Notes under the pieces: generated by a model
The model's database searches: none
Seen by the model: only the letters and a program-made list of their open reading frames with translations
What the model was told of the DNA's origin: nothing
Shown: positions 1 to 64,000 of the stretch, in pieces
How the letters are laid out: each line of letters begins with the position of its first letter
Position numbering within the stretch: position 1 is the first letter of the stretch
Translations under genes and position numbers: made by a program
Assembly (NCBI RefSeq): GCF_055900595.2
Contig: NZ_CM148325.1
DNA: 64,000 nucleotides
Direction: 5' to 3' (one strand)

Positions 1-2400
1 CTGCTCAATTTTGGCAATTGAGCTTAGCGGCACCACGCCACCGTCGCTGCTGGTCAGGCGGATAGTATCCAGCGCCGCGAGGCCTGGGGTATTTTCGGTG
101 TTGTGTTCCAGCACCACGCGATACTGGTTGGCCTGAGTATAAATAGTGGAAATCAGTCGCTGACCAAACGCGTTGTACAGGGCGTTATCGACGTCCGCCA
201 TGCTGATCCCCAGACGGCTGGCGCTGTCGCGATCAACATTGACATACGCCACCAGCCCTTTGTCCTGCCAGTCACTGGAGACATCAGAAAGCTGTGGCAG
301 CTGCTGGAGTTTTTCCACGAGTTGCGGCACCCAGGTGCTGAGCGCATCCAGCGATGTGGCCTGCAAGGTAAACTGGTACTGGGTGCGGCTGACCTGAGTA
401 TCGATAGTCAGATCCTGCGTTGGTTGAAGGAAGAGATCGACACCCGGCACTTTATCGACCGCCGATTGTAGACGGGAGATAACTTTTTGCACCCGGTCAT
501 CACGTTCATCCAGCGGTTTGAGGTTGATTTGTAAACGCGCACTGTTCAGTGATGGGTTAGTGCCATCAACGCCAACAAATGAGGTCAGACTTTGCACTGC
601 CGGATCCTGCAAAATCACATCCGCGACCTGGCGTTGCCGCTGGGCCATATTGGCAAAGGAGCTGGACTGCGGTGCCTGCAAAGTGCCCTGAATAATGCCG
701 TTGTCCTGTACCGGGAAGAAACCTTTCGGAATGAACACCCATAAGAGAACGCTCAGCAGCAGCGTGCTGAGCGCCACGCTTAAGGTCAGCCACGGATGAT
801 TCAGCACTTTCGTAAGTCCACGACCATAGGCGGCAATTATCCTGTCGAACATTTTTTCCGAGGCCCGGGAGAAGCGGTTCTGTTTACGCAGCGACTCCTG
901 GCTGAGCATCCGCGCGCACATCATCGGTGTCAGGGTCAGAGACACCACGGCTGAGATCAAAATCGCGACGGCCAGAGTAATAGCAAATTCGCGGAACAGT
1001 CGCCCGACGATATCGCCCATAAACAGCAGTGGGATCAACACCGCAATCAGTGAGAAGGTCAGCGAGATAATGGTAAAGCCGATTTCACCCGCGCCCTTGA
1101 GCGCCGCCGCCAACGGTTTTTCGCCTTTTTCGATATAGCGGGAAATGTTTTCGATCACCACGATGGCGTCATCGACCACGAATCCGGTGGCGATAGTTAA
1201 CGCCATCAGCGTCAGGTTATTGATTGAAAAATCGAGAAACACCATAACCGCAAAGGTGCCAATTAACGACAGCGGCACGGCGACGCCAGGAATGATAGTC
1301 GCCGGAATATTGCGCAAAAACAGGTAGATAATCATGACTACCAGCGCGATAGCCATCATCAATTCAAACTGGGTATCGTTGACCGATGCGCGGATATTGG
1401 TAGTGCGATCGGAAAGTACCGTCACTTTTACCGATTTCGGCAGACTCTCGGTGAGCTGTGGCAGCATCTGCCGGATGCTGTCGGCGGTGGAGATAATGTT
1501 AGCACCAGGCTGGCGCTGAACATTCATCACAATGGCCTGTTCTTTGTTCGCCCATGCGCCAAGCCAACTGTTTTCTGCGCCTTGTTCAACGGTTGCGACA
1601 TCACCAAGACGAATCGGCGCGCCGTTCTGGTAGGCAATAATTAGCTGGCGATACTCTTCGGCGGATTGCATCTGGTCGTTCGCGGAAAGGGTGACCGCGC
1701 GGGAAGGGCCGTCGAGGCTACCTTTAGCCGAGTTAACGTTAGCACCGGTAATGGCGGTGCGCACGGTTTCGCTGGTCAGGCCGAGGGCGGCAATCGCCTG
1801 GGCGTTAAGTTTGACGCGAACAGCCGGACGCTGACCGCCGGAAAGCGTCACCAGCCCGACGCCGGAAATCTGCGAGATCTTCTGCGCGACGCGGGTTTCC
1901 ACCATATCTTCCACTTGCGTCATCGGCATGGCGGTTGATGTGACGGCAAGCGTCATGATCGGCGGATCTGCCGGATTCACTTTGCTGTATACCGGAGGGT
2001 TAGGCAGATCGCTCGGCAACAGGTTAGTGGCGGCGTTAATCGCGGCCTGCACTTCCTGCTCGGCGACATCCAGCGGCAATGTTAGCTGGAATTGCAAGGT
2101 GATAACTGACGCGCCGCCGGAACTTTGCGATGACATCTGTTTCAGGCCAGACATCTGCCCAAATTGGCGTTCGAGCGGCGCAGTAACGGCGGAGGTCATG
2201 ACATCCGGGCTGGCGCCAGGGTAGAGCGTGACCACCTGAATGGTCGGATAGTCCACTTCCGGCAGCGCCGAAACGGGCAGGGCGCGATATCCGATAATCC
2301 CGGCGAGTAAGATCGCCACCATCAGCAGCGTGGTGGCAACAGGACGCATAATAAACAGGCGCGACGGACCGCCTGTGCTGCTCGGGGGTAACACCTGCAT
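1..2400 (-). CDS. mdtB: Multidrug efflux RND permease MdtB, N-terminal part; gene continues beyond window start
   Basis: Reverse-strand ATG at 2400-2398 reads [20 protein letters not shown], which I recognise as the MdtB N-terminus. It overlaps the mdtA stop (ATGA). No stop codon in window, hence absent from ORF track. Confidence 0.85.
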
Positions 2401-3647
2401 CAGGAGCGTGCTCCTTTTTTCGCGTATTCGCGGCTGGTGGCTTTCTCTTCCGAAGTGGTGGCGCTCTGGGCTTCCACTACTTCCACTTTCGCCCCTTCGG
2501 TCAGGCGATCAATGCCGTCTGTCACTACGCGGTCGCCCGCAGAAATACCTGCGCGGATAACCACTTTCTCACTGTCCTGAATGCCCGGCGTCACCAGATG
2601 TTTGCTGACCTTGTTTTCGCTATTCAGCACCCAGACAAAATGGCCTTCATTGCCCATTTGCAGGGCGGCAGTTGGGATCACCACGGCGTTTTGTTCGGTG
2701 TCGACTAACATACGCGCGTTAACAAACTGATTGGGAAACAGTGCATCATCCTGATTATTAAAGCGTGCTTTCACTTTAATCGTACCGGTAGTGGCATCGA
2801 TTTGGTTATCGAGACTTAACAGCGTGCCTTCACTTAATTTCTTCGAGTTGGTGCGATCCCAGGCTTCTACCACCAGCGGTTTTCCGGCTTTTTGCGCCTG
2901 CACAACGGTAGCGATATCGCTTTCCGGCAGGGTAAAGACTAAATCGATAGGGTGCGTCTGGGTGATCACCACAATCCCGGTGGTATCACCACTGGAGATT
3001 TGGTTACCAACATCAACCTGCTTGAGACCAACGCGACCATCGACTGGCGCGGTGATGCGGCTCCAGTCGAGTTGCAGCTGTGCGCTGGCGACGCTTGCTT
3101 CATCAGCCTTAATGGTGCCTTCGGTTTCACTGACCAGCGCCTGTTGGGCATCCAGTTCCTGACGGGAGACGAGATTGGTTTTTGCCAGTTGCTGATAACG
3201 CGCTAAATCACGGCGGGCGTTGGCAAGCGTGGCTTTATCTTTTGCCAGTTGGCCCTGGGCTTGTGCTAATGCAACTTTGAACTGGCTGGGGTCAATTTCT
3301 GCCAGTAAATCGCCTGCTTTGACCTGCTGACCCTCCTGGAAATGTAATGCCATCAGTTGACCATCTACGCGACTGCGCACCGTAACGGTGTTAGCAGCGG
3401 TAATCGTACCAAGCCCGGTGAGGTAACGCGGAACTGCCTGTTCTACGGCTGTCGCCGCCTGAACCGGGGCTAATGGGCCGGAACGCATACCACGGCGACC
3501 ACCCGCTGGCGATTGCTGCGCTTGCTTCGTCGCACCTGGCGCTGCGCTCTGGGATTCATTGCGGCCTTGCCAGAACCAGAAAGCGGCGATGGCGGCGATA
3601 ACCACCACGATTACGATTACCCAACGGGATTTATTACTGCCTTTCAT
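2400..3647 (-). CDS. mdtA: Multidrug efflux membrane fusion protein MdtA (415 aa)
   Basis: Track ORF 2400..3794 trimmed to ATG at 3647 ([23 protein letters not shown]...). HlyD/RND adaptor-like coiled-coil sequence; synteny with mdtB. Confidence 0.9.
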
Positions 3648-3875
3648 CGTTAAGAGTTTCTCTTCCTGAAACGTTTCGCGGAATGATACTAGTGTAGCCA
3701 GCCAATAAGGGAGAAAAATGGAGGAATTATGAAACACTGTCGGGAATCGTCTGAATGGCAGGCACTTTTGCGAGCACGCATCCAGTAATAACACAGGAAA
3801 CTATTTTATCTGCGCGTTAGCGATAGACTGCATTCAGGGCAAAAGGAGGTAGGCCGACGATTTCAGCGGGACGCT

Positions 3876-4018
3876 GAAACGGGAAAGCCCCTCCCGAGGA
3901 AGGGGCCTTAAATAAGGAAAGGGTCATGATGAAGTGGATCATCATCGTGGTGCTCTTAGTCGTTAGCTACCCAGCTTACTAAGACTACCAGGGCGGGGGA
4001 AACCCCGCTCAACCCTCA
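3876..4018 (-). ncRNA. sib: Sib-family antisense sRNA (antitoxin), copy 1; ends approximate
   Basis: Reverse-strand promoter: -35 TTGACA (4053..4048), 17-bp spacer, -10 TATTTT (4030..4025). Fully antisense to ibs copy 1. Hairpin 3887..3907 plus U-rich tract on the minus strand is the candidate terminator. Confidence 0.6.
3926..3982 (+). CDS. ibs: Ibs-family type I toxin peptide, copy 1 (MMKWIIIVVLLVVSYPAY)
   Basis: 18-codon hydrophobic ORF with ATGATG start and RBS-like aggaaagg upstream, inside the first 328-bp tandem repeat. Matches Ibs toxin family features. Confidence 0.75.
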   Translation: MMKWIIIVVLLVVSYPAY

Positions 4019-4203
4019 CTCCTGAAAATATGCCTTCACGGTCAGAATGTCAATCCGCAGGCTTTGCAGTCTGCGATCCTGCCAGCAAATATTCTTTGCG
4101 AGTCGTTACGCAATAATCACAGATGAAACTATTTTATCTACGCGTTAGCGATAGACTGCATTCAGGGCAAAAGGAGGTAGGCCGACGATTTCAGCGGGAC
4201 GCT

Positions 4204-4346
4204 GAAACGGGAAAGCCCCTCCCGAGGAAGGGGCCTTAAATAAGGAAAGGGTCATGATGAAGCTACTCATCATCGTGGTGCTCTTAGTCATTAGCTTACC
4301 GGCTTACTAAGACTACCAGGGCGGGGGAAACCCCGCTCTACCCTCA
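4204..4346 (-). ncRNA. sib: Sib-family antisense sRNA, copy 2; ends approximate
   Basis: Reverse-strand -35 TTGACA at 4381..4376 with -10 TACTTT at 4358..4353 (17-bp spacer). Antisense to ibs copy 2. Confidence 0.55.
4254..4310 (+). CDS. ibs: Ibs-family type I toxin peptide, copy 2 (MMKLLIIVVLLVISLPAY)
   Basis: Same architecture as copy 1, displaced exactly 328 bp. Confidence 0.75.
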   Translation: MMKLLIIVVLLVISLPAY

Positions 4347-4531
4347 CTCCTGAAAGTATGCTTTCACAATCAGATTGTCAATCCGCAGGCTTTGTAGTCT
4401 GCGATCCTGCCAGCAAATATTCTTTGCGAGACGTTACGCAATAATCACATGTGAAACTATTTTATCTGCAAGTTAGCGATAGACTGCTTGCATGGCGAAA
4501 GGAGGTAGGCCGCCGATTTCAGCGGGACGCT

Positions 4532-4675
4532 GAAACGGGAAAGCCCCTCCCGAGGAAGGGGCCTTAAATAAGGAAAGGGTCATGATGAAGCTACTCATCA
4601 TCGTGGTGCTCTTAGTTATTAGCTGGCCAGCTTACTAAGACTACCAGGGCGGGGGGAAACCCCGCTCTACCCTCA
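4532..4675 (-). ncRNA. sib: Sib-family antisense sRNA, copy 3; ends approximate
   Basis: Reverse-strand -35 TTGACA at 4710..4705; weaker -10 (TAACTT). Antisense to ibs copy 3. Confidence 0.5.
4582..4638 (+). CDS. ibs: Ibs-family type I toxin peptide, copy 3 (MMKLLIIVVLLVISWPAY)
   Basis: Third repeat unit, 328 bp after copy 2; same start context. Confidence 0.75.
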   Translation: MMKLLIIVVLLVISWPAY

Positions 4676-4856
4676 CTCCTGAAGTTATGTTACTCCACCC
4701 TTATTGTCAATCTGTAAGTCCACGTTCTTGCGGGGCGAATAGCAAAACCCTCTGCGCTTATGGGCCGAATTCTGAAAGTTGCTTTGCCTGCTCTTATTTC
4801 ATTGTTGCAGTCGGTATGATACCGGACCTCAATAATTCTCTAAGAAAGGATTTCTT

Positions 4857-5516
4857 ATGAGCGAACAAATCACGTTTGCCACCAGCGATTTTGCCAGTAA
4901 CCCGGAACCACGTTGCCCCTGCATTTTGCTGTTGGATGTTTCTGGTTCGATGAGTGGTAGACCTATTAATGAACTTAACGCCGGATTGGTTGCCTTTCGC
5001 GATGAGCTGCTTGCCGATTCGCTGGCTTTAAAAAGAGTGGAACTCGGTATTGTGACGTTCGGCCCGGTGCATGTGGAACAACCATTTACCAGCGCCGCTA
5101 ATTTTTTCCCGCCCATCCTGTTTGCCCAGGGCGATACACCAATGGGGGCCGCCATTACCAAAGCCCTGGATATGGTTGAGGAGCGCAAACGTGAGTATCG
5201 AGCCAATGGTATTTCCTATTATCGTCCGTGGATTTTCCTGATTACCGATGGCGCACCAACCGATGAGTGGCAGGCTGCTGCCAACAAGGTGTTTCAGGGG
5301 GAAGAAGATAAGAAGTTTGCCTTCTTTTCCATCGGTGTTCAGGGGGCGGATATGAAGACGCTGGCCCAAATCAGCGTTCGTCAGCCTTTGCCTCTTCAAG
5401 GATTACAATTCCGCGAACTGTTTAGCTGGTTATCCAGTTCGCTGCGTTCGGTTTCCCGCTCCACGCCGGGAACGGAAGTTGTACTGGAAGCGCCAAAAGG
5501 CTGGACGTCAGTGTGA
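4857..5516 (+). CDS. yegL: von Willebrand factor A domain protein YegL (219 aa)
   Basis: ATG at 4857 with RBS aaagga. MIDAS-like motif DVSGSM near the N-terminus. Confidence 0.9.
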
Positions 5517-6274
5517 GCTGGCGTCTGGTTTATGCATCAGCCGTTGGAACGTCGCACATCAGCGCTGACTTGTCTTGCCAGGATGCCTGCCAGATGCAGG
5601 TTGCCTGGCTAGAAGACCAGCAGCCATTATTGTCGGTATTTGTCGCTGATGGCGCAGGCAGCGTCTCGCAGGGAGGCGAAGGTGCGAAGCTTGCCGTCAA
5701 TGAAGCGATGGCTTATATATCGCAAAAAGTGCAGGGTGGGGAATTGGAGCTTAATGATGTCCTCGCCACGGATATTGTACTGACTATTCGTCAGCGACTT
5801 TTTGCCGAGGCAGAGGCCAAAGAATTAGCGGTTCGTGATTTTGCCTGCACATTTCTGGGACTGATTTCATCACCTAACGGCACATTGATTATGCAGATTG
5901 GCGATGGTGGCGTGGTGGTAGATTTGGGGCACGGTCTGCAATTGCCGCTCACGCCGATGGTGGGTGAATATGCCAACATGACGCATTTCATTACCGATGA
6001 AGATGCCGTTTCCAGACTGGAAATTTTCACCAGCACTGAGCGTGCGCATAGAGTTGCAGCATTTACGGATGGTATTCAGAGACTGGCGTTAAATATGCTG
6101 GATAATTCTCCGCATGTGCCTTTCTTTACCCCGTTTTTCAATGGACTGGCGTCAGCAACGCAGGAACAACTCGATTTATTACCTGAATTGTTAAAGCAGT
6201 TTTTGTCCAGCCCGGCGGTAAACGAGCGTACGGATGATGATAAAACGTTGGCACTGGCGCTGTGGACAGAATGA
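5513..6274 (+). CDS. yegK: PP2C-family serine/threonine phosphatase YegK/PphC (253 aa)
   Basis: GTG start at 5513 overlapping the yegL stop (GTGA); translation [15 protein letters not shown].... PP2C assignment is from family knowledge. Confidence 0.85.
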
Positions 6275-6338
6275 ACATCGCATGGCGGTTGAAGACAACG
6301 GTTCAACCGCCAGTTTAAGCAATCAATATAATGGCTGG

Positions 6339-6800
6339 CTAGCGAACTAATTTTGCTCTTAGCTCGTCGGCTTCTTCTTTTGGATAGGTGACCAATAAAG
6401 GATCAATGGTATAACCACCGTAAATTTTATCTCCGCGCGTATACATCCAGTCTGAAATATCTTCTTTCTTGATTTTCCACTCCTGGCCATATTCTACGTT
6501 TGTAACAATACCAGGGTCATTGCTTATTATACCAATAAACATGCCGTTAGAATAAGTGACATCCGTGAGCCAGAAATGCTCGGTTTCTCCGCGATCGGTT
6601 ATCGGGGCTTTGACTGCGAAAGTATCAGCATCTTTTTTATTCATAACTTCGATGAATTGATCGGTTTCTTTCCGCGCATGTTGAATGGCGTCAGACATCG
6701 CCTTTTTATCATAACCTCCTGTCACTAACGTATCCGAAATCTCACAATAGCTTGCGGTAGTAAAAAATAGCAGACTCAACATAAGTAATATCTTTTTCAT
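6339..6800 (-). CDS. yegJ: Exported DUF2314-type protein YegJ (153 aa) with N-terminal signal peptide
   Basis: ATG at 6800; N-terminus MKKILLMLSLLFFTTASYC is signal-peptide-like. Lower GC than neighbours. Confidence 0.8.
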   Translation of the reverse strand: MKKILLMLSLLFFTTASYCEISDTLVTGGYDKKAMSDAIQHARKETDQFIEVMNKKDADTFAVKAPITDRGETEHFWLTDVTYSNGMFIGIISNDPGIVTNVEYGQEWKIKKEDISDWMYTRGDKIYGGYTIDPLLVTYPKEEADELRAKLVR

Positions 6801-7000
6801 TTTTTCTCCAGAATCCCTGTGTAGTAAAAGTTAGCAAAAAACCTGTGGAAGTGAATCATTATCAGGTTGGAATTGAATTGTATCCTGATGAAATTGCATT
6901 ATCATTTTTATTCTTGAGTGGGACTCTTCCAATATAGAAATAATTATAATGGACAGTGTTATTATTCATAGAAATATAATATAACTGCCCTTGAAACATT

Positions 7001-8947
7001 ATGAAGACAAATATAAAAGTATTTACATCGACAGGTGAATTGACCACTCTCGGGCGTGAACTGGGCAAAGGCGGCGAAGGTGCGGTTTATGATATCGAGG
7101 AGTTTGTCGATAGCGTTGCCAAGATTTATCACACGCCGCCACCCGCCTTAAAACAGGATAAACTTGCCTTTATGGCTGCGACAGTTGACGCGCAGTTGCT
7201 GAATTATGTCGCCTGGCCGCAGGCAACGCTTCATAGTGGACGAGGTGGGAAGGTTATCGGTTTTATGATGCCGAAGGTTTCAGGTAAAGAACCGATTCAT
7301 ATGATCTATAGCCCGGCACATCGTCGTCAGAGTTACCCTCATTGTGCGTGGGATTTTCTCCTCTATGTTGCGCGCAATATTGCTTCATCTTTTGCTACGG
7401 TTCACGAGCACGGGCACGTCGTGGGTGACGTAAACCAGAACAGCTTTATGGTAGGCCGTGACAGCAAAGTGGTGTTGATTGATAGCGACTCCTTTCAGAT
7501 TAACGCCAATGGAACGCTGCATTTATGCGAAGTGGGCGTGTCGCATTTTACGTCGCCAGAGCTGCAAACCTTGCCATCATTTGTTGGCTTTGAACGCACA
7601 GAAAATCACGATAATTTTGGCCTTGCATTGCTGATTTTTCACGTATTGTTTGGTGGGCGGCATCCTTATTCTGGTGTGCCGCTTATCTCTGATGCGGGTA
7701 ATGCGCTGGAGACGGATATTGCCCATTTTCGTTATGCCTACGCGTCAGACAATCAGAGACGTGGCTTAAAACCGCCGCCACGATCGATTCCGCTATCGAT
7801 GTTACCGGGTGATGTTGCAGCCATGTTTCAGCAGGCGTTCACGGAAAGTGGCGTGGCAACCGGGCGTCCGACGGCAAAAGCGTGGGTTGCGGCACTGGAT
7901 TCTCTACGCCAACAATTAAAGAAATGTACCGTTTCAGCAATGCATGTTTACCCTGGTCATTTAACCGACTGCCCGTGGTGTACACTGGATAATCAAGGCG
8001 TTATCTATTTTATTGATCTTGGCGAAGAGGTGATTACCACCGGCGGTGATTTTGTGCTGGCGAAAGTCTGGGCGATGGTGATGGCGTCAGTAGCACCGCC
8101 AGCACTACAGTTACCATTACCCGATCATTTCCAACCGACTGGCAGGCCGCTTCCTTTAGGCCTGTTACGGCGTGAATACATCATTCTGATTGAGATCGCA
8201 CTGTCAGCGTTATCGCTGTTGCTTTGCGGCCTTCAGGCAGAACCGCGTTATATTATTTTGGTTCCTGTGCTGGCGGCTATCTGGATTATTGGCAGCCTGA
8301 CAAGCAAAGCGTACAAAGCAGAAATCCAGCAACGCCGTGAGGCGTTTAATCGCGCGAAAATGGACTATGACCATTTAGTCAGCCAGATCCAACAGTTGGG
8401 CGGGTTGGAAGGTTTTATCGCCAAACGGACGATGCTCGACAAAATGAAGGACGAAATTCTCGGTTTACCGGAAGAAGAAAAGCGCGCGGTGGCAGCACTT
8501 CACGACACCGCAAGGGAACGGCAGAAGCAGAAGTTTCTGGAGGGATTTTTTATTGATGTTGCCTCTATTCCCGGCGTTGGCCCTGCGCGTAAAGCGGCGT
8601 TACGGTCCTTTGGTATTGAAACGGCGGCAGACGTTACCCGACGGAGCGTTAAGCAAGTTAAAGGTTTTGGTGATCATCTGACCCAGGCGGTTATTGACTG
8701 GAAAGCGAGTTGCGAACGCCGTTTTGTGTTCAGGCCGAATGAAGCGATAATGCCAGCAGACAGACAAGCGGTAATGGCGAAAATGACCGCCAAACGACAT
8801 CGGCTGGAATCGGCGTTGACTGTCGGCGCGACAGAGTTGCAGCGATTCCGCCTTCATGCTCCTGCACGGACCATTCCGTTGATGGAACCATTACGTCAGG
8901 CAGCGGAGAAACTGGCTCAGGCGCAGGCTGATTTAAGCCGCTGCTGA
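7001..8947 (+). CDS. yegI: Atypical Ser/Thr protein kinase-like membrane protein YegI (648 aa)
   Basis: ATG at 7001. Gly-rich loop GKGGEGAVY, catalytic-loop-like HGHVVGDVNQNS, two hydrophobic TM segments (around aa 385-440), C-terminal helix-hairpin-helix motif IPGVGPARKAALRSFG. Confidence 0.9.
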   Translation: MKTNIKVFTSTGELTTLGRELGKGGEGAVYDIEEFVDSVAKIYHTPPPALKQDKLAFMAATVDAQLLNYVAWPQATLHSGRGGKVIGFMMPKVSGKEPIHMIYSPAHRRQSYPHCAWDFLLYVARNIASSFATVHEHGHVVGDVNQNSFMVGRDSKVVLIDSDSFQINANGTLHLCEVGVSHFTSPELQTLPSFVGFERTENHDNFGLALLIFHVLFGGRHPYSGVPLISDAGNALETDIAHFRYAYASDNQRRGLKPPPRSIPLSMLPGDVAAMFQQAFTESGVATGRPTAKAWVAALDSLRQQLKKCTVSAMHVYPGHLTDCPWCTLDNQGVIYFIDLGEEVITTGGDFVLAKVWAMVMASVAPPALQLPLPDHFQPTGRPLPLGLLRREYIILIEIALSALSLLLCGLQAEPRYIILVPVLAAIWIIGSLTSKAYKAEIQQRREAFNRAKMDYDHLVSQIQQLGGLEGFIAKRTMLDKMKDEILGLPEEEKRAVAALHDTARERQKQKFLEGFFIDVASIPGVGPARKAALRSFGIETAADVTRRSVKQVKGFGDHLTQAVIDWKASCERRFVFRPNEAIMPADRQAVMAKMTAKRHRLESALTVGATELQRFRLHAPARTIPLMEPLRQAAEKLAQAQADLSRC

Positions 8948-8959
8948 GCCATTTTTCAA

Positions 8960-10312
8960 TTAACGAAACACCACTTCAGCCCAACGTGCCAGCCCGGCGG
9001 TAACCGACCCAAAGTCATCGCCGCCTGCAATCGGAATGCCCGGCAACTGTTCTGCCAGCGCTTTTTTAATCAGCGGGGATCGGGCGCTACCACCAGTCAG
9101 ATAGATGACATCCGGTTTTTCCTGGGCGTTATCCAGCGCCAGTTGCACCTGTTCCAGAATTCGCGCCAGCGGCTGACTGAGGGCGTTTTCCAGCCCTTGT
9201 TGGCTAATCAGTGTTGCCAGCTCATCGCTGATAAACGGCAGCGATGCGCGGGTTTCCGCTGCGCTGGAAAGGGCGATTTTGCTCTCTTCCGCGCTGCGTA
9301 CCAGCCGATAACTTAAACGCTGACGCCAGACTTTCTGTAACAGGGCCACTTTCGCCGGTTCGCGGGCGTCGCGTACCAGGTCGTTAAGCAGACGACCGTT
9401 AGCACTACTGTAGAAATCACTCTGCGCAGGTACATCGTTGATGGCAACCGCATTCCACCACGGCAGAATCGGCAGGGCGATGCCTTTTTCGGTTTCGCCA
9501 CCCATGCCCAGTAACGGCATCAGGTTTTTAAACGCCAGCGCGATATCCAGATCGTTACCACCAATACGGCAACCACTATGACCCAGCAGGCTGGCTTCAC
9601 GATCGAGACGCGAACGCCACTGTGGCCCCATTAGCAGTAAAGAACAGTCAGTCGTACCACCACCAATATCCACCACCAGCACCCGTTTTTCTTCCTGCAA
9701 GGTGGCTTCGTAATCCAGCCCAGCCGCCACCGGCTCGTACTGGAATACCACATCCTTAAACCCGGCACGCTTCGCTGCGCGCTCCAGAATCCCTTGTGCC
9801 TGGGCGTTTGCTTCATCGCCGCCCAGCCCCTGGAAGTTGATCGGGCGACCAATCACCGCCTGGGTAATCGCTTCTGGCAATTGCGCCTGTGCCTGTTGGC
9901 GAATGTGCAGCATCATTGCGCAGACCAGATCCTCAAACAGCGCTACCTGCTGCGGTTTTAAGCCGCTGGCACCGAGGAACGATTTTGGTGATTTCACAAA
10001 CCACACTTCTTCCGGATCATCAATGTATTGTGCCAGTGAAGAAAGACCGAACTGCACGCTTTTCGCCGTGACATCGATATCTTCTTCGCGGTTATAACGA
10101 ATCGCCCGACGCAGCAGCGCCTGCGTTTCATCGTCGTCTGCCGGAACATCATGATGGCGGTACAGCCATTCGCTTACGGCTTCACGCGTTGGCGCGCAAA
10201 GCATTGAAGGCAGCAGCGTGCTGTCGTTTTCCATTTTTAGCAAATGCGGTTTACCGTCACGCATGACCGCCACTGAACAGTTTGCTGTACCGTAATCAAA
10301 ACCAATAAACAC
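8960..10312 (-). CDS. yegD: Hsp70-like (actin-fold ATPase) protein YegD (450 aa)
   Basis: Track ORF 8960..10375 trimmed to GTG at 10312 (VFIGFDYGTANCSVAV...). DxG ATPase motifs FIGFDYGT and DIGGGTTD. Confidence 0.85.
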   Translation of the reverse strand: MFIGFDYGTANCSVAVMRDGKPHLLKMENDSTLLPSMLCAPTREAVSEWLYRHHDVPADDDETQALLRRAIRYNREEDIDVTAKSVQFGLSSLAQYIDDPEEVWFVKSPKSFLGASGLKPQQVALFEDLVCAMMLHIRQQAQAQLPEAITQAVIGRPINFQGLGGDEANAQAQGILERAAKRAGFKDVVFQYEPVAAGLDYEATLQEEKRVLVVDIGGGTTDCSLLLMGPQWRSRLDREASLLGHSGCRIGGNDLDIALAFKNLMPLLGMGGETEKGIALPILPWWNAVAINDVPAQSDFYSSANGRLLNDLVRDAREPAKVALLQKVWRQRLSYRLVRSAEESKIALSSAAETRASLPFISDELATLISQQGLENALSQPLARILEQVQLALDNAQEKPDVIYLTGGSARSPLIKKALAEQLPGIPIAGGDDFGSVTAGLARWAEVVFR

Positions 10313-10445
10313 GAAATAATCCCCATGCCGGTGAAGAAGGGGCGTGACTTTAGCGAAATGTTGCCGTCGCGACAACCGGAATATGAAAGCAAAGCGCAGC
10401 GTCTGAATAACGTTTATGCTGAAAGCGGATAAACAAGGAGAAGCG

Positions 10446-11294
10446 ATGTATACCCTGAACTGGCAGCCGCCGTATGACTGGTCGTGGATATTGGGATTTC
10501 TCGCCGCCCGCGCGGTGAGCGGCGTGGAAACGGTCGCTGACGATTTTTATGCCCGTAGTCTGGCGGTGGGCGAATATCGCGGCGTGGTGACTGCTATTCC
10601 GGATATAGCCAGCCTTACTCTGCACATAAATTTAAGTGCAGGTTTAGAACCTGTTGCCGCTGAGTGCCTGGCGAAAATGAGCCGCCTGTTTGATCTGCAA
10701 TGTAACCCGCAGATTGTTAATGGGGCGTTGGGCGAGTTAGGCGCAGCGCGGCCCGGATTGCGTTTACCTGGTTGTGTTGATGCTTTTGAGCAGGGCGTGC
10801 GGGCGATTTTAGGCCAACTGGTGAGCGTGGCGATGGCGGCAAAATTGACCGCCAGAGTGGCACAGCTTTATGGCGAACGGCTGGATGATTTTCCGGAGTA
10901 TGTCTGCTTCCCCACGCCTCAGCGGCTGGCTGCAGCCGACCCGCAGGCATTAAAAGCGTTAGGTATGCCGTTGAAACGGGCAGAGGCACTGATTCATCTG
11001 GCAAATGCGGCGCTGGAGGGCACCTTACCAATGACAATACCGGGCGACGTAGAACAAGCGATGAAAACGCTGCAAACTTTTCCGGGTATCGGGCGCTGGA
11101 CGGCGAATTATTTCGCCTTGCGCGGCTGGCAGGCGAAAGATGTTTTTCTACCGGATGATTATCTGATTAAACAGCGATTTCCGGGAATGACACCGGCACA
11201 AATCCGCCGATATGCCGAGCGCTGGAAGCCCTGGCGTTCTTATGCGCTGTTGCATATCTGGTATACGGAAGGCTGGCAACCCGACGAAGCATGA
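10446..11294 (+). CDS. alkA: DNA-3-methyladenine glycosylase II AlkA (282 aa)
   Basis: ATG at 10446 (MYTLNWQPPYDWSW...); track ORF started 10 codons upstream. HhH-GPD glycosylase. Confidence 0.9.
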   Translation: MYTLNWQPPYDWSWILGFLAARAVSGVETVADDFYARSLAVGEYRGVVTAIPDIASLTLHINLSAGLEPVAAECLAKMSRLFDLQCNPQIVNGALGELGAARPGLRLPGCVDAFEQGVRAILGQLVSVAMAAKLTARVAQLYGERLDDFPEYVCFPTPQRLAAADPQALKALGMPLKRAEALIHLANAALEGTLPMTIPGDVEQAMKTLQTFPGIGRWTANYFALRGWQAKDVFLPDDYLIKQRFPGMTPAQIRRYAERWKPWRSYALLHIWYTEGWQPDEA

Positions 11295-11302
11295 CGTTGG
11301 TC

Positions 11303-11390
11303 GCCGGATGCGGTGCGAGCGCCTTATCCGGCCTGGGGAATGAGCGATTTGTAGGCATGATAAGACGCGTTAGCGTCGCATCAGGCAATG
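11303..11390. repeat. REP (palindromic unit) pair between alkA and yegE
   Basis: gccggatgcgg... and gcatgataagacgcg...cgtcgcatcaggc REP consensus-like palindromes. Confidence 0.7.
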
Positions 11391-11403
11391 GGCAAACGCT
11401 CCC

Positions 11404-14400
11404 TCAGTTAATCGCGAAATAACTGCTATTCACCAGCAAATCCAACGGTTGGGCATCGGCAATCACATCGCCATAAATCAGATCGACGCCGATGCCAGAA
11501 AGCGTATCCATCACTAAGGGTAAAACAACTGGCCCGGCGATAGTCTTCACCCCGAGTCGCTGAGCGTGCCCCTGAATAATCGTAATCAGCATCTCATCCA
11601 TCAAATTACCCTGCACGCTGGCGCATAGCTCACCGTCAAGTAGCAGGTAATCTGCCATATTCGCTTTCAGCGTGTTGAAAATTTGCAGATCGCGACCCAC
11701 CTGGCTGAGTACGATCCTGCAACCGGCCAGCCGCAGTTTTTGCACGCTTTCTGCGTGATCGATAACCGCTTCTGCCGGAATAATCAGATGTAATAACCGT
11801 GGTTGTAGAGGGCTATTTTCCAGCTGCTCAAGCAGTTCATTCACCAGCGCGGCGCTACTCAAACCGGCAACAGAAAGGGGGAGGGCGATGCTTAAGCCTT
11901 TACTGGCAATCGCTTTTGCGGTCTGCTGGAAAAATTCATGGAATACCCGGCGGTCAAGAGCATGGTTAAGCGCCGGATCACCGAAGCTACGACGAAATGT
12001 TTGTTCATCAAAAATCTCGCCTTCGCAACCCCAGAGTTTTAGTGATATCAACCACAAATTACGCGCTTCCGGGATCCGTGGCGAAGCGACGCCGTGGGCG
12101 ATCATCATCAACTGATTCTCTTTAATCATCCGCCACTGTTCATCAAGCGACATCGCCGCCCGTTCGCTATGTGCGGCAGCTTGCTGTGGTTCGTAAACCG
12201 TCACCCGGCCCCGTCCACCATTTTTGGAGGCATAACAGGCGATATCAGCCTGCGACATCACTTCAACCGCCTGATGATTGTTGTCATCAATCAAGGTAAT
12301 CCCGGCACTGGCACCTACCCGATGTACACGTCCTTCCCATATAAAGTGATAGTCATTCACGGCGCTGATAATGCGTGTAGCGATAAAACGCGCACTTTCG
12401 ACATTACAATCTGGCAGCAGCAGACCAAATTCATCGCCACCGAGTCGCGCAAGTACGTCGCTGGAGCGCAGCATACTCAGCATCAATGATGCCAGTTCGC
12501 GCAGCAAAGCGTCGCCAGCGGCGTGCCCGGCGCTGTCATTCACCGCTTTAAAGCGATCAAGATCGATAAACACCAGGGCATGTCGCTGATGTGTACTGTT
12601 TACCGTTTGCAGCAGGATGCGTAGTTGCTTCTCAAAACTGGCGCGATTGGCGAGATGCGTCAGTGCATCATGGGAGGCGCTGTAGCTCAGCTGGCGCAGC
12701 ATTTTGCGTGATTCGGTGACGTCCTGAATCACCAGAACCGAGCCTATATTGCTGCCGTCCAGAGTACTTAACGGCGTAATACTGTAATGCACGTCGTAGC
12801 TGCCGCCGCTCCGGCAGTGCAACACCACATCTTGTTCAATCGCAGAACGTGAGGTGTCGGCACTGTAAATGTTCTCCATTAATGGCCCGTTGTCGCCAAA
12901 AGTAATATGCAACACCGTCAGGAGCGGAACACCTAACGCTTCTTCCTGCGTCCAGCCGCTCATCTTCTCCGCCACTGGATTCATAAAGGTAATTTTCATC
13001 GCCATGTCAATACAGACCACGGCTTCGCCGATGGAATCCAGCGTAATGTGCAGGCGCTCTTTTTCCTGAAACAATGCCTCGTTAAGCTGTTTCACTTCGG
13101 TCATATCCATATTAATGCCGAGCAGGCGTTCGACTTCGCCTTCTTTATTCAGTACCCGGTTGGCGAGGGCGCGGATATGGCGAATACCGTCTTTCACGTT
13201 AATGCGAAATTCCAGTTTAAAGGGAGAGCGCGATTGCAATGAATCGCGAATTACTTTTTCGGCGTGCTGGCGATCTTCCGGCAGCACGCACTCGTACCAC
13301 ACCTGCCAGTTCGGTTTGATATGCGGAGGAATTTCATACAGCTCGAACATCCGCTTATCCCAGCTAAAAATATTCGGCTTTAGCTCCCACTCCCAGATGC
13401 CAATCCCGCCCGCTTCGTTAGCCAGCGTGATGCGCTCCATCAGTTGCTGGTTCACCTGTTCGGTGCGTTTTAGCTCGTTAATGTCTTCAATCTGAGCGAT
13501 AAAATAGAGCGGCGTACCATCGGTGTGGCGCACCAGTGAGACGGCAAGCAACGCCCAGACAACATCGCCATTGCGGTTGTAGTAGCGTTTTTCCATTGAA
13601 TAGGTGTTTATTTCACCACTTATCAGCTTTTCAACCTGTTGGAGATCTTTATTGAGATCCTCCGGCCAGGTCAGTTGCTGAAAGGTGAGTCCGCGCAGTT
13701 CTTCCTGACTGTAACCGAGAAACTGGCAGAGCGCTTTGTTGGATTGCAGCCATTGCCCCTCGGTGCCCACTAATGCCATGCCGATGGCGGAATATTCCAT
13801 CGCGTTCCGAAAGCGGGTTTCGCTTTCGGAAATGTGTTTGCGTTCCGCACGAAAGGCATACATCACCATCGTCATGATGTTGGCGGGCAGCAGGATCAGC
13901 AAAAACGGTAGCCACGGCATATGGCTCATCAGGTATGTACGCGGCGTAGCAAGCAGGGAGGGATCAGCGGCCATCATCAGTGACACCATCATCACCGTGG
14001 TAAGGAAGATCAAAAAGGCTTCCATTCGTGGCAGGCGCACGGCGCTCCACATCAACAGCACAATAATGAAAGTAAAAGGCCACGGCAGATACAGCATCGA
14101 AAGCCAACTTAACGTCAGTGTGATGGCTAACGTGAGCAGCGACTCAAAAAGCAACCTTGGGTTGCGATGGCGCAGCAGATAGTGTGGTTTAAATAACAAT
14201 CCCAGCGGCACCAGTGCCAGTGCGCCGATGGATTCTGACAGTACCCATATCAAAAATGCCCTGAGAGGATCGTCTCCGGGCGTCAGCAGGACAACCAGAA
14301 CACCCCCTAACAGAGGTGGAACAATGGCGCTACCGAGTGCCAGACGCAGCCAGTCAGCCAGATTTTGCAATGGGTTATACCACGGCAGCAATTTACGCAG

Positions 14401-14721
14401 CAGCACTGCCCCGACCACGGCTTCAACAATATTGATGGTCGTCCAGGTCATGTTCAGCGAACTGGTGGAAAAAAGCAGGATGGATGCAGCGATATTTCCC
14501 AGCGAGCAGCTCAGTGCAATCCCTGGCCACATGCGTCCGGCATGGCGATAAAACGCCACCATCATGATGGACGTCGGGAACCACAATGGGGCGAGTTGGG
14601 TGCCAAACTGCGAAAGCTCAAGCGAGAAAAGGGTAAAGATAAACGAGACTAAACCTAAACTGACCAGGTGAAGCAGCGGGTGGGGCAGGGCAATTAATAC
14701 ATGCTGTGATTGTTTGCTCAT
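11404..14721 (-). CDS. dgcE: Diguanylate cyclase DgcE/YegE (1105 aa): membrane MASE1-like N-terminus, PAS repeats, GGDEF, degenerate EAL
   Basis: ATG at 14721; GGDEF motif present (LARLGGDEFGLL); long hydrophobic N-terminus. Length matches K-12 YegE. Confidence 0.9.
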   Translation of the reverse strand: MSKQSQHVLIALPHPLLHLVSLGLVSFIFTLFSLELSQFGTQLAPLWFPTSIMMVAFYRHAGRMWPGIALSCSLGNIAASILLFSTSSLNMTWTTINIVEAVVGAVLLRKLLPWYNPLQNLADWLRLALGSAIVPPLLGGVLVVLLTPGDDPLRAFLIWVLSESIGALALVPLGLLFKPHYLLRHRNPRLLFESLLTLAITLTLSWLSMLYLPWPFTFIIVLLMWSAVRLPRMEAFLIFLTTVMMVSLMMAADPSLLATPRTYLMSHMPWLPFLLILLPANIMTMVMYAFRAERKHISESETRFRNAMEYSAIGMALVGTEGQWLQSNKALCQFLGYSQEELRGLTFQQLTWPEDLNKDLQQVEKLISGEINTYSMEKRYYNRNGDVVWALLAVSLVRHTDGTPLYFIAQIEDINELKRTEQVNQQLMERITLANEAGGIGIWEWELKPNIFSWDKRMFELYEIPPHIKPNWQVWYECVLPEDRQHAEKVIRDSLQSRSPFKLEFRINVKDGIRHIRALANRVLNKEGEVERLLGINMDMTEVKQLNEALFQEKERLHITLDSIGEAVVCIDMAMKITFMNPVAEKMSGWTQEEALGVPLLTVLHITFGDNGPLMENIYSADTSRSAIEQDVVLHCRSGGSYDVHYSITPLSTLDGSNIGSVLVIQDVTESRKMLRQLSYSASHDALTHLANRASFEKQLRILLQTVNSTHQRHALVFIDLDRFKAVNDSAGHAAGDALLRELASLMLSMLRSSDVLARLGGDEFGLLLPDCNVESARFIATRIISAVNDYHFIWEGRVHRVGASAGITLIDDNNHQAVEVMSQADIACYASKNGGRGRVTVYEPQQAAAHSERAAMSLDEQWRMIKENQLMMIAHGVASPRIPEARNLWLISLKLWGCEGEIFDEQTFRRSFGDPALNHALDRRVFHEFFQQTAKAIASKGLSIALPLSVAGLSSAALVNELLEQLENSPLQPRLLHLIIPAEAVIDHAESVQKLRLAGCRIVLSQVGRDLQIFNTLKANMADYLLLDGELCASVQGNLMDEMLITIIQGHAQRLGVKTIAGPVVLPLVMDTLSGIGVDLIYGDVIADAQPLDLLVNSSYFAIN

Positions 14722-15038
14722 TACCGCTTTATCCGCAAGACCTGGTCGCCAGTATTCGTTTCTGTGTTTATGCTAGTACAAAAGTTTTACATTTTATATG
14801 CGAATTGCTCATAAAGTGACGTAAAGGCGGATAATTTGCGCAACTGCGTATAACATTTTTTACCTTGTATAAAACTGATCAACGTAATTTGCCACCGGGA
14901 ATTCTTCGTCAACAATTAACTCTGAGCGCGCGGCAACGCTATTCGACTGGTATCAGGCGGATGAAATCCCTATAATTGCCGCGTTTGGCGCTTCGTCGCC
15001 CCCTTCCTAACATCCAGGTTAATCAGGTCGCTAAATAT

Positions 15039-15680
15039 ATGACTGATCAGTCTCATCAGTGCGTCATTATCGGTATCGCTGGCGCATCGGCTTCCGGCAA
15101 GAGTCTTATTGCCAGTACCCTTTATCGTGAATTACGTGAGCAAGTCGGTGATGAACACATCGGCGTAATTCCCGAAGACTGCTATTACAAAGATCAAAGC
15201 CATCTGTCGATGGAAGAACGCGTTAAGACCAACTACGACCATCCCAGCGCGATGGATCACAGCCTGCTGCTTGAGCATTTACAAGCATTGAAACGCGGCT
15301 CGGCAATTGACCTGCCGGTTTACAGCTATGTTGAACATACGCGTATGAAAGAAACGGTAAAGGTTGAGCCGAAGAAGGTCATCATTCTCGAAGGCATTTT
15401 GCTGCTGACGGATGCGCGTTTGCGTGATGAACTTAACTTCTCAATTTTCGTTGATACCCCGCTGGATATCTGCTTGATGCGCCGCATCAAGCGTGATGTT
15501 AACGAGCGTGGGCGTTCAATGGATTCCGTGATGGCGCAATATCAAAAAACCGTGCGCCCGATGTTTCTGCAATTCATTGAGCCTTCTAAACAATATGCGG
15601 ACATTATCGTGCCGCGCGGCGGGAAAAACCGCATCGCCATCGATATATTGAAAGCGAAAATAAGTCAGTTCTTTGAATAA
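15039..15680 (+). CDS. udk: Uridine/cytidine kinase Udk (213 aa)
   Basis: ATG at 15039 ([23 protein letters not shown]-loop); track ORF over-extended upstream. Confidence 0.92.
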
Positions 15681-15771
15681 GCTTGATAAATTGTGTACCG
15701 TTCAGTGATAACCTGGTATGCCCTTGACGTAATTGGCGTTAAGGGAGTGATGCACGAAAGGAGAAAATGCC

Positions 15772-16353
15772 ATGCGTCTGTGTGACCGAGATATTGAAGC
15801 CTGGCTTGATGAAGGCCGTTTGTCGATCAACCCACGTCCGCCAGTGGAGCGTATTAATGGCGCGACGGTGGATGTGCGCCTGGGCAATAAATTTCGTACC
15901 TTCCGTGGTCACACGGCAGCGTTTATCGATCTGAGCGGTCCCAAAGATGAAGTGAGCGCCGCGCTTGACCGCGTGATGAGCGATGAGATCGTACTCGATG
16001 AAAGCGAGGCGTTTTATCTTCACCCAGGAGAGCTGGCGCTGGCGGTGACGCTGGAGTCGGTGACGCTGCCAGCCGATCTGGTGGGATGGCTGGACGGTCG
16101 TTCCTCACTGGCGCGTCTGGGGCTTATGGTGCACGTCACCGCGCACCGTATCGATCCGGGCTGGTCTGGCTGCATTGTGCTGGAGTTCTACAACTCCGGT
16201 AAGCTGCCGCTGGCGCTGCGTCCGGGCATGTTAATTGGTGCGCTGAGCTTTGAGCCGCTTTCCGGCCCGGCGGCGCGACCTTACAACCGCCGTGAAGATG
16301 CGAAATATCGCAACCAGCAGGGCGCGGTAGCCAGCCGAATCGATAAAGACTAA
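15772..16353 (+). CDS. dcd: dCTP deaminase Dcd (193 aa)
   Basis: ATG at 15772, RBS aaaggag; [17 protein letters not shown].... Confidence 0.95.
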
Positions 16354-16374
16354 TTCAGGCCCATTGAGGATACC

Positions 16375-18228
16375 ATGAGACGATTTCTGACGACGCTGAT
16401 GATACTCCTGGTCGTGCTGGTGGCCGGGTTATCTGCGTTAGTGTTGCTGGTGAATCCGAATGATTTCCGCGACTATATGGTCAAGCAAGTTGCTGCACGT
16501 AGCGGTTATCAATTGCAGCTCGACGGGCCACTGCGTTGGCACGTCTGGCCGCAACTTAGTATCCTCTCCGGGCGAATGTCTCTCACTGCCCAGGGCGCGA
16601 GCCAGCCACTGGTTCGCGCAGACAACATGCGTCTGGACGTGGCGCTTTTACCACTGCTGAGTCATCAACTGAGCGTTAAGCAGGTGATGCTAAAAGGGGC
16701 AGTGATCCAACTGACGCCGCAGACGGAAGCGGTACGCAGCGAAGATGCCCCGGTTGCACCGCGCGACAATACCTTGCCGGATCTGTCAGACGATCGCGGA
16801 TGGTCGTTTGATATATCCAGTCTTAAGGTGGCGGACAGCGTGCTGGTGTTCCAGCATGAAGATGACGAGCAGGTGACAATCCGTAATATCCGCCTGCAAA
16901 TGGAACAAGATCCCCAACATCGTGGTTCATTTGAGTTCTCCGGGCGGGTTAATCGCGATCAGCGCGATCTCACGATATCCCTTAACGGTACGGTAGATGC
17001 TTCTGATTATCCGCATGATTTAACGGCGGCTATTGAACAAATTAACTGGCAGTTGCAGGGTGCCGATTTACCAAAACAAGGTATTCAGGGGCAGGGGAGT
17101 TTCCAGGCCCAGTGGCAGGAGTCACATAAACGCCTTTCATTTAACCAAATTAGTTTGACCGCCAATGACAGTACGCTGAGCGGGCAAGCACAGGTCACGC
17201 TGACAGAGAAACCGGAATGGCAGCTGAGACTGCAATTCCCGCAACTGAATCTTGACAACCTCATCCCGCTTAAAGAAACAGCGAACGGTGAAAACGGTGC
17301 CGCGCAGCAGGGGCAGAGCCAATCCACGTTGCCGCGCCCGGTCATTTCTTCGCGTATTGATGAACCGGCCTATCAGGGATTGCAAGGCTTTACGGCTGAT
17401 ATTTTGTTGCAGGCCAGTAACGTGCGCTGGCGCGGAATGAATTTTACAGACGTTGCCACGCAAATGACCAACAAGTCGGGTTTGCTGGAAATTACTCAAC
17501 TGCAGGGCAAGCTTAACGGTGGACAGGTTTCACTGCCGGGCACGCTGGATGCAACATCAACAAATCCGCGGATAAACTTCCAGCCACGGCTGGAAAACGT
17601 TGAGATTGGCACCATTCTGAAGGCGTTTAACTATCCGATTTCGTTGACCGGAAAGATGTCACTGGCTGGTGATTTCTCCGGTGCTGACATAGATGCCGAC
17701 GCATTCCGCCACAACTGGCAAGGACAGGCGCATGTCGAAATGACGGACACACGTATGGAAGGGATGAACTTCCAGCAGATGATTCAGCAAGCGGTAGAGC
17801 GTAATGGTGGTGATGTGAAGGCCGCTGAAAACTTCGATAACGTGACGCGTCTTGACCGCTTTACCACCGATTTGACGTTGAAGGATGGCGTTGTGACGTT
17901 AAACGACATGCAAGGTCAATCGCCTGTGCTGGCGCTGACAGGGGAAGGCATGTTGAATTTGGCAGATCAAACCTGCGACACCCAGTTTGATATTCGGGTC
18001 GTGGGTGGCTGGAACGGGGAAAGCAAACTGATTGATTTCCTCAAAGAAACGCCAGTACCGCTGCGGGTTTATGGCAACTGGCAGCAACTTAATTACAGTC
18101 TGCAAGTGGACCAGCTGCTACGCAAACATCTACAGGACGAAGCCAAACGTCGCCTGAATGACTGGGCCGAGCGGAATAAAGATTCCCGCAATGGCAAAGA
18201 TGTGAAGAAGTTGCTGGAGAAGATGTAA
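16375..18228 (+). CDS. asmA: Outer-membrane assembly protein AsmA (617 aa)
   Basis: ATG at 16375; N-terminal TM anchor MRRFLTTLMILLVVLVAG; length and synteny after dcd. Confidence 0.92.
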   Translation: MRRFLTTLMILLVVLVAGLSALVLLVNPNDFRDYMVKQVAARSGYQLQLDGPLRWHVWPQLSILSGRMSLTAQGASQPLVRADNMRLDVALLPLLSHQLSVKQVMLKGAVIQLTPQTEAVRSEDAPVAPRDNTLPDLSDDRGWSFDISSLKVADSVLVFQHEDDEQVTIRNIRLQMEQDPQHRGSFEFSGRVNRDQRDLTISLNGTVDASDYPHDLTAAIEQINWQLQGADLPKQGIQGQGSFQAQWQESHKRLSFNQISLTANDSTLSGQAQVTLTEKPEWQLRLQFPQLNLDNLIPLKETANGENGAAQQGQSQSTLPRPVISSRIDEPAYQGLQGFTADILLQASNVRWRGMNFTDVATQMTNKSGLLEITQLQGKLNGGQVSLPGTLDATSTNPRINFQPRLENVEIGTILKAFNYPISLTGKMSLAGDFSGADIDADAFRHNWQGQAHVEMTDTRMEGMNFQQMIQQAVERNGGDVKAAENFDNVTRLDRFTTDLTLKDGVVTLNDMQGQSPVLALTGEGMLNLADQTCDTQFDIRVVGGWNGESKLIDFLKETPVPLRVYGNWQQLNYSLQVDQLLRKHLQDEAKRRLNDWAERNKDSRNGKDVKKLLEKM

Positions 18229-18249
18229 GTCATCCAGATGATATATGCT

Positions 18250-18286
18250 GTAGGCCTGATAAGACGCGTAAGCGTCGCATCAGGCA
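18250..18286. repeat. REP element downstream of asmA
   Basis: gcctgataagacgcgtaagcgtcgcatcaggc palindrome. Confidence 0.75.
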
Positions 18287-18644
18287 ATCACGTAGATTAC
18301 TTTCAGCAAAGATGAATCATCTGTATAAGTAAGATACTTCAGCGAGGGTGTTGGTCCGGCTGTAAATCGCCGAATCGTTTCCTGTAGGCCGGGGCAGCCC
18401 ACATGGATGTGGGCTGAGGGCGCGTTTTACAGGGATGTTACCTCGCGCCCGTACCCGATAGCCGAAAGGAATAAGATGAGGGGACCGCGCTAGCGGCGAT
18501 TTACCGCCGGGAGCCCGGGTTGCCAGGGTGGTGGCGATTGAGCCACCCTGGCACGTTCACCGGCTTGAGCGTTCCAAAGTAGCGAGGAACATAAAGTGAA
18601 CGGAACAGCCTCTAATGTCACATACTCTCCCGGTTGAATGAAAC

Positions 18645-18682
18645 GCCTGATGCGACGCTTACGCGTCTTATCAGGCCTACAT
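18645..18682. repeat. REP element downstream of yegH (inverted relative to 18250..18286)
   Basis: gcctgatgcgacgcttacgcgtcttatcaggc palindrome. Confidence 0.75.
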
Positions 18683-18686
18683 ACCA

Positions 18687-20270
18687 TCACACCTCGTACT
18701 CCATCTCGCCATCCTTATGCAGCGGAATAATCTGCACCTTCTGCACGCGATGGCTTTCCACCTGCAACGTTTTAAGCAAATAATCCCCCACCTGAACTTC
18801 TTCGCCAGGTTTTGGAATACGCTGTAAATATTCCATCAACAGCCCGGCAATGGTGTGATATTCACGTTTTTCATCCAGCGGCAGCGGCACATATTGCACC
18901 AGATCTTCCAGCGGCATATGACCATTCGCCGTCCAGGAACCGTCGGCATTCTTCTGAATATCATGGCGGGCGTCGATCTCTTCCACTTCGTTCGGTAAGT
19001 TACCGGCAATGGTTTCAGTGACGTCACTTAATGTCACAATCCCTTCCACCGAGCCAAACTCATCCACCACAAAAGCAAAGTGTGTGCGGGCATTACGGAA
19101 CTGCTCCAGGGCAGGTAACAACGGTAAAGTTTCCGGGAACACCAGCGGTTGGCGAATCAACACCCGCAGGTTGAGCGGTTCGCCGCGCAGTGACTGTTGT
19201 AACAGGTCGATAACGTGAACGACACCGAGCAAATCTTCTGCATCATCGCCGTCGGTAACGACCAGACGCGTGTGCTGATTTCGCTCCAGCAGCTGGCGGA
19301 TCTCCTCTTCTGGCGCGTTGAGATCGATATGCTCAATATCGTGGCGCGACGTCATGATGCTGCTGACAGTACGCTGGTTAAGATTAAGTACCCGCTCAAT
19401 CATCCGCCGTTCCTGCGGATTAAAGATCTGCTGGTTACCATGATCCACCAGCATGGACGCGGTTTCGGCATCCAGTTCCGCATCTTCTTTTTGCCCGCTA
19501 AGCAGGCGCATTACCGCTTCGGTAGTCCGCTGGCGCAGTGTCTGGTTAGCGGAAAGAAAACGTCGCCGGTTAAAGATAGCCAACTGATTGAGCGCCTCGA
19601 TCATCACCGAGAAACCAATGGCAGCATACAGATAGCCTTTCGGAATGACGAAGCCGAAACCTTCCGCCACCAGGCTAAAGCCAATCATCAACAGGAAACT
19701 TAGGCAGAGTATGACGATGGTCGGGTGACTGTTAACAAATTGCGTTAACGGCTTGCTTGCCATCAGCATCAGGCTGATCGCGATAACAACGGCGGCCATC
19801 ATGACCAGTAAATGGTCGACCATCCCGACGGCAGTAATCACCGAGTCAAGTGAGAAGATGGCGTCCAGTACCACAATTTGCGTCACCACGCCCCAGAACT
19901 TCGCACCTTTGCGTTGCGTGGGGTTATTGCTGTCTTTCCCCTCCAGCCGTTCGTTCAACTCCATCGTGGCTTTGAACAGCAGGAAGAAACCACCAAACAG
20001 CATGATTAAGTCGCGGGCGCTAAAGGTAAACGAGCGGAAGCTGAACAGTGGTTGAGTCAGGGTGACCAGCCAGGAGATTGACGCCAGCAGTAACAGGCGC
20101 ATTAACATTGCCAGCAGCAGCCCGGTAACCCGTGCGCGGTCGCGCTGCTTCGGCGGTAGTTTTTCGGCGAGGATGGCAATAAAGACCAGGTTATCAATGC
20201 CGAGGACCAGTTCGATCACAATCAGCGTGATTAACCCGGCCCAGATAGACGGATCGGCAATCCATTCCAT
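18687..20270 (-). CDS. yegH: TerC-family membrane protein with CBS/CorC domains YegH (527 aa)
   Basis: Track ORF 18687..20336 trimmed to ATG at 20270 ([18 protein letters not shown]...). Confidence 0.88.
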
Positions 20271-20511
20271 AGTAAGTACAAAACCTATTCGTTGTATGAC
20301 AAATGTCACAATTCGATCATGGATAAATCGGGGCAAAAATGCAATGTTGCAGCACTATTTATCTCATATTATTTGAGGTTTATAACCTCACATTATCCCT
20401 GAATTAAAAGTGGTAATAATAAAACATTATTTAAGAAATATCGCATGTGGAGACACTATATTAAATATTGTCAACCTAAAGAAACTCCTAAAAACCATAT
20501 TGAATGACACT

Positions 20512-20525
20512 TAATATAATTCTTA
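20512..20525 (+). promoter_or_regulatory. Candidate RcsAB box upstream of wza
   Basis: taatataattctta matches about 10 of 14 positions of the RcsAB-box consensus as I recall it; position about 400 bp upstream of wza is plausible. Confidence 0.3.
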
Positions 20526-20710
20526 AAAATAGCCAATTGCCGAATTGTTACCTTGCCTGCTATTCCGTTAGCTGTAACACTTCCTCCTGCATTATGGGAA
20601 GCCAATATTCAATTACCATAATGCCACCTTATATCTGGAAAATTAATTCACGGAATAACGCTTTTTCATAATCAACTGCATGATGAAAGAGTTAGAAAAT
20701 CTAAACTAAA

Positions 20711-20750
20711 TCAGTGTATTGGTAGCTAAAAAGCCAGGGGCGGTAGCGTG
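20711..20750 (+). promoter_or_regulatory. JUMPStart element with ops site (GGCGGTAGCGTG at 20739..20750) in the wza leader
   Basis: Exact ops motif; cagtg...ggtagc...ggcggtagcgtg arrangement typical of RfaH-dependent polysaccharide operons. Confidence 0.8.
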
Positions 20751-20928
20751 TCTGGACGCCTGAGAGACCAGTCTGAATTATTCTGTCAATAGCCTGCGGA
20801 TGAAATCAATTTTTTTAGGACTGATGCCAGTTAAATTTTTATTCAATTAACTGCAAGGTAAATGTGCATGGCGACATTGCTATTAATAGTGCACAGGATA
20901 ATTACTCTGCCAAAGTGATAAATAAACA

Positions 20929-22068
20929 ATGATGAAATCCAAAATGAAATTGATGCCATTATTGGTGTCAGTAACCTTGATAAGCGGTTGCACAGTACTT
21001 CCGGGCAGCAATATGTCGACGATGGGTAAAGACGTCATCAAACAGCAGGATGCTGATTTCGATCTCGACAAAATGGTGAATGTTTATCCGCTGACCCCGC
21101 GCCTGATTGATCAATTACGCCCACGACCCAACGTCGCGCGCCCCAATATGACGCTGGAAAGCGAGATTGCCAATTATCAATATCGTGTCGGGCCGGGCGA
21201 CGTTCTTAATGTCACCGTCTGGGATCACCCGGAACTCACCACTCCAGCTGGTCAGTACCGCAGCTCCAGCGACACCGGCAACTGGGTACAGCCTGACGGC
21301 ACTATGTTCTACCCGTATATCGGCAAGGTTCACGTGGTGGGGAAAACGCTCGCTGAAATCCGCAGTGATATTACCGGGCGCTTAGCGACGTACATCGCTG
21401 ACCCGCAGGTGGACGTTAATATCGCCGCCTTCCGCTCGCAAAAAGCCTATATCTCCGGTCAGGTGAATAAATCCGGTCAACAGGCGATCACCAACGTACC
21501 ATTGACCATTCTCGACGCCATTAACGCCGCAGGTGGCCTGACCGATACCGCTGACTGGCGCAACGTGGTGCTAACACACAATGGTCGTGAAGAACGCATT
21601 TCTTTGCAGGCGCTGATGCAAAACGGCGACCTCAATCAGAACCGACTGCTTTACCCCGGCGATATTCTCTACGTGCCGCGTAATGATGATCTGAAAGTAT
21701 TTGTGATGGGTGAAGTGAAGAAACAGAGCACCCTGAAAATGGACTTTAGCGGCATGACCCTGACTGAAGCCCTGGGCAATGCTGAAGGCATCGACATGAC
21801 CACCTCCAACGCCAGCGGCATCTTTGTCATTCGTCCGCTGAAAGGCGAGGGCGGGCGTAACGGCAAGATTGCCAATATCTATCAGCTGGATATGTCCGAT
21901 GCCACGTCGCTGGTGATGGCGACAGAATTCCGCCTGCAGCCTTATGACGTGGTGTATGTCACCACCGCTCCGGTTTCCCGCTGGAACCGTCTGATCAATC
22001 AGTTGCTGCCAACTATTAGCGGTGTCCGTTACATGACGGATACAGCCAGCGACATTCATAACTGGTAA
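20929..22068 (+). CDS. wza: Outer membrane polysaccharide export lipoprotein Wza (379 aa)
   Basis: ATGATG start at 20929; lipoprotein signal [21 protein letters not shown]. Confidence 0.95.
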
Positions 22069-22073
22069 TCGTC

Positions 22074-22517
22074 ATGTTTAACAACATCTTAGTTGTCTGT
22101 GTCGGCAATATTTGCCGTTCCCCGACGGCGGAACGCTTACTGCAACGTTATCACCCTGAGCTGAAAGTAGAATCCGCTGGACTCGGCGCGCTGGTCGGTA
22201 AGGGCGCTGATCCTACCGCTATCAGCGTCGCCGCAGAACATCAACTGTCTCTGGAAGGTCACTGTGCACGGCAAATCAGCCGCCGCCTGTGTCGCAACTA
22301 CGACCTGATATTGACTATGGAAAAGCGCCATATCGAACGCTTATGCGAGATGGCACCTGAGATGCGCGGCAAAGTGATGCTGTTTGGTCACTGGGATAAC
22401 GAATGTGAAATCCCCGATCCGTATCGCAAAAGCCGGGAAACGTTTGCAGCGGTGTACACATTACTTGAACGGTCTGCCCGCCAGTGGGCGCAGGCATTGA
22501 ACGCAGAGCAGGTATAA
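22074..22517 (+). CDS. wzb: Low-molecular-weight protein-tyrosine phosphatase Wzb (147 aa)
   Basis: ATG at 22074; CX5R P-loop motif VCVGNICRS. Confidence 0.95.
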   Translation: MFNNILVVCVGNICRSPTAERLLQRYHPELKVESAGLGALVGKGADPTAISVAAEHQLSLEGHCARQISRRLCRNYDLILTMEKRHIERLCEMAPEMRGKVMLFGHWDNECEIPDPYRKSRETFAAVYTLLERSARQWAQALNAEQV

Positions 22518-22519
22518 CA

Positions 22520-24682
22520 ATGACAGAAAAAGTAAAACAACATGCCGCTCCGGTAACGGGCAGTGATGAAATCGATATTGGTCGCCTGGTCGGCACCGTC
22601 ATTGAAGCGCGCTGGTGGGTAATTGGCATCACCGCCGTATTCGCCCTCTGTGCCGTGGTTTACACCTTCTTCGCCACGCCGATATACAGCGCCGACGCAC
22701 TGGTACAAATCGAGCAAAACAGCGGCAATTCGTTAGTGAAGGATATCGGCTCGGCATTAGCCAACAAACCGCCAGCATCGGATGCTGAGATCCAGTTGAT
22801 TCGTTCGCGCCTGGTGCTTGGTAAAACGGTGGACGATCTCGACCTCGATATTGCGGTGAGCAAAAACACGTTCCCGATTTTCGGTGCGGGCTGGGATCGC
22901 CTGATGGGACGTCAGAACGAGACCGTAAAAGTGACCACCTTTAACCGTCCAAAAGAGATGGTGGATCAGGTGTTTACGCTTAATGTGCTGGACAACAAAA
23001 ACTACACTTTGAGCAGCGACGGCGGCTTTAGCGCTCGTGGGCAAGCGGGTCAGATGCTGAAAAAAGAAGGCGTCACGCTGATGGTTGAAGCCATTCACGC
23101 CAGCCCGGGCAGTGAGTTTACCGTCACTAAATACTCCACGCTGGGGATGATCAATCAACTGCAAAACAGCCTGACGGTAACAGAGAATGGCAAAGACGCT
23201 GGCGTACTGAGCCTGACATATACCGGTGAAGATCGCGAACAGATCCGCGATATTCTTAACAGTATCGCCCGTAACTATCAGGAACAAAATATTGAGCGCA
23301 AATCGGCGGAAGCGTCGAAAAGCCTCGCCTTCCTCGCGCAACAGTTACCAGAAGTACGCAGCCGCCTTGATGTTGCTGAAAACAAACTGAATGCCTTCCG
23401 TCAGGATAAAGATTCTGTTGATCTGCCGCTGGAAGCGAAAGCGGTGCTTGATTCAATGGTGAACATCGACGCGCAGTTGAACGAACTGACCTTTAAAGAG
23501 GCGGAAATCTCCAAGCTGTACACCAAAGTTCACCCGGCGTACCGCACGCTGCTGGAGAAACGTCAGGCGCTGGAAGAAGAGAAGGCCAAACTTAACGGTC
23601 GCGTAACGGCGATGCCGAAAACCCAGCAGGAGATTGTGCGTCTGACGCGCGATGTCGAGTCTGGGCAGCAGGTCTATATGCAACTGTTGAATAAAGAGCA
23701 GGAGCTGAAAATTACCGAGGCCAGCACCGTCGGCGATGTGCGTATTGTTGACCCGGCAATCACCCAGCCTGGCGTGCTGAAACCGAAGAAAGGGCTGATT
23801 ATTCTCGGCGCAATCATCCTCGGCCTGATGCTTTCTATCGTGGGTGTGCTGCTGCGCTCGTTGTTCAATCGCGGCATTGAAAGCCCGCAGGTGCTGGAAG
23901 AACACGGTATCAGCGTCTATGCCAGCATCCCGTTGTCGGAATGGCAGAAAGCGCGCGATAGCGTCAAAACCATCAAAGGGGTTAAACGCTATAAACAGAG
24001 CCAGCTACTGGCGGTGGGGAATCCAACCGATCTGGCGATTGAAGCCATCCGTAGTCTGCGTACCAGTTTGCACTTCGCGATGATGCAGGCACAGAACAAT
24101 GTGTTGATGATGACCGGGGTTAGCCCGTCAATCGGTAAAACCTTTGTCTGCGCCAACCTGGCGGCGGTCATTAGCCAGACCAATAAACGGGTGTTGTTGA
24201 TCGACTGTGATATGCGCAAAGGCTACACCCACGAGCTGTTGGGCACCAATAACGTCAATGGCCTGTCGGAAATTCTGATTGGTCAGGGCGATATTACTAC
24301 CGCTGCTAAACCCACTTCGATTGCCAAATTTGACCTGATCCCGCGCGGCCAGGTGCCGCCAAATCCTTCTGAACTGTTGATGAGCGAACGCTTTACCGAA
24401 CTGGTGAACTGGGCGAGTAAAAACTACGACCTGGTGTTGATTGATACGCCGCCGATTCTGGCTGTGACCGATGCCGCAATTGTCGGGCGTCACGTCGGAA
24501 CCACGTTAATGGTGGCGCGTTATGCGGTCAACACCTTGAAAGAAGTGGAAACCAGTCTGAGCCGCTTTGAGCAAAACGGTATTCCGGTGAAAGGGGTGAT
24601 TCTGAACTCTATCTTCCGCCGCGCCAGCGCGTATCAGGATTATGGCTATTACGAATACGAATATAAGTCGGACGCGAAATAA
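22520..24682 (+). CDS. wzc: Tyrosine autokinase / polysaccharide co-polymerase Wzc (720 aa)
   Basis: ATG at 22520 (MTEKVKQHAAPVTG...); Walker A GVSPSIGKT; Tyr-rich C-terminus YQDYGYYEYEYKSD. Confidence 0.95.
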   Translation: MTEKVKQHAAPVTGSDEIDIGRLVGTVIEARWWVIGITAVFALCAVVYTFFATPIYSADALVQIEQNSGNSLVKDIGSALANKPPASDAEIQLIRSRLVLGKTVDDLDLDIAVSKNTFPIFGAGWDRLMGRQNETVKVTTFNRPKEMVDQVFTLNVLDNKNYTLSSDGGFSARGQAGQMLKKEGVTLMVEAIHASPGSEFTVTKYSTLGMINQLQNSLTVTENGKDAGVLSLTYTGEDREQIRDILNSIARNYQEQNIERKSAEASKSLAFLAQQLPEVRSRLDVAENKLNAFRQDKDSVDLPLEAKAVLDSMVNIDAQLNELTFKEAEISKLYTKVHPAYRTLLEKRQALEEEKAKLNGRVTAMPKTQQEIVRLTRDVESGQQVYMQLLNKEQELKITEASTVGDVRIVDPAITQPGVLKPKKGLIILGAIILGLMLSIVGVLLRSLFNRGIESPQVLEEHGISVYASIPLSEWQKARDSVKTIKGVKRYKQSQLLAVGNPTDLAIEAIRSLRTSLHFAMMQAQNNVLMMTGVSPSIGKTFVCANLAAVISQTNKRVLLIDCDMRKGYTHELLGTNNVNGLSEILIGQGDITTAAKPTSIAKFDLIPRGQVPPNPSELLMSERFTELVNWASKNYDLVLIDTPPILAVTDAAIVGRHVGTTLMVARYAVNTLKEVETSLSRFEQNGIPVKGVILNSIFRRASAYQDYGYYEYEYKSDAK

Positions 24683-24692
24683 CGAGATCCGC

Positions 24693-24815
<123 letters not shown>

Positions 24816-24859
24816 CTTATAAACCGGCAGAACATCTCGATACTCCGGGAGAACAACCT

Positions 24860-25699
24860 ATGAAAGACAATCCGCTGATCTCAATCTATATGCCGACCTG
24901 GAACCGCCAACAACTGGCGATTCGGGCGATAAAATCGGTCCTGCGCCAGGACTACAGCAACTGGGAGATGATCATCGTGGATGATTGCTCCACCTCCTGG
25001 GAACAACTGCAACAGTACGTCACCGCCCTCAACGATCCGCGTATTACGTACATTCACAACGACATTAACAGCGGGGCGTGCGCGGTACGTAACCAGGCGA
25101 TTATGCTGGCACAAGGGGAATACATCACCGGGATCGATGACGACGATGAATGGACACCCAACCGCCTGAGCGTCTTCCTCGCCCATAAACAGCAACTGGT
25201 CACACATGCGTTCTTGTACGCCAACGACTACGTTTGCCAGGGCGAAGTTTATTCCCAACCGGCAAGCTTGCCGCTGTATCCCAAATCGCCGTATTCACGC
25301 CGCCTGTTCTACAAACGCAATATCATTGGTAATCAGGTCTTTACCTGGGCTTGGCGTTTCAAAGAGTGCTTGTTCGATACCGAACTGAAAGCGGCACAGG
25401 ATTACGACATCTTCCTGCGAATGGTGGTGGAGTACGGCGAACCGTGGAAAGTGGAAGAGGCGACGCAGATCCTGCATATCAATCACGGCGAAATGCAGAT
25501 CACCTCGTCACCGAAAAAATTCTCCGGGTACTTCCACTTTTATCGTAAGCACAAAGACAAATTCGACCGCGCCAGCAAGAAATATCAGTTGTTTACCCTC
25601 TACCAGATCCGCAATAAACGCATGACCTGGCGCACCTTGTTGACGCTGCTGTCGGTGCGTAACGGCAAACGTCTGGCTGATGGAATTCGGGGGCGCTAA
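24860..25699 (+). CDS. wcaA: Colanic acid glycosyltransferase WcaA (GT2, 279 aa)
   Basis: ATG at 24860; GT2 DxD context; synteny. Confidence 0.9.
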   Translation: MKDNPLISIYMPTWNRQQLAIRAIKSVLRQDYSNWEMIIVDDCSTSWEQLQQYVTALNDPRITYIHNDINSGACAVRNQAIMLAQGEYITGIDDDDEWTPNRLSVFLAHKQQLVTHAFLYANDYVCQGEVYSQPASLPLYPKSPYSRRLFYKRNIIGNQVFTWAWRFKECLFDTELKAAQDYDIFLRMVVEYGEPWKVEEATQILHINHGEMQITSSPKKFSGYFHFYRKHKDKFDRASKKYQLFTLYQIRNKRMTWRTLLTLLSVRNGKRLADGIRGR

Positions 25700-25701
25700 A
25701 G

Positions 25702-26190
25702 ATGCTGGAAGATCTGCGCGCCAACAGCTGGAGTTTACGCCCGTGCTGCATGGTTCTTGCCTATCGCGTTGCTCATTTTTGTTCAGTGTGGCGCAAAAAA
25801 AACGTCCTCAACAATCTGTGGGCGGCCCCGCTGTTGGTGCTGTATCGCATTATCACCGAATGCATTTTCGGTTATGAAATCCAGGCCGCCGCGACCATTG
25901 GCCGACGCTTTACTATCCATCACGGCTATGCCGTAGTGATCAATAAAAACGTGGTCGCGGGGGATGATTTCACCATTCGCCACGGCGTCACTATCGGCAA
26001 TCGTGGTGCCGATAACATGGCATGTCCACACATTGGCAACGGCGTCGAACTCGGTGCCAACGTCATTATTCTCGGCGATATCACGATTGGTAACAACGTT
26101 ACCGTGGGGGCGGGCAGCGTGGTGCTCGACGCAATCCCGGACAACGCGCTGGTGGTGGGAGAAAAAGCGCGAGTGAAGGTAATTAAATGA
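25702..26190 (+). CDS. wcaB: Colanic acid acetyltransferase WcaB (hexapeptide repeat, 162 aa)
   Basis: Left-handed beta-helix hexapeptide repeats in translation. Confidence 0.9.
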   Translation: MLEDLRANSWSLRPCCMVLAYRVAHFCSVWRKKNVLNNLWAAPLLVLYRIITECIFGYEIQAAATIGRRFTIHHGYAVVINKNVVAGDDFTIRHGVTIGNRGADNMACPHIGNGVELGANVIILGDITIGNNVTVGAGSVVLDAIPDNALVVGEKARVKVIK

Positions 26191-27404
26191 ATATTCTGCA
26201 ATTTAATGTGCGACTGGCGGAAGGCGGGGCGGCAGGTGTGGCGTTAGATCTCCACCAGCGCGCGCTGCAACAGGGGCTGGCGTCACATTTTGTCTACGGC
26301 TACGGCAAAGGCGGCAAAGAGAGCGTCAGCCATCAGAACTATCCGCAGGTCATCAAACATACGCCGCGGATGACCGCGATGGCGAACATTGCCCTGTTTC
26401 GTCTGTTTAATCGCGATCTGTTCGGCAATTTCAATGAGTTATATCGCACCATTACTCGCACACCGGGACCGGTGGTCCTGCATTTTCATGTGCTACACAG
26501 CTACTGGTTGAATCTTAAGAGCGTGGTGCGCTTTTGCGAAAAAGTGAAAAACCACAAACCGGACGTCACTCTGGTCTGGACGCTACACGATCACTGGAGC
26601 GTTACCGGACGCTGCGCCTTTACCGACGGTTGTGAAGGCTGGAAAACGGGCTGCCAGAAATGCCCGACCTTAAATAACTATCCGCCGGTGAAGATTGATC
26701 GCGCACACCAGCTGGTGGCGGGCAAACGCCAGTTATTCCGCGAGATGCTGGCGCTGGGCTGTCAGTTTATTTCCCCCAGCCAGCATGTGGCTGATGCTTT
26801 CAATAGTCTGTACGGTCCAGGGCGTTGCCGGATTATCAATAATGGCATTGATATGGCAACCGAAGCGATTCTGGCGGACTTGCCTCCGGTGCGCGAAACC
26901 CAGGGCAAGCCGAAAATCGCGGTGGTGGCGCATGACCTGCGTTACGACGGCAAAACTAACCAGCAACTGGTGCGCGAGATGATAGCGCTGGGCGACAAAA
27001 TCGAACTGCATACCTTCGGTAAGTTCTCGCCGTTCACCGCTGGCAACGTGGTTAATCACGGCTTTGAAACTGACAAGCGCAAGTTGATGAGCGCGCTCAA
27101 TCAGATGGATGCGCTGGTATTCAGTTCTCGCGTCGATAACTACCCGCTGATTTTGTGTGAGGCGCTATCGATTGGTGTGCCGGTGATTGCCACCCATAGC
27201 GATGCGGCGCGGGAAGTGCTGCAAAAATCCGGCGGTCAAACCGTCAGCGAAGAAGAGGTGCTGAAACTGGTGCAGTTAAGCAAACCGGAAATCGCGCAGG
27301 CGATATTTGGTACCACGCTGGCTGAGTTCAGCCAACGCAGCCGCGCCGCCTACAGTGGACAACAGATGCTGGAGGAGTATGTCAACTTCTATCAGAATCT
27401 GTAG
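26187..27404 (+). CDS. wcaC: Colanic acid glycosyltransferase WcaC (GT1, 405 aa)
   Basis: ATG at 26187 overlapping the wcaB stop. Confidence 0.9.
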   Translation: MNILQFNVRLAEGGAAGVALDLHQRALQQGLASHFVYGYGKGGKESVSHQNYPQVIKHTPRMTAMANIALFRLFNRDLFGNFNELYRTITRTPGPVVLHFHVLHSYWLNLKSVVRFCEKVKNHKPDVTLVWTLHDHWSVTGRCAFTDGCEGWKTGCQKCPTLNNYPPVKIDRAHQLVAGKRQLFREMLALGCQFISPSQHVADAFNSLYGPGRCRIINNGIDMATEAILADLPPVRETQGKPKIAVVAHDLRYDGKTNQQLVREMIALGDKIELHTFGKFSPFTAGNVVNHGFETDKRKLMSALNQMDALVFSSRVDNYPLILCEALSIGVPVIATHSDAAREVLQKSGGQTVSEEEVLKLVQLSKPEIAQAIFGTTLAEFSQRSRAAYSGQQMLEEYVNFYQNL

Positions 27405-28596
27405 CTACCTGCTGCTGCCGCTGATTTACCTGCTGGTTAACGTCAAAATCGCCCAGCTTGGCGAAAGTTTCCCCATCACCATCGTCACTTTTTTACCTGT
27501 CTTGTTACTGCTGTTTTTAGAGCGCATCAGCGTTAAAAAATTGATGATTGCCTTAGGGATTGGTGCGGGACTCACGGCGTTTAACTACCTGTTTGGTCAG
27601 TCGCTGGATGCCAGTAAATACGTCACTTCAACTATGCTGTTTGTCTATATTGTGATCATTATTGGCATGGTGTGGAGTATTCGTTTTAAAACAATTTCGC
27701 CACACAACTATCGCAAGATATTACGTTTCTTTTATCTGGTGGTGGGGCTGGTGGTGGCGCTGGCGGCGGTGGAGATGGCGCAAATTATCCTCACTGGCGG
27801 CAGCAGTATTATGGAGTCGATTTCGAAATATCTGATTTACAGCAACAGTTATGTGCTGAATTTCATTAAATTCGGCGGCAAGCGCACGACAGCACTTTAT
27901 TTCGAACCGGCATTTTTCGCTCTGGCATTAATCTCAATTTGGCTCAGCATCAAACAGTTTGGTATCAAAACGCCTAAAACCGATGCTATGATTCTCGCAG
28001 GGATAATATTATCCGGATCGTTTTCAGGGGTTATGACCTTTATCCTGTTTTATTTGTTGGAGTGGGCGTTTCAATATCTGAACAAAGAGGCGATTAAGAA
28101 AAAGTTACCGTTAGCATTGATTTCTCTGGCTGTATTCCTGGTTGGTGTGGTAATCGCGTTTCCTTATATTTCCACCCGCTTGGGCGATTTAGGTACGGAA
28201 GGATCGTCATCGTATTATCGTATTGTCGGTCCACTGGTGATGGTCGGTTATTCTTTGAGCCATATTGACGGTGTAGTCAGATTTGGCTCACTTTATGAAT
28301 ATGTCGCATCATTCGGAATATTTAACGGTGCGGATGTCGGAAAAACCATAGACAATGGTTTGTATCTGCTGATTATTTATTTTTCCTGGTTCGCAGTGCT
28401 TTTATCACTGTGGTACATGGGGAAAGTGATAAAAATGATGATCAACGCTTTTGGTGATAACCGCAATTTTCGCGTGCAATTATATCTTTTCACTCCGGTA
28501 TCGCTGTTTTTTACCGGTTCGATATTTAGCCCGGAATATGCATTTTTAATCGTCTGTCCGTTTATTTTGCGAAAAGCGTTAAATATTACGAGGTAA
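27379..28596 (+). CDS. wcaD: Colanic acid polymerase WcaD (Wzy-like, 405 aa)
   Basis: ATG at 27379 ([15 protein letters not shown]...); polytopic membrane protein; overlaps the wcaC 3' end by 26 bp. Confidence 0.88.
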
Positions 28597-28606
28597 GAAT
28601 AAGAAC

Positions 28607-29353
28607 ATGTTGCTTAGCATAATCACTGTCGCGTTTCGTAACCTCGAAGGGATAGTCAAAACACATGCCTCGCTGGCGCATCTGGCGCAGGCGGAAGATA
28701 TCAGCTTCGAATGGATTGTTGTCGATGGCGGTTCCAACGACGGCACCCGTGAGTATCTGGAAAATCTCAATGGTATCTTTAACCTACGCTTTGTCAGCGA
28801 GCCAGATAACGGTATCTACGACGCCATGAACAAAGGCATTGCGATGGCACAAGGCAAGTTCGCGTTGTTTCTCAATTCGGGCGATATTTTTCATCAGGAT
28901 GCCGCAAATTTTGTCCGTAAGTTAAAAATGCAAAAAGATAACATGATGATCACCGGCGATGCGCTGCTGGATTTTGGCGACGGGCATAAAATTAAACGTA
29001 GCGCCAAACCTGGCTGGTATATTTATCACAGCCTGCCCGCCAGTCATCAGGCGATATTTTTCCCTGTATCCGGCTTGAAAAAATGGCGTTATGACCTGGA
29101 ATATAAAGTTTCTTCCGACTACGCGCTGGCAGCCAAAATGTATAAAGCCGGTTATGCATTTAAAAAACTCAATGGCCTGGTGTCTGAATTTTCCATGGGT
29201 GGGGTATCTACCACCAATAATATGGAATTGTGTGCTGACGCGAAAAAAGTCCAACGACAAATATTACATGTGCCTGGCTTTTGGGCTGAATTATCCTGGC
29301 ATTTACGCCAACGTACTACCTCAAAGACGAAAGCCTTATATAACAAAAGCTGA
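28607..29353 (+). CDS. wcaE: Colanic acid glycosyltransferase WcaE (GT2, 248 aa)
   Basis: ATG at 28607; synteny. Confidence 0.9.
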
Positions 29354-29368
29354 ATATAAGGGAAAACG

Positions 29369-29917
29369 ATGCAGGATTTAAGTGGATTCTCGGTGCCGAA
29401 AGGGTTCCGGGGTGGCAACGCTATTAAAGTGCAATTGTGGTGGGCAGTACAGGCAACATTATTTGCCTGGTCGCCACAAGTATTGTATCGCTGGCGGGCA
29501 TTTTTATTACGTTTATTCGGCGCAAAAATAGGGAAAAACGTAGTTATTCGTCCGTCAGTAAAAATTACCTATCCGTGGAAATTAACCTTAGGTGATTACG
29601 CGTGGGTCGGCGATGACGTCAATTTATATACCCTCGGTGAAATAACCATTGGCGCACATTCGGTGATATCGCAAAAAAGTTATTTATGCACCGGTAGCCA
29701 CGACCATGCAAGTCAACATTTCACCATTAATGCTACGCCTATTGTGATTGGCGAGAAATGCTGGCTGGCAACCGATGTTTTTGTTGCCCCTGGCGTCACG
29801 ATTGGCGACGGCACCGTCGTGGGTGCACGAAGCAGTGTTTTTAAAACGCTTCCGGCAAATGTGGTTTGCCGGGGGAATCCCGCAGTGGTGATACGCGAAC
29901 GCGTTGAAACTGAATAA
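29369..29917 (+). CDS. wcaF: Colanic acid acetyltransferase WcaF (182 aa)
   Basis: Hexapeptide acyltransferase repeats. Confidence 0.9.
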   Translation: MQDLSGFSVPKGFRGGNAIKVQLWWAVQATLFAWSPQVLYRWRAFLLRLFGAKIGKNVVIRPSVKITYPWKLTLGDYAWVGDDVNLYTLGEITIGAHSVISQKSYLCTGSHDHASQHFTINATPIVIGEKCWLATDVFVAPGVTIGDGTVVGARSSVFKTLPANVVCRGNPAVVIRERVETE

Positions 29918-29943
29918 ATTCAAAAAATACAGAGGAATAAGAC

Positions 29944-31065
29944 ATGTCAAAAGTCGCTCTCATCACCGGTGTAACCGGACAAGACGGTTCTTACCTGGCA
30001 GAGTTTCTGCTGGAAAAAGGTTACGAGGTGCATGGTATTAAGCGTCGTGCATCGTCATTCAACACCGAGCGCGTGGATCACATTTATCAGGATCCGCACA
30101 CCTGCAACCCGAAATTCCATCTGCATTATGGCGACCTGAGTGATACCTCCAACCTGACACGCATTTTGCGTGAAGTGCAGCCGGATGAAGTGTATAACCT
30201 GGGCGCAATGAGCCACGTTGCGGTCTCTTTTGAGTCACCGGAATATACCGCAGACGTTGATGCGATGGGTACGCTGCGCCTGCTCGAGGCGATCCGCTTC
30301 CTCGGTCTGGAAAAGAAAACCCGTTTTTATCAGGCTTCCACCTCTGAACTGTACGGTCTGGTGCAGGAAATTCCGCAGAAAGAAACTACGCCGTTCTACC
30401 CGCGATCTCCGTATGCGGTCGCCAAACTGTACGCCTACTGGATCACCGTTAACTACCGCGAATCCTACGGCATGTACGCCTGTAACGGTATTCTCTTCAA
30501 CCATGAATCCCCGCGCCGCGGTGAAACCTTCGTTACCCGCAAAATCACCCGCGCAATCGCCAATATCGCCCAGGGGCTGGAGTCGTGCCTGTACCTCGGC
30601 AATATGGATTCCCTGCGTGACTGGGGCCATGCCAAAGACTACGTAAAAATGCAGTGGATGATGCTGCAACAGGAACAGCCGGAAGATTTCGTTATTGCTA
30701 CCGGCGTTCAGTACTCCGTACGTCAGTTCGTGGAAATGGCGGCAGCACAGTTGGGCATCAAACTGCGCTTTGAAGGCACGGGTGTTGAAGAGAAGGGCAT
30801 TGTGGTTTCCGTCACCGGGCATGACGCGCCGGGCGTTAAACCGGGTGATGTGATTATCGCCGTTGACCCGCGTTACTTCCGTCCGGCAGAAGTTGAAACG
30901 CTGCTCGGCGACCCGACCAAAGCGCACGAAAAACTGGGCTGGAAACCGGAAATCACCCTCAGAGAGATGGTGTCTGAAATGGTGGCTAATGACCTCGAAG
31001 CGGCGAAAAAACACTCTCTGCTGAAATCTCACGGCTACGACGTGGCGATCGCGCTGGAGTCATAA
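29944..31065 (+). CDS. gmd: GDP-mannose 4,6-dehydratase Gmd (373 aa)
   Basis: Rossmann GxxGxxG ([17 protein letters not shown]); length. Confidence 0.95.
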
Positions 31066-31067
31066 GC

Positions 31068-32033
31068 ATGAGTAAACAACGAGTTTTTATTGCTGGTCAT
31101 CGCGGGATGGTCGGTTCTGCCATCAGGCGGCAGCTCGAACAGCGCGGTGATGTGGAACTGGTATTACGCACCCGCGACGAGCTGAACCTGTTGGACAGCC
31201 GCGCGGTGCATGATTTCTTTGCCAGCGAACGCATTGACCAGGTCTATCTGGCGGCGGCGAAAGTGGGCGGCATTGTTGCTAACAACACCTATCCGGCGGA
31301 TTTCATCTACCAGAACATGATGATTGAGAGCAACATCATTCACGCCGCGCATCAGAACGACGTGAACAAACTGCTGTTTCTCGGATCGTCCTGTATCTAC
31401 CCGAAACTGGCAAAACAGCCGATGGCAGAAAGCGAGTTGTTGCAGGGCACGCTGGAGCCGACTAACGAGCCTTATGCTATTGCCAAAATCGCCGGGATCA
31501 AACTGTGCGAATCTTACAATCGCCAGTACGGACGAGATTACCGTTCAGTCATGCCGACCAACCTGTACGGGCCGCACGACAACTTCCACCCGAGTAATTC
31601 GCATGTGATCCCAGCATTGCTGCGCCGCTTCCACGAGGCGACGGCACAGAATGCACCGGACGTGGTGGTATGGGGCAGCGGTACACCGATGCGTGAATTC
31701 CTGCACGTCGATGATATGGCGGCGGCGAGCATTCATGTCATGGAGCTGGCGCATGAAGTCTGGCTGGAGAACACCCAGCCGATGCTGTCGCACATTAACG
31801 TCGGCACGGGCGTTGACTGCACCATCCGTGAACTGGCGCAAACCATCGCCAAAGTGGTGGGTTACAAAGGTCGGGTGGTTTTTGATGCCAGCAAACCGGA
31901 TGGTACGCCGCGCAAACTGCTGGATGTGACGCGCCTGCATCAGCTTGGCTGGTATCACGAAATCTCACTGGAAGCGGGGCTTGCCAGCACTTACCAGTGG
32001 TTCCTTGAGAATCAAGACCGCTTTCGGGGGTAA
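31068..32033 (+). CDS. fcl: GDP-L-fucose synthase Fcl/WcaG (321 aa)
   Basis: SDR-fold epimerase/reductase; immediately follows gmd. Confidence 0.95.
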
Positions 32034-32035
32034 TG

Positions 32036-32515
32036 ATGTTTTTACGTCAGGAAGACTTTGCCACGGTAGTGCGCTCCACTCCGCTTGTCTCTCTCGACTT
32101 TATTGTCGAGAACAGTCGCGGCGAGTTTCTGCTTGGCAAAAGAACCAACCGCCCGGCGCAGGGTTACTGGTTTGTGCCGGGAGGGCGCGTGCAGAAAGAC
32201 GAAACGCTGGAAGCCGCATTTGAGCGGCTGACGATGGCGGAACTGGGGCTGCGTCTGCCGATAACAGCAGGCCAGTTTTACGGTGTCTGGCAGCACTTTT
32301 ATGACGATAACTTCTCCGGCACGGATTTCACCACTCACTATGTGGTGCTCGGTTTTCGCTTCAGAGTAGCGGAAGAAGAACTGTTACTGCCGGATGAGCA
32401 GCATGACGATTACCACTGGCTGACGCCGGACGCACTGCTCGCCAGTGACAATGTTCACGCTAACAGCCGCGCCTATTTTCTCGCTGAGAAGCGTGCCGGA
32501 GTACCCGGATTATGA
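32036..32515 (+). CDS. gmm: GDP-mannose mannosyl hydrolase Gmm/NudD (159 aa)
   Basis: Second ATG of an ATGATG pair; Nudix protein. Confidence 0.88.
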
Positions 32516-33735
32516 AAATTCTGGTCTACGGCATTAACTACTCGCCGGAGTTAACCGGCATCGGCAAATACACCGGCGAGATGGTGGAATGGCTGGCGGC
32601 ACAAGGTCATGAGGTGCGGGTTATTACCGCACCGCCTTACTACCCGCAGTGGCAGGTGGGCGAGAACTATTCCGCCTGGCGCTACAAACGAGAAGAGGGG
32701 GCCGCCACGGTGTGGCGCTGCCCGCTGTACGTGCCAAAACAGCCGAGCACCCTGAAACGCTTGTTGCATCTCGGCAGTTTTGCCGTCAGCAGTTTCTTTC
32801 CACTGATGGCGCAACGTCGCTGGAAGCCGGATCGCATTATCGGCGTAGTGCCAACGCTGTTTTGCACGCCGGGAATGCGCCTGCTGGCGAAGCTCTCTGG
32901 TGCGCGTACCGTGCTGCATATTCAGGATTACGAAGTGGACGCCATGCTGGGGCTGGGCCTTGCCGGAAAAGGCAAAGGCGGCAAAGTGGCACAGCTGGCG
33001 ACGGCGTTCGAACGTAGCGGACTGCATAACGTCGATAACGTCTCCACGATTTCGCGTTCGATGATGAATAAAGCCATCGAAAAAGGCGTGGCGGCGGATA
33101 ACATCATTTTCTTCCCCAACTGGTCGGAAATCGCCCGTTTTCAGCATGTTGCAGACGCCGATGTTGATGCCCTTCGTAACCAGCTTGGCCTGCCGGATAA
33201 CAAAAAAATCATTCTTTACTCCGGCAATATTGGTGAAAAGCAGGGACTGGAAAACGTTATTGAAGCTGCCGATCGCCTGCGCGATGAACCGCTGATTTTT
33301 GCCATTGTCGGGCAGGGCGGCGGCAAAGCGCGGCTGGAAAAAATGGCGCAGCAGCGTGGACTGCGCAACATGCAATTTTTCCCGCTGCAATCGTATGACG
33401 CTTTACCCGCACTGCTGAAGATGGGCGATTGCCATCTGGTGGTGCAAAAACGCGGCGCGGCAGATGCCGTATTGCCGTCGAAACTGACCAATATTCTGGC
33501 AGTAGGCGGTAACGCGGTGATTACTGCTGAAGCCTACACAGAACTGGGGCAGCTTTGCGAAACCTTTCCGGGCATTGCGGTTTGCGTAGAACCGGAATCG
33601 GTCGAGGCGCTGGTGGCGGGGATTCGTCAGGCGCTTCTGCTACCCAAACACAACACGGTGGCACGTGAATATGCCGAACGCACGCTCGATAAAGAGAACG
33701 TGTTACGTCAATTTATAAATGATATTCGGGGATAA
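32512..33735 (+). CDS. wcaI: Colanic acid glycosyltransferase WcaI (GT1, 407 aa)
   Basis: ATG at 32512 overlapping the gmm stop. Confidence 0.9.
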
Positions 33736-33737
33736 TT

Positions 33738-35174
33738 ATGGCGCAGTCGAAACTCTATCCAGTTGTGATGGCAGGTGGCTCCGGTAGCCGCTTATGGCCG
33801 CTTTCCCGCGTACTTTACCCCAAGCAGTTTTTATGCCTGAAAGGCGATCTCACCATGCTGCAAACCACCATCTGCCGCCTGAACGGTGTGGAGTGCGAAA
33901 GCCCGGTGGTGATTTGCAATGAGCAGCACCGCTTTATTGTCGCGGAACAGCTGCGTCAACTGAACAAACTCACCAAGAACATTATTCTCGAACCGGCAGG
34001 GCGTAACACTGCACCTGCCATTGCGCTGGCGGCGCTGGCGGCAAAACGTCATAGCCCGGAGAGCGACCCGTTAATGCTGGTCTTGGCGGCGGATCATGTG
34101 ATTGCCGATGAAGACGCGTTCCGTGCCGCCGTGCGTAATGCCATGCCGTATGCCAAAGCGGGCAAGCTGGTGACCTTCGGCATTGTGCCGGATCTACCTG
34201 AAACCGGTTATGGCTATATTCGTCGCGGTGAAGTGTCGGAGGGTGAGCAGGATACGGTGGCCTTTGAAGTGGCGCAGTTTGTCGAAAAACCGAATCTGGA
34301 AACCGCTCAGGCCTATGTGGCAAGCGGCGAATATTACTGGAACAGCGGTATGTTCCTGTTCCGCGCCGGACGCTATCTCGAAGAACTGAAAAAATATCGC
34401 CCGGATATTCTCGATGCCTGTGAAAAAGCGATGAGCGCCGTCGATCCGGATCTCGATTTTATTCGTGTGGATGAAGAAGCGTTTCTCGCCTGCCCGGAAG
34501 AGTCGGTGGATTACGCGGTCATGGAACGTACGGCAGATGCCGTTGTGGTGCCGATGGATGCGGGCTGGAGTGATGTCGGTTCTTGGTCTTCATTATGGGA
34601 GATCAGCGCCCACACCGCCGAGGGCAACGTTTGCCACGGCGATGTGATTAATCACAAAACTGAAAACAGCTATGTGTACGCCGAATCTGGCCTGGTCACC
34701 ACCGTCGGGGTGAAAGATTTGGTGGTAGTGCAGACCAAAGATGCAGTGCTGATTGCCGACCGTAACGCGGTGCAGGATGTGAAAAAAGTGGTCGAGCAGA
34801 TCAAAGCCGATGGTCGCCATGAGCATCGGGTACATCGCGAAGTGTATCGTCCGTGGGGCAAATATGACTCTATCGACGCGGGCGACCGCTACCAGGTGAA
34901 ACGCATCACCGTGAAACCGGGCGAGGGCTTGTCGGTACAGATGCACCATCACCGCGCGGAACACTGGGTAGTGGTCGCGGGAACGGCAAAAGTCACTATT
35001 GACGGTGATATCAAACTGCTTGGTGAAAACGAGTCCATTTATATTCCGCTGGGGGCGACGCACTGCCTGGAAAACCCGGGGAAAATTCCGCTCGATTTAA
35101 TTGAAGTGCGGTCCGGCTCTTATCTCGAAGAGGATGATGTGGTGCGCTTCGCGGATCGCTACGGACGGGTGTAA
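33738..35174 (+). CDS. cpsB: Mannose-1-phosphate guanylyltransferase CpsB/ManC (478 aa)
   Basis: N-terminal nucleotidyltransferase motif [12 protein letters not shown]; C-terminal cupin. Confidence 0.95.
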
Positions 35175-35177
35175 ACG

Positions 35178-35285
<108 letters not shown>

Positions 35286-35366
35286 GAAACCGCGGTGTAA
35301 ATAACGACAAATATAAAATTGGCCGTTTCGGTCAGGGCCAACTATTGCCTGAAAAAGGGTAACGAC

Positions 35367-36737
35367 ATGAAAAAATTAACCTGCTTTAAAGCCTATGATA
35401 TTCGTGGAAAATTAGGCGAAGAACTGAATGAAGATATTGCCTGGCGCATTGGTCGCGCTTATGGCGAATTTCTCAAACCGAAAACCATTGTGTTAGGCGG
35501 TGATGTCCGCCTCACCAGCGAAACCTTAAAACTGGCGCTGGCGAAAGGTTTACAGGATGCGGGCGTCGATGTGCTGGATATTGGCATGTCCGGCACCGAA
35601 GAGATCTATTTCGCCACGTTCCATCTCGGTGTGGATGGCGGCATTGAAGTTACCGCCAGCCATAATCCGATGGATTATAACGGCATGAAGCTGGTGCGCG
35701 AAGGGGCTCGCCCGATCAGCGGTGATACCGGACTGCGCGATGTCCAGCGTCTGGCAGAAGCCAACGACTTTCCTCCCGTTGATGAAACCAAACGCGGTCG
35801 CTATCAGCAAATCAATCTGCGTGACGCTTACGTTGATCACCTGTTCGGTTATATCAACGTCAAAAACCTCACGCCGCTCAAGCTGGTGATCAACTCCGGG
35901 AACGGCGCAGCGGGTCCGGTGGTGGACGCTATCGAAGCCCGCTTTAACGCCCTCGGCGCTCCGGTGGAATTAATCAAAGTGCACAACACGCCGGACGGCA
36001 ATTTCCCCAACGGTATTCCTAACCCGCTGCTGCCGGAATGCCGCGACGACACCCGCAATGCGGTCATCAAACACGGCGCGGATATGGGCATTGCCTTTGA
36101 TGGCGATTTTGACCGCTGCTTCCTGTTTGACGAAAAAGGGCAGTTTATCGAAGGCTACTACATTGTCGGCCTGCTGGCAGAAGCGTTCCTCGAAAAAAAT
36201 CCCGGCGCGAAGATCATCCACGATCCACGTCTCTCCTGGAACACCGTTGATGTGGTGACTGCCGCTGGCGGCACGCCGGTGATGTCGAAAACCGGACACG
36301 CCTTTATTAAAGAACGTATGCGCAAGGAAGACGCCATCTACGGTGGCGAAATGAGCGCCCACCATTACTTCCGTGATTTCGCTTACTGCGACAGCGGCAT
36401 GATCCCGTGGCTGCTGGTCGCCGAACTGGTGTGCCTGAAAGATAAAACGCTGGGCGAACTGGTACGCGACCGGATGGCGGCGTTTCCGGCAAGCGGTGAG
36501 ATCAACAGCAAACTGGCGCAACCCGTTGAGGCGATTAACCGCGTGGAACAGCATTTTAGCCGTGAGGCGCTGGCGGTGGATCGCACCGATGGCATCAGCA
36601 TGACCTTTGCCGACTGGCGCTTTAACCTGCGCTCCTCCAACACCGAACCGGTGGTGCGGTTGAATGTGGAATCGCGCGGTGATGTGCCGCTGATGGAAGC
36701 GCGAACGCGAACTCTGCTGGCGTTGCTGAACGAGTAA
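35367..36737 (+). CDS. cpsG: Phosphomannomutase CpsG/ManB (456 aa)
   Basis: ATG at 35367 ([14 protein letters not shown]...); track ORF used an upstream TTG. Active-site context TASHNP. Confidence 0.95.
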
Positions 36738-36791
36738 TGTCGGATCTTCCCTTACCCCATTGCGGGTAAGGGGCTAATAACAGGAACAACG

Positions 36792-38186
36792 ATGACAAAT
36801 CTAAAAAAGCGCGAGCGAGCGAAAACCAATGCATCGTTAATCTCTATGGTGCAACGCTTTTCAGATATCACCATCATGTTTGCCGGACTATGGCTGGTTT
36901 GCGAAGTGAGCGGACTGTCATTCCTCTACATGCACCTGTTGGTGGCGCTGATTACGCTGGTGGTGTTCCAGATGCTGGGCGGCATCACCGATTTTTATCG
37001 CTCATGGCGCGGTGTTCGGGCAGCGACAGAATTTGCCCTGTTGCTACAAAACTGGACCTTAAGCGTGATTTTCAGCGCCGGACTGGTGGCGTTCAACAAT
37101 GATTTCGACACGCAACTGAAAATCTGGCTGGCGTGGTATGGGCTGACCAGCATCGGACTGGTGGTTTGCCGTTCATGTATTCGCATTGGGGCGGGCTGGC
37201 TGCGTAATCATGGCTATAACAAGCGCATGGTCGCGGTGGCGGGGGATTTAGCCGCCGGACAAATGCTGATGGAGAGCTTCCGTAATCAGCCGTGGTTAGG
37301 GTTTGAAGTGGTGGGTATATACCACGACCCGAAACCGGGCGGCGTTTCTAACGACTGGGCGGGCAATCTGCAACAGCTGGTCGAGGATGCGAAAGCGGGC
37401 AAGATTCATAACGTCTATATCGCGATGCAAATGTGCGACGGCGCGCGAGTGAAAAAACTGGTCCATCAACTGGCGGACACCACCTGTTCGGTGCTGCTGA
37501 TCCCCGATGTCTTTACCTTCAACATTCTCCATTCACGTCTCGAAGAGATGAACGGCGTTCCGGTGGTGCCGCTTTACGACACGCCGCTTTCCGGGGTTAA
37601 CCGCCTGCTCAAACGTGCGGAAGACATTGTGCTGGCGACGCTTATCCTGCTGCTGATCTCTCCGGTGCTGTGCTGTATTGCGCTGGCGGTGAAACTCAGT
37701 TCACCAGGACCGGTTATTTTCCGCCAGACTCGCTATGGCATGGATGGTAAACCGATCAAAGTGTGGAAGTTTCGTTCCATGAAAGTGATGGAGAACGACA
37801 AAGTCGTGACTCAGGCGACGCAGAACGATCCGCGCGTCACCAAAGTGGGGAACTTTCTGCGCCGCACCTCGCTGGATGAATTGCCGCAGTTTATCAATGT
37901 GCTGACCGGCGGGATGTCGATTGTCGGGCCACGTCCACACGCGGTGGCGCATAACGAACAGTATCGACAGCTCATTGAAGGCTACATGCTGCGCCATAAG
38001 GTGAAACCGGGCATTACCGGCTGGGCGCAGATTAACGGCTGGCGCGGCGAAACCGACACACTGGAGAAAATGGAAAAACGCGTCGAGTTCGACCTTGAGT
38101 ACATCCGCGAATGGAGCGTCTGGTTCGATATCAAAATCGTTTTCCTGACGGTGTTCAAAGGTTTCGTTAACAAAGCGGCATATTGA
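36792..38186 (+). CDS. wcaJ: UDP-glucose:undecaprenyl-phosphate glucose-1-phosphate transferase WcaJ (464 aa)
   Basis: Polyisoprenyl-phosphate hexose-1-phosphate transferase C-terminal domain; synteny. Confidence 0.92.
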   Translation: MTNLKKRERAKTNASLISMVQRFSDITIMFAGLWLVCEVSGLSFLYMHLLVALITLVVFQMLGGITDFYRSWRGVRAATEFALLLQNWTLSVIFSAGLVAFNNDFDTQLKIWLAWYGLTSIGLVVCRSCIRIGAGWLRNHGYNKRMVAVAGDLAAGQMLMESFRNQPWLGFEVVGIYHDPKPGGVSNDWAGNLQQLVEDAKAGKIHNVYIAMQMCDGARVKKLVHQLADTTCSVLLIPDVFTFNILHSRLEEMNGVPVVPLYDTPLSGVNRLLKRAEDIVLATLILLLISPVLCCIALAVKLSSPGPVIFRQTRYGMDGKPIKVWKFRSMKVMENDKVVTQATQNDPRVTKVGNFLRRTSLDELPQFINVLTGGMSIVGPRPHAVAHNEQYRQLIEGYMLRHKVKPGITGWAQINGWRGETDTLEKMEKRVEFDLEYIREWSVWFDIKIVFLTVFKGFVNKAAY

Positions 38187-38187
38187 T

Positions 38188-39666
38188 ATGAGCTTACGTG
38201 AAAAAACCATCAGCGGCGCGAAGTGGTCGGCGATTGCCACGGTGATCATCATCGGCCTCGGGCTGGTGCAGATGACCGTGCTGGCGCGGATTATCGACAA
38301 CCACCAGTTCGGCTTGCTGACTGTGTCGCTGGTAATCATCGCGCTGGCAGATACGCTTTCTGACTTCGGTATCGCTAACTCCATTATTCAGCGAAAAGAA
38401 ATCAGTCACCTGGAACTTACCACGTTGTACTGGCTGAACGTCGGGCTGGGGCTTGTGGTGTGCGTGGCGGTGTTTTTGTTGAGTGATGCCATTGGTGACG
38501 TGCTGAATAACCCGGACCTAGCACCGTTGATTAAAACATTGTCGCTGGCGTTTGTGGTGATCCCCCACGGGCAGCAGTTCCGCGCGTTGATGCAGAAGGA
38601 GCTGGAGTTCAACAAAATCGGCATGATCGAAACCAGCGCGGTGCTGGCGGGCTTCACTTTTACGGTGGTTAGCGCCCATTTCTGGCCGCTGGCGATGACC
38701 GCGATCCTCGGTTATCTGGTCAATAGTGCGGTGAGAACGCTGCTGTTTGGCTACTTTGGTCGAAAAATTTATCGCCCCGGTCTACATTTCTCGCTGGCGT
38801 CGGTGGCACCGAACTTACGCTTTGGTGCCTGGCTGACGGCGGACAGCATCATCAACTATCTCAACACCAACCTTTCAACGCTGGTGCTGGCGCGTATTCT
38901 CGGCGCGGGCGTGGCAGGGGGCTACAACCTGGCTTACAACGTGGCCGTTGTGCCGCCGATGAAGCTGAACCCCATCATCACCCGCGTGTTATTTCCGGCA
39001 TTCGCCAAAATTCAGGACGACACCGAAAAGCTGCGCGTGAACTTCTACAAGCTGCTGTCGGTGGTGGGGATTATCAACTTTCCGGCGCTGCTCGGGCTGA
39101 TGGTGGTGTCGAATAACTTTGTACCGCTGGTCTTTGGTGAGAAGTGGAACAGCATTATTCCGGTGCTGCAATTGCTGTGTGTGGTGGGTCTGCTGCGTTC
39201 CGTAGGTAACCCGATTGGTTCGCTGCTGATGGCGAAAGCGCGGGTCGATATCAGCTTTAAATTCAACGTATTCAAAACCTTTCTGTTTGTTCCGGCGATT
39301 GTTATTGGTGGGCAGATGGCGGGCGCAATCGGCGTCACGCTCGGTTTCCTGTTGGTGCAGATTATCAACACCATTCTGAGTTACTTCGTGATGATTAAAC
39401 CGGTTCTTGGTTCCAGTTATCGCCAGTACATCCTGAGTTTGTGGCTGCCGTTTTATCTCTCGCTGCCGACGCTGGTGGTCAGTTATGTGCTGGGCATTGT
39501 GCTGAAAGGGCAACTGGCGCTGGGGATGCTGCTGGCGGTGCAAATAGCCGCGGGCGTGCTGGCGTTTGTGGTGATGATTGTGCCGTCGCGCCATCCGCTG
39601 GTGGTGGAAGTGAAGCGTCAGTTTTGTCGCAGCGAAAAAATGAAAATGCTTTTACGGGCGGGGTGA
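38188..39666 (+). CDS. wzxC: Colanic acid repeat-unit flippase WzxC (492 aa)
   Basis: Polytopic membrane protein; synteny. Confidence 0.92.
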   Translation: MSLREKTISGAKWSAIATVIIIGLGLVQMTVLARIIDNHQFGLLTVSLVIIALADTLSDFGIANSIIQRKEISHLELTTLYWLNVGLGLVVCVAVFLLSDAIGDVLNNPDLAPLIKTLSLAFVVIPHGQQFRALMQKELEFNKIGMIETSAVLAGFTFTVVSAHFWPLAMTAILGYLVNSAVRTLLFGYFGRKIYRPGLHFSLASVAPNLRFGAWLTADSIINYLNTNLSTLVLARILGAGVAGGYNLAYNVAVVPPMKLNPIITRVLFPAFAKIQDDTEKLRVNFYKLLSVVGIINFPALLGLMVVSNNFVPLVFGEKWNSIIPVLQLLCVVGLLRSVGNPIGSLLMAKARVDISFKFNVFKTFLFVPAIVIGGQMAGAIGVTLGFLLVQIINTILSYFVMIKPVLGSSYRQYILSLWLPFYLSLPTLVVSYVLGIVLKGQLALGMLLAVQIAAGVLAFVVMIVPSRHPLVVEVKRQFCRSEKMKMLLRAG

Positions 39667-39694
39667 GTTGTTGTTTTCGGTTCCGACAACGGTT

Positions 39695-40172
39695 GCCGGG
39701 TGCAGCGTAAAACGCCTTATCCATCCTACGGTTCTGTGCTCGGGACCTGTAGGCCTGATAAGACGCGTCAGCGTCGCATCAGGCACTGAATGCCGGATGC
39801 GGTGTGAACGCCTTATCCGGCCTACGGTTCAGGGCTTGGATCTTGTAGGCCCGATAAGACGCGCCAGCGTCGCATCAGGCACTGAATGCCGGATGCGGCG
39901 TAAAACGCCTTATCCGGCCTACGGTTCTGTGCTCGGGTCTTGTAGGCCTGATAAGACGCGCCAGCGTCGCATCAGGCACTGAATGCCGGATGCGGCGTGA
40001 ACGCCTTATCCATCCTACGGTTCTGTGCTCGGGACCTGTAGGCCTGATAAGACGCGTCAGCGTCGCATCAGGCACTGAATGCCGGATGCGGCGTGAACGC
40101 CTTATCCGGCCTACGGTTCTGTGCTTGGATCTTGTAGGCCTGATAAGAGGCGTCAGCGTCGCATCAGGCAAA
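39695..40172. repeat. Large BIME array: about five tandem units (period about 94-101 bp) of alternating REP palindromes
   Basis: Repeated gcctgataagacgcg...cgtcgcatcaggc and gccggatgcggcg...gccttatccggcctacgg units between wzxC and wcaK. Confidence 0.85.
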
Positions 40173-40230
40173 AAGCGGCAACGAACAAAACAAACGCAGC
40201 CTCACCTGGCATCAAATTTATGAGGAAAAA

Positions 40231-41511
40231 ATGAAATTACTTATTCTGGGCAACCACACTTGCGGCAATCGTGGCGACAGCGCCATCCTGCGCGGCTTAC
40301 TTGATGCCATCAACATCCTCAATCCACAAGCCGAAGTGGACGTGATGAGCCGCTATCCGGTCAGTTCTTCCTGGCTGCTCAACCGCCCGGTAATGGGTGA
40401 TCCGCTGTTCCTTCAAATGAAACAACACAACAGCGCGGCGGGCGTTGTCGGGCGCGTTAAAAAAGTCCTCCGTCGCCGCTATCAGCACCAGGTACTGCTC
40501 TCGCGCGTCACCGACACTGGCAAGCTGCGTAATATCGCCATCGCCCAGGGATTCACCGACTTCGTGCGCCTGCTGTCAGGTTACGACGCCATTATCCAGG
40601 TCGGCGGATCGTTTTTTGTCGATCTCTATGGCGTGCCGCAGTTTGAACATGCACTTTGCACGTTTATGGCGAAAAAGCCGCTGTTTATGATTGGTCACAG
40701 TGTTGGCCCGTTCCAGGATGAGCAATTTAACCAACTGGCGAACTATGTTTTTGGTCACTGTGACGCGCTGATCCTGCGCGAATCGGTCAGCCTTGATTTG
40801 ATGAAACGCAGCAATATCACCACTGCAAAAGTGGAACATGGCGTCGATACTGCGTGGCTGGTCGATCACCACACCGAAGATTTCACCGCCAGCTATGCCG
40901 TCCAACACTGGCTGGACGTTGCCGCACAACAGAAAACGGTGGCAATTACCCTGCGCGAACTGGCACCGTTCGACAAACGTCTCGGCACCACTCAACAAGC
41001 GTATGAAAAAGCCTTTGCCGGGGTGGTCAATCGCATTCTCGACGAAGGCTATCAGGTTATTGCGCTCTCCACCTGTACGGGTATCGACAGCTATAACAAA
41101 GACGACCGCATGGTGGCGCTCAACCTGCGCCAGCACATCAGCGATCCTGCCCGTTACCACGTAGTGATGGATGAACTCAACGATCTGGAAATGGGCAAAA
41201 TTCTCGGAGCCTGTGAACTCACCGTCGGTACGCGCCTGCACTCCGCCATTATCTCAATGAACTTTGCTACTCCGGCGATTGCCATCAATTATGAACATAA
41301 ATCCGCCGGGATTATGCAGCAGCTGGGACTACCGGAGATGGCAATTGATATCCGTCATTTATTAGACGGCAGCCTGCAAGCGATGGTTGCGGATACCTTA
41401 GGCCAGCTTCCGGCGCTGAACGCACGACTTAGCGAAGCCGTCAGTCGTGAGCGTCAGACGGGAATGCAGATGGTGCAGTCCGTACTGGAACGCATCGGGG
41501 AGGTGAAATGA
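40231..41511 (+). CDS. wcaK: Colanic acid pyruvyltransferase WcaK (426 aa)
   Basis: ATG at 40231; synteny and length. Confidence 0.9.
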   Translation: MKLLILGNHTCGNRGDSAILRGLLDAINILNPQAEVDVMSRYPVSSSWLLNRPVMGDPLFLQMKQHNSAAGVVGRVKKVLRRRYQHQVLLSRVTDTGKLRNIAIAQGFTDFVRLLSGYDAIIQVGGSFFVDLYGVPQFEHALCTFMAKKPLFMIGHSVGPFQDEQFNQLANYVFGHCDALILRESVSLDLMKRSNITTAKVEHGVDTAWLVDHHTEDFTASYAVQHWLDVAAQQKTVAITLRELAPFDKRLGTTQQAYEKAFAGVVNRILDEGYQVIALSTCTGIDSYNKDDRMVALNLRQHISDPARYHVVMDELNDLEMGKILGACELTVGTRLHSAIISMNFATPAIAINYEHKSAGIMQQLGLPEMAIDIRHLLDGSLQAMVADTLGQLPALNARLSEAVSRERQTGMQMVQSVLERIGEVK

Positions 41512-42728
41512 AGGTCGGCTTCTTCTTATTGAAATTTCCGCTGTCGTCAGAAACCTTCGTTCTTAACCAAATCACTGCGTTTATTGATATGGGCTTTGAA
41601 GTGGAGATTGTCGCGCTGCAAAAAGGCGACACACAAAACACCCACGCGGCATGGACGAAATACAACCTTGCCGCCAGAACCCGCTGGTTACAGGACGAAC
41701 CTACGGGCAAAGTGGCGAAACTGCGCCACCGAGCCAGTCAGACCTTGCGCGGCATTCATCGTAAAAATACCTGGCAGGCGCTCAACCTCAAACGCTATGG
41801 TGCCGAGTCGCGGAACCTGATTTTGTCTGCCATTTGCGGTCAGGTCGCAACACCGTTTCGCGCCGATGTGTTCATCGCTCATTTTGGCCCGGCGGGGGTA
41901 ACCGCAGCAAAACTACGCGAACTGGGTGTCATTCGCGGCAAAATTGCCACTATTTTCCACGGCATTGATATTTCCAGTCGGGAAGTGCTCAACCATTACA
42001 CTCCCGAATATCAACAACTGTTTCGACGTGGCGACCTGATGTTACCGATAAGCGATCTGTGGGCCGGAAGGCTGCAAAAAATGGGCTGCCCGAGGGAAAA
42101 AATCGCCGTATCGCGCATGGGCGTAGATATGACGCGCTTTAGCCCGCGTCCGGTGAAAGCGCCCGCAACACCGCTGGAGATTATTTCCGTCGCACGCTTA
42201 ACCGAGAAAAAAGGCCTGCATGTGGCGATTGAAGCCTGCCGTCAGTTGAAAGAGCAGGGCGTGGCATTTCGCTATCGCATCCTCGGCATTGGCCCGTGGG
42301 AACGACGCCTGCGTACCCTCATCGAACAATATCAACTGGAAGATGTGGTAGAGATGCCTGGCTTTAAACCGAGCCATGAAGTGAAAGCGATGCTCGACGA
42401 CGCGGATGTCTTCCTGTTGCCATCGGTAACGGGCGCGGATGGTGATATGGAAGGCATTCCGGTAGCGCTCATGGAAGCGATGGCGGTCGGCATTCCAGTA
42501 GTTTCCACTCTGCATAGCGGAATACCGGAACTGGTGGAGGCCGATAAATCCGGCTGGCTGGTGCCTGAGAACGATGCTCGCGCACTGGCACAACGTCTGG
42601 CGGCATTTAGCCAACTGGACACTGACGAACTGGCTCCGGTTGTCAAAAGTGCGCGCGAAAAAGTCGAACACGATTTTAACCAGCAGGTGATCAATCGAGA
42701 ACTCGCCAGCTTGCTGCAGGCTTTATAG
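41508..42728 (+). CDS. wcaL: Colanic acid glycosyltransferase WcaL (GT1, 406 aa)
   Basis: ATG at 41508 overlapping the wcaK stop. Confidence 0.9.
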
Positions 42729-42738
42729 AGGAGAACGC

Positions 42739-44133
42739 ATGCCATTTAAAACACTCTCCCGACGCACCTTCCTGACGGCAAGCTCGGCGCTTGCCTTCCT
42801 CCATACCCCTTTCGCTCGCGCACTTCCCGCCCGACAAAGCGTTAACATTAACGACTACAACCCTCACGACTGGATCGCCTCATTTAAACAAGCCTTCAGC
42901 GAAGGGCAAACGGTCGTCGTGCCTGCTGGATTCGTTTGTGACAATATCAACACCGGCATCTTCATCCCTCCCGGCAAAACGTTACACATCCTTGGAAGCC
43001 TGCGCGGCAACGGCAGAGGGCGATTTGTCTTACAGGACGGCAGCCAGGTGACAGGGGAGGAGGGCGGCAGTATGCATAACATCACCCTGGATGTGCGTGG
43101 TTCTGACTGCACCATCAAAGGGCTGGCGATGAGCGGCTTTGGCCCGGTAACGCAGATTTATATCGGCGGCAAAAACAAACGGGTCATGCGCAACCTGACC
43201 ATCGATAACCTCACTGTCAGCCACGCTAATTACGCCATCTTACGCCAGGGATTTCATAACCAGATAATCGGTGCCAACATCACCAACTGTAAATTTAGTG
43301 ATTTACAGGGCGACGCCATTGAATGGAACGTGGCGATTAACGACCGTGATATTTTGATATCTGACCATGTCATCGAGCGCATCAACTGTACTAATGGCAA
43401 AATCAACTGGGGCATTGGCATAGGCCTTGCTGGAAGCACTTATGATAATAATTACCCGGAAGACCAGACAGTGAAAAACTTTGTCGTGGCGAATATCACG
43501 GGATCGGATTGTCGGCAGTTGATCCATGTTGAAAATGGCAAACATTTTGTTATCCGTAATATCAAAGCCCGCAATATCACGCCGGATTTCAGTAAGAAAG
43601 CAGGTATTGATAACGCGACGGTCGCTATTTACGGTTGTGACAATTTTGTGATTGATAATATTGAAATGATTAATAGCGCCGGAATGTTAATCGGCTATGG
43701 GGTAATTAAAGGCAAATATCTCTCGATACCGCAAAATTTCAGAGTGAATAATATTCAACTGGATAATACCCACCTTGCTTACAAATTGCGCGGCATCCAA
43801 ATCTCTGCCGGGAATGCCGTCTCCTTTGTGGCACTGACTAACATTGAGATGAAGCGTGCGTCGCTGGAGTTACACAACAAACCGCAACATCTTTTTATGC
43901 GTAATATCAAGGTGATGCAGGAATCCTCAATTGGACCCGCATTGAGCATGAACTTCGACATGCGCAAAGACGTTCGCGGCGTCTTTATGGCGAAAAAAGA
44001 AACACTGCTGTCACTTGCAAATGTTCATGCGGTGAATGAAAGAGGGCAAAGCTCCGTCGATATCGACAGGATTAATCACCATATTGTTAATGTGGAAAAG
44101 ATTAACTTTAGATTGCCGGAACGGAGAGAGTAG
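42739..44133 (+). CDS. wcaM: Colanic acid biosynthesis protein WcaM (464 aa) with Tat-like signal
   Basis: N-terminus [21 protein letters not shown] (twin-arginine-like); beta-helix-like repeats. Confidence 0.9.
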
Positions 44134-44307
44134 ATTTGCGACCATTCCTGGAAAAATGGAGCCATACTTAGGAACAATGCTACTGCAATCCACAACGAAG
44201 CGGCGTAACATCACAAGTAATTCAGTAATCAATTCAGGGTAATTGATGCTGGCGAAAAAAATCGAACAAGCTATAATTCAGCAACCATTTTACAGGTGGA
44301 TGAAATA

Positions 44308-45201
44308 ATGACGAATTTAAAAGCAGTTATTCCTGTAGCGGGTCTTGGGATGCATATGTTGCCTGCCACTAAGGCGATTCCCAAAGAGATGCTACCGATC
44401 GTCGACAAGCCAATGATTCAGTACATTGTTGACGAGATTGTGGCTGCAGGGATCAAAGAAATCCTCCTGGTAACTCACGCGTCCAAGAACGCGGTCGAAA
44501 ACCACTTCGACACCTCTTATGAATTAGAATCTCTTCTTGAGCAGCGCGTGAAGCGTCAACTGCTTGCGGAAGTGCAGTCCATCTGTCCACCGGGCGTGAC
44601 CATTATGAACGTGCGTCAGGGCGAACCTTTAGGTTTAGGCCACTCCATTTTATGTGCACGACCCGCCATTGGTGACAATCCATTTGTCGTGGTGCTGCCA
44701 GACGTTGTGATCGACGACGCCAGCGCCGACCCGCTGCGCTACAACCTTGCTGCCATGATTGCACGATTCAACGAAACGGGTCGTAGCCAGGTGCTGGCAA
44801 AACGTATGCCGGGTGACCTCTCTGAATACTCGGTCATCCAGACCAAAGAACCACTGGACCGTGAAGGTAAAGTCAGCCGCATTGTTGAATTTATCGAAAA
44901 ACCGGATCAGCCGCAGACGTTGGACTCAGACATCATGGCCGTTGGTCGCTATGTGCTTTCTGCCGATATTTGGCCGGAACTTGAATGCACGCAGCCAGGT
45001 GCATGGGGGCGTATTCAGCTGACTGATGCCATCGCTGAACTGGCGAAAAAACAGTCCGTTGATGCCATGCTGATGACAGGTGACAGCTACGACTGCGGTA
45101 AAAAAATGGGTTATATGCAGGCATTTGTGAAGTATGGACTACGCAACCTGAAAGAAGGGGCGAAGTTCCGTAAAGGGATTGAGAAGCTGTTAAGCGAATA
45201 A
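44308..45201 (+). CDS. galF: UTP-glucose-1-phosphate uridylyltransferase-like regulatory subunit GalF (297 aa)
   Basis: ATG at 44308 ([28 protein letters not shown]...); track ORF used an upstream GTG. Confidence 0.93.
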
Positions 45202-45458
45202 TGAAATCTGACCGGATGTAACGGTTGATAAGAAAATTATAACGGCAGTGAAGATTCGTGGCGAAAGTAATTTGTTGCGAATATTCCTGCCGTTGTTTTA
45301 TATAAACAATCAGAATAACAACGAGTTAGCAATAGGATTTTAGTCAAAGTTTTCCAGGATTTTCCTTGTTTCCAGAGCGGATTGGTAAGACAATTAGCGT
45401 TTGAATTTTTCGAGCTAAGCGCGAGTGGGTAACGCTCGTCACATCGTAGACATGCATG

Positions 45459-45497
45459 CAGTGCACTGGTAGCTGTAAAGCCTGGGGCGGTAGCGTG
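45459..45497 (+). promoter_or_regulatory. JUMPStart element with ops site (GGCGGTAGCGTG at 45486..45497) for the O-antigen operon
   Basis: Near-identical to the wza-leader JUMPStart at 20711..20750. Confidence 0.8.
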
Positions 45498-45505
45498 TCT
45501 AGGGG

Positions 45506-46796
45506 CAGGGAAAGATTATCAGAAGTACACTTTTTGTACTAAATAATTCGCATTTTATGTTCAAAAATTGAGATATCCCTCATTACCTAAAACTGTTTTT
45601 CACAGCTTATATATGATCAAATACTCCTTGCTTAAATAAGGAGAACAAAATGGAACTTAAAAAATTGATGGAACATATTTCTGTTATTCCCGATTACAGA
45701 CAAGCCTGGAAAGTGGAATATAATTTGTCGGATATTCTACTGTTGACTATTTGTGCCGTCATTTCTGGTGCAGAAGGCTGGGAAGATATAGAGGATTTTG
45801 GGGAAACACATCTCGATTTTTTGAAGCAATATGGTGATTTTGAAAATGGTATTCCTGTTCACGATACCATTGCCAGAGTTGTATCCTGTATCAGTCCTGC
45901 AAAATTTCACGAGTGCTTTATTAACTGGATGCGTGACTGCCATTCTTCAGATGATAAAGACGTCATTGCAATTGATGGAAAAACGCTCCGGCACTCTTAT
46001 GACAAGAGTCGCCGCAGGGGAGCGATTCATGTCATTAGTGCGTTCTCAACAATGCACAGTCTGGTCATCGGACAGATCAGGACGGATGAGAAATCCAATG
46101 AGATTACAGCTATCCCTGAACTTATTAACATGCTGGATATTAAAGGAAAAATCATCACAACTGATGCGATGGGTTGCCAGAAAGATATTGCAGAGAAGAT
46201 ACAAAAACAGGGAGGTGATTATTTATTCGCTGTAAAAGGAAACCAGGGGCGGCTAAATAAAGCCTTTGAGGAAAAATTTCCGCTGAAAGAATTAAATAAT
46301 CCAGAGCATGACAGTTACGCAATGAGTGAAAAGAGTCACGGCAGAGAAGAAATCCGTCTTCATATTGTTTGCGATGTCCCTGATGAACTTATTGATTTCA
46401 CGTTTGAATGGAAAGGACTGAAAAAATTATGTGTGGCAGCCTCCTTTCGGTCAATAATAGCAGAACAAAAGAAAGAGCCAGAAATGACGGTCAGATATTA
46501 TATCAGTTCTGCTGATTTAACCGCAGAGAAGTTCGCCACAGCAATCCGAAACCACTGGCACGTGGAGAATAAGCTGCACTGGCGTCTGGACGTGGTAATG
46601 AATGAAGACGACTGCAAAATAAGAAGAGGAAATGCAGCAGAATTATTTTCAGGGATACGGCACATCGCTATTAATATTTTGACGAATGATAAGGTATTCA
46701 AGGCAGGGTTAAGACGTAAGATGCGAAAAGCAGCCATGGACAGAAACTATCTGGCGTCAGTCCTTGCGGGGAGCGGGCTTTCGTAATCTTGCCCTG
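45506..46796 (+). mobile_element. ISAs1-family insertion sequence (H-repeat-like), about 1.29 kb
   Basis: Imperfect terminal inverted repeats: cagggaaagatta at 45506..45518, and cagggcaagatta as the reverse complement of 46784..46796. Encloses a single intact transposase ORF. Boundaries approximate. Confidence 0.75.
45650..46786 (+). CDS. ISAs1-family transposase (H-repeat-associated protein, 378 aa)
   Basis: ATG at 45650 with RBS aaggag. The sequence [50 protein letters not shown]... is characteristic of H-repeat/YhhI-family DDE transposases. Confidence 0.85.
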
Positions 46797-46864
46797 AATA
46801 AACAACTTATTGATTCATGTGAATAAGTTACTCGAATGATATCTGTTGTATATGGGGCACTTCA

Positions 46865-48109
46865 TTGAGCAAAACTAAACTAAATGTTCTTTACCTTGCA
46901 ATAAGTCAGGGTGCCAATTACCTACTGCCATTATTAATTTTTCCTTATCTTGTTAGAGTCATTGGTGTATCGAATTTTGGTGATCTGAGTTTTTCATTGA
47001 TAACTATACAAGTGTTGTTAATGGTTGTTGAATATGGTTTTGGATATAGTGGGACAAGAGAAATAGCACTAAATAACGATAAAAAATACCATTCTGAATT
47101 TTTTTGCGGTGTGGTGCTTGCTCGTTTTATATTAATGCTAATTGCAGCTATTATACTCATAATACTCTGTTTTTTTTATGTTTTTAACGACGTTAAGTAT
47201 TTGTTATGTGTTGGTTTTCTGTCCGTAATTGCAGGTGTTTTCAATCCAAATTGGTTTTTGCAAGGTAAGGAAATGATGAGTGTGATGGCTGTGCTGTCAC
47301 TATTTTCACGAGGCATAGCAGTCGTTGCAGTTTATCTAATTATAAAACCCGCAACGCCGATGTACATCAGTGCCTTATTATTGAGCATGCCATATATTTT
47401 GTATTCATTCTGTGGCGTTGCCTACTTACTTATTATCAAGGAGATTTTTTTATGTAGGCCACCGATAAAGAAAATTCAAGTAATTTTAAAAAATGGATTT
47501 CATTTTTTTTGTTCAACACTTGCGACTAGTGCATACACAATGTTGACCCCTCTTGTATTGGGTGGCGTATCTGGAAAGTTTGATGTAGGCATCTTTAACT
47601 CAGCTAACATGATCAAACAAGGTTTGGCTGGACTTGCATCACCATTAGTCCAAGCTTTTTATCCAAGAATTAACATTTTGCAAAGAGAGAATCCATATAT
47701 TGCAAACTTAAAATCTAGAATGATTCTTAAATACTTGCTTGTTTTTTACATGGCTTTAGCAATGCCATTTTTACTTTTTGCCAACCAATTATCATTATTA
47801 ATATTCGGCATGAAAGGTGAAGTAATTGCAGGTGCAATGCAATTAATGACATTGCTTCCTATATTCATAGGTTTTAATACAGTTGTCGGGTTACTTGTAT
47901 TAGTACCTAATGGGATGCAAAAACAGTATTTCAAATCTATTTTCCTAGGAACTATTACTTGTTTAAGCATAGTTTATCCAGCATGTAAATATTATGGAGC
48001 AACGGGTGCGATTGTGAGTCTTATTGTAGCTGAAATTTTCGTTGGCATGGGAATGCTTAAACAATTCATTAAAGTAAATAAAACTGTATGTAGGCCTCAT
48101 AAATTATGA
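46865..48109 (+). CDS. wzx: O-antigen flippase Wzx (about 414 aa); start codon uncertain (TTG at 46865)
   Basis: Polytopic membrane protein, low GC; first gene after the JUMPStart/IS. No in-frame ATG upstream. Confidence 0.8.
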   Translation: MSKTKLNVLYLAISQGANYLLPLLIFPYLVRVIGVSNFGDLSFSLITIQVLLMVVEYGFGYSGTREIALNNDKKYHSEFFCGVVLARFILMLIAAIILIILCFFYVFNDVKYLLCVGFLSVIAGVFNPNWFLQGKEMMSVMAVLSLFSRGIAVVAVYLIIKPATPMYISALLLSMPYILYSFCGVAYLLIIKEIFLCRPPIKKIQVILKNGFHFFCSTLATSAYTMLTPLVLGGVSGKFDVGIFNSANMIKQGLAGLASPLVQAFYPRINILQRENPYIANLKSRMILKYLLVFYMALAMPFLLFANQLSLLIFGMKGEVIAGAMQLMTLLPIFIGFNTVVGLLVLVPNGMQKQYFKSIFLGTITCLSIVYPACKYYGATGAIVSLIVAEIFVGMGMLKQFIKVNKTVCRPHKL

Positions 48110-49092
48110 ATATCTCGGTAATAATATCTGTTTGGAAACGCCCAGTTCAATTAGAATTGATTCTCTCTGAGCTCGATTCTCAGGCTAAAGACAATAGTCT
48201 ACACCTAGAAGTAATTGTTTCCGATAGTCATAGTGGTAAAGAAATTGATGATGTAGTTGCTGATAATATTCATAAAAAGAAAAATATTAATATTATCCAT
48301 CAACATACTAAAAATATACTCTCCGCTAAGCGCAATTTCGGAGCATCCCTAGCCCATGGGGATTATTTAATATTTCTTGATGATGATTGTATACCCGCAA
48401 GTGGATATATATCATCGTTGCTGAACTATTTAAAAAAAATGAATAGTAAAAGCGTATTATGTGGGGAAGTTAGATTCGAAAATGAACTCATTGAGACCAG
48501 CAATTACTATCGCTACAGGAACTCTTTACACCCTAAGTTTAGTGATAGTCATGATATCTCTATGAATGCCTGGACTTTTGTCGCAATGAATTGTGTTCTT
48601 GATAGAAAGGCATTTTCATCAGGTATAGTTTCATATAATGAAAATTTTATTGGTTATGGTTGTGAAGATCATGAGTTTGGGTGGCAACTTGAAAAAAATG
48701 ACTTCAAAATTATTTTTGCTGATTTTAAAATATTACATCACGAATACAGTGGCGATATAGAAGGATATACAAAAAAAATTCGTGCTACAGCACGTGATGG
48801 TATGAATGTATTAAGCAAAGTAAGACCTGAAATGTTTTCTACTAATAAAAAATTATTCCTGGTTGAGAAAATATTTAGTAAACACAAAACGTTTAGTAAA
48901 ATATGCCAATCAATATTTTTCAATAAATTTATTTTTAAAAAAATAATACAATTTTTAAAAAAAACAGATGCAAATAAAAAACTCTATTTCCCAATTCTTT
49001 ACAGATATGTGTTGATTTCGGCATATATACATGGTATTGGAGAGCGTGGCACCTCAAAAACAGATGAATTGCTTAAGAACTGGTATATATAG
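48106..49092 (+). CDS. Family-2 glycosyltransferase of the O-antigen cluster (328 aa)
   Basis: ATG at 48106 overlapping the wzx stop; GT2-like N-terminus with DDD motif (IFLDDDCIP). Confidence 0.8.
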   Translation: MNISVIISVWKRPVQLELILSELDSQAKDNSLHLEVIVSDSHSGKEIDDVVADNIHKKKNINIIHQHTKNILSAKRNFGASLAHGDYLIFLDDDCIPASGYISSLLNYLKKMNSKSVLCGEVRFENELIETSNYYRYRNSLHPKFSDSHDISMNAWTFVAMNCVLDRKAFSSGIVSYNENFIGYGCEDHEFGWQLEKNDFKIIFADFKILHHEYSGDIEGYTKKIRATARDGMNVLSKVRPEMFSTNKKLFLVEKIFSKHKTFSKICQSIFFNKFIFKKIIQFLKKTDANKKLYFPILYRYVLISAYIHGIGERGTSKTDELLKNWYI

Positions 49093-49141
49093 ATGATGCT
49101 ATCTTCATTTATTAAGACATTTGTATGGAAGGTAAAAGACA

Positions 49142-50320
49142 ATGAAGTATAATGCATTGATGGCTTTTTTATTATTTTTTGTTGTTTTTTTTAGATTGTC
49201 GCTGATAATACCTTTCTTATATTTGGCATTTATTCCTGCATTTTTTGGTATTATGTATTTAGTGCGTAATTTTATGATTACTATGGGCAATGGATTGGTA
49301 TCTATAGATCGTAAAAATTTGTTGCTGTTATCTATATTCATAATTATTTTTTTATTTTGTATGGTTTTCGATTCGTTTCAAAAAAGCCAATCTTTTCAAA
49401 GCTATTTCACCGTTAGATTATTTATGTTGTTTTTATTTTCATTTGTTCCTGCGTATTATTTAGTAAATAGATTCATAAAGGGTGACTTGAAATTAATGGA
49501 GCGAATATTAGTGTATTCTCTCTGGGTTCAAATAGTTATTTTTTTTGGTATGTATATAAGTCCAGAGTTAAAAAGATTGTTATATACTTTCTTTGGTATG
49601 TCTGACTCAGTTAATCTTTGGGAACAAAATGCTAAAGTAAGAGGATTTGGGTTGTCGGGTGAAATAAATTTCATGACACCATTTTTGATGATCTATATGT
49701 CATTTTTTATGATGAAAAGGCGTTATGCTTTAATTACTTTAATTTGTCTTACTCAAATCGTAAATTCTAACATGGCTGTGATTGCAGCCATTATTGGTAT
49801 CGGTTGCTCTAGACTTAATATTAATATAAAAATTGCAACAGTATTGGTTTTGGGAGTTTTAGTTTATAGCTTAGGAGCGGTGTTCTTCCCTCGATTTTAT
49901 GATGAGTTCGTTTCTGGAGATGGCACAAGAACTCTGGATATCTTATTACAGCAACATGTGTTTGTTGTAGGTAATTTAGATTTTTTTAATATTATATTTG
50001 GATTACAGCAAAACATATCTTCATCAATCCCCGATATTAAACAAAGTTCGGATATGGGCTGGGTTATACTGTTTAATTACGGTGGGTTAACATTTATTAC
50101 ACTCTTTTTATTTTTAATCTTTACTATTTCTATTGCGACATTTGGAATGACATATCAAGCAATTATATGGATGTTAATTGGGATAATTTTCAATACCAAA
50201 GGTTTAGTTTTAGGATCTAACGGCTATTTCTTTCTATCTTTTATATATATGTTTTTGAATAGAGTAACACTTAGTGGACAGAGTTCAATTACTAATAAGT
50301 TAGGCCAAGTAAGTAAATAG
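49142..50320 (+). CDS. wzy: O-antigen polymerase Wzy (392 aa)
   Basis: Highly hydrophobic multi-TM protein, very AT-rich; position between the GT and sugar-synthesis genes. Confidence 0.75.
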   Translation: MKYNALMAFLLFFVVFFRLSLIIPFLYLAFIPAFFGIMYLVRNFMITMGNGLVSIDRKNLLLLSIFIIIFLFCMVFDSFQKSQSFQSYFTVRLFMLFLFSFVPAYYLVNRFIKGDLKLMERILVYSLWVQIVIFFGMYISPELKRLLYTFFGMSDSVNLWEQNAKVRGFGLSGEINFMTPFLMIYMSFFMMKRRYALITLICLTQIVNSNMAVIAAIIGIGCSRLNINIKIATVLVLGVLVYSLGAVFFPRFYDEFVSGDGTRTLDILLQQHVFVVGNLDFFNIIFGLQQNISSSIPDIKQSSDMGWVILFNYGGLTFITLFLFLIFTISIATFGMTYQAIIWMLIGIIFNTKGLVLGSNGYFFLSFIYMFLNRVTLSGQSSITNKLGQVSK

Positions 50321-50361
50321 CTTCCAGAGTATATTTGTCAATAATTTGAGGTTCGGTTATT

Positions 50362-51396
50362 ATGTTTTCATCTAAAACACTGTTAATTACTGGTGGTACT
50401 GGCTCTTTCGGGAATGCTGTATTAAATAGATTTCTTGATACAGATATTGCAGAAATCCGTATATTTAGTCGTGATGAAAAAAAACAAGATGATATGCGGA
50501 AAAAATACAATAATCAAAAATTAAAGTTCTATATTGGTGATGTCAGAGATTACCGTAGTATTTTGAATGCGACTCGCGGTGTTGATTTTATATATCATGC
50601 AGCGGCACTTAAGCAAGTTCCATCATGTGAATTTCATCCTATGGAAGCCGTTAAAACTAATATCCTTGGTACGGAAAATGTTCTTGAAGCAGCTATAGCG
50701 AATGAAGTGAAGAGGGTTGTATGCCTAAGTACTGATAAAGCTGTATACCCGATTAACGCAATGGGTATTTCAAAAGCTATGATGGAAAAGGTCATGGTCG
50801 CGAAATCCCGTAATGTTGATCGCAATAAAACAGTAATATGTGGTACCCGTTATGGGAATGTTATGGCATCTCGCGGTTCAGTTATTCCATTATTTGTTGA
50901 TCTTATTAGAGCGGGCAAGCCACTCACAATAACTGATCCTAATATGACCCGCTTTATGATGACTCTTGAGGATGCGGTAGATTTAGTTCTTTATGCGTTT
51001 GAACATGGTAATAATGGTGATATCTTTGTGCAAAAAGCACCTGCAGCAACTATTGACACATTAGCTATTGCTTTAAAGGAATTACTAAATGTTCCAGACC
51101 ATCCGGTAAATGTCATTGGAACGCGTCATGGCGAGAAATTATATGAAGCTCTACTTAGTCGTGAGGAAATGATCGCTGCTATAGATATGGGTGATTATTA
51201 CCGTGTCCCGCCAGATCTTCGTGACCTTAATTATGGCAAATATGTTGAGCAAGGTGATAGCCGAATATCTGAAATAGAAGATTATAACTCTCATAATACT
51301 CAACGGTTAGATGTTGAAGGCATGAAAGAGCTCTTGCTAAAATTAGCCTTTATTCGAGCAATTCGTGCTGGTGAAAAATATAATCTGGATTCATGA
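50362..51396 (+). CDS. fnlA: UDP-GlcNAc 4,6-dehydratase/5-epimerase FnlA (344 aa)
   Basis: N-terminus MFSSKTLLITGGTGSFG; CapE/WbjB-type SDR. Confidence 0.88.
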   Translation: MFSSKTLLITGGTGSFGNAVLNRFLDTDIAEIRIFSRDEKKQDDMRKKYNNQKLKFYIGDVRDYRSILNATRGVDFIYHAAALKQVPSCEFHPMEAVKTNILGTENVLEAAIANEVKRVVCLSTDKAVYPINAMGISKAMMEKVMVAKSRNVDRNKTVICGTRYGNVMASRGSVIPLFVDLIRAGKPLTITDPNMTRFMMTLEDAVDLVLYAFEHGNNGDIFVQKAPAATIDTLAIALKELLNVPDHPVNVIGTRHGEKLYEALLSREEMIAAIDMGDYYRVPPDLRDLNYGKYVEQGDSRISEIEDYNSHNTQRLDVEGMKELLLKLAFIRAIRAGEKYNLDS

Positions 51397-51397
51397 T

Positions 51398-52501
51398 ATG
51401 AAAATATTAGTTACTGGTGCAAATGGTTTTATTGGTCGTAATTTATGTTTGAGGCTTGAGGAACTTGGTTATAAAGATCTTATTAGAATCGATCGAGAAT
51501 CAACGAAGCAAGATCTTGAACAAGGCTTACAGGATGCCGATTTTATTTATCACTTAGCTGGTATCAATAGACCTAAGACTGATGATGAGTTTATTTCTGG
51601 AAACAGTGATTTAACAAAGCATATAGTTGAGTATCTCCTTTCTATTGGTAAGAATACACCAATTATGCTAAGTTCTTCGATACAAGCTGAACTTAATAAT
51701 GCTTATGGGGTTAGCAAAGCTGTAGCTGAAAGCTATGTCCAAAAATATGCTGCTGCTAGTGGTTCTTCGTATTATATTTTCAGATATCCAAACGTTTTTG
51801 GTAAATGGTGTAAGCCAAACTATAATTCTTTTATAGCAACTTTTTGCTACAATATTTCCAATGATATTGAGATTACTATCAATGATGCATCAGCGCCAGT
51901 CAAACTGGTCTATATTGATGATGTTTGTACTGATGCTATAGCTCTTCTCTCTGGGACGGTTGAAAGCGGATATAAAGTTGTTGCACCAATTTATTCAACA
52001 ACAGTTGGTGAAGTTGCAGAATTAATTTATAGCTTCAAAAATAGCCGTTCCACCCTGATCACAGAGGCTGTCGGGGCGGGATTTACCCGTGCATTGTATT
52101 CTACATGGCTGAGTTATTTACCAGCAGAGAAGTTTGCGTACAAGGTACCTTTTTATGGGGATGCCCGCGGAGTCTTTTGTGAGATGTTGAAAACGCCTTC
52201 AGCGGGGCAGTTTTCATTTTTTACTGCTCACCCTGGTATTACGCGTGGCGGACATTACCATCACAGTAAAAATGAGAAGTTTTTGGTCATTCGAGGTCAG
52301 GCATGCTTTAAATTTGAACATGTGATTACCGGTGAGCGATATGAACTGCAAGTTTCATCGGGTGAGTTTAAGATTGTTGAAACAGTTCCTGGTTGGACAC
52401 ATGACATTACAAATATTGGAACTGATGAATTAATAGTCATGCTCTGGGCAAATGAAATTTTCAACCGTGATGAGCCCGATACTATTGCGAGACCTCTATA
52501 A
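51398..52501 (+). CDS. fnlB: UDP-L-FucNAc pathway reductase/3-epimerase FnlB (367 aa)
   Basis: ATG at 51398 (MKILVTGANGFIGRNL...), 2 nt after the fnlA stop; C-terminal cupin-like extension. Confidence 0.85.
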   Translation: MKILVTGANGFIGRNLCLRLEELGYKDLIRIDRESTKQDLEQGLQDADFIYHLAGINRPKTDDEFISGNSDLTKHIVEYLLSIGKNTPIMLSSSIQAELNNAYGVSKAVAESYVQKYAAASGSSYYIFRYPNVFGKWCKPNYNSFIATFCYNISNDIEITINDASAPVKLVYIDDVCTDAIALLSGTVESGYKVVAPIYSTTVGEVAELIYSFKNSRSTLITEAVGAGFTRALYSTWLSYLPAEKFAYKVPFYGDARGVFCEMLKTPSAGQFSFFTAHPGITRGGHYHHSKNEKFLVIRGQACFKFEHVITGERYELQVSSGEFKIVETVPGWTHDITNIGTDELIVMLWANEIFNRDEPDTIARPL

Positions 52502-53631
52502 TGAAAAAATTAAAAGTTATGTCTGTTGTTGGAACCCGTCCTGAGATTATCCGTTTGTCGAGGGTTCTTGCTAAGTTTGATGAATACTGCGAGCATATTA
52601 TTGTCCATACTGGTCAAAATTATGATTACGAATTAAATGAAGTGTTCTTCAATGACTTGGGTGTTCGAAAACCTGATTATTTTTTAAATGCAGCGGGTAA
52701 AAATGCGGCGGAAACCATTGGCCAGGTTATTATTAAGGTAGATGAAGTATTAGAAATCGAAAAACCTGAAGCAATACTGGTATTGGGCGATACGAATTCA
52801 TGTATTTCTGCCATTCCGGCCAAACGCCGTAAAGTGCCTATATTTCATATGGAAGCAGGTAACCGGTGTTTCGATCAACGCGTGCCTGAAGAAACCAACA
52901 GACGTATTGTTGACCATACGGCTGATATCAATATGACCTACAGTGATATTGCTCGTGAATATCTCTTGGCTGAAGGTATCCCAGCTGATCGGATCATAAA
53001 AACTGGTAGCCCTATGTTTGAGGTTCTTTCATATTATATGCCCCAAATTGATGGTTCAGATGTGCTATCGCGTTTGAATCTACAGTCTGGTGAGTTTTTT
53101 GTAGTAAGTGCGCATCGTGAAGAGAATGTTGATTCGCCAAAACAGCTCGTAAAGCTTGCGAACATTCTAAATACTGTTGCTGAAAAATATAATCTTCCAG
53201 TTATTGTCTCCACACACCCAAGGACACGTAACCGAATCCGTGAGCAAGGAATTGAATTTCATTCAAATATAAATCTACTAAAACCATTGGGTTTCCATGA
53301 TTATAACCACTTGCAGAAGAACTCACGAGCTGTGCTTTCAGATAGCGGTACTATCACTGAAGAGTCATCCATCATGAATTTCCCAGCGGTAAACATCCGG
53401 GAAGCGCATGAGCGTCCGGAAGGCTTTGAGGAAGCATCCGTCATGATGGTGGGGTTAGAGTGTGAACGCGTATTACAAGCGCTGGATATTCTGGCAACAC
53501 AACCGAGAGGTGAAGTCCGTCTTTTACGTCAGGTTAGTGATTACAGCATGCCAAATGTGTCGGATAAAGTTGTCAGAATTGTTCACTCTTACACAGATTA
53601 TGTTAAGAGAGTCGTCTGGAAAGAATATTGA
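52501..53631 (+). CDS. fnlC: UDP-N-acetylglucosamine/UDP-L-PneNAc 2-epimerase FnlC (376 aa)
   Basis: ATG at 52501 overlapping the fnlB stop; non-hydrolysing 2-epimerase fold (MKKLKVMSVVGTRPEIIRL...). Confidence 0.88.
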   Translation: MKKLKVMSVVGTRPEIIRLSRVLAKFDEYCEHIIVHTGQNYDYELNEVFFNDLGVRKPDYFLNAAGKNAAETIGQVIIKVDEVLEIEKPEAILVLGDTNSCISAIPAKRRKVPIFHMEAGNRCFDQRVPEETNRRIVDHTADINMTYSDIAREYLLAEGIPADRIIKTGSPMFEVLSYYMPQIDGSDVLSRLNLQSGEFFVVSAHREENVDSPKQLVKLANILNTVAEKYNLPVIVSTHPRTRNRIREQGIEFHSNINLLKPLGFHDYNHLQKNSRAVLSDSGTITEESSIMNFPAVNIREAHERPEGFEEASVMMVGLECERVLQALDILATQPRGEVRLLRQVSDYSMPNVSDKVVRIVHSYTDYVKRVVWKEY

Positions 53632-54842
53632 TGAAACTTGCTTTAATCATAGATGATTACCTGCCCAACAGTACTCGTGTTGGTGCAAAAATGTTTCATG
53701 AACTTGCTCAAGAATTTATCCAGCGTGGGCACGATGTTACGGTAATTACTCCTGGTACGGGCATGCAAGAAGAGATTTCTTTTGATACCTTTCAGGGGGT
53801 AAAAACATGGCGTTTTAAAAGCGGGCCGCTCAAGGATGTAAGTAAAATTCAGCGAGCGATCAATGAAACGCTTTTGTCCTATCGGGCGTGGAAAGCCATC
53901 AAAAAATGGGTAAAAAAAGAGACCTTTGAGGGGGTGATTTATTATTCACCTTCCATATTCTGGGGGCATTTAGTTAAAAAAATTAAAGCTCGTTGCCAAT
54001 GTCCTGCTTATCTTATTTTAAGAGATATGTTTCCACAATGGGTAATTGATGCAGGAATGCTTAATGCTGGTTCCCCAATAGAACGCTACTTTCGTCTTTT
54101 TGAAAAAATATCTTATCGTCAGGCAAATTTTATTGGACTTATGTCTGATAAGAATCTTGATGTTTTTCGGAAAGATAATAAAGGCTATCCGTGCGAAGTT
54201 TTGCGTAATTGGGCCTCCCTAACACCAACGATCATACCCAAGGATTATATACCACTACGTAAGCGACTTGGCCTAGAGGATAAAACCATTTTCTTCTATG
54301 GTGGAAACATAGGTCATGCACAGGACATGACAAACTTGATGCGACTTGTGAGAAACATGGCAGCATATCCTCAAGCTCATTTCCTATTTATTGGCCAGGG
54401 GGATGAAGTTGAATTAATTAATTCATTAGCCTCTGAGTGGGCATTGACGAATTTCACCTATTTGCCCTCGGTTAATCAGGATGAATTTAAGTTCATTTTG
54501 TCGGAAATGGATATCGGCTTGTTTTCTCTTTCCGCTAGACACTCTTCCCATAATTTTCCTGGTAAGTTATTAGGCTATATGGTTCAGTCGCTACCTATTT
54601 TAGGTAGCGTAAATGCCGGAAATGATTTGCTCGACATTGTCAATCAAAATAATGCCGGATTAATCCATGTCAATGGTGAGGATGATAAATTATGTCAATC
54701 TGCGCTATTAATGTTGCATGATATTGATGTGCGCCGGCAACTTGGTTCGGGGGCGAATATATTGTTGAAAGAACAATTCTCCGTTGAGTCTGCGGCACAG
54801 ACGATAGAAATGAGGTTGGAGGCATGCAATGCGATTAATTGA
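53631..54842 (+). CDS. wbuB: L-FucNAc transferase WbuB (GT1/GT4, about 403 aa)
   Basis: ATG at 53631 overlapping the fnlC stop (TGATG); GT4-type glycosyltransferase following fnlABC. Confidence 0.82.
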   Translation: MKLALIIDDYLPNSTRVGAKMFHELAQEFIQRGHDVTVITPGTGMQEEISFDTFQGVKTWRFKSGPLKDVSKIQRAINETLLSYRAWKAIKKWVKKETFEGVIYYSPSIFWGHLVKKIKARCQCPAYLILRDMFPQWVIDAGMLNAGSPIERYFRLFEKISYRQANFIGLMSDKNLDVFRKDNKGYPCEVLRNWASLTPTIIPKDYIPLRKRLGLEDKTIFFYGGNIGHAQDMTNLMRLVRNMAAYPQAHFLFIGQGDEVELINSLASEWALTNFTYLPSVNQDEFKFILSEMDIGLFSLSARHSSHNFPGKLLGYMVQSLPILGSVNAGNDLLDIVNQNNAGLIHVNGEDDKLCQSALLMLHDIDVRRQLGSGANILLKEQFSVESAAQTIEMRLEACNAIN

Positions 54843-55227
54843 TAATGACCAACTCGACGAATTATATGATCAAGCCGGGCAATCGGAACGTTTACGTTCC
54901 CACCTTATGATGCACGGCTCGCATCAAGAAAAGGTACAGCGTTTACTTATTGCATTAGTAAAGGGCAGCTATGTTGAACCGCATTATCACGAACTTCCTC
55001 ATCAGTGGGAAATGTTCATTGTTATGGAGGGGCAACTTAAGGTTTGTTTATATGGTAGAAATGGTGAGGTTATAAAGCAATTTATAGCAGGAGATAATAC
55101 TGGAATAAGCATTGTGGAGTTTTCTCCGGGCGATATACACAGTGTCGAATGCCTATCTCCGCGTGCTCTTATGGTGGAAGTTAAGGAGGGGCCATTTGAC
55201 CCTTCTTTTGCAAAATCGTTCGTGTGA
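54829..55227 (+). CDS. wbuC: WbuC, small cupin-like protein of unknown function (132 aa)
   Basis: ATG at 54829 overlapping the wbuB 3' end; conserved partner of fnlABC/wbuB clusters. Confidence 0.75.
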   Translation: MRLIDNDQLDELYDQAGQSERLRSHLMMHGSHQEKVQRLLIALVKGSYVEPHYHELPHQWEMFIVMEGQLKVCLYGRNGEVIKQFIAGDNTGISIVEFSPGDIHSVECLSPRALMVEVKEGPFDPSFAKSFV

Positions 55228-55343
55228 TGCTTGTCTAAAGTACATCTTCTGCTATCTACCCAAGCTAAACCTGAGTTAACATCCATACCATATTTCAAGC
55301 TGCGCATATCTTGCGCGGTGACCACCCCTGACAGGAGTAAACA

Positions 55344-56750
55344 ATGTCAAAGCAACAGATCGGCGTCGTCGGTATGGCAGTGATGGGGCGCAATCTTGCG
55401 CTTAACATCGAAAGCCGTGGTTATACCGTCTCTATTTTCAACCGTTCCCGTGAAAAGACGGAAGAAGTGATTGCCGAAAATCCAGGCAAAAAACTGGTTC
55501 CTTACTATACGGTGAAAGAGTTCGTTGAATCTCTGGAAACGCCTCGTCGCATCCTGTTAATGGTTAAAGCAGGTGCAGGCACGGATGCTGCTATTGATTC
55601 CCTCAAACCATATCTCGATAAAGGTGACATCATCATTGATGGTGGTAACACCTTCTTCCAGGACACTATTCGTCGTAACCGTGAGCTTTCTGCAGAAGGC
55701 TTTAACTTCATCGGTACCGGTGTTTCCGGCGGTGAAGAGGGGGCGCTGAAAGGGCCTTCCATTATGCCTGGTGGGCAGAAAGAAGCCTATGAACTGGTTG
55801 CTCCGATCCTGACCAAAATCGCCGCCGTTGCTGAAGATGGCGAACCGTGCGTTACCTATATTGGTGCCGATGGCGCGGGTCACTATGTGAAGATGGTTCA
55901 CAACGGTATTGAATACGGTGATATGCAACTGATTGCTGAAGCCTATTCTCTGCTTAAAGGTGGCCTGAATCTTTCCAACGAAGAACTGGCGCAGACGTTT
56001 ACCGAGTGGAATAACGGTGAACTGAGCAGCTACCTGATCGACATCACCAAAGACATCTTCACTAAAAAAGATGAAGACGGTAACTACCTGGTTGATGTGA
56101 TCCTGGATGAAGCGGCTAACAAAGGTACCGGTAAATGGACCAGCCAGAGCGCGCTTGATCTCGGCGAACCGCTGTCGCTGATTACCGAGTCTGTGTTTGC
56201 ACGATACATCTCTTCTCTGAAAGAGCAGCGTGTTGCCGCATCTAAAGTTCTTTCTGGTCCGCAAGCGCAGCCTGCTGGCGACAAAGGTGAATTCATCGAA
56301 AAAGTTCGCCGTGCGCTGTATCTGGGTAAAATCGTTTCTTACGCTCAGGGCTTCTCTCAGCTACGCGCTGCGTCTGAAGAGTACAACTGGGATCTGAACT
56401 ACGGTGAAATCGCGAAGATTTTCCGTGCTGGCTGCATCATCCGTGCGCAGTTCCTGCAGAAAATCACCGATGCTTATGCCGAAAATCCGCAGATCGCTAA
56501 CCTGTTGCTGGCTCCTTACTTCAAGCAAATTGCCGATGACTACCAGCAGGCGCTGCGCGATGTCGTCGCTTACGCAGTACAGAACGGTATCCCGGTGCCG
56601 ACCTTCGCCGCTGCTGTTGCCTATTACGACAGCTACCGCGCCGCTGTTCTGCCTGCGAACCTGATCCAGGCACAGCGTGACTATTTCGGTGCGCATACTT
56701 ATAAGCGCATTGATAAAGAAGGTGTGTTCCATACTGAATGGCTGGATTAA
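55344..56750 (+). CDS. gnd: 6-phosphogluconate dehydrogenase (decarboxylating) Gnd (468 aa)
   Basis: [27 protein letters not shown]...; higher GC than the upstream O-antigen genes. Confidence 0.97.
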
Positions 56751-56777
56751 TCTGATTTAACCAACAATAAAATTGAG

Positions 56778-56808
56778 GCCCGGCGTATATTGCACCGGGC
56801 TTTTTTTT
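56778..56808 (+). terminator. Rho-independent terminator of gnd
   Basis: Hairpin gcccgg...ccgggc followed by TTTTTTTT at 56801..56808. Confidence 0.8.
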
Positions 56809-56989
56809 GCCAATTATCTTATAGACTAAATTTCACTGCTTAATATTAACTTAATAAATATCAGCTATTCTTATAAAGAAAATCTGAATTGTTTTTCGTT
56901 GCGTTGACCATCGAACAACGTAGCGTTAAAACTTTTAGCTCTTATCAGGATGCTAAAAACATCATGATTCACAGTTAAGTTAATTCTGA

Positions 56990-58165
<1,176 letters not shown>

Positions 58166-58310
58166 CATCTTGTTATCAGGGCTATTTACGCCCTGATTGT
58201 CTTTTGTTACCTCCGCAATAATTCATTATTTTTATCGCTTATCCTATAGCATTCACGGGGATTATCGCTAAACTATGTGGACTTGGAAATTTCCGTCAGT
58301 TAGGGTAATG

Positions 58311-59288
58311 ATGAGAGTAGAAAATAATAATGTTTCTGGGCAAAACCATGACCCGGAACAGATTGATTTGATTGATTTACTAGTGCAGTTGTGGCGTGGC
58401 AAGATGACAATCATCATTTCCGTCATTGTGGCTATTGCCCTGGCTATTGGATATTTGGCAGTAGCGAAGGAGAAATGGACGTCAACAGCAATTATCACTC
58501 AGCCCGACGTGGGGCAAATTGCTGGCTATAACAATGCCATGAATGTTATCTATGGTCAGGCTGCGCCGAAAGTATCGGATTTACAGGAAACGTTGATTGG
58601 TCGCTTCAGTTCTGCCTTCTCTGCATTAGCAGAAACGCTGGATAATCAGGAAGAGCCAGAAAAGCTTACCATCGAACCTTCTGTTAAGAACCAGCAATTA
58701 CCATTGACTGTTTCTTATGTTGGGCAAACTGCAGAGGGCGCACAAATGAAGTTGGCCCAATACATTCAGCAAGTTGACGATAAAGTGAATCAAGAGCTAG
58801 AAAAGGATCTCAAGGACAACATTGCTCTGGGACGGAAAAACTTGCAGGACTCTTTAAGAACGCAGGAAGTGGTTGCGCAGGAGCAGAAAGATCTGCGTAT
58901 CCGTCAGATTCAGGAAGCGTTGCAGTATGCGAATCAGGCGCAGGTGACAAAGCCGCAGATTCAGCAGACACAGGACGTAACCCAAGATACTATGTTCCTT
59001 TTGGGGAGCGAAGCGCTGGAGTCGATGATTAAGCACGAGGCGACTCGTCCGTTGGTGTTCTCATCAAACTACTATCAGACTCGTCAAAACCTGCTGGATA
59101 TCGAAAGCTTAAAAGTTGATGATCTTGATATTCATGCTTACCGCTATGTGATGAAACCGACGTTACCTATTCGTCGCGATAGCCCGAAAAAGGCAATTAC
59201 CTTGATTCTGGCGGTGCTGCTGGGCGGCATGGTTGGCGCGGGGATTGTGTTGGGGCGTAATGCTCTGCGTAATTACAACGCGAAGTAA
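58311..59288 (+). CDS. wzzB: O-antigen chain-length determinant WzzB (about 325 aa; start could be ATG at 58308)
   Basis: MRVENNNVSGQNHDPEQIDLIDL...; PCP-1 family with N- and C-terminal TM segments. Track ORF begins 12 codons upstream. Confidence 0.9.
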   Translation: MRVENNNVSGQNHDPEQIDLIDLLVQLWRGKMTIIISVIVAIALAIGYLAVAKEKWTSTAIITQPDVGQIAGYNNAMNVIYGQAAPKVSDLQETLIGRFSSAFSALAETLDNQEEPEKLTIEPSVKNQQLPLTVSYVGQTAEGAQMKLAQYIQQVDDKVNQELEKDLKDNIALGRKNLQDSLRTQEVVAQEQKDLRIRQIQEALQYANQAQVTKPQIQQTQDVTQDTMFLLGSEALESMIKHEATRPLVFSSNYYQTRQNLLDIESLKVDDLDIHAYRYVMKPTLPIRRDSPKKAITLILAVLLGGMVGAGIVLGRNALRNYNAK

Positions 59289-59305
59289 TCTTTGCAGCTT
59301 TAAAG

Positions 59306-59372
59306 AAAACGGGCAGGGTGGTGACACCTTGCCCGTTTTTTTTGCCGGATGCGACAACAACATCGCATCCGC
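59306..59372. terminator. Bidirectional terminator region between convergent wzzB and the his operon
   Basis: Hairpin cgggcagggtg...caccttgcccg flanked by A-run and T-run, followed by a second hairpin ggatgcga...tcgcatcc. Confidence 0.75.
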
Positions 59373-59384
59373 TTACCCCGCAAC

Positions 59385-59989
59385 TCACTGATGCCGTTTA
59401 CGCAGGTTCTCAATTACTGTCGTTAAATCCAGATCCTGATCCTGCAACAGCACCAGCAGGTGATACATCAAATCAGATGCCTCGTTGGTCAGCTCAAAGC
59501 GGTCATGTACAGTCGCGGCCAGTGCGGTTTCCACGCCTTCTTCGCCCACTTTCTGCGCAATGCGTTTGGTGCCGCTGGCATACAGTTTGGCAGTGTAAGA
59601 GGTTTCCGGGTCGGCAGATTTGCGTTCGGCGAGCAGTTGTTCCAGTTGATAAAGGAACAGCCACTGGTGAGCGGTGTCGCCGAAGCAGCTGCTGGTGCCT
59701 TTGTGGCAGGTCGGGCCGATGGGATTCGCCAGCAACAGTAACGTGTCGTTGTCGCAGTCCGGCGTAATATTTACTACGTTGAGGAAATTGCCCGACGTTT
59801 CGCCTTTGGTCCACAGTCGCTGTTTAGTGCGCGAGAAGAAGGTGACTTTGCCGCTTTCGATGGTTTTATCTAAGGCTTCCGGGTTCATATAGCCCAGCAT
59901 TAACACTTCACCGGATACCGCGTGTTGCACAATCACCGGCATAAGTCCGTCGGTTTTTTCCCAGTCCAGTTCGCGGCGTTGTTGTTCTG

Positions 59990-59996
<7 letters not shown>
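59385..59996 (-). CDS. hisI: Bifunctional phosphoribosyl-AMP cyclohydrolase / phosphoribosyl-ATP pyrophosphatase HisIE (203 aa)
   Basis: ATG at 59996; [25 protein letters not shown].... Confidence 0.96.
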
Positions 59997-62074
<2,078 letters not shown>

Positions 62075-62075
<1 letters not shown>

Positions 62076-63141
62076 TACAGCACTCCTTTCGACGAGGGCA
62101 GGGTGTCGCCTTCCACGCGGATGGCCTGGCGCAGGGTGCGACCAAAGGCTTTGAACAGGCTCTCTACACGGTGATGATCGTTTTTACCTTTGGTTTTCAG
62201 GTGCAGGGTCACGCCCATGGTGTATGAGAGCGAACGGAAGAAGTGCTCGATCATCTCGGTGCTGAGATCGCCCACGCGCTGGTAGGTAAATTCAGCTTTA
62301 TATTCCAGGTGCGGGCGACCAGATATATCCAGCGCGCAGCGGGCAAGGCATTCGTCCATCGGCAGCACAAAACCAAAGCGGCAAATACCGCGTTTGTCGC
62401 CGAGGGCGATTTTTAACGCTTCGCCCAGCGCCAGGCCGGTATCTTCGACGGTGTGGTGATCGTCGATATAGAGGTCGCCTTTGACGTTGATTTCCATGCG
62501 GAAACCGCCGTGGGTGGCGATCTGATCCAGCATGTGATCAAAGAAGCCAACGCCGGTATTAATCTTGCTGCCACCTTCACGATCCAGCCACACCTGGACG
62601 TCAATTTGCGTCTCTTTGGTGTTGCGCACTACATGGGCGTAACGGTCTCGTTTAGTGAGTTGCTCGCCAATCATCGGCCAGTTCAGGGTTTCGCGGTCGT
62701 AGCGTAAACCATTAATGCCCATGTTTTCCGCCAGTTGAATGTCGGTCGCGCGATCGCCAATCACATAACTGTTAGCGCGATCCATCGCTTGCTCAGCGAG
62801 ATAACGCTCCACCAGTTTTACTTTCGGCTTACGGCAGTCGCACTCATCGGCGGGCAGGTGCGGACAAATCAGCACTTCATCAAACTGTACGCCTTGCGAG
62901 GTGAAGATCTGCATCATCAGGTTGTGCGGGCCATCGAAATCCGCCTGTGGGAAACTTTGTGTTCCCAGACCATCCTGATTAGTGATCATCACCAGCTTGT
63001 AGCCCGCTTTTTGCAGCTTCAGCAGTTCCGGGATCACGCCCGGTTCAAAGGCGAGTTTGTCAAAACGGTCCACCTGAAAATCACTCGGCGGTTCGCTAAT
63101 CAGGGTTCCATCGCGATCGATAAAAAGATACTTCTGACTCA

Positions 63142-63142
<1 letters not shown>
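62075..63142 (-). CDS. hisB: Bifunctional histidinol-phosphatase / imidazoleglycerol-phosphate dehydratase HisB (355 aa)
   Basis: ATG at 63142 ([14 protein letters not shown]...); track ORF used the TTG one codon upstream. Confidence 0.95.

Positions 63143-64000
<858 letters not shown>

Follow-up and report, generated by a model that had tools for sequence, protein, structure and literature searches.

Escherichia coli K-12 carries two ibs/sib units, sibB/ibsB and sibA/ibsA, between mdtA and yegL. In the stretch of DNA analysed here (64,000 nt of contig NZ_CM148325.1, RefSeq assembly GCF_055900595.2; hereafter the window), three tandem units (3766-4749) occupy the same interval. This raises the questions of whether all three are type I toxin-antitoxin modules, where the extra unit comes from, and how far the antisense RNA of one unit would act on the toxin mRNAs of the others. 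Tandem Repeats Finder reported a single array (3786-4683; period 328, 2.7 copies, 93% matches, score 1563), and a separate repeat search found three copies with start-to-start spacings of 328 and 328. The pairwise divergence among the three units was 8.5-20%. The repeat spacing, the intact ORFs and the Rfam SIB_RNA matches described below bear out the core of the original prediction, namely that the locus is an array of three tandem 328-bp ibs/sib type I modules with differing peptides; the two units that it gave for K-12, sibB and sibA, agree with the K-12 annotation. E. coli M160133 matches the window at 100% identity, and in its RefSeq annotation three genes are named 'type I toxin-antitoxin system Ibs family toxin'. 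With the three ORFs already annotated in this very genome, their presence has little weight as a discovery, and the Ibs/Sib family, its mechanism, its tandem organization and its copy-number variation among strains have all been published already.

Table 1. Positions in the window of the ibs/sib units, their predicted elements and the flanking genes.
Feature	Position	Strand	Remarks
mdtA	2400-3647	-	left flank gene
Repeat unit 1	3766-4093		328 bp, adjoins mdtA; identity to K-12 ibsB/sibB unit 93.3%
ibs ORF 1	3926-3982	+	MMKWIIIVVLLVVSYPAY; RefSeq WP_224219350.1, annotated from second ATG
Sib RNA 1	3882-4017	-	136 nt; Rfam 136.1 bits; fold z = -4.75
SIB_RNA match, unit 1	4053-3911	-	RF00113, full-length; 136.1 bits
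sib-1 promoter (predicted)	4025-4053	-	TTGACA, 17 nt, TATTTT
TRD1 equivalent, Sib1	3954-3976	-	Sib +42 to +64, top of hairpin P5; overlaps ibs codons 10-17
P6 loop, Sib1	3932-3939	-	overlaps ibs codons 3-5
TRD2 equivalent, Sib1	3907-3926	-	pairs with ibs ribosome-binding and start region
Repeat unit 2	4094-4421		328 bp; identity 91.5% to unit 1, 92.7% to K-12 ibsB unit
ibs ORF 2	4254-4310	+	MMKLLIIVVLLVISLPAY; RefSeq WP_103054298.1
Sib RNA 2	4210-4345	-	136 nt; Rfam 139.6 bits; fold z = -4.47
SIB_RNA match, unit 2	4381-4239	-	RF00113, full-length; 139.6 bits
sib-2 promoter (predicted)	4353-4381	-	TTGACA, 17 nt, TACTTT; -10 is that of K-12 sibB
TRD1 equivalent, Sib2	4282-4304	-	
P6 loop, Sib2	4260-4267	-	
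TRD2 equivalent, Sib2	4235-4254	-	
Repeat unit 3	4422-4749		hybrid: B-type core, A-type sib promoter and yegL-side flank
ibs ORF 3	4582-4638	+	MMKLLIIVVLLVISWPAY; RefSeq WP_100249772.1
Sib RNA 3	4538-4674	-	137 nt, extra G in P2 loop; Rfam 136.1 bits; fold z = -4.45
SIB_RNA match, unit 3	4710-4567	-	RF00113, full-length; 136.1 bits
sib-3 promoter (predicted)	4682-4710	-	TTGACA, 17 nt, TAACTT; A-type origin; K-12 sibA has TAATTT
TRD1 equivalent, Sib3	4610-4632	-	
P6 loop, Sib3	4588-4595	-	
TRD2 equivalent, Sib3	4563-4582	-	
yegL	4857-5516	+	right flank gene

The translations confirmed an 18-codon hydrophobic Ibs ORF on the + strand of each unit. An ORF was taken to be Ibs-type if it encoded 18-19 amino acids with an MMK/R start, a hydrophobic core and an S-x-x-A/T-Y end; all three are intact, run opposite to the sRNA gene and lie wholly within it. 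The peptides are identical to K-12 IbsB at 14-17 of the 18 residues and differ among the units at residues 4-5, 13 and 15. The differences noted at residue 4 (W/L/L) and near the C-terminus had been read correctly; that at residue 5 (I/L/L) had been missed. All three cores are IbsB-like; neither an IbsA-type ORF (19 amino acids, MMKHVIILVILLVISFQAY) nor a SibA-type core was found in the window. Ibs-family peptides depolarise the membrane when over-produced. For the K-12 paralogues, over-production of the peptide was found to be toxic and the toxicity to be relieved by the Sib RNA (PMC2943612, PMC8309996).

On the opposite strand, each unit gave a full-length match to Rfam family RF00113 (SIB_RNA), with E-values of about 1e-29 and scores far above the gathering score of 56 (Table 1). 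The annotated ends of K-12 sibB served, by homology, to position those of the Sib RNAs, which puts the 5′-end 35 nt past the ibs stop codon and the 3′-end 44 nt upstream of the ATG. So placed, each Sib RNA would span the whole ORF and its ribosome-binding site, to which it is perfectly complementary, as had been foreseen for the ORF. The minimum-free-energy folds of the three RNAs have the shape of K-12 SibB, consistent with membership of this sRNA family. K-12 sibB/ibsB (b4437/b4668) is alike in locus, orientation, predicted fold and terminator hairpin, and the three Sib RNAs differ from SibB at only 4-10 of 136 positions. The antisense promoter expected on the - strand of each unit was recognizable at the sequence level as a predicted sigma-70 promoter with a perfect TTGACA -35 region and a 17-nt spacer; in all three units the -10 region is separated by 7 nt from the G at which the Sib RNA would start. 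The -10 region of copy 1 matches the consensus at four of six positions, while those of copy 2, copy 3 and K-12 sibB match at three; the suggestion of a weaker -10 region in copy 3 therefore holds relative to copy 1, but not relative to copy 2 or K-12 sibB. Within the sib genes, ORFs of 42-48 amino acids on the - strand were rejected as coding, as they are a known non-coding RNA read in reverse.

A consensus scan of the + strand in the three units found no ibs promoter or transcription start, and transcription of ibs is therefore assumed from homology. Alignment with the upstream regions of K-12 ibsC, ibsD and ibsE revealed a conserved TTTGCG(A/T)G block and no convincing -35/-10 pair. A guessed ibs-1 mRNA (3836-4012, the start itself being a guess) gave a fold z of -2.85.

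These features suggest that each unit would produce an 18-residue hydrophobic Ibs peptide from the + strand and, from a constitutive promoter on the - strand, a Sib RNA of about 136 nt perfectly complementary to the ibs ORF and its ribosome-binding site. Pairing of a Sib RNA with its target begins through the TRD1 loop, which lies inside the ORF, and through TRD2, in the translation-initiation region. The pairing would block translation and trigger RNase III-dependent decay; a translation block and the involvement of RNase III were described by Wen and Fozo 2014 (PMC4147584). Taken as a whole, including the origin and the cross-repression proposed below, the explanation of the locus as a three-unit tandem chromosomal Ibs/Sib array at the K-12 sibB-sibA site is one in which we place high confidence.

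The extra copy relative to K-12 proved to be ordinary, since EDL933 has three units at this locus, BL21, GN06156 and 09A19CPO004B have four each, and about half of the genomes sampled have three or more (at least three in 29 of 60 evenly spaced complete E. coli genomes, partial-match counts being lower bounds). K-12 is thus unrepresentative of the mdtA-yegL locus. Differences in copy number had been noted earlier, with seven Ibs genes in O157:H7 Sakai versus five in K-12 (Fozo et al. 2010, PMC2887945). The arrays of EDL933, BL21, GN06156 and 09A19CPO004B are like that of the window in their locus, their 328-bp units and their B-type cores, and the P6-loop alleles CTACTC, TGGATC and ATACTC are common to the window and these arrays. 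Compared with K-12 sibB/ibsB, the window has other TRD1 loop alleles, and three B-type copies instead of one. The four arrays, however, end in a canonical ibsA unit, whereas that of the window ends in a B/A hybrid. Among the matches listed, this hybrid-ended architecture was found in nine records (identity of at least 97%) at the top of the identity ranking.

Unit 3 lies next to yegL, as does K-12 sibA/ibsA (b4436/b4667), and its sib promoter spacer and yegL-side flank are of the sibA/ibsA type. Up to the conserved segment ACCCTCACTCCTGAA its sequence is that of unit 3 in the four-unit array of 09A19CPO004B, which encodes the same peptide (WP_100249772.1), save for an extra G and one substitution; the latter falls near alignment column 270, within the conserved segment that holds the junction. 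Past ACCCTCACTCCTGAA, unit 3 follows the flank of an ibsA unit, so the hybrid junction lies within that segment. Since its core is that of unit 3 in the four-unit array of another strain, the arrangement points to the loss of one unit by recombination from such an array, a direction of change that we infer; most simply, unit 3 would derive from an array of three B-type units followed by IbsA. Many positions distinguish the A-type flank in unit 3 from those of K-12 and 09A19CPO004B, which suggests that the recombination is old or involved a divergent donor. The array itself probably arose when units underwent unequal crossing-over or gene conversion with one another, and ibs/sib arrays evolve by the gain, loss and hybrid formation of units.

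The differences among the units are not spread evenly over the Sib RNAs. The TRD1 equivalent was mapped by alignment from positions +46 to +68 of SibC. TRD1 shows four differing positions in every pairwise comparison of the three units, and the P6 loop reads UCCACUU in Sib1 and GUAGCUU in Sib2 and Sib3, while TRD2 and the translation-initiation segment show no differences at all. Eleven sites vary among the three RNAs; five are in TRD1, and nine of the eleven are in TRD1 or the P6 loop (p = 2e-5), a clustering test that is not fully independent because Han et al. 2010 (PMC2943612) had already called these two regions 'highly variable'. Over 12 B-type units from five strains, 11 of 14 variable sites lay in TRD1 or the P6 loop (p = 4e-6). 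In the ORFs, codons 1-3, 6-11, 14 and 18 are invariant, and codons 12, 13, 16 and 17 show synonymous third-position changes.

K-12 Sib RNAs repress only their cognate ibs mRNAs, ibsA excepted (Han et al. 2010, PMC2943612), and the original prediction had reasoned that unequal promoters might leave the copies unequally repressed and therefore unequally toxic. Such mutual insulation of the modules would agree with the differing -10 regions and with TRD1 loops that differ at four positions in each pair. In cognate-only pairs of the K-12 kind, however, paralogues would differ in both TRD1 and TRD2, so that a Sib RNA leaves non-cognate targets unrepressed. Here the three units share one TRD2 sequence, and Han et al. 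2010 (PMC2943612) showed a single matching TRD to be enough for repression. The three Sib RNAs differ from one another at 5-10 sites, against 15 for SibD/SibE, the closest K-12 pair, three of which are in TRD2; uninterrupted identity extends over 79 nt between Sib2 and Sib3, and over 53 nt between Sib1 and each of the others. Moreover, copies 2 and 3 score equally at the -10 region, and equal to the well-expressed K-12 sibB. Insulated, unequally repressed modules therefore seem unlikely. As TRD2 is common to the three units and the P6 loop to units 2 and 3, each Sib RNA probably also represses the targets of the other two. Repression by TRD2 also requires the P1 stem and a contact with the P6 loop (Han et al. 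2010, PMC2943612); as Sib1 differs from Sib2 and Sib3 at four P6-loop positions, unit 1 is less certain to repress the other units or to be repressed by them. The reasoning from promoter strength left the shared recognition elements out of account, and cross-repression through them would probably buffer differences between promoters.

One or more units might instead be decaying, the toxin having been inactivated by the change at residue 15 or ibs being no longer transcribed, so that the array would be a relic. All five K-12 Ibs peptides have F at residue 15, where the three units have Y, L or W (unit 1 also has W4-I5 for the L4-L5 of K-12 IbsB), and a review of IbsC mutagenesis reports C-terminal residues to be needed for toxicity (PMC8309996). 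When the 57-nt ORFs were searched for in 5,426 complete E. coli genomes, the exact nucleotide allele of ORF 1 was present in 15 and that of ORF 2 in M160133 only, and the latter result, like the ibs promoter scan, could be read as a sign of decay. The exact W15 allele of ORF 3, however, is present in 421 of these genomes, Y15 alleles are present in the EDL933, BL21 and GN06156 arrays, and Y, L and W are all hydrophobic. In addition, the ORF, Shine-Dalgarno region, Sib structure and perfect -35 box of each unit are intact, and the variation is confined to the RNA loops, with no frameshifts or stops. We therefore regard decay as quite improbable. Another concern, raised with the prediction itself, was that the locus might have only two units, with unit 3 as an artefact of assembly or duplication. 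Tandem 328-bp repeats are prone to mis-assembly, and an error in sequencing the homopolymer of six Gs at 4651-4656 might account for the extra G of unit 3. Yet the units are 8.5-20% apart and each has a distinct ORF allele, nine complete genome records that were deposited separately contain this three-unit array (97-100% identity), the alignment with one close relative, 2020CK-00188, is collinear across it, and arrays of three and four units are common across E. coli. These comparisons already refute an artefactual origin of unit 3, a reading with practically no chance of being correct.

The peptide differences can also be viewed from the side of the RNA. What had been described as divergent peptides maps onto the recognition loops of the antisense RNA: the changes at residues 4-5, 13 and 15 fall where the Sib P6 and TRD1 loops lie, which makes diversification of RNA recognition at least as likely an explanation for them as tuning of the peptide. 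Studies of paralogue toxicity must consequently separate RNA from peptide effects and weigh cross-repression through TRD2. A broader proposal, possible but held only tentatively, is that B-type units diversify almost exclusively in TRD1 (hairpin P5) and P6, with loop cassettes that gene conversion or unequal crossing-over seems to shuffle from unit to unit. Peptide changes would then be largely by-products, those at residues 4-5 and 13-15 arising from selection for neighbours that are distinct at the RNA level, and the shared TRD2 would act as a common safety net. Strain M160133 would then be a natural example of a partial collapse of this distinctness: codon 4 of unit 2 begins with a C in this genome only, which makes the P6 loop of unit 2 equal to that of unit 3. 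In 2020CK-00188, the sole close relative in which this codon was examined, it reads ATA (Ile).

Small hydrophobic toxins with sRNA antitoxins, likewise in tandem within one intergenic region, are also found in ldr/rdl (the LDR repeats) and in zorO-orzO/zorP-orzP, and the copy number of both depends on the strain (PMC2887945, PMC3919570). Their peptide and RNA families are unrelated to Ibs and Sib, however, and Rdl and Orz pair with the 5′ region only, whereas Sib overlaps the entire ORF.

The interval between mdtA and yegL is partly filled by a tandem repeat, which Tandem Repeats Finder reported as one array (3786-4683, period 328, 2.7 copies, 93% matches) and a gap-free repeat finder as three copies at spacings of 328 and 328 bp. 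Each of the three units carried, on the + strand, an ORF beginning ATGATGAAG. An Rfam scan of the 64-kb window detected one SIB_RNA match (RF00113; gathering score 56) per unit and no Sib match beyond these three. The predicted folds of the corresponding antisense RNAs, Sib1-3, had the multi-hairpin shape of K-12 SibB (z = -4.4 to -4.75). The three tandem ibs/sib modules originally predicted are thereby confirmed, far beyond chance; the finding is real and was rightly interpreted, although the system is a known one and its configuration common.

Features of the ibs/sib array and its neighbours (window coordinates, except for the Sib RNA domains)
Feature	Position	Strand	Remarks
mdtA	2400-3647	-	left neighbour of array
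yegL	4857-5516	+	right neighbour of array
ibs ORF 1	3926-3982	+	peptide MMKWIIIVVLLVVSYPAY
ibs ORF 2	4254-4310	+	peptide MMKLLIIVVLLVISLPAY
ibs ORF 3	4582-4638	+	peptide MMKLLIIVVLLVISWPAY
SIB_RNA match, unit 1	4053-3911	-	full-length, 136.1 bits
SIB_RNA match, unit 2	4381-4239	-	full-length, 139.6 bits
SIB_RNA match, unit 3	4710-4567	-	full-length, 136.1 bits
Sib1	4017-3882	-	136 nt, by homology to K-12 sibB
Sib2	4345-4210	-	136 nt, by homology to K-12 sibB
Sib3	4674-4538	-	137 nt, by homology to K-12 sibB
Shine-Dalgarno-like AAGGAGGT	3843-3850, 4171-4178, 4499-4506	+	perfect in every unit, ~80 nt upstream of ibs ATG
TRD1 of Sib RNAs	Sib +42..+64		overlaps ibs codons 10-17
P6 loop of Sib RNAs	Sib +79..+86		overlaps ibs codons 3-5
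TRD2 of Sib RNAs	Sib +92..+111		overlaps ribosome-binding site and start codon

Each Rfam match opens with a perfect -35 box (TTGACA), followed by a 17-nt spacer, the -10 box (TATTTT, TACTTT and TAACTT for sib-1, sib-2 and sib-3, respectively), 7 nt and a G. With ends carried over from the annotated K-12 sibB, each Sib RNA spans the whole ibs ORF and the ribosome-binding region, which bears out at the sequence level the expectation of an antisense transcript over the entire ORF in every unit. The terminator hairpins are of the SibB type, for which ProQ binding in vitro is known (PMC10168233); Sib1-3 are therefore probably ProQ ligands as well. A run of six Gs (4651-4656) lies in the P2 loop of Sib3, in the ibs-3 3′ region outside the ORF. 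The homologous run has five Gs in units 1 and 2 and in the close relative 2020CK-00188, and the extra G reflects either a genuine insertion of 1 nt or a sequencing error in the homopolymer.

According to its annotation, K-12 MG1655 contains two units at this site, sibB/ibsB beside mdtA and sibA/ibsA beside yegL, so the window does have one more, as originally noted. A third copy at mdtA-yegL is not unusual, however: O157:H7 EDL933 has three units (two Ibs plus IbsA), and BL21, GN06156 and 09A19CPO004B have four. Of 60 records taken at even spacing from the 5,425 complete-genome records with a match, 29 carried three or more annotated ibs genes within the matching stretch, 13 carried exactly two and 1 a single gene, the remainder being partial matches whose counts are lower bounds only. 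Seven Ibs genes were reported in O157:H7 Sakai versus five in K-12, and repeated lineage-specific duplications were inferred (Fozo et al. 2010, PMC2887945). It is the specific haplotype of the window array, not the third copy, that is uncommon. Only nine records covered the entire interval in a single match of ≥97% identity, and the exact alleles of ORF1, ORF2 and ORF3 occurred in 15, 1 and 421 of 5,426 complete genomes. The uniqueness of the ORF2 allele is due to a single base at 4263, the first of ibs-2 codon 4, which is C (CTA, Leu) in the window and A (ATA, Ile) in 2020CK-00188, the one close relative compared. With this C, Sib2 and Sib3 have identical P6 loops; the base could have arisen by point mutation or by short gene conversion from unit 3. 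Ibs/Sib are usually described as chromosomal; among the 20,541 places where E. coli complete genomes match the interval, 9 were on plasmids, not chromosomes.

The cores of all three units are IbsB-like, and the array contains no IbsA-type ORF. Units 1 and 2 share ~93% identity with the ibsB unit of K-12, versus 77-80% with the ibsA unit. Alignment with the four-unit array of 09A19CPO004B showed unit 3 to be a mosaic of two unit types. From its start as far as the conserved segment ACCCTCACTCCTGAA, it agrees with unit 3 of that strain, bar one extra G, with a further substitution in the conserved junction segment (around alignment column 270), and both units encode the same peptide (WP_100249772.1). 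Beyond the junction it tracks the ibsA-unit flank (sib promoter spacer and yegL side), although this flank is fairly divergent from its K-12 counterpart. This is most simply explained if a four-unit array lost one 328-bp unit when adjacent units recombined, an event whose direction is inferred and which would have put a B-type Sib and ibs core under the control of an A-type sib promoter.

SibC has two independent target-recognition domains: TRD1 (+46 to +68, P5 loop), which pairs inside the ORF, and TRD2 (+99 to +115), which pairs over the translation-initiation region and requires the help of the P1 stem and P6 loop; one TRD alone is enough for repression, and swapping TRDs alters specificity (Han et al. 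2010, PMC2943612). When these positions were transferred to the window Sib RNAs by alignment with SibC, TRD1 or the P6 loop held 9 of the 11 positions varying among Sib1-3 (hypergeometric p = 2e-5) and 11 of the 14 variable columns among 12 B-type units from five strains (p = 4e-6), a test that is confirmatory rather than independent, as Han et al. had already called these regions variable. In the same 12 units, codons 12, 13, 16 and 17 showed synonymous third-position changes, while codons 1-3, 6-11, 14 and 18 were invariant at all positions. The P6-loop alleles CTACTC, TGGATC and ATACTC combine differently with TRD1 alleles between units and strains. The peptide differences noted earlier at residues 4-5 and 13-15 thus mirror, on the coding strand, the recognition loops of the Sib RNAs.

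TRD2 is identical in the three units. Sib2 and Sib3 differ at four positions in TRD1 and by a 1-nt loop indel (longest identical stretch 79 nt); Sib1 differs from either at four positions in TRD1, four in the P6 loop and one in P1 (53 nt). The closest K-12 pair, SibD and SibE, reported not to cross-react, has 15 differences, three of them in TRD2 (36 nt). Since TRD2 is shared and one matching TRD is enough, Sib1-3 would be expected to repress one another's targets, with the highest certainty between units 2 and 3. This predicted cross-repression weakens the original proposal that promoter differences lead to unequal repression. Further, the -10 box of copy 3, held to be weaker, is so only relative to copy 1 (3/6 versus 4/6 consensus positions); copy 2 and K-12 sibB (TACTTT) also match 3/6. 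The only mildly new points are that the third unit is a hybrid, that no unit is of the IbsA type, that peptide variation coincides with the Sib recognition loops, and that a TRD2 common to all units predicts cross-talk.

The Ibs peptides belong to the small membrane toxins and depolarise the membrane when over-produced (PMC8309996); in Salmonella, IbsA is reported to inhibit the Fo portion of ATP synthase (2025 preprint, 10.1101/2025.05.26.656083). Translation is blocked when Sib pairs with its target, and RNase III processes the duplex (PMC4147584). Judging from the family, the window pairs would act likewise, as membrane toxins subject to a translation block. Residue 15, F in all five K-12 peptides, is Y, L or W in the window; loss of function through this change seems unlikely, since all three residues are hydrophobic and the Y15 and W15 alleles are widespread among E. 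coli.

The mdtA-yegL interval is 100% identical to that of E. coli M160133 (NZ_CP022164.1, urine isolate), in which RefSeq annotates three 'type I toxin-antitoxin system Ibs family toxin' genes. Copy 1 starts there at the second ATG (L001 1870-1923, 54 nt, 17 aa) and in 2020CK-00188 at the first (57 nt), an annotation inconsistency. No start codon lies at the usual distance from the Shine-Dalgarno-like element in any unit. The frame across the leader is open for 38 codons. Only units 2 (ATG 4123) and 3 (GTG 4451) have a start codon in it, which unit 1 and the K-12 units lack; the element probably belongs to the ibs 5′ leader structure.

Elsewhere in the window, Rfam detected four tandem naRNA4/CssrE matches (RF02564; 39752-40111, - strand, 71.6-79.7 bits, gathering score 59.5), which look like a REP-type repeat cluster. 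Two JUMPstart elements (RF01707), typical of leaders of polysaccharide gene clusters, were found on the + strand at 20712-20750 and 45459-45497 (57.3 and 49.6 bits), as was an algC RNA motif (RF02929) at 35313-35362 (77.5 bits, gathering score 33.8).

Follow-up and report, generated by a model that had tools for sequence, protein, structure and literature searches.

What is the role of a strong hairpin that lies between two convergent genes and is followed on neither strand by a run of uridines? The question is raised by the short gap between pphC (yegK) and yegJ in the 64,000-nt stretch of DNA analysed here (contig NZ_CM148325.1 of NCBI RefSeq assembly GCF_055900595.2), which we call the window and whose positions are used throughout. 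The hairpin and the genes around it are the following.

4857 to 5516, plus strand: yegL, a vWA-domain gene, the first gene of the yegL-pphC transcription unit, overlapping pphC by 4 nt.
5513 to 6274, plus strand: pphC (yegK), a PP2C phosphatase gene, from the ORF list, a Pfam PP2C_2 match (3.7e-52) and the RefSeq annotation of the identical strain M160133.
6275 to 6338, no strand: the convergent intergenic gap of 64 bp that contains the hairpin, apparently fast-evolving outside the stem.
6283 to 6312, either strand: the perfect palindromic hairpin, with 5′ arm 6283-6293 (TGGCGGTTGAA), loop 6294-6301 (GACAACGG) and 3′ arm 6302-6312 (TTCAACCGCCA).
6339 to 6800, minus strand: yegJ, a DUF2314 gene, from the ORF list, the RefSeq annotation and a DUF2314 match (2.4e-25).
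7001 to 8947, plus strand: yegI, a Ser/Thr kinase gene, parted from pphC by the cassette described below.

The pphC stop codon occupies 6272-6274, and the gene ends 8 nt ahead of the hairpin; on the minus strand, the yegJ stop codon (6341-6339) lies 26 nt ahead of it. An earlier note on this DNA had described a perfect 10-bp stem with an 8-nt loop in a 64-bp convergent gap, with no clear T-run on either strand. This description is correct, since the sequence, the repeat finder, the folding, the tail counts and the terminator scan all agree with it, with one amendment: positions 6284-6311 read GGCGGTTGAA-GACAACGG-TTCAACCGCC (5′ arm, loop, 3′ arm), and an extra T-A pair extends the stem to 11 bp, of which 6 are G-C pairs. 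The repeat finder returned arms at 6283-6293 and 6302-6312 that are 100% complementary and separated by 8 nt, the sole inverted repeat of this kind within 5500-7100. The hairpin can fold in the RNA of both strands, with a predicted energy for the 37-nt RNA of -19.0 kcal/mol (z -5.1) on the plus strand and -18.0 kcal/mol (z -4.7) on the minus strand, and 0 of 200 shuffles of the hairpin RNA folded equally well. Perfect hairpins with a stem of at least 11 bp and a loop of 3-10 nt number two distinct examples in the 64-kb window, against 0.14 expected from first-order Markov simulations. The hairpin is therefore stable and non-random.

A canonical intrinsic terminator combines a stable GC-containing hairpin directly downstream of a gene with a U-rich run of 7-8 nt immediately after it. 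The first part is present here, in the form of an 11-bp stem containing G-C pairs and an 8-nt loop just past a stop codon; the second is absent on both strands. Past the stem, the first 8 nt read GTTTAAGC on the plus strand and TGCGATGT on the minus strand, each with 3 T in 8, and a scan for terminator-like sites that requires at least 5 T in 8 made no call at the hairpin on either strand. The missing U-tracts and the silent scan both support the suggestion that the hairpin is not a canonical intrinsic terminator. In canonical bidirectional intrinsic terminators the hairpin is flanked by an upstream A-tract and a downstream U-tract, whereas the hairpin here has neither.

A weaker, non-canonical form of intrinsic termination has to be weighed, in which an A/U-rich rather than U-rich tail would free some polymerases in both directions without Rho, perhaps aided by NusA or NusG. 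The stability of the hairpin equals that of intrinsic terminators, the plus-strand tail starts G-UUU-AA with A or U at 6 of the first 8 nt, and some U-poor sites may be inefficient intrinsic terminators with Rho as a backup (Dar and Sorek 2018, PMC6061677). In unrelated metagenome contigs, moreover, the same 10-bp stem forms part of a canonical terminator that has an A-tract on the 5′ side and a T-tract on the 3′ side. Against these points, 3 U in 8 on each strand falls below the threshold of the scan, and the weighted T score is 1.5 on the plus strand and 1.15 on the minus strand, where a U8 tail would score about 5.1. On the yegJ strand of K-12 the tail, AUGAGAAAC, holds a single U, and the bicyclomycin sensitivity of the K-12 locus (see below) suggests Rho. 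We consider weak intrinsic termination unlikely.

On balance, the hairpin is probably a bidirectional 3′-end stem-loop without a U-tract, which caps the pphC and yegJ transcripts after Rho-dependent termination. We favour this reading because of the anatomy of the hairpin, its identical stem in K-12, a published Rho region at the locus, and a downstream stretch in which C exceeds G. Dar and Sorek (2018, NAR 46:6797, PMC6061677) reported that Rho-dependent transcripts of Escherichia coli end just past stable stem-loops, which have terminator-like energies without a U-tract or an upstream A-tract. These stem-loops protect the transcripts from PNPase and RNase II, which trim back to the stem, and rut-like sequence with more C than G lies downstream (PMC6061677). 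The hairpin in the window likewise shows terminator-type energy and dimensions, reduced downstream U and no upstream A-tract; C-over-G enrichment is also found downstream of it, as a matter of composition only, and read-through that rises with bicyclomycin has been reported, from low read counts, at the K-12 locus. It differs from that class in two respects: 3′ ends were mapped there, whereas the hairpin here is assigned from its anatomy, and a single hairpin here would serve two convergent transcripts within a strain-variable insertion. It is most likely an ordinary member of this already described class of elements. The downstream enrichment concerns the following stretch.

6413 to 6490, plus strand (pphC-sense, antisense to yegJ): a candidate rut-like stretch with 23 C and 9 G, by composition only.

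This stretch lies at +101 to +178 past the hairpin, and its C/G ratio of 2.56 compares with a 95th percentile of 1.78 for the window. On the yegJ-sense strand, the ratio is 1.4-1.6 at +1 to +98 and 2.14 at +321 to +398, again a measure of composition only.

Evidence for Rho at the locus comes from K-12, where Supplementary file 2 of Adams et al. (2021, PMC7815308) has a Rho termination region at position 2151771 on the minus strand, annotated as 'internal yegK'. With the K-12 coordinate equal to 2157985 minus the window position, this site corresponds, on the pphC-sense strand, to window position 6214; it precedes the hairpin by 69 nt rather than following it. The coordinates of such regions come from 800-nt windows and mark processed ends only approximately (PMC7815308). 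The upstream/downstream reads, low counts taken over 800-nt windows, were 54/25 without treatment and 54/81 with bicyclomycin, and the Rho score was 3.24 (p = 7e-5), based on a few dozen reads on the pphC strand only (PMC7815308). No 3′ end at or near the hairpin, and no 3′ end or operon for yegJ, yegK or pphC, is listed in Term-seq files 1 and 3 of Adams et al. (2021) or in the TERMITe and SMRT-Cappable-seq supplements. The lack of a listed 3′ end at the hairpin is likely attributable to the very low expression of the locus: pphC transcription was undetectable (Rajagopalan and Dworkin, bioRxiv 10.1101/303594), and the genes at the locus appear to be barely expressed, almost silent. The proposal in the earlier note of a Rho-dependent or mRNA-stabilising 3′ structure thus gains indirect support from the identical K-12 stem, the Rho region at window position 6214 and the C-rich, G-poor stretch downstream, and is weakened by the lack of a listed 3′ end at the hairpin and by a Rho signal of few reads on one strand.

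Beyond the pphC stop codon the transcript is no longer translated and runs antisense to yegJ, conditions under which Rho acts. On the plus strand, polymerase that has transcribed yegL-pphC would pass the pphC stop codon and produce such RNA, on which we infer that Rho loads about 100-180 nt past the hairpin, at the C-rich, G-poor stretch, with diffuse termination further downstream. PNPase and RNase II would then trim the tail in the 3′-to-5′ direction until the hairpin blocks them, leaving a stable mRNA end predicted near 6313-6316. By symmetry, the yegJ mRNA would end near 6282-6279 on the minus strand, a purely conjectural mirror image of the plus-strand events.

The earlier note did not cover the strain-variable yegJ cassette of which the hairpin is part. 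The cassette and the promoter-like sites within it are the following.

6260 to 7052 (roughly), no strand: the strain-variable low-GC yegJ cassette, with 37.8% GC compared with about 50-52% in the flanks.
6877 to 6905, minus strand: a yegJ promoter-like site, ATGATA-17-TACAAT, from a promoter scan.
6956 to 6985, plus strand: a yegI promoter-like site, GTGTTA-18-TATAAC, with TTGTTA in K-12.

The cassette comprises the hairpin, yegJ, a 200-bp AT-rich promoter spacer between yegJ and yegI, and diverged ends of pphC and yegI; the last few codons of pphC and the first 17 codons of yegI are affected. The same ATGATA-17-TACAAT sequence was identified as a constitutive promoter of yegJ by Shimada et al. 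(2014, PMC3946193), who show divergent constitutive promoters in the yegI/yegJ spacer and mark this spacer HNS. YegJ has been reported to bind RNase E, and its overproduction to harm the envelope (Göpel et al. 2026, PMC13232886).

Among 5426 complete E. coli genomes, pphC was found in 5410, and the match extended past about position 6265 in only about 1913-1932 of them. The hairpin was present in 1932 (about 36%), K-12 included, and always inside the yegJ cassette. In E. coli genomes that lack yegJ (L001, for example), pphC and yegI overlap by 4 nt (ATGA) with neither yegJ nor the hairpin between them, and a pphC/yegI overlap junction of roughly 59 nt replaces the cassette. The two proteins differ as well: PphC ends in LALWTE in the window and in LAMWLP in yegJ-less genomes, and YegI begins with MKTNIKVFTSTGELTTLG in the window and with MKPTLYTATGECVTPG in yegJ-less genomes. 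The compact pphC-yegI arrangement is common to E. marmotae, E. whittamii and a divergent Escherichia lineage; the two genes overlap in Klebsiella and abut with a 6-nt gap in Serratia. This distribution indicates that the yegJ-less state is ancestral, and the cassette splits an otherwise overlapping yegL-pphC-yegI operon. That K-12 and B differ in yegJ, which K-12 carries, was reported by Rajagopalan and Dworkin (bioRxiv 10.1101/303594), and Göpel et al. (2026, PMC13232886) state it again; the operon-splitting polymorphism has largely been published.

The cassette is horizontally acquired and H-NS-bound, with the hairpin at its upstream edge. The left junction varies among strains. The two edges of the cassette are recognisably homologous to, but diverged from, the end of pphC and the start of yegI, which fits homologous replacement by DNA of a diverged lineage better than a clean site-specific insertion. 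A target-site duplication, suggested by ATGAA at both edges, is disfavoured on the same grounds.

Is the stem itself maintained? We compared three alleles, namely the window type, a type roughly 97% identical and the K-12 type (about 91% over the stretch). All 22 stem positions are identical in the three cassette alleles, and the loops (GACAACGG, GACAACAG and GACAACAA) differ at 2 of 8 positions. The K-12 allele has an identical stem and the same folding energy, and its z-score is about -5 for either strand. Of the 42 intergenic positions outside the stem, 10 are not the same in the window and K-12 (24%), and the chance of no change at the 22 stem positions is P = 0.0097 (hypergeometric). Identity between the same two sequences is 84% in the gap, 95% in yegJ and 96% at the end of pphC. 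From these comparisons, the gap looks fast-evolving except for the stem, and the stem looks to be under constraint. At the divergence seen in coding sequence (5% in yegJ), however, no change in 22 nt is not unusual. No compensatory changes were found among the sampled alleles, which leaves the stem without covariation evidence, and in one genome, that of strain 201609, the stem is disrupted by a G-to-A change, which gives a C·A mismatch. The identity of the stem could be explained by maintenance of the palindrome at the DNA level or by recent common descent rather than by selection on RNA.

These results bear on the alternative that the hairpin has no present function and is what remains of the terminator or flank that yegJ had in the donor genome, carried along passively with the cassette, while its symmetry is due to DNA-level processes (template switching between the palindrome arms, for example) or simply to recent common ancestry. 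In favour of such a relic, the hairpin is found only with the cassette, among poorly expressed genes; the missing covariation and the disruptive variant point the same way. The flanks of yegJ homologues in other genera are also consistent with it. Close relatives of YegJ beyond E. coli were found only in Superficieibacter-like genomes (75% identity), where yegJ adjoins yegD and the yegLKI genes are absent from the locus. A scan of genome contigs for YegJ with strict, exact peptide patterns returned Superficieibacter electus alone, and its DNA homology stops at the yegJ stop codon. After this gene lies a strong but unrelated hairpin without a U-tract (-32.7 kcal/mol, z -4.6), which speaks for the 3′-end stem-loop reading. 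No simple hairpin follows yegJ in the Superficieibacter-like locus L072, which speaks against that reading, and L072 and L073 have yet another, different yegJ 3′ flank. The sequences that follow yegJ homologues in other genera are not homologous. The unchanged stem within diverged intergenic sequence (P about 0.01) argues against a functionless relic, as does the fact that the hairpin (57% GC) is the only GC-rich island in a cassette of 38% GC. We therefore regard the absence of any present function as improbable, and retain the 3′-end stem-loop as the preferred reading.

The geometry of the site, where one symmetric hairpin occupies a short gap between convergent genes, also suits a bidirectional terminator of the collision type, in which the hairpin pauses polymerases so that converging and trailing ones collide at a fixed point and are dislodged. 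It shares one symmetric hairpin, a short gap and action on both strands with the bidirectional terminators of convergent genes treated by Wang et al. (2022, bioRxiv 10.1101/2022.10.23.513370) and by Ju et al. (2019, Nat Microbiol). A stem-loop was reported to be required for positioning the head-on collisions of convergent genes, with trailing polymerases driving release (Wang et al. 2022). This mechanism, however, requires frequent transcription from both sides, and active convergent transcription is not evident at pphC/yegJ: the spacer that holds the yegJ promoter is marked HNS, the genes appear barely expressed, no pphC transcript was detected, and the searched supplements list neither 3′ ends nor operons. 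Collisions alone also do not predict an effect of bicyclomycin. Because of the low expression of the locus, we judge this mechanism to be quite unlikely.

A further possibility, which we hold to be rather remote, is that the hairpin is a built-in insulator of the operon-splitting cassette and, together with Rho, sets how much antisense transcription leaks from yegL-pphC across yegJ into yegI. If this were true, YegJ would be inversely coupled to the phosphatase operon, and in about 36% of E. coli strains the YegI kinase would be uncoupled from its phosphatase, PphC.

The hairpin could also act as DNA, either by binding a dimeric protein, with half-sites of 11 bp spaced 8 bp apart, or as a recombination or insertion site of the cassette, attC-like or resembling the end of an IS200/IS605 or PATE element. 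In favour of this, the palindrome is perfect and lies 13-24 bp inside the left cassette boundary, the two edges of the inserted segment both carry ATGAA (6271-6275 and 7001-7005), and TGAAGACAA is found at 6290-6298 and again at 7002-7010. Chance alone, however, should give about one 9-mer repeat within 800 bp; the search of 5500-7100 found no hairpin or inverted repeat to match at the other end of the cassette, and the cassette holds no transposase or integrase ORF. The hairpin occurs once per genome and never on plasmids, and the two cassette ends, being diverged homologues of pphC and yegI, point to homologous replacement. Neither the GTTGAA...TTCAAC order nor the 30-bp size matches the attC architecture, and an attC or transposon-end hairpin is rejected for this reason and for the missing partner site and recombinase. 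The stem likewise did not recur at other cassette borders: allowing any 8-nt loop, we found it in 49 metagenome contigs, one of which (L056) is the E. coli locus studied here, with all the rest in unrelated contexts. Several of these matches are textbook terminators (A-tract, hairpin, T-tract), and about 13 of the 49 contigs represent one unrelated soil-metagenome element; a wider hairpin family is rejected accordingly. Given the lack of a partner site, of a recombinase and of recurrence elsewhere, a DNA-level role is very unlikely.

A repetitive element of the REP/BIME type, which would likewise be an extragenic palindrome potentially stabilising the upstream mRNA, is rejected because the hairpin is unique in the window (no further copies with up to 3 mismatches) and single-copy, at one place per genome, in all 1932 E. 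coli genomes that carry it, has no match to Rfam or a repeat family, and is unrelated to REP in sequence. An Rfam scan of 4000-9000 with E-values up to 10 gave no match at the hairpin; the only real matches nearby were Sib RNAs, upstream of yegL. No copy of the hairpin was found on plasmids, and no genuine plasmid copy of yegJ was found either, the E. coli matches being multi-megabase, chromosome-sized records or fragments.

With a 3′-end stem-loop as the preferred reading, the hairpin would have come with the yegJ cassette, which interrupts a formerly translationally coupled yegL-pphC-yegI operon. Because of this interruption, the hairpin would also mark the point at which pphC-sense transcription ceases to be productive, and yegI would be left to its own H-NS-bound promoter. 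The hairpin alone matters little; its cassette context is more noteworthy, and of modest interest. The cassette breaks the ancestral translational coupling of the YegI kinase to PphC, the phosphatase of which it is a substrate. Should yegL-pphC transcription really be stopped by the hairpin together with Rho, the kinase and the phosphatase would belong to separate units in K-12-type strains and to one operon in B-type strains, and, provided that this stop is real, caution would be called for in extrapolating YegI/PphC biology from K-12.

By setting the strain-variable segment that splits the yegL-pphC-yegI operon against positions 2860-2920 of L001, an E. coli locus lacking yegJ, we placed the two junctions of a low-GC (37.8%) cassette:

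Window 6260-7052: low-GC cassette, holding yegJ together with the hairpin and the yegI promoter spacer

The cassette was found in 1932 of the 5426 complete E. coli genomes and, wherever it is absent, E. marmotae and E. whittamii included, pphC and yegI overlap by ATGA. At either end it carries sequence homologous to, but diverged from, pphC and yegI, respectively, and this suggests acquisition via homologous replacement from a diverged lineage. The difference in the yegJ cassette between K-12 and B has already been published; the frequency of the cassette, the ancestral state and the anatomy of the junctions come from the present analysis.

Short repeats occur at the edges of the cassette: TGAAGACAA is present at window 6290-6298, where it spans arm and loop of the hairpin, and again at the yegI start (7002-7010); ATGAA is present at 6271-6275 (pphC stop) and 7001-7005 (yegI start). 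Both repeats probably either match by chance or are left over from the ancestral junction at which pphC and yegI overlapped by ATGA; no support was found for reading them as a target-site duplication.

The hairpin and the left junction vary among strains. In strain 201609 (L067), the stem is disrupted by a G-to-A substitution within its 3′ arm (TTCAACCACC), and the first loop position carries a G-to-T change in STECUZB006. In the loci of strains STECUZB006 and XH992 (L068 and L069), the left recombination junction is different, with PphC ending in LAMWTE*. In E. coli strain 510016 (L006, 1290-3330), the locus is broken by two IS1 copies, the first inside pphC and the second beginning just past the hairpin gap, such that yegJ is removed and the hairpin retained.

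The 10-bp stem of the hairpin is shared by soil and peat metagenome contigs (L017, L018, L024, L030, L031, L035, L040, L044, L050, L053, L054, L055 and L061), among which a conserved element was observed. It runs from TAG through a 13-bp hairpin (CAGGCGGTTGAA...TTCAACCGCCTG) and a second hairpin (CCCTCTCTGTAGTCTCCCCCGACGGGGGAGA) to AAGGAAGG. Its conservation is confined to one side, and it matched no Rfam family at the gathering score. Beyond the 10-bp stem that the two have in common, this element has no relationship to the E. coli hairpin.

Upstream of yegL, three copies of the Sib/Ibs type I toxin-antitoxin were observed between mdtA and yegL (window 4000-4710):

Window 4000-4053: Sib match, cut off
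Window 4239-4381: Sib match
Window 4567-4710: Sib match

With two copies in K-12 (sibA and sibB) and four ibs genes in strain P19_598, this is a tandem array whose copy number varies.

In Superficieibacter-like genomes (L005, S. electus, 1453-4831; L072, 1-3462), a yegD-like HSP70 gene is directly followed by a yegJ homologue, and the yegJ locus contains no yegL, pphC or yegI. The next gene is mdtA in L072; in S. electus, the homologue is followed by Rhs-fragment-like and SUKH/SMI1-like ORFs, both called by eye from translations. The cargo of the yegD-mdtA interval therefore differs between genera.

Follow-up and report, generated by a model that had tools for sequence, protein, structure and literature searches.

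YegI is a membrane-tethered kinase with a predicted nucleic-acid-binding tail, encoded in a mobile vWA-PP2C-kinase triad

Results

YegI of Escherichia coli joins, in this order, a protein kinase domain, a CHCC zinc finger, a transmembrane hairpin, a helical stalk, a helix-hairpin-helix pair, (HhH)2, and a long terminal helix, and its gene is strictly linked to genes encoding a von Willebrand factor A (vWA) protein and a PP2C phosphatase. This linkage is a new observation of our analysis. We consider YegI to be best explained as the membrane-tethered kinase of a TerY-P-type triad, with a nucleic-acid-binding tail and a role in the response to stress or invaders, and we assign this reading a probability of roughly 0.55.

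The gene occupies positions 7001..8947 (+) of the window, the whole 64,000-nucleotide stretch of DNA that was analysed. Our ORF search recovered a 648-residue inner-membrane Ser/Thr kinase that is 100% identical to the RefSeq entry "protein kinase YegI", in agreement with an earlier interpretation made from the letters alone (hereafter the sequence-only reading). YegI itself is already characterized: its kinase activity, its VGD and DSD motifs, and its two-pass topology were published by Rajagopalan and Dworkin (bioRxiv 10.1101/819920; FEBS Lett 2020 according to PMC13232886). The sequence-only reading had called the combination of domains unusual, but more than 2,000 cluster representatives carry this architecture, and databases already hold a name for them. 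No enzymatic effector domain was found in the longer members of the family, which add only TPR and SH3 modules. To assess conservation, we used 77 diverse homologues that are 33–62% identical to YegI. Kinase residues, zinc ligands, and hairpin glycines are conserved at this level of divergence, and the features described below are therefore not chance matches.

The kinase domain comprises residues 1–300 (7001..7900, +; AF2 pLDDT 95–99). In the AF2 model of YegI (pLDDT 94), it adopts a bilobal kinase fold matching PknB, CaMKII, BRAF, and Aurora, with Foldseek alignments against the PDB of about 300 columns, TMt 0.65–0.74, and E about 1e-7; the check by structure prediction that the sequence-only reading had proposed for the N-terminal domain thus returned a kinase fold. 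A sequence search retrieved no solved structure of a close relative. The expected landmarks are all present, including the G-loop GKGGEGAVY at residues 22–30 (GKGGEG, 22–27), K41, the catalytic loop HGHVVGDVNQNS at 137–148 with D143 and N145, and the segment DSDS at 161–164. All 77 homologues share G24, K41, D143, N145, and D161, and 76 of them have S164. The glycine-rich loop and the non-canonical catalytic loop noted from the letters alone are both confirmed: the canonical HRDxxxxN and DFG motifs are missing, with VGDVNQNS and DSD in their place and a Ser at the usual position of the catalytic-loop Asn. The family consensus reads GDVNQGN, with Asn at D+5 in 45 of the 77, and DCDS.

These substitutions raise the possibility that YegI is a degenerate pseudokinase scaffold, as the "degenerate" core of the sequence-only reading would have it. 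Pfam Pkinase does not match the YegI of the window at E up to 1, and PMC12599244 places a "Yegi1" family protein from Yersinia among the pseudokinases. The same profile nevertheless matches 64/77 relatives at E up to 0.01 (best 3.4e-10), and K41, D143, N145, and D161 do not vary among the homologues. Moreover, published assays refute a pseudokinase: the K39D and D141N variants do not autophosphorylate; the reaction prefers Mn2+, depends on Mn/Mg, is staurosporine-sensitive, and follows second-order kinetics, and the DSD motif is essential, its substitution by DFG inactivating the enzyme (10.1101/819920). We regard the pseudokinase explanation as exceedingly improbable, and the description of the core as degenerate does not hold. 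YegI is divergent, yet it is an active Ser/Thr kinase of the Hanks type.

Directly behind the kinase domain lies a zinc-finger or zinc-ribbon-like module of the CHCC type (residues 305–331; 7913..7993, +). Its Cys/His segment, CTVSAMHVYPGHLTDCPWC (residues 309–327), contains the ligands C309, H315, C324, and C327, which are invariant in 77/77 homologues, and H320, which is kept in 31. The model places a beta-hairpin at 306–318 followed by a helix at 325–331 (AF2 pLDDT 94–96). The cluster had been recognized from the letters, but with the wrong spacing: it is C309-x5-H315-x8-C324-x2-C327 rather than C-x6-H-x5-C-x2-C.

Hydropathy and the AF2 helices define a transmembrane hairpin at 8171..8311 (+), composed of TM1 (residues 391–411), a five-residue loop, and TM2 (417–437). 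A hydrophobic stretch of 35–50 residues occupies this position in all 77 homologues. These two segments correspond to those predicted from the letters and to the published topology, in which PhoA-LacZ fusions placed both termini in the cytoplasm (two-pass, N-in/C-in; 10.1101/819920). Since the periplasmic loop has only five residues, the input to YegI would have to be cytoplasmic or membrane-proximal. A cytoplasmic helical stalk follows (residues 438–513; 8312..8539, +; AF2 pLDDT 96–98), in which the TM2 helix runs on to residue 467 and is succeeded by three more helices. The region previously described as a coiled coil is modelled as a set of long helices at 417–467, 469–487, 489–502, 504–513, and 585–647.

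The C-terminal part holds an (HhH)2 domain (residues 516–573; 8546..8719, +) with hairpins G525-V-G527 and G555-F-G557. The first motif, IPGVGPARKAALRSFGIETAADV (523–545), is the HhH-like motif already seen in the letters; a second one, VKGFGDHLTQAVI, is present at 553–565, making the tail an (HhH)2 domain and not a single motif. It has the five helices of an (HhH)2/SAM-like fold. Among the 77 homologues, G527 is kept in 73 and G555 and G557 in 74 each, the basic residues R530 and K531 after the first hairpin are mostly conserved, and the block as a whole is conserved to the same degree as the kinase domain. Pfam HHH_5 scores 21.7 bits on YegI, below the cut-off of 27; an HhH Pfam profile matches 30/77 relatives at E up to 0.01; and family-profile matches to HhH proteins in the PDB reach E = 0.002–1. 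A Foldseek search with the isolated domain returned nothing at E <= 0.001. Following this domain is a long C-terminal helix (residues 585–647; 8753..8941, +; AF2 model), which includes S602 and S644, the sites of autophosphorylation described in 10.1101/819920 (S604 and S646 in the numbering of the window). Neither serine is conserved across the family. Neither the Cys/His finger nor the HhH tail appears in the Results and Discussion of that study.

What might this tail bind? Our sequence analysis predicts nucleic acid, without sequence specificity. Alternatively, the (HhH)2 domain may be a protein-protein interaction or dimerization module of the kind seen in NusA-AR2/alpha-CTD, ERCC1-XPF, or SAM domains, pairing YegI molecules or docking YegL, PphC, or substrates; the tail would then control oligomerization-driven autophosphorylation without DNA. 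A canonical GhG with basic residues is typical of HhH domains that bind the DNA backbone, and is usually degenerate in purely protein-binding versions. In YegI, both hairpins keep G-h-G and the basic pair is largely retained, the best sequence-profile matches of the tail are the DNA-binding HhH domains of Pol IV, REV1, RAD51, Hel308, UvrC, and ComEA, and other TerY-P kinases bear an OB fold or a zinc ribbon at the same end. All three observations speak against a purely protein-binding tail, which we judge rather improbable.

The two partner genes lie upstream of yegI. The first, yegL (4857..5516, +), encodes a stand-alone vWA protein (Pfam VWA) that shows conservation of 97% or more at each of the MIDAS residues D27, S29, S31, T94, and D131, and that is the best-conserved member of the triad (median identity 66%). 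The second, pphC (yegK; 5513..6274, +), encodes a PP2C phosphatase (Pfam PP2C_2, E = 3.7e-52) that dephosphorylates YegI in vitro (10.1101/303594). The account in 10.1101/819920 describes a kinase/phosphatase pair, whereas here the unit is a triad that includes YegL. About 80 loci extend far enough upstream to show the gene order, and all of them read vWA-PP2C-kinase, as do 5/5 genomic-context look-ups; in each locus with enough sequence the vWA gene precedes the PP2C gene, and in all non-Escherichia loci examined the PP2C gene is immediately upstream of the kinase gene. These loci belong to Proteobacteria, Paenibacillus, Actinobacteria, Planctomycetota, Acidobacteria, and Methanoregula archaea. 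When the 807 ORFs flanking about 75 loci were clustered, no recurrent fourth gene emerged: the largest cluster, a TetR regulator in Competibacteraceae, covers 8 loci, and the remaining clusters comprise proteins such as periplasmic binding proteins and acyl-CoA synthetases. Both yegD and yegJ were considered for this position and rejected, being linked to the triad in Escherichia only. The yegL-pphC-yegI genes are a self-contained, horizontally mobile cassette, a phosphorylation triad of the TerY-P type.

In E. coli, the locus is near-universal and fixed in position, with yegI found in 5410/5426 complete genomes. The allele of the window differs from the published E. coli YegI in belonging to a rare divergent lineage and in having a yegJ insertion. 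Its gene is 90–95% identical to that of most E. coli genomes, and its protein 94–97% identical to the common alleles. Diversification specific to yegI was rejected: yegL-pphC, yegD, and mdtB fall in the same identity bands, showing that the whole window represents a rare divergent E. coli lineage. The inserted gene, yegJ (DUF2314; 6339..6800, -; low GC, 0.32–0.42), lies between pphC and yegI, is present in 1924/5426 E. coli genomes, and is absent from every non-Escherichia triad examined. It is a lineage-specific insertion that splits pphC from yegI and stands outside the ancestral cassette. REL606 exemplifies the uninterrupted arrangement. A promoter for yegI within this insertion was rejected, as a simple scan for sigma-70-like promoters on the plus strand between 6530 and 7001 found none, with counts not above shuffled controls. 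A phage-borne origin was rejected as well, given one weak partial match among 50,697 phage records; the three perfect PHROG matches probably stem from prophage predictions that took in chromosomal DNA.

Discussion

The most probable biological role of the triad, as we infer it, is a response to stress or to invading phage or plasmid DNA. In a competing explanation, the triad is a signalling module for housekeeping or abiotic stress (for example metal/tellurite-type, membrane, or stationary-phase) and is unrelated to foreign DNA; its HhH tail might link YegI to the nucleoid or to a repair process. Its near-core, syntenic status in E. coli fits such a module, as do the weak stationary-phase expression that has been published (10.1101/819920), the proximity of alkA, a DNA-repair glycosylase gene and near neighbour of yegI in E. 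coli, and the fact that TerY-P triads were first tied to tellurite and metal stress. Outside E. coli, most neighbours are housekeeping genes or regulators, with many copies among metabolic, TetR-regulator, or transport genes, and the PADLOC defence models do not match the triad. However, the linkage to alkA and yegD is confined to Escherichia, and no ter genes accompany the triad in the window or in the other loci examined. Its phyletic spread is patchy and suggestive of horizontal transfer, with identities of 35–62% between phyla and as far as archaea; it is carried on megaplasmids such as pQBR103; and one genome has two copies. In addition, some copies reside within unmistakable defence islands: the Piscinibacter triad adjoins BrxR, JetB, SNase, and ScoMcrA, and that of Chromobacterium adjoins AbiH, a KAP NTPase, and Tn7-like genes. 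Mrr, PIN, WYL, GajA, JetA, or PifA are found among a minority of the nearest neighbours. Taken together, we hold a housekeeping or abiotic-stress module to be possible, on the unlikely side.

For the triad as a nucleic-acid-responsive phosphorylation system, the following sequence of events can be proposed. The tail, with its pair of canonical GhG hairpins and its conserved basic residues, would bind nucleic acid irrespective of sequence, and this binding would gather YegI molecules at the membrane. Clustering would in turn promote trans-autophosphorylation of the DSDS segment, for which S164 would be essential, and active YegI would then phosphorylate its targets, possibly including YegL, whose MIDAS site could register the signal or pass it on. 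PphC would reset the system. Both the route of activation and the targets are inferred in this scheme.

In a bolder version, YegL-PphC-YegI would act on its own in immunity or surveillance, as a system overlooked by current defence finders although almost all E. coli carry it. From the cytoplasmic face of the inner membrane, the (HhH)2 tail of the kinase would detect DNA entering by phage injection or conjugation, clustering and autophosphorylation would trigger a response through the highly conserved vWA protein, and PphC would hold the system off in uninfected cells. We consider this version improbable and put it forward as speculation. Occurrence at a fixed locus in nearly every E. coli genome is unlike typical accessory defence systems and counts against an anti-invader role.

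YegI is among the very few Hanks-type kinases of E. coli, and a cassette that has spread horizontally from E. coli to methanogenic archaea gives it a conserved vWA-PP2C setting. The well-conserved (HhH)2 domain and the triad together offer a concrete hypothesis, namely that nucleic acid activates the kinase at the membrane in a response to stress or invaders. Published work did not detect yegLKI expression under laboratory conditions (10.1101/819920, 10.1101/303594); the proposed role, if true, would explain this "silent" near-core operon and extend the TerY-P family by a membrane-tethered variant. If it is wrong, the locus stays an ordinary, already annotated signalling kinase.

Comparison with known systems

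YegI resembles PknB, PrkC, and PpkA, Hanks-type receptor kinases of bacteria, in its bilobal fold, G-loop, and catalytic Lys and Asp; like them, it autophosphorylates to become active and is paired with a PP2C phosphatase. It differs from them in having GD for HRD, DSD for DFG, and a shifted Asn, and, instead of an extracytoplasmic sensor such as PASTA, it has a membrane hairpin with a five-residue loop and a cytoplasmic tail. The likeness to DisA is limited to the HhH fold, DisA being a diadenylate cyclase and a soluble octamer with no membrane anchor. ComEA, the DNA receptor of competence, also carries a membrane-tethered (HhH)2, which in ComEA binds DNA non-sequence-specifically; the profile match is weak, and the HhH of ComEA faces outward or into the periplasm and lacks an enzymatic domain, whereas the tail of YegI is cytoplasmic.

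Among kinase-based antiphage systems, such as Stk2, PD-T4-6 resembles the YegI triad in having a Ser/Thr kinase at its centre, with only distant similarity in the kinase domain; PADLOC models gave weak matches to the YegI kinase, to PD-T4-6 (E = 2.7e-5) and to MkoA. Neither PD-T4-6 nor Stk2 has the vWA and PP2C partners or the zinc finger, transmembrane hairpin, and (HhH)2 tail.

A further comparison is with the TerY-P triad (Anantharaman et al. 2012; Gao et al. 2020; as summarized in PMC11090510, PMC4978471, and PMC7699616). In the CoCoNuT-linked form, TerY-P kinases are fused to a C-terminal zinc ribbon (PMC11090510), and one triad, the form of Gao 2020 in which the kinase bears an OB fold, was shown to act against phage (PMC11090510, PMC7699616). 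Membership in the PADLOC TerY-P system is unsupported by the HMMs, with TerY against YegL at E = 0.012 (13 bits) and no match to PphC, and the loci examined contain no linked ter, CoCoNuT, or McrBC genes. After the zinc finger, the two also diverge: YegI has no OB fold and carries a transmembrane hairpin, stalk, and (HhH)2 in the place where the characterized antiphage version has one. In both triads, the gene of a TerY-like vWA protein adjoins those of its PP2C phosphatase and Ser/Thr kinase partners, a zinc ribbon stands right behind the kinase domain, and the whole unit is mobile and at times located in defence or restriction neighbourhoods.

YegI as a divergent, active kinase with a predicted double helix-hairpin-helix tail

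The interval 7001-8947 (+) is a genuine ORF of 648 aa, with stop codons throughout the opposite strand, and at the DNA level it matches RefSeq genes named 'protein kinase YegI' with 100% identity. Our analysis confirmed the sequence-only reading of this gene as an observation. Every motif it quoted lies where it had been placed: the G-loop (aa 22-30), the catalytic-loop motif HGHVVGDVNQNS (aa 137-148), the Cys/His string (aa 309-327), two hydrophobic segments (~aa 391-411 and 417-437) and the helix-hairpin-helix (HhH) motif IPGVGPARKAALRSFGIETAADV (aa 523-545). The Cys/His cluster, however, is spaced C309-x5-H315-x8-C324-x2-C327 rather than C-x6-H-x5-C-x2-C, and the single HhH-like motif described for the C-terminus is followed by a second, VKGFGDHLTQAVI (aa 553-565).

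The proposed architecture thus stood, but the label "degenerate" did not. The available text of the preprint by Rajagopalan and Dworkin (bioRxiv 10.1101/819920) reports that YegI autophosphorylates on serines with second-order kinetics, prefers Mn2+ over Mg2+, and requires K39, D141 and S162 (K41, D143 and S164 in the 648-aa numbering used here), while DFG cannot substitute for its DSD motif. These kinase assays refute a pseudokinase reading: YegI is divergent and active. PhoA-LacZ fusions in the same text place two TM helices at ~390-439, with both termini cytoplasmic; neither the Cys/His cluster nor the HhH tail is mentioned in its Results and Discussion, as available. YegI is dephosphorylated by PphC (10.1101/303594), and a 'Yegi1' family is included in a recent classification of bacterial kinases (PMC12599244). 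Databases already list YegI as a 'helix-hairpin-helix domain-containing protein', and in JGI its relatives appear as 'DNA-binding helix-hairpin-helix protein with protein kinase domain'. The reading is not novel; gene, kinase activity, topology and HhH annotation had all been known before.

Pfam returned no Pkinase match on YegI and only a sub-threshold HHH_5 match, with Pkinase matched in 64 and HHH_5 in 30 of 77 diverse relatives. A very confident full-length AF2 model built on a 77-relative alignment (pLDDT 94.4, pTM 0.83) comprises a kinase domain (aa 1-300), a beta-hairpin and helix bearing the four metal ligands (aa 305-331), TM helices (aa 391-411 and from 417 onward), a helical stalk ending at aa 513, a compact five-helix unit (aa 516-573) and a C-terminal helix of 63 residues. 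By Foldseek, the kinase fold aligned with PknB, CaMKII, BRAF and Aurora over ~300 columns (TMt 0.65-0.74). Structure prediction thus bore out a kinase fold at the N-terminus and an HhH-type unit in the C-terminal part; the model supports a (HhH)2 fold for aa 516-573, with putative DNA binding.

Across 77 YegI homologues (33-62% identity), G24, K41, D143, N145, D161, C309, H315, C324 and C327 are invariant, and S164 is conserved in 76. The family consensus of the catalytic loop is GDVNQGN, so most members have the canonical Asn at D+5; the E. coli clade carries NS instead. The HhH2 block matches the kinase domain in conservation (0.61 vs 0.58), whereas in the TM region only hydrophobicity is conserved, yet in all 77.

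A proposed clustering model for YegI activation

With an external loop of only five residues, YegI cannot sense the periplasm via a dedicated sensor domain. The obvious input end would instead be the cytoplasmic (HhH)2 tail, joined in longer relatives by further modules: eight family proteins of 780-1006 aa (P0164, P0166, P0174, P0179, P0193, P0199, P0245 and P0269) carry TPR and/or SH3 (bacterial) C-terminal extensions, marking the tail end as the site where extra recognition modules accrue. We consider it unlikely that the tail is itself a protein-protein module; its HhH glycines (G527, G555, G557) are conserved in 73-74 of the 77 homologues, and the basic residues after the first hairpin in 59 (R530) and 49 (K531). 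Second-order autophosphorylation points to clustering-type activation. Nucleic acid bound by membrane-tethered (HhH)2 tails would bring kinases together, autophosphorylation at S164 would switch YegI on, the active kinase would phosphorylate targets, perhaps YegL itself, and PphC would reset the system.

An old and widespread family

The combination of a membrane kinase and a possible DNA-binding tail had been considered unusual, which its distribution contradicts. An exhaustive search with aa 307-648 (E <= 1e-3) recovered 2,173 cluster representatives, the full-length ones nearly all ~640-655 aa and matched at ~305-645; this uniformity identifies the entire layout as an old, stable family. 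Scanning one genome per species gave at least 545 relatives, in Beta-, Gamma-, Alpha- and Deltaproteobacteria, Paenibacillus, Actinobacteria, Planctomycetota, Acidobacteria, Chlorobi, Synergistetes and, among archaea, Methanoregula/Methanomicrobiales. Megaplasmids, including pQBR103, also carry copies. The family is essentially absent from the phage genome collection, which gave a single weak partial match. Three function-unknown families, phrog_28389, phrog_37072 and phrog_37888, match YegL, PphC and YegI end to end (507, 483 and 1495 bits) and probably derive from chromosomal DNA caught in a prophage call.

A conserved vWA-PP2C-kinase cassette

At every locus with sufficient 5' DNA, a 219-aa vWA gene, a PP2C gene and the kinase gene follow one another in this order, mostly abutting or overlapping; no recurrent fourth gene was found among the flanking genes of the loci compared. 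YegL (4857-5516, +), whose MIDAS site is complete and conserved, is the best-conserved member across loci L002-L086 (median identity 66% vs about 40% for its partners; PphC 41%), and is still ~60% identical between E. coli and archaea (Methanoregula). This suggests that YegL is the most constrained part, and possibly the output. Caballeronia jiangsuensis carries two separate triads on two contigs (loci L057 and L082). A TetR-family regulator, possibly a local triad regulator, adjoins the triad in Competibacteraceae and Klebsiella (9 of 139 nearest neighbours), 30-170 bp downstream in loci including L044, L059, L061, L064, L068 and L072, and upstream in L004/L009.

The neighbourhood of yegI runs mdtABC, ibs toxins, yegL (vWA), pphC/yegK (PP2C; 5513-6274, +), yegJ, yegI, yegD, alkA. 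The ancestral pphC-yegI junction is interrupted by a low-GC insertion (0.32-0.42) carrying yegJ (DUF2314; 6339-6800, -; flanks 6275-7000) on the opposite strand, which occurs in 35% of the 5426 complete E. coli genomes (1924) and in none of the non-Escherichia triads. A 2026 paper ties YegJ to RNase E and yegD induction. Just 5' of yegL (~3929-4638, +), the RefSeq annotation of an identical strain (locus L001, 4929-5638) places three Ibs-family type I toxin ORFs in tandem, each 17-18 aa long. For yegD (8960-10375, -), linked to the triad in Escherichia only, the mechanical ORF runs 471 aa from TTG; the RefSeq product has 450 aa and the NCBIfam PRK11678 alignment begins at residue 22, so the true start is probably 63 nt further downstream.

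Every gene tested (500-2400, 4857-6274, 7001-8947, 8960-10375) shares 90-95% identity with most E. coli, and only ~9-11 complete genomes match the window at 100%. Since yegL-pphC, yegD and mdtB are as divergent as yegI, the source is a rare divergent Escherichia lineage, and special diversification of the yegI locus is ruled out.

Relation to defense systems

Two of the first four contexts were unmistakable defense or mobile islands: one, in Piscinibacter, with BrxR, JetB, SNase, ScoMcrA, SLFN helicase and MazG, the other, in Chromobacterium, with AbiH, KAP NTPase and Tn7-like genes. Among the 139 nearest neighbours, a minority were Mrr, PIN, WYL, GajA, JetA, PifA, UzuA and similar, and the majority unrelated. 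These neighbourhoods are suggestive of defense, not decisive. Fixed near-core status in E. coli, with DNA homologous to yegI in 5410 of 5426 complete genomes, argues the other way. A role in abiotic-stress signalling rather than defense seems rather unlikely to us. Both the ligand of the YegI tail and the role of the triad are now sharply testable.

The 'TerY-P' triads of the literature are of the vWA-PP2C-kinase type, the arrangement of YegL-PphC-YegI. PADLOC's TerY-P models did not recognise the three E. coli proteins, making the triad TerY-P-like by architecture rather than a member by profile. TerY-P kinases carry an attached zinc ribbon or OB fold, and one OB-fold version was shown to act against phage (PMC11090510, PMC7699616, PMC4978471).

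Follow-up and report, generated by a model that had tools for sequence, protein, structure and literature searches.

The closest described counterpart of the gene studied here is dgcE (yegE, b2067) of Escherichia coli K-12. Pfiffer et al. (2019; PMC6510439) reported that its MASE1 and PAS3 domains activate and its degenerate EAL domain (EALdeg) inhibits, that a GGAAF mutant abolishes its output, and that RdcA binds MASE1, the RdcA T103D mutant being inactive. The same work described the dependence of dgcE on sigma-S and placed PdeR as the functional downstream target of the c-di-GMP that DgcE makes. A second study identified DgcE as the major cyclase, recovered RdcA and RdcB in a screen, and found that DgcE activity depends inversely on membrane potential (PMC13031359). 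Together, the GGAAF mutant and c-di-GMP levels demonstrate c-di-GMP synthesis by K-12 DgcE genetically (PMC6510439, PMC13031359).

In the window, the whole 64,000-nucleotide stretch that we analysed, the corresponding interval is a single intact open reading frame of 1105 codons followed by a TAA stop. A sequence-only reading had assigned a 1105-aa DgcE/YegE protein to positions 11404-14721 and had given no strand; the frame runs from ATG to TAA on the minus strand and is exactly 1105 aa long. Reading the interval on the plus strand was rejected, as the translation is riddled with stops. The name rests on 100% nucleotide identity to the annotated dgcE of E. coli M160133 (WP_032303324.1), 98% amino-acid identity to K-12 b2067, and a score of 2057 bits, far above the cut-off of 1135, for the NCBIfam DgcE equivalog NF007298 (PRK09776; residues 1-1105 on profile positions 1-1111). 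It rests also on synteny, since the order yegD-alkA / dgcE / udk-dcd-asmA is collinear in the window, M160133 and K-12. The frame is not a chance one, because its whole-gene dN/dS against K-12 is 0.058 and 5416 of the 5426 complete E. coli genomes carry dgcE. Antisense open reading frames (88-148 aa) inside it were put down to the shadow of dgcE, which is under strong purifying selection. We conclude that the frame almost certainly encodes DgcE, the major diguanylate cyclase of E. coli, with a catalytically dead EAL domain. The gene, the architecture and the dead EAL domain all match Pfiffer et al. 2019 (PMC6510439) and are already known, as the earlier remark on K-12 had it. DgcE is the top-level trigger of E. 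coli curli and cellulose matrix production, which bears out its ranking as the main signalling protein of the window.

Table 1. Positions of dgcE, its domains and motifs, and its flanking regions in the window.
Feature	Position	Strand	Residues and basis
dgcE (yegE) CDS	11404..14721	-	ATG 14719-14721, stop 11404-11406; ORF list and translation
MASE1 membrane domain	13840..14667	-	residues 19-294; Pfam PF05231
PAS1	13480..13815	-	residues 303-414; Pfam PAS, PAS_9, PAS_3, scanned alone
PAS2	13111..13368	-	residues 452-537; Pfam PAS_3, 44 bits, scanned alone
PAS3	12706..13041	-	residues 561-672; Pfam PAS_4, 48 bits, scanned alone
GGDEF diguanylate-cyclase domain	12208..12678	-	residues 682-838; Pfam PF00990, 154 bits, profile 1-160 of 161
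I-site R752-S-S-D755 and active-site G761-G-D-E-F765	12427..12468	-	read from translation
L891-I-S-L-K895, counterpart of E-A-L-x-R	12037..12051	-	alignment to active EAL domains
Degenerate EAL domain (EALdeg)	11419..12114	-	about residues 870-1101; Pfam EAL, 68-73 bits
Divergent dgcE / udk intergenic region, presumed dgcE promoter region	14722..15038	.	sequence read
Convergent alkA / dgcE spacer	11295..11403	.	two REP-like palindromes; sequence read

Scanned whole and in separate pieces, the protein gave the Pfam order MASE1, three PAS domains, GGDEF and degenerate EAL, and an identical precomputed Pfam set is carried by all 120 listed homologues. The MASE1 match, at 124 bits, clears the cut-off of 29.8 and covers positions 2-298 of the 299-position profile. 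Residues 1-298 have a mean Kyte-Doolittle hydropathy of +0.89, compared with -0.10 in the remainder, and contain about 8-10 hydrophobic segments, multiple hydrophobic 19-mers and 34 Gly+Pro. The long hydrophobic N-terminus and membrane anchor noted from the letters were thus recovered as MASE1. A PDB sequence search with this domain found no relative, even at E <= 1. The multi-PAS description was likewise sound: all three PAS domains exceeded the Pfam cut-off when each was scanned alone. In the PDB, PAS2 matched the PAS domain of FixL (E = 1.7e-14) and PAS3 that of RbdA/PA0861 (E = 3e-11).

The cyclase domain is equally clear. The literal GGDEF had been pointed out before, and together with the Pfam score it excludes absence of the domain; its closest PDB match is the GGDEF domain of RbdA/PA0861 (E = 6.5e-45). 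Across 14 orthologues 63% of its columns are invariant, and both RxxD and GGDEF, separated by the five residues VLARL, are present in all 14. So are D720, D722, N728, D737, K833 and R837, and the spacing agrees with that of the PleD positions D327/N335/D344/R359/G368/K442/R446. All cyclase signatures are therefore intact in this allele, competence being read from sequence, and from the RxxD I-site one would expect feedback inhibition by the product.

We next consider the C-terminal domain, in which the sequence-only reading had seen no EAL catalytic motif. The Pfam EAL (PF00563) match covers only positions 41-234 of the 236-position profile, and because it starts at position 41 the motif-carrying part of the profile is unmatched. 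An AF2 model of the domain reached pLDDT 87 and pTM 0.85. By Foldseek it aligned to RocR, RbdA, FimX and LapD at TM 0.7-0.82, and to RocR, TBD1265, MorA and RbdA at E = 1e-15 to 1e-12 over the same TM range. The EAL domain is thus neither missing nor truncated: its TIM-like barrel fold is confidently predicted to be complete, with the active-site residues substituted.

The alignments place L891-I-S-L-K895 where active domains carry E-A-L-x-R, and exclude an intact EAL active site. Of the 11 positions that active EAL domains conserve, ten carry another residue in DgcE, D1029 alone being kept. Compared with RbdA and PdeR, the replacements are E to L891, R to K895, N to P948, E to I980, E to A983, D to S1006 and D to Q1007, with further changes of K to L1027, E to G1063, E to V1066 and Q to Y1083. 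At the level of motifs, EALxR has become LISLK and DDFG has become SQVG. The metal-binding and general-base residues of EAL are gone in every orthologue examined, and all 12 non-E. coli orthologues are degenerate at the catalytic set. The substitutions are common to Citrobacter, Salmonella, Enterobacter, Lelliottia, Kosakonia, Yokenella and Phytobacter, and their presence in these seven other enterobacterial genera shows that the degeneracy is old. By the model and these alignments, the domain keeps the EAL fold and lacks the residues for metal binding and c-di-GMP hydrolysis.

The placement of the EAL-motif counterpart varies with the alignment used. We preferred the L891-K895 register because the profile alignment sets L894-K895-L896 opposite LRL 356-358 of RbdA, because the ungapped PdeR alignment gives the same spacing (R444 to S465, 21 residues, as K895 to P916), and because LISLK sits on predicted strand 889-897 of the AF2 model. 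A MAFFT alignment with PdeH and PdeL put the motif at Q870-L-M, needed a 19-residue insertion, and was rejected. The catalytic glutamate is absent in either register (L891/K895, or Q870/I874 by MAFFT). PdeL and PdeH were too distant to serve as references, the profile of the dead domain aligning over the C-terminal half only and with insignificant scores. The literal tripeptides elsewhere in the protein do not occupy the motif position: EAL at 548 and at 594, together with ELL at 962, falls in PAS linkers and a helix of the EAL-like domain.

Comparison with K-12 b2067 revealed where the protein varies. The two differ at 22 of 1105 residues, 18 of them within residues 846-1105 and one in GGDEF (A819V, a variable column); at the DNA level there are 108 synonymous and 22 non-synonymous changes. 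The same pattern holds among six E. coli alleles, in which the dead EAL domain accounts for 40 of the 48 polymorphic amino-acid sites. Most of these are in the N-terminal half of the domain, the C-terminal half of the barrel being conserved, and the synonymous rate is normal. This concentration of E. coli amino-acid polymorphism is a small addition to the known picture. Among these alleles dN/dS is 0.17-0.41 in the dead EAL domain and 0-0.06 in the other domains; between genera, synonymous sites are expected to be saturated. The domain is still under selection, since its dN/dS is below 1, 35% of its columns do not vary between genera, and polymorphic sites in E. coli avoid columns without variation in the other genera (odds ratio 0.41, p = 0.03). 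Positive selection was rejected on the same dN/dS values and the same avoidance, and from the sequences the polymorphism looks more like relaxed purifying selection. The dead EAL domain is also where the published call of 'positive selection' for dgcE can be placed, and there the signal resembles relaxed constraint of a regulatory domain more than adaptive change. A more speculative view, to which we give little weight, is that the dead EAL domain serves as an evolvable regulatory dial, with lineage-specific tuning of an auto-inhibitory brake or partner interface. If so, natural dgcE alleles, including the rare one here, would set different biofilm-matrix thresholds.

Could the C-terminal domain nevertheless have an enzymatic or a ligand-binding role? 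That DgcE is a bifunctional GGDEF-EAL enzyme with an active C-terminal phosphodiesterase, as RbdA, MorA and PdeR are, would agree with a Pfam EAL score above the gathering score (68 bits vs 31.3), with the full EAL barrel fold, with a PAS3-GGDEF-EAL module nearest to the active RbdA/PA0861 in all three domains, and with the name 'Cyclic di-GMP phosphodiesterase Gmr' (P0051) that some sources give to orthologues. We consider it next to impossible, given that D1029 is the only conserved position left, that metal-binding and general-base residues are missing throughout the orthologues, and that the published work describes a domain without any key residue whose deletion raises output (PMC6510439). 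By analogy, the dead domain might instead be a c-di-GMP receptor like FimX or LapD, feeding back on the cyclase or recruiting a partner. The degenerate EALs of FimX (Xanthomonas, Pseudomonas) and LapD are indeed among its top PDB sequence and fold matches, purifying selection holds it for a non-catalytic role, and in most orthologues the R of EALxR is kept (SLRLW). FimX and LapD, though, retain the motif glutamate and other nucleotide-contacting residues, whereas DgcE has E to L, N to P, DD to SQ and Q to Y, lacks the strand-1 'QP' (AHGV) and, in E. coli, has K rather than R at residue 895. Since c-di-GMP-binding residues were also reported not to be conserved, with inhibition acting through interference with oligomerisation (PMC6510439), we regard a receptor role as very unlikely, and retain the reading of a dead EAL domain in a predicted active cyclase.

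The rarity of this allele raises a different concern, namely that it is a decaying or non-functional copy that may be turning into a pseudogene. Of 5418 records, only 9 reach 99% identity to it, most being 95.7-97% identical, and disrupted dgcE is not rare elsewhere. Of 24 E. coli records taken as a spread sample that included the weakest matches, four have a disrupted copy: ABW_A33 carries an internal stop, O157:H7 H6437 a frameshift and PK8566 an IS4 insertion, while the copy of strain 35 is truncated. These four copies indicate that dgcE is not indispensable. Here, however, the frame is intact across all 1105 codons, every cyclase signature is present, and against K-12 the low whole-gene dN/dS falls to 0-0.05 in MASE1, PAS and GGDEF. 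The divergence is mostly synonymous and similar to that of the neighbouring alkA (dS 0.15), a pattern that suits the history of the lineage, or recombination, better than decay. Decay of this copy is thus highly improbable.

The flanking regions contain few recognisable signals. The alkA / dgcE spacer carries two palindromes, GCCGGATGCGG...CCTTATCCGGCC and GCATGATAAGACGCG...GCGTCGCATCAGGCA, which we call REP-like for their resemblance to the REP consensus. A scan of this spacer for intrinsic terminators found no terminator-like site, and the 8 terminator-like hits within the dgcE frame are at chance level (4.3 +/- 2.2 expected). In the dgcE / udk intergenic region, a sigma-70 consensus scan picked up a single site, which is on the udk strand, and none on that of dgcE. 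An Rfam scan of the whole window placed no RNA family inside or adjoining dgcE.

A mechanism for this allele can be carried over from experiments on the K-12 orthologue, to which it is 98% identical; the partners rdcA/rdcB, pdeR, dgcM and mlrA lie outside the window. The sequence of the allele itself shows an inner-membrane protein, with MASE1 at the N-terminus followed by three PAS domains in the cytoplasm and a GGDEF domain that is cyclase-competent by signature. Two GGDEF domains would have to pair for 2 GTP to be converted to c-di-GMP. Pairing would be favoured when PAS3 dimerises and through RdcA, a dynamin-like GTPase, acting with RdcB; the two would dock on MASE1 after RdcA has hydrolysed GTP. 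The dead EAL domain would act as a built-in brake against productive oligomerisation, and MASE1 would render DgcE a substrate of continuous proteolysis. Activity would be inversely related to membrane potential, and the c-di-GMP made would pass through the PdeR-DgcM-MlrA module to csgD, curli and pEtN-cellulose. The region is an ordinary core gene, correctly identified, and offers nothing in gene, architecture or dead EAL domain beyond published K-12 knowledge.

How does this protein relate to known systems? It shares with K-12 DgcE its length of 1105 aa, its gene neighbourhood and the MASE1-PAS-PAS-PAS-GGDEF-EALdeg order; the amino-acid sequences of MASE1 and PAS3 are identical, the GGDEF and I-site motifs are the same, and the EAL domain is degenerate at the same positions. 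It differs by the 22 substitutions and by 4% nucleotide divergence. RbdA (PA0861, P. aeruginosa; PDB 5xgb/5xgd/5xge, 8pps) has the PAS-GGDEF-EAL order and is the best active-EAL relative of the EAL domain (profile E = 4e-13, TM about 0.8). Because RbdA is the best solved match for PAS3, for GGDEF and within the active-EAL class, the whole C-terminal module of DgcE is homologous to it. The division of labour is opposite: RbdA has an intact EAL site (NLS, EVTE, DDF, KID, AEFVE, QG) and works as a phosphodiesterase, whereas DgcE combines an active GGDEF with a dead EAL. To our knowledge RbdA has no MASE1, and its membrane and sensor parts differ from those of DgcE. The degenerate EALs of FimX and LapD (PDB 4f3h, 4foj, 3hv8, 3pjt) are, like that of DgcE, non-catalytic and regulatory in an EAL fold. 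They bind c-di-GMP and signal to partners (PilZ, LapD output), whereas most nucleotide-contacting positions are substituted in DgcE, whose EAL domain is reported to hinder its own oligomerisation (PMC6510439). PdeR (YciR), the E. coli trigger phosphodiesterase, has the same PAS-GGDEF-EAL order and an EAL domain alignable from helix 2 onward; unlike DgcE, it is soluble, degrades c-di-GMP and retains E440-A-L-V-R444, NIS, ELTE, DDFG, KLD and AEGVE. Finally, the PdeA/YfgF-type proteins and PdeF of E. coli share with DgcE an N-terminal MASE1 linked to proteolytic instability (PMC6510439), and are by description its mirror image, MASE1-GGDEFdeg-EAL, with a degenerate GGDEF and an active EAL.

The 1105-aa protein that the sequence-only reading had placed at 11404-14721 is encoded by a single open reading frame of 1105 codons that fills this interval exactly, from an ATG start to a TAA stop. 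It lies on the minus strand, which that reading had not given; translation of the plus strand of the interval revealed stops throughout. The assignment to DgcE/YegE was borne out: the gene is 100% identical to dgcE as annotated in the E. coli reference genome M160133 and in eight other complete genomes, the equivalog model NF007298 matches over the full protein length (2057 bits; cut-off 1135), and the gene order, yegD, alkA (+), dgcE (-), udk, dcd, asmA (+), is that of K-12 MG1655. Beyond these exact matches, 5402 records carry a dgcE that is 95-99% identical to the window copy; of 5426 complete E. coli genomes, 5416 have the gene.

The M160133 chromosome (1820735-1884734) contains the entire 64-kb window, bar three single-base differences and one 1-nt indel, all distant from dgcE. 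In this otherwise near-identical genome, fnlA has a run of 7 A and is annotated as frameshifted, whereas the window has 8 A in an intact frame, so either the window is from a sister isolate or M160133 carries a homopolymer error. Several other features of the window are listed with the anatomy of DgcE in the table. The genes yegL-pphC-yegI-yegD form a eukaryote-like module of kinase and phosphatase that is poorly understood. A consensus scan of the alkA/dgcE spacer found no canonical intrinsic terminator. K-12 presumably has two copies, sibA/ibsA and sibB/ibsB, between mdtA and yegL, and the window strain would then have one extra Sib/Ibs repeat unit. The ISAs1-family gene lies between JUMPstart and wzx, and therefore inside the leader normally subject to RfaH-dependent antitermination.

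Features of the window (nucleotides) and of DgcE (residues); PAS domains exceed the Pfam cut-off when scanned separately
Feature	Position	Details
Three tandem Sib antisense RNAs	window 3911-4710	between mdtA and yegL; 136-140 bits each to Rfam SIB_RNA; opposite lie three ORFs annotated as Ibs type I toxins
yegL (vWA), pphC (PP2C phosphatase), yegI (Ser/Thr kinase-like), yegD (Hsp70-like)	window 4857-10312	adjoin alkA, dgcE
Convergent alkA/dgcE spacer	window 11295-11403	two REP-like palindromes, BIME-type element
JUMPstart	window 20712-20750	upstream of wza; ordinary for colanic-acid locus
algC RNA motif	window 35313-35362	upstream of cpsG; ordinary for colanic-acid locus
Four tandem naRNA4/REP325-type repeats	window 39752-40111	wzxC-wcaK gap, colanic-acid cluster; Rfam RF02564, 72-80 bits; ordinary for locus
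O-antigen-operon JUMPstart	window 45459-45497	
ISAs1-family transposase gene	window 45650-46786	between JUMPstart and first operon gene
O15-family wzx	window from 46865	first O-antigen operon gene
fnlA	window 50362-51396	344-codon ORF; run of 8 A at 50476-50483
MASE1	DgcE 19-294	Pfam, 124 bits
PAS1	DgcE 303-414	
PAS2	DgcE 452-537	
PAS3	DgcE 561-672	
GGDEF	DgcE 682-838	Pfam, 154 bits
EAL-like	DgcE 900-1088	Pfam, 68 bits; only profile positions 41-234 of 236
E-A-L-x-R of active EAL	DgcE 891-895	L891-I-S-L-K895
N (NxS)	DgcE 948	P948
ExxE	DgcE 980, 983	I980/A983
DD(FG)	DgcE 1006, 1007	S1006/Q1007
K(xD)	DgcE 1027	L1027; D1029 retained
E(GV)E	DgcE 1063, 1066	G1063/V1066
Q(G)	DgcE 1083	Y1083

DgcE is a membrane-anchored protein with three PAS domains, a cyclase domain predicted to be competent and a non-catalytic EAL fold. 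Pfam annotation recovered all of these domains, including the long hydrophobic N-terminus and the multiple PAS domains claimed from the sequence. Mean hydropathy is +0.89 in residues 1-298 and -0.10 in the remainder; the eight to ten hydrophobic segments and 34 Gly/Pro of this region match the published description of MASE1 as a ten-segment membrane domain rich in glycine and proline (PMC6510439). Solved structures searched by sequence with MASE1 yielded no relative. The GGDEF motif, also noted earlier, occupies residues 761-765, with an I-site RxxD (R752-S-S-D755) five residues upstream. D720, D722, N728, D737, K833 and R837 are present, invariant across 14 orthologues, and spaced like the PleD residues for catalysis and GTP binding. 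Solved cyclases and GGDEF-EAL proteins can be aligned to the domain (top match RbdA/PA0861, E = 6.5e-45). Judged by these residues, the cyclase half is intact and should be competent, and its RxxD site may allow product inhibition.

Could the C-terminal domain be an active phosphodiesterase? A residue-by-residue map against the active EAL domains of RbdA and PdeR excludes this: the catalytic positions are replaced (table), and the EAL motif is missing, as the sequence-only reading had proposed. An alternative register from MAFFT with PdeH and PdeL, placing the motif at Q870-L-M with a 19-residue insertion, was rejected; the glutamate is absent in both registers. The literal tripeptides EAL (548, 594) and ELL (962) are chance occurrences. 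The substitutions are shared by the orthologues of Citrobacter, Salmonella, Enterobacter, Lelliottia, Kosakonia, Yokenella and Phytobacter (74-81% overall identity), so catalysis was lost before these genera diverged. When residues 846-1105 were modeled with AlphaFold2 from 23 orthologous sequences, mean pLDDT was 87 and pTM 0.85, and the top Foldseek PDB matches of the model were all EAL domains (FimX, RbdA, TBD1265, RocR, LapD, MorA, MucR, BifA; E 1e-15 to 1e-12, TM-scores 0.7-0.82 across ~250 columns). The domain is therefore complete rather than truncated, and the EAL half is predicted to be folded but dead. FimX and LapD among the best matches suggest a c-di-GMP receptor, but most contact residues are replaced, and this role is judged very improbable.

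The EAL-like domain is also where dgcE varies most. Relative to K-12, 18 of 22 amino-acid differences fall within residues 846-1105 (Fisher p = 9e-9), where dN/dS is 0.20 and dS (0.155) is close to that of the gene remainder. Among six E. coli alleles (window, K-12, ABW_A33, Ecol_656, FDAARGOS_1293, RMDEC465), 40 of 48 polymorphic amino-acid sites lie there (p = 4e-19), concentrated in the domain's first half; codons with synonymous-only polymorphism are distributed evenly. Pairwise dN/dS, a simple estimate from Nei-Gojobori counts on only six alleles, is 0.17-0.41 in this region vs 0-0.06 elsewhere. Cross-genus identity is 64.5% for the domain vs 76-84% for the others, and polymorphic sites under-sample columns invariant in other genera (9/40 vs 100/260; odds ratio 0.41, p = 0.03). 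The intact reading frame, together with dN/dS values of 0-0.05 across MASE1, PAS and GGDEF, contradicts the idea of an allele in decay. We read the pattern as relaxed yet persistent purifying selection on a regulatory scaffold.

In one published list, dgcE counts as 'positively selected' in E. coli, with sites not mapped to domains; pphC and alkA, which with dgcE span window 5513-14721, are listed too (PMC9110714). The dgcE entry probably stems from relaxed selection in the EAL-like domain. The recombination-prone colanic-acid and O-antigen loci border the region, however, a caveat on the dN/dS reading; dS from K-12 is high for alkA and dgcE (0.15, vs 0.08-0.11 for udk, dcd and asmA), and recombination might inflate the calls for all three genes. 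Of 24 records drawn at even steps through the similarity ranking, a sample with the weakest matches and possible sequencing errors in it, four have a disrupted dgcE (ABW_A33, O157:H7 H6437 and two further ranked matches, H26 and H39): one copy has an internal stop at codon 124, one is shifted in frame by 1 nt near codon 178, one is interrupted by IS4 and one is reduced to the MASE1 part. This small sample suggests that the master cyclase is lost recurrently in natural E. coli.

Overall, the earlier observation was confirmed and its interpretation supported, including the remark that the protein is already described in K-12: gene, domain architecture and degenerate EAL domain are all previously published (PMC6510439). 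Experiments on the K-12 protein, 98% identical to the window allele, supply the mechanism. Its expression depends on sigma-S, its output needs the GGDEF motif, MASE1 and the dimerizing PAS3 activate it, and the degenerate EAL domain inhibits, opposing oligomer formation (PMC6510439). RdcB and the dynamin-like GTPase RdcA bind MASE1, activating DgcE only if RdcA can hydrolyze GTP; MASE1 also causes continuous proteolytic turnover, and output runs through PdeR-DgcM-MlrA to csgD, curli and pEtN-cellulose (PMC6510439). By analogy, the window protein would work as its K-12 counterpart does, with GGDEF output, activation through MASE1 and PAS3, and inhibition by the degenerate EAL domain.

Follow-up and report, generated by a model that had tools for sequence, protein, structure and literature searches.

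The window analysed here is a 64,000-nt stretch of contig NZ_CM148325.1 (assembly GCF_055900595.2). Within it, the convergent genes asmA (+ strand, ending at 18228) and yegH (− strand, ending at 18687) enclose a segment bordered by two REP elements. The arms of this inverted REP pair are 37 nt long, 100% complementary and spaced 359 nt apart; further REP copies are present at other places in the window. The locus contains the following features:

18249–18285, no strand assigned: left REP, one arm of the perfect 37-nt inverted REP pair, 20 nt past the asmA stop codon; sub-threshold naRNA4/REP match.
18286–18351, + strand: 5′ leader, homologous from about 18291 to the leader of the Enterobacter-type unit (flank comparison).
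18352–18516, + strand: 5′ domain, a TwoAYGGAY-like 'double-Y' with a closing helix (18356–18372/18494–18510) around nested helices and two hairpins; covariation and the MFE fold agree.
18395–18416, + strand: hairpin 1, with ACAUGGAUGU at 18401–18410, hexaloop AUGGAU and GGA at 18405–18407.
18418–18450, + strand: hairpin 2, with stem GGGCGCG/CGCGCCC, inner UUACAGGGAUGU at 18427–18438 and GGA at 18433–18435.
18485–18496, + strand: small hairpin CCGC-GCUA-GCGG, adjoining the 3′ strand of the closing helix (helix 10, 99.6% of cells paired).
18522–18552, + strand: hairpin 3, with a GC-rich 10-bp stem; it reads GCCAGGGTGGTGG and is the positional homologue of the G-quadruplex (G4) site of RRS.
18554–18602, + strand: hairpin 4 (helix 14), with stem CGUUCAC/GUGAACG around a variable insert.
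18603–18644, + strand: 3′ tail, with family tail homology to about 18632 (GUCACAUACUCUCCC compared with GCCGUAUGUUCCCCC) and unique sequence beyond (flank comparison).
18645–18681, no strand assigned: right REP, the second arm of the inverted pair, 5 nt ahead of the yegH stop codon; sub-threshold naRNA4/REP match.

A sequence-only reading had singled out this region as a structured, REP-flanked segment between convergent genes, and all the features it described are present. The palindrome cagcccacat-gg-atgtgggctg lies exactly where it had been placed (18395–18416), and the stem gggcgcg/cgcgccc was confirmed as 18418–18424 pairing with 18444–18450. The 10-bp stem gccagggtgg/ccaccctggc with its 11-nt loop exists too, although its coordinates had been shifted by one base (actual position 18522–18552). 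Absent from that reading was a 17-nt long-range pairing between 18356–18372 and 18494–18510, which closes the whole 5′ domain. The claim that no convincing ORF is present also stood: the segment is overlapped only by two short − strand ORFs, of 40 aa (18280–18402) and 66 aa (18490–18690), whose frames are broken because single-base indels separate the family copies. We therefore rejected a protein-coding segment.

The element has a GC content of 0.60, and its MFE fold consists of two branched domains. As RNA, the + strand of the segment folds at −132.1 kcal/mol, compared with a mean of −104.6 kcal/mol for shuffled sequences (z −5.3), and none of 200 shuffles was as good. The − strand reaches −119.3 kcal/mol (z −5.5). 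Folded as single-stranded DNA against shuffle controls, the + strand gives −75.6 kcal/mol (z −8.4), so that the strong structure claimed earlier holds for RNA and ssDNA.

Covariation was analysed in 65 non-redundant enterobacterial copies. The 57 pairs of the fold are 97.5% paired, and 28 of them show compensatory changes. The covariation score of 0.274 compares with 0.111 in shuffled alignments, none of 500 of which reached it, and with 0.025–0.07 in slid controls. Compensatory changes extend through the hairpins: three of the six modelled stem pairs covary in hairpin 1 (for example CG in 33 and GC in 32 copies), five of seven in hairpin 3 and six of seven in hairpin 4, where 98.2% of cells are paired. 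G-U cells outnumber A-C cells (66 vs 27), which favours the + strand of the window as the sense strand. Both the covariation and the G-U excess would be equally expected if the sense strand folded as ssDNA instead of RNA.

The loops were assessed in a separate set of 93 metagenomic copies, found with a 3′ search pattern that lies outside them. Both loops keep CA-N-GGA-Y-G in 90–92 of the 93 copies (CA and GGA in 91–92, in both hairpins), and the loop closing pair covaries. The 5′ leader diverges much faster than the core, and its identity is clearly below that of the core in the alignment of the window with another copy (L003). Likewise, the core is nearly identical between two alleles of opposite orientation, while mismatches and indels are numerous in the alignment of their leader and tail. 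We infer that, throughout the family, selection has kept the sense-strand fold together with both CA-N-GGA-Y-G loops, and that these are intact in the window copy; the G-quadruplex has not been kept.

BLASTN against E. coli genomes, a check proposed by the sequence-only reading, found homologous copies of TRIP1 repeats (Rudd, 1999; Li et al., 2024; coordinates and loci in PMC10888264) in K-12 and a locus that is variable among strains. Identity of the window copy is 85.7% with TRIP1a and 85.2% with TRIP1c (189-column alignments covering 185 nt of the element). A single covariance model (R1) scores the window copy at 160.8 bits (18360–18508) and K-12 TRIP1a, TRIP1c and TRIP1d at 170.6, 170.1 and 169.1 bits. 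From these comparisons, the segment very probably belongs to the E. coli TRIP1 repeats as an intact though divergent member. Two of the K-12 copies, TRIP1a and TRIP1c, correspond to RRS-lysO and RRS-dusC, the 'replication risk sequences' (RRS) of Pham et al. 2023/2024 (PMC10888264, PMC11194060). The five catalogued TRIP1 loci are aqpZ-ybjE, putP-ycdN, yohI-yohG, alx-sstT and copA-ybaP (PMC10888264); the asmA-yegH locus of the window copy is absent from this catalogue. Li et al. (2024) ask for ≥80% length coverage of a TRIP1 type (PMC10888264), and the window copy falls outside this rule because its match spans TRIP1a positions 24–208 of 266, or about 70%.

The earlier suggestion of a repeat element was thus correct in that the segment belongs to a known dispersed family, TRIP1/RRS; the REPIN label attached to it was wrong. 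That reading had also named a degenerate copy of a known repeat family, together with a lack of detected transcription, as an outcome that would speak against its proposal. A copy of such a family it is, but at 160.8 bits it is not degenerate, and covarying structure is present. No ties to ERIC, Box C or RSA were found; a Box-C-like sequence flanks Enterobacter-type copies and is absent from the window. RSA was compared by length and copy number only, and neither agrees with the element (150/151 bp and 6 K-12 copies, against three places of the element in K-12-derived strains).

In an Rfam scan of the segment, which had likewise been proposed, no family reached its gathering score, and the naRNA4 matches were the REPs only. 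The scan did return full-length sub-threshold matches to the TwoAYGGAY RNA motif (RF01731; Weinberg, 2010), at 29.1 bits for the window and 30.6–31.5 bits for other copies (E = 0.004), below the gathering score of 43. The window copy has the TwoAYGGAY layout, with loops AUGGAU and AGGGAU on two hairpins and the 17-nt closing helix; an AGGGAY loop also occurs in Psychromonas rows of the published TwoAYGGAY alignment. Matches were found in the reverse direction as well. A pattern derived from E. coli retrieved bona fide Lachnospiraceae TwoAYGGAY RNAs, which score 81.5 bits (L069) and 75.5 bits (L068) with the Rfam model, and a 169-kb search with the enterobacterial model R1 detected both, L068 with 34.6 bits (E = 3.5e-5) and L069 with 31.6 bits (E = 1.5e-4). 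In the accessible part of the original TwoAYGGAY alignment, the rows listed include none of six accessions sought from E. coli, Salmonella and Klebsiella. The family is probably the enterobacterial branch of TwoAYGGAY, in which the long closing helix and two hairpins with ANGGAN loops are followed by two more hairpins.

To describe the ends of the element, we compared 145 distinct relatives. Sixteen carry IS10-like terminal inverted repeats (CTGAGGGATCCCCAGTAATTT) at both ends; the IS10 inside-end sequence was verified in Tn10-bearing plasmids. Nine of these 16 are flanked by perfect 9-bp duplications, and two more become perfect after a 1-nt register shift. On the evidence of these ends, the family is in some Enterobacteriaceae the cargo of a MITE with IS10-like ends, which the E. 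coli copies have lost. The terminal inverted repeat beginning CTGAGGGATCCCC has no match in the window at ≤3 mismatches, no 9-bp target duplication is present, and the REPs stand where the IS10-like ends would be. The description of the segment as a decayed mobile element therefore applies to its ends, while the copy itself is not degenerate (160.8 bits compared with about 170). Among plasmids, no parent IS with these ends came up when the 446-bp Enterobacter unit was used as query. The matches were to the core only, mostly in very large records that resemble mislabelled chromosomes, and a plasmid or parent-IS origin is not supported. A phage association was also rejected, as six matches in viral contigs proved to be the chromosomal rpoD-mug flanks of prophage calls.

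Across 5,426 genomes, the orientation seen in the window occurs in 41, and the element is full length in about a quarter of E. coli. Most E. coli carry it either truncated or inverted relative to the window; strain M160133 has the arrangement of the window and E. coli 042 the opposite orientation. This inversion places the sense strand of the window copy downstream of asmA and, by inference from synteny, on the lagging-strand template, given a + strand GC skew of +0.037 and the co-directionality of asmA with replication in K-12. E. coli genomes contain between 1 and 10 copies of the family. How these are oriented towards their neighbouring genes varies: about ten copies, including K-12 TRIP1a, are antisense to both neighbours, both orientations occur at three loci, and 1255 of 4703 TRIP1a copies are reversed (Li et al., PMC10888264). 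In K-12, the copy in the yegH-asmA intergenic region (2,139,486–2,139,758) is half deleted, apparently without harm.

The two-REP arrangement is also found in copies of E. whittamii, Escherichia sp. E1V33 and E. coli SCPM-O-B-8794. In the majority allele there is a single REP with an apparent REP remnant, and other E. coli copies of the family have no REPs. A simple recent flip between the REPs was rejected as the whole story, because leader and tail are inverted together with the core and yet are strongly diverged, while the core is nearly identical. In other strains, a BIME or Box-C-like repeat occupies the same intergenic sites. At proX-ygaY and alx-sstT, the entire intergenic block is swapped for such a repeat; as the whole block is replaced, neither an empty site nor a target duplication can be read, and clean insertion boundaries in E. 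coli were rejected at both loci. Tandem arrays of element and BIME also exist.

Because the fold and loops are kept and the G4 is not, we think action as RNA most likely, and tentatively favour a reading, well short of an even chance, in which the window copy would act as a CsrA-type module. CsrA selects RUACARGGAUGU with an ANGGAN hexaloop in SELEX, and one dimer bridges sites 10–63 nt apart (PMC7652899). The predicted CsrA sites ACAUGGAUGU and UUACAGGGAUGU match this consensus and ANGGAN (the latter site at 11 of 12 consensus positions), and their GGA-to-GGA spacing of 28 nt is inside the bridging range. The 9-bp stem of hairpin 1 is stabler than that of most CsrA SELEX ligands. No intrinsic terminator was found in the intergenic region, including between asmA and the element; since none separates them, a read-through transcript from asmA would carry the element as a 3′ extension. 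The two hairpins would then present matched, candidate high-affinity sites to one CsrA dimer, and CsrA could be titrated, or the 3′ end of the transcript protected and marked. For the window copy, transcription, CsrA binding and any physiological effect are predicted. CsrA binding by TwoAYGGAY was predicted earlier (PMC4333381). The dusC and ybjE rows of a K-12 CsrA CLIP-seq table show no peak, which weighs little given the low expression and the possible discarding of reads from a two-copy repeat. The varying orientation relative to neighbouring genes, the stability of the hairpin 1 stem and the absence of a sigma-70 promoter or terminator from the intergenic region also count against the RNA reading. 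TRIP1 identity combined with a CsrA-type RNA mechanism forms the best joint explanation, with a little less than an even chance of being right.

Experimental data on the family concern DNA only, namely RecA/SSB ssDNA gaps at the RRS elements (PMC11194060, PMC10287960), and the window copy could instead be an obstacle of this type. When the fork unwinds the DNA, the sense strand on the lagging-strand template would fold and stall the polymerase, and a transient post-replication gap would load SSB and RecA. The K-12 paralogues act in this way, with an effect that is portable to other sites and orientation-dependent, and any fast-folding stable structure could do likewise according to the RRS authors (PMC11194060, PMC10287960). 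The sense strand of the window, which is also the asmA coding strand, would be correctly placed, and its ssDNA fold matches the TRIP1a fold (−83.6 kcal/mol, z −7.0) in stability. However, the polymerase block maps to the G4 sequence GGGGGTGCAGGGGGCGGCGG (PMC11194060), which TRIP1a and TRIP1c carry at the position of hairpin 3. In the alignments, the window copy has GCCAGGGTGGTGG there, without strong G4 potential; its G4Hunter maximum is 1.04, compared with 1.84 for K-12 TRIP1a/c/d, and the four-run G3 motif is absent. The complementary, G4-free RRS strand, with similar hairpin potential, gave only smaller, differential blocks (PMC11194060), and wild-type K-12 has just two prominent RecA peaks (PMC11194060, PMC10287960). 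The RRS pair lies about 650 kb either side of dif (PMC10287960, PMC11194060). The window copy, positioned by synteny, would lie about 90 kb from RRS-dusC (2,229,122; K-12 coordinates) and is not symmetric about dif, and in most E. coli the element is opposite in orientation or truncated. We consider a DNA obstacle unlikely on balance. The possibility of an inert relic, a former MITE that lost its terminal repeats and persists without function because intergenic sites of convergent genes tolerate it, we regard as doubtful. The IS10-like ends and 9-bp duplications of the relatives, the variable copy number, the occupation of the same sites by BIME or Box-C-like repeats, the tandem arrays and the apparently harmless K-12 deletion are all consistent with it. 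Against this, the core of two old alleles is far better conserved than their leader and tail, compensatory changes affect 28 pairs, and the loops are near-invariant across genera and phyla. The K-12 paralogues are conditionally essential (PMC11194060), and the window copy, despite having neither terminal repeats nor a target duplication, matches the model at full length.

A free-standing small-RNA gene with its own promoter and 3′ end would agree with the strong covarying fold, and copies that are antisense to both of their neighbours (K-12 TRIP1a, for example) could be expressed only from a promoter of their own. This is very unlikely, as neither a sigma-70-like promoter nor an intrinsic terminator was found in the asmA-yegH intergenic region, no part of the element is less conserved than the upstream leader, the K-12 loci have no ncRNA annotation, and no Rfam family reaches its gathering score. 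It is highly improbable that the segment is a REPIN or RAYT-mobilised cargo, with the inverted REPs as functional ends and the core as passenger. REPIN arms are separated by a short spacer, far below the 359 nt that lie between the arms here and hold an unrelated core. The perfect inverted pair, the two-REP layout common to three other copies and an inversion explicable by REP-REP recombination speak for this idea; the majority allele with one REP and a remnant, the copies without REPs and the spread of the family with other ends in Enterobacter speak against it. In addition, full-length matches to the REP-core-REP unit in the 5,426 genomes were confined to asmA-yegH, with none at unrelated loci.

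In 2023–2024, the RRS were described as structural elements of the E. coli chromosome that are conditionally essential, with their activity attributed to a G-quadruplex (PMC10287960, PMC11194060). The asmA-yegH copy is a natural paralogue that keeps the entire hairpin architecture and has no G4, about 90 kb from RRS-dusC, and natural strains with both orientations and the half-deleted form provide an allelic series for finding which feature matters. From Escherichia to Leclercia, and in common with Clostridial TwoAYGGAY RNAs, conservation falls on a covarying fold and its two consensus CsrA-type loops and not on the G4; a transposon-like MITE makes up one subfamily. Should the loops bind CsrA, unannotated CsrA ligands would exist even in E. 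coli K-12; otherwise, a different reader of ANGGAN hairpins is to be found. A wider account, speculative and on the unlikely side, is that TRIP1/RRS would be the enterobacterial TwoAYGGAY, a MITE-carried module across phyla, selected for two ANGGAN hairpins that serve CsrA or another GGA-hairpin protein. The G4 would be a late addition in one lineage, and the asmA-yegH copy a natural, G4-less, orientation-polymorphic 'third RRS'. If this last part is true, G4 and hairpin activities would be separable. As a corollary of this account, the truncated K-12 remnant of the asmA-yegH copy might contribute to the rescue of a double RRS deletion by amplification of the insH7-insH8 segment, inside which it lies.

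Among known systems, the window copy is closest to TRIP1, with which it has in common sequence homology, the 'double-Y' fold, a GC-rich composition, an intergenic position tens of bases from a stop codon and occurrence in both orientations; one covariance model gives 160–171 bits to all copies. It differs from TRIP1 in its Enterobacter-type 3′ third (hairpins 3 and 4), its flanking REPs and its locus outside the five catalogued ones. It resembles the RRS in having the sense strand, by synteny, on the lagging-strand template and a comparably stable ssDNA fold, but has neither the G4-forming sequence identified as the site of the polymerase block nor their symmetry about dif.

With TwoAYGGAY RNAs, the element has in common a pair of neighbouring hairpins whose loops are of the AYGGAY type, a very long P1 helix that closes them, equal loop spacing, a GAG linker between the hairpins and CGURCC after hairpin 2. 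Both are multi-copy within genomes, and covariance models find matches both ways; the enterobacterial element adds the 3′ domain with hairpins 3 and 4. CsrB, CsrC, McaS and the glgC leader are alike in their SELEX-matching GGA hexaloops and in two sites that one CsrA dimer can bridge. CsrB has about 18 such sites, whereas two or three good ones are predicted in the element. Unlike the CsrA-sequestering RNAs and the glgC leader, the element sits in 3′ intergenic DNA rather than in a leader, and has no known promoter or regulation.

As for bacterial MITEs, Enterobacter-type relatives have terminal inverted repeats and IS10-like 9-bp target duplications, and the window copy has neither. At about 270–430 bp, the element is much longer than the small enterobacterial repeats of a 2011 review (REP about 35 bp, RU-3 103 bp, YPAL/RU-2 about 168 bp). 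Like other MITEs and intergenic repeats (ERIC/IRU, Box C, BIME/REP, Correia), it is dispersed, intergenic and structured, and it shares its sites, in alternation, with a BIME or Box-C-like repeat; it is set apart from them by its strongly constrained internal structure.

The window is E. coli DNA. Its genes asmA and yegH converge on a 458-bp spacer that is 100% identical to that of E. coli M160133, and the region has the following features:

16375–18228, + strand: asmA, converging with yegH
18249–18285 and 18645–18681: two oppositely oriented flanking REPs, perfect inverted copies of 37 nt
18356–18372 with 18494–18510: 17-nt long-range pairing, enclosing the 5′ two-thirds of the segment
18395–18416: palindrome
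18418–18424 and 18444–18450: arms of the stem gggcgcg/cgcgccc
18522–18552, + strand: hairpin 3, a 10-bp stem with an 11-nt loop
18687–20336, − strand: yegH, converging with asmA

The sequence-only reading had described a REP-flanked, highly structured segment with no convincing ORF. The REPs, the palindrome and the gggcgcg/cgcgccc stem are indeed present, the 10-bp stem exists one base away from where it had been placed, and the long-range pairing had gone unnoticed. Two short ORFs overlapping the segment are not conserved. Folding far exceeds chance both as RNA (+ strand −132.1 kcal/mol, z −5.3; − strand −119.3 kcal/mol, z −5.5) and as ssDNA (+ strand −75.6 kcal/mol, z −8.4).

The segment is securely a member of the TRIP1/RRS family. 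Covariance model scores were 170.6 bits for K-12 TRIP1a, 170.1 for TRIP1c and 160.8 for the window copy, which BLASTN aligned to TRIP1a at 85.7% identity over 185 nt, or 70% of TRIP1a. TRIP1 repeats were named by Rudd (1999) and treated by Li et al. (2024; PMC10888264), who give their function as unknown. In K-12, TRIP1a (915016–915281) lies between aqpZ and ybjE/lysO, TRIP1b, with an internal deletion, 3′ of putP, and TRIP1c (2229122–2229394) between yohI/dusC and yohG; Li et al. added TRIP1d (alx–sstT) and TRIP1e (copA–ybaP) and placed 99% of copies within the TRIP1a–e loci (PMC10888264). Their catalogue applies an 80% coverage rule, under which the window copy's 70% falls, and this accounts for the absence of asmA–yegH and proX–ygaY from it. 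TRIP1a and TRIP1c are the elements described as replication risk sequences (RRS) by Pham, Wood, Dunbar, Cox and Goodman (PMC11194060, PMC10287960). According to these authors, RRS elements block Pol I, II and IV and leave ssDNA gaps as long as 2 kb, their effect is portable and orientation-dependent, and at least one is required unless the insH7–insH8 region is amplified; neither paper mentions asmA or yegH. The window copy is a TRIP1/RRS paralogue that is intact and flanked by REPs, lacks the G4 and occupies an uncatalogued locus.

K-12 retains a truncated remnant of the asmA–yegH element (NC_000913.3 2139486–2139758; comparison loci L008, 3487–3759, and L002, 1486–1758), in which a deletion between TACCCAAT and TACCCGAT took the 5′ half with both GGA hairpins. 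It falls within insH7–insH8 (2,102,912–2,288,976), whose 2–3-fold amplification is the sole survival route of double RRS-deletion strains (PMC11194060); the available part of that paper does not mention the remnant.

The sequence-only reading had suggested that the segment could encode a small RNA or be a decayed mobile or repeat element. It proved to be no orphan: it is a dispersed repeat whose REP-free conserved core was matched in 5,425 of 5,426 complete E. coli genomes, at a median of three and a maximum of ten places per genome. Further E. coli copies lie at lysO–aqpZ, yohP–dusC, proX–ygaY and alx–sstT. When one genome per species was scanned with an exact pattern, the family appeared only in Enterobacteriaceae, with copies in Escherichia, Enterobacter, Pluralibacter, Pseudescherichia, Lelliottia, Silvania, Citrobacter, Kluyvera and Leclercia; the other matches were unrelated chance ones and two bona fide Lachnospiraceae TwoAYGGAY RNAs. 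Klebsiella copies are about 75% identical. Six 'viral' matches were chromosomal rpoD–mug flanks of prophage calls, and a phage association was rejected. Most copies follow a co-oriented gene, 50–130 nt past its stop codon, and lie between convergent genes; in about ten, the element is antisense to the genes on both sides.

Some E. coli carry an uncatalogued TRIP1-like copy 3′ of proX (proX–MFS/ygaY; L004 1969–2420, L240 1449–1900), which scores 161.2 bits with R1, our covariance model of the enterobacterial 5′ domain; in K-12 a BIME of two REPs occupies the site (L118 3126–3316). In three copies (L078, L080, L035; columns 163–238 of alignment A3), one of them the E. whittamii asmA–yegH copy, a 76-nt insertion is nested within the internal loop of the element. 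It carries an additional GGA hairpin, GGCCCAGGGATGGGCC or GCCCCAGGGATGGGGC, and resembles an independent small mobile module sharing the loop motif.

Sequence comparison across the family argues that its fold is under selection. In an alignment of 65 non-redundant copies, RNAalifold predicted 57 pairs, 28 of which show compensatory double changes, and 97.5% of the cells are paired. The covariation score of 0.274 was reached in none of 500 column shuffles (0.111) and dropped to 0.025–0.07 when partners were slid by 1–3 columns; the same signal is expected from an RNA or an ssDNA fold. The alignment has 66 G–U cells and 27 A–C cells, an excess that favours folding of the window + strand; the test is biased towards this strand because the structure was predicted on it. 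As the loops had been fixed in the first retrieval pattern, 93 extra unique metagenomic copies were retrieved through a pattern restricted to the 3′ part. Here, CA, GGA and the next G of hairpins 1 and 2 are each kept in 90–92 of 93 copies, while the base separating CA from GGA is variable and the loop-closing pair covaries. Constraint is visible within E. coli too, where the window and the common asmA–yegH allele (L003, strain AVS0543) have nearly identical cores, with many mismatches and indels in the accompanying leader and tail.

Hairpin 3 occupies the site homologous to the RRS G4. The G4Hunter peak on the G4 site is 1.84 in K-12 TRIP1a and TRIP1c and in TRIP1d. Lower maxima were obtained for the window copy (1.04), the common asmA–yegH allele (1.20), the proX copy (1.08) and one Enterobacter copy (1.16). 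The hairpin 3 stem covaries, with variants including GGTGG/CCACC, GGCGG/CCGCC, GGAGG/CCTCC and TAAGGGGG/CCCCCTTA. Selection at this site acts on the hairpin, the G4 being the trait of a single subfamily.

The sense strand, which bears the conserved fold and GGA loops, runs co-directionally with yegH in K-12, AVS0543 and E. coli 042, whereas in the window it runs with asmA. The latter arrangement is present in only 41 of 5,426 E. coli genomes, and E. whittamii, Escherichia sp. E1V33 and E. coli SCPM-O-B-8794 share it. About 1,430 genomes have a core with 95% or more identity to that of the window. Both orientations relative to both flanking genes occur at three E. coli loci:

lysO–aqpZ: L005 versus L048
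yohP–dusC: L006 versus L007
asmA–yegH: window versus L003

TRIP1a and TRIP1c are found in both directions, which Li et al. counted without explanation (PMC10888264). Intergenic flanks are replaced as well in opposite-orientation alleles (compared at yohP–dusC and asmA–yegH), which recombination between copies cannot produce. Over window 18129–18285, which comprises the final 100 bp of asmA and the REP, identity to AVS0543 is only 90.5%, against 98% at the yegH end. This suggests that the allele is either old or imported; a divergent allele seems to have entered with a breakpoint within asmA.

Similarity between same-genome paralogues extends over about 360–430 bp, exceeding the core. Enterobacter-type units end in CTGAGGGATCCCCAGTAATTT (left) and AAAATTGTGGGGAACCCTCAG (right), and both ends are present in 16 of 145 distinct copies. 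Perfect 9-bp flanking duplications occur in nine of these 16; two more show one after a 1-nt register shift, and one of these two, L111, interrupts a terminator-like hairpin (AAAAAACCCCTCGTGCGAGGGGTTTT) at its loop. The left end matches 12 of the first 13 bases of the IS10 inside end, CTGAGAGATCCCCTCATAATTT, a sequence located at transposase genes of IS10 type (ISVsa5 family) on R100 and other plasmids. IS10 target duplications are 9 bp long. The duplicated targets are for the most part Box-C-like hairpin loops of the form CCC-NNN-GGG, so the palindrome itself could account for part of the signal. At proX–ygaY and alx–sstT, K-12 has a BIME or Box-C-like repeat in place of the element of other strains. 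In a human-gut metagenome contig (L121 1551–3323), three element copies alternate with BIME clusters at a period of about 654 bp, each preceded by a 2.3-copy BIME-like array (period 116–117 bp); the REP cluster and element are tandemly amplified as a unit.

Elsewhere in the window, REPs near-identical to the flanking pair recur at 11350, 35240 and 39747–40171, and other matches are:

3911–4710, − strand: three tandem Sib RNA genes, 136–140 bits (K-12 has two, SibA and SibB, at the corresponding locus)
20712–20750 and 45459–45497: JUMPstart, one upstream of wza, above gathering score
35313–35362: algC RNA motif, above gathering score
39752–40111, − strand: BIME array with four naRNA4 matches above gathering score, 71.6–79.7 bits

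In the sstT 5′ leader (L242 1955–2015; K-12 L243 2384–2444), hairpin GCACCAGGGATGTGC lies immediately 5′ of the Shine-Dalgarno sequence AAAGGA, an arrangement resembling a classic dual CsrA site.

As to function, we tentatively favour a CsrA-type RNA module, in which transcription of asmA would run through the element and CsrA would read its hairpins. ACAUGGAUGU and UUACAGGGAUGU, the two loops of the window copy, agree with the CsrA SELEX consensus RUACARGGAUGU and the ANGGAN hexaloop, and their GGAs, 28 nt apart, fall within the 10–63 nt bridged by one CsrA dimer (PMC7652899). This reading builds on the sole features conserved family-wide and across phyla, all intact in the window. However, the orientation of the element relative to genes varies, and neither dusC nor ybjE has a peak in a K-12 CLIP table, a weak negative since repeat-derived reads may have been dropped.

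That the element is an inert relic of a MITE is somewhat less likely. The window copy lacks the Enterobacter-type IS10-like ends, and REPs occupy the positions expected for them. An RRS-like replication obstacle is a little less likely still. The positive GC skew of the window + strand (+0.037) makes the sense strand the lagging-strand template, as in active RRS elements, so the element is correctly oriented for this role, and as ssDNA it folds as stably as TRIP1a. However, it lacks the G4, to which the RRS activity was mapped, and polymerases were blocked only weakly by the RRS strand that has no G4 (PMC11194060). No sigma-70-like promoter or intrinsic terminator was found in the asmA–yegH intergenic region, and an independent sRNA gene is unlikely, as is a REPIN.

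The CsrA-type reading has a parallel in TwoAYGGAY, predicted to bind CsrA in the RMfam paper (PMC4333381) and reported from Clostridia, gamma-proteobacteria and gut metagenomes with very long P1 stems (Weinberg et al.). In the available part of the published alignment, the gamma-proteobacterial rows are multi-copy Psychromonas, and six E. coli, Salmonella and Klebsiella accessions looked for there are absent. The TRIP1 and RRS papers cited here mention no link to TwoAYGGAY, CsrA-type loops or an IS10-like MITE. Around the Lachnospiraceae RNAs (L069 3180–3460, L068 6410–6690) very long outer inverted repeats are centred, with arms of at least 25–45 nt in L069, so there, too, the 'very long P1' may correspond to a mobile element's terminal repeats. 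The Rfam scan proposed earlier did return full-length TwoAYGGAY matches, at 29.1–31.5 bits (best E-value 0.004, on 431 nt), below the gathering score of 43. The E. coli-derived pattern also retrieved the two Lachnospiraceae loci, which score 81.5 (L069) and 75.5 bits (L068) with Rfam TwoAYGGAY, and the enterobacterial 5′ domain model finds both (E = 3.5e-5 for L068 and 1.5e-4 for L069, on 169 kb). The two families have in common a GAG linker between the hairpins and CGURCC 3′ of hairpin 2; together with the retrieval and the reciprocal model matches, this argues that their resemblance is more than chance.
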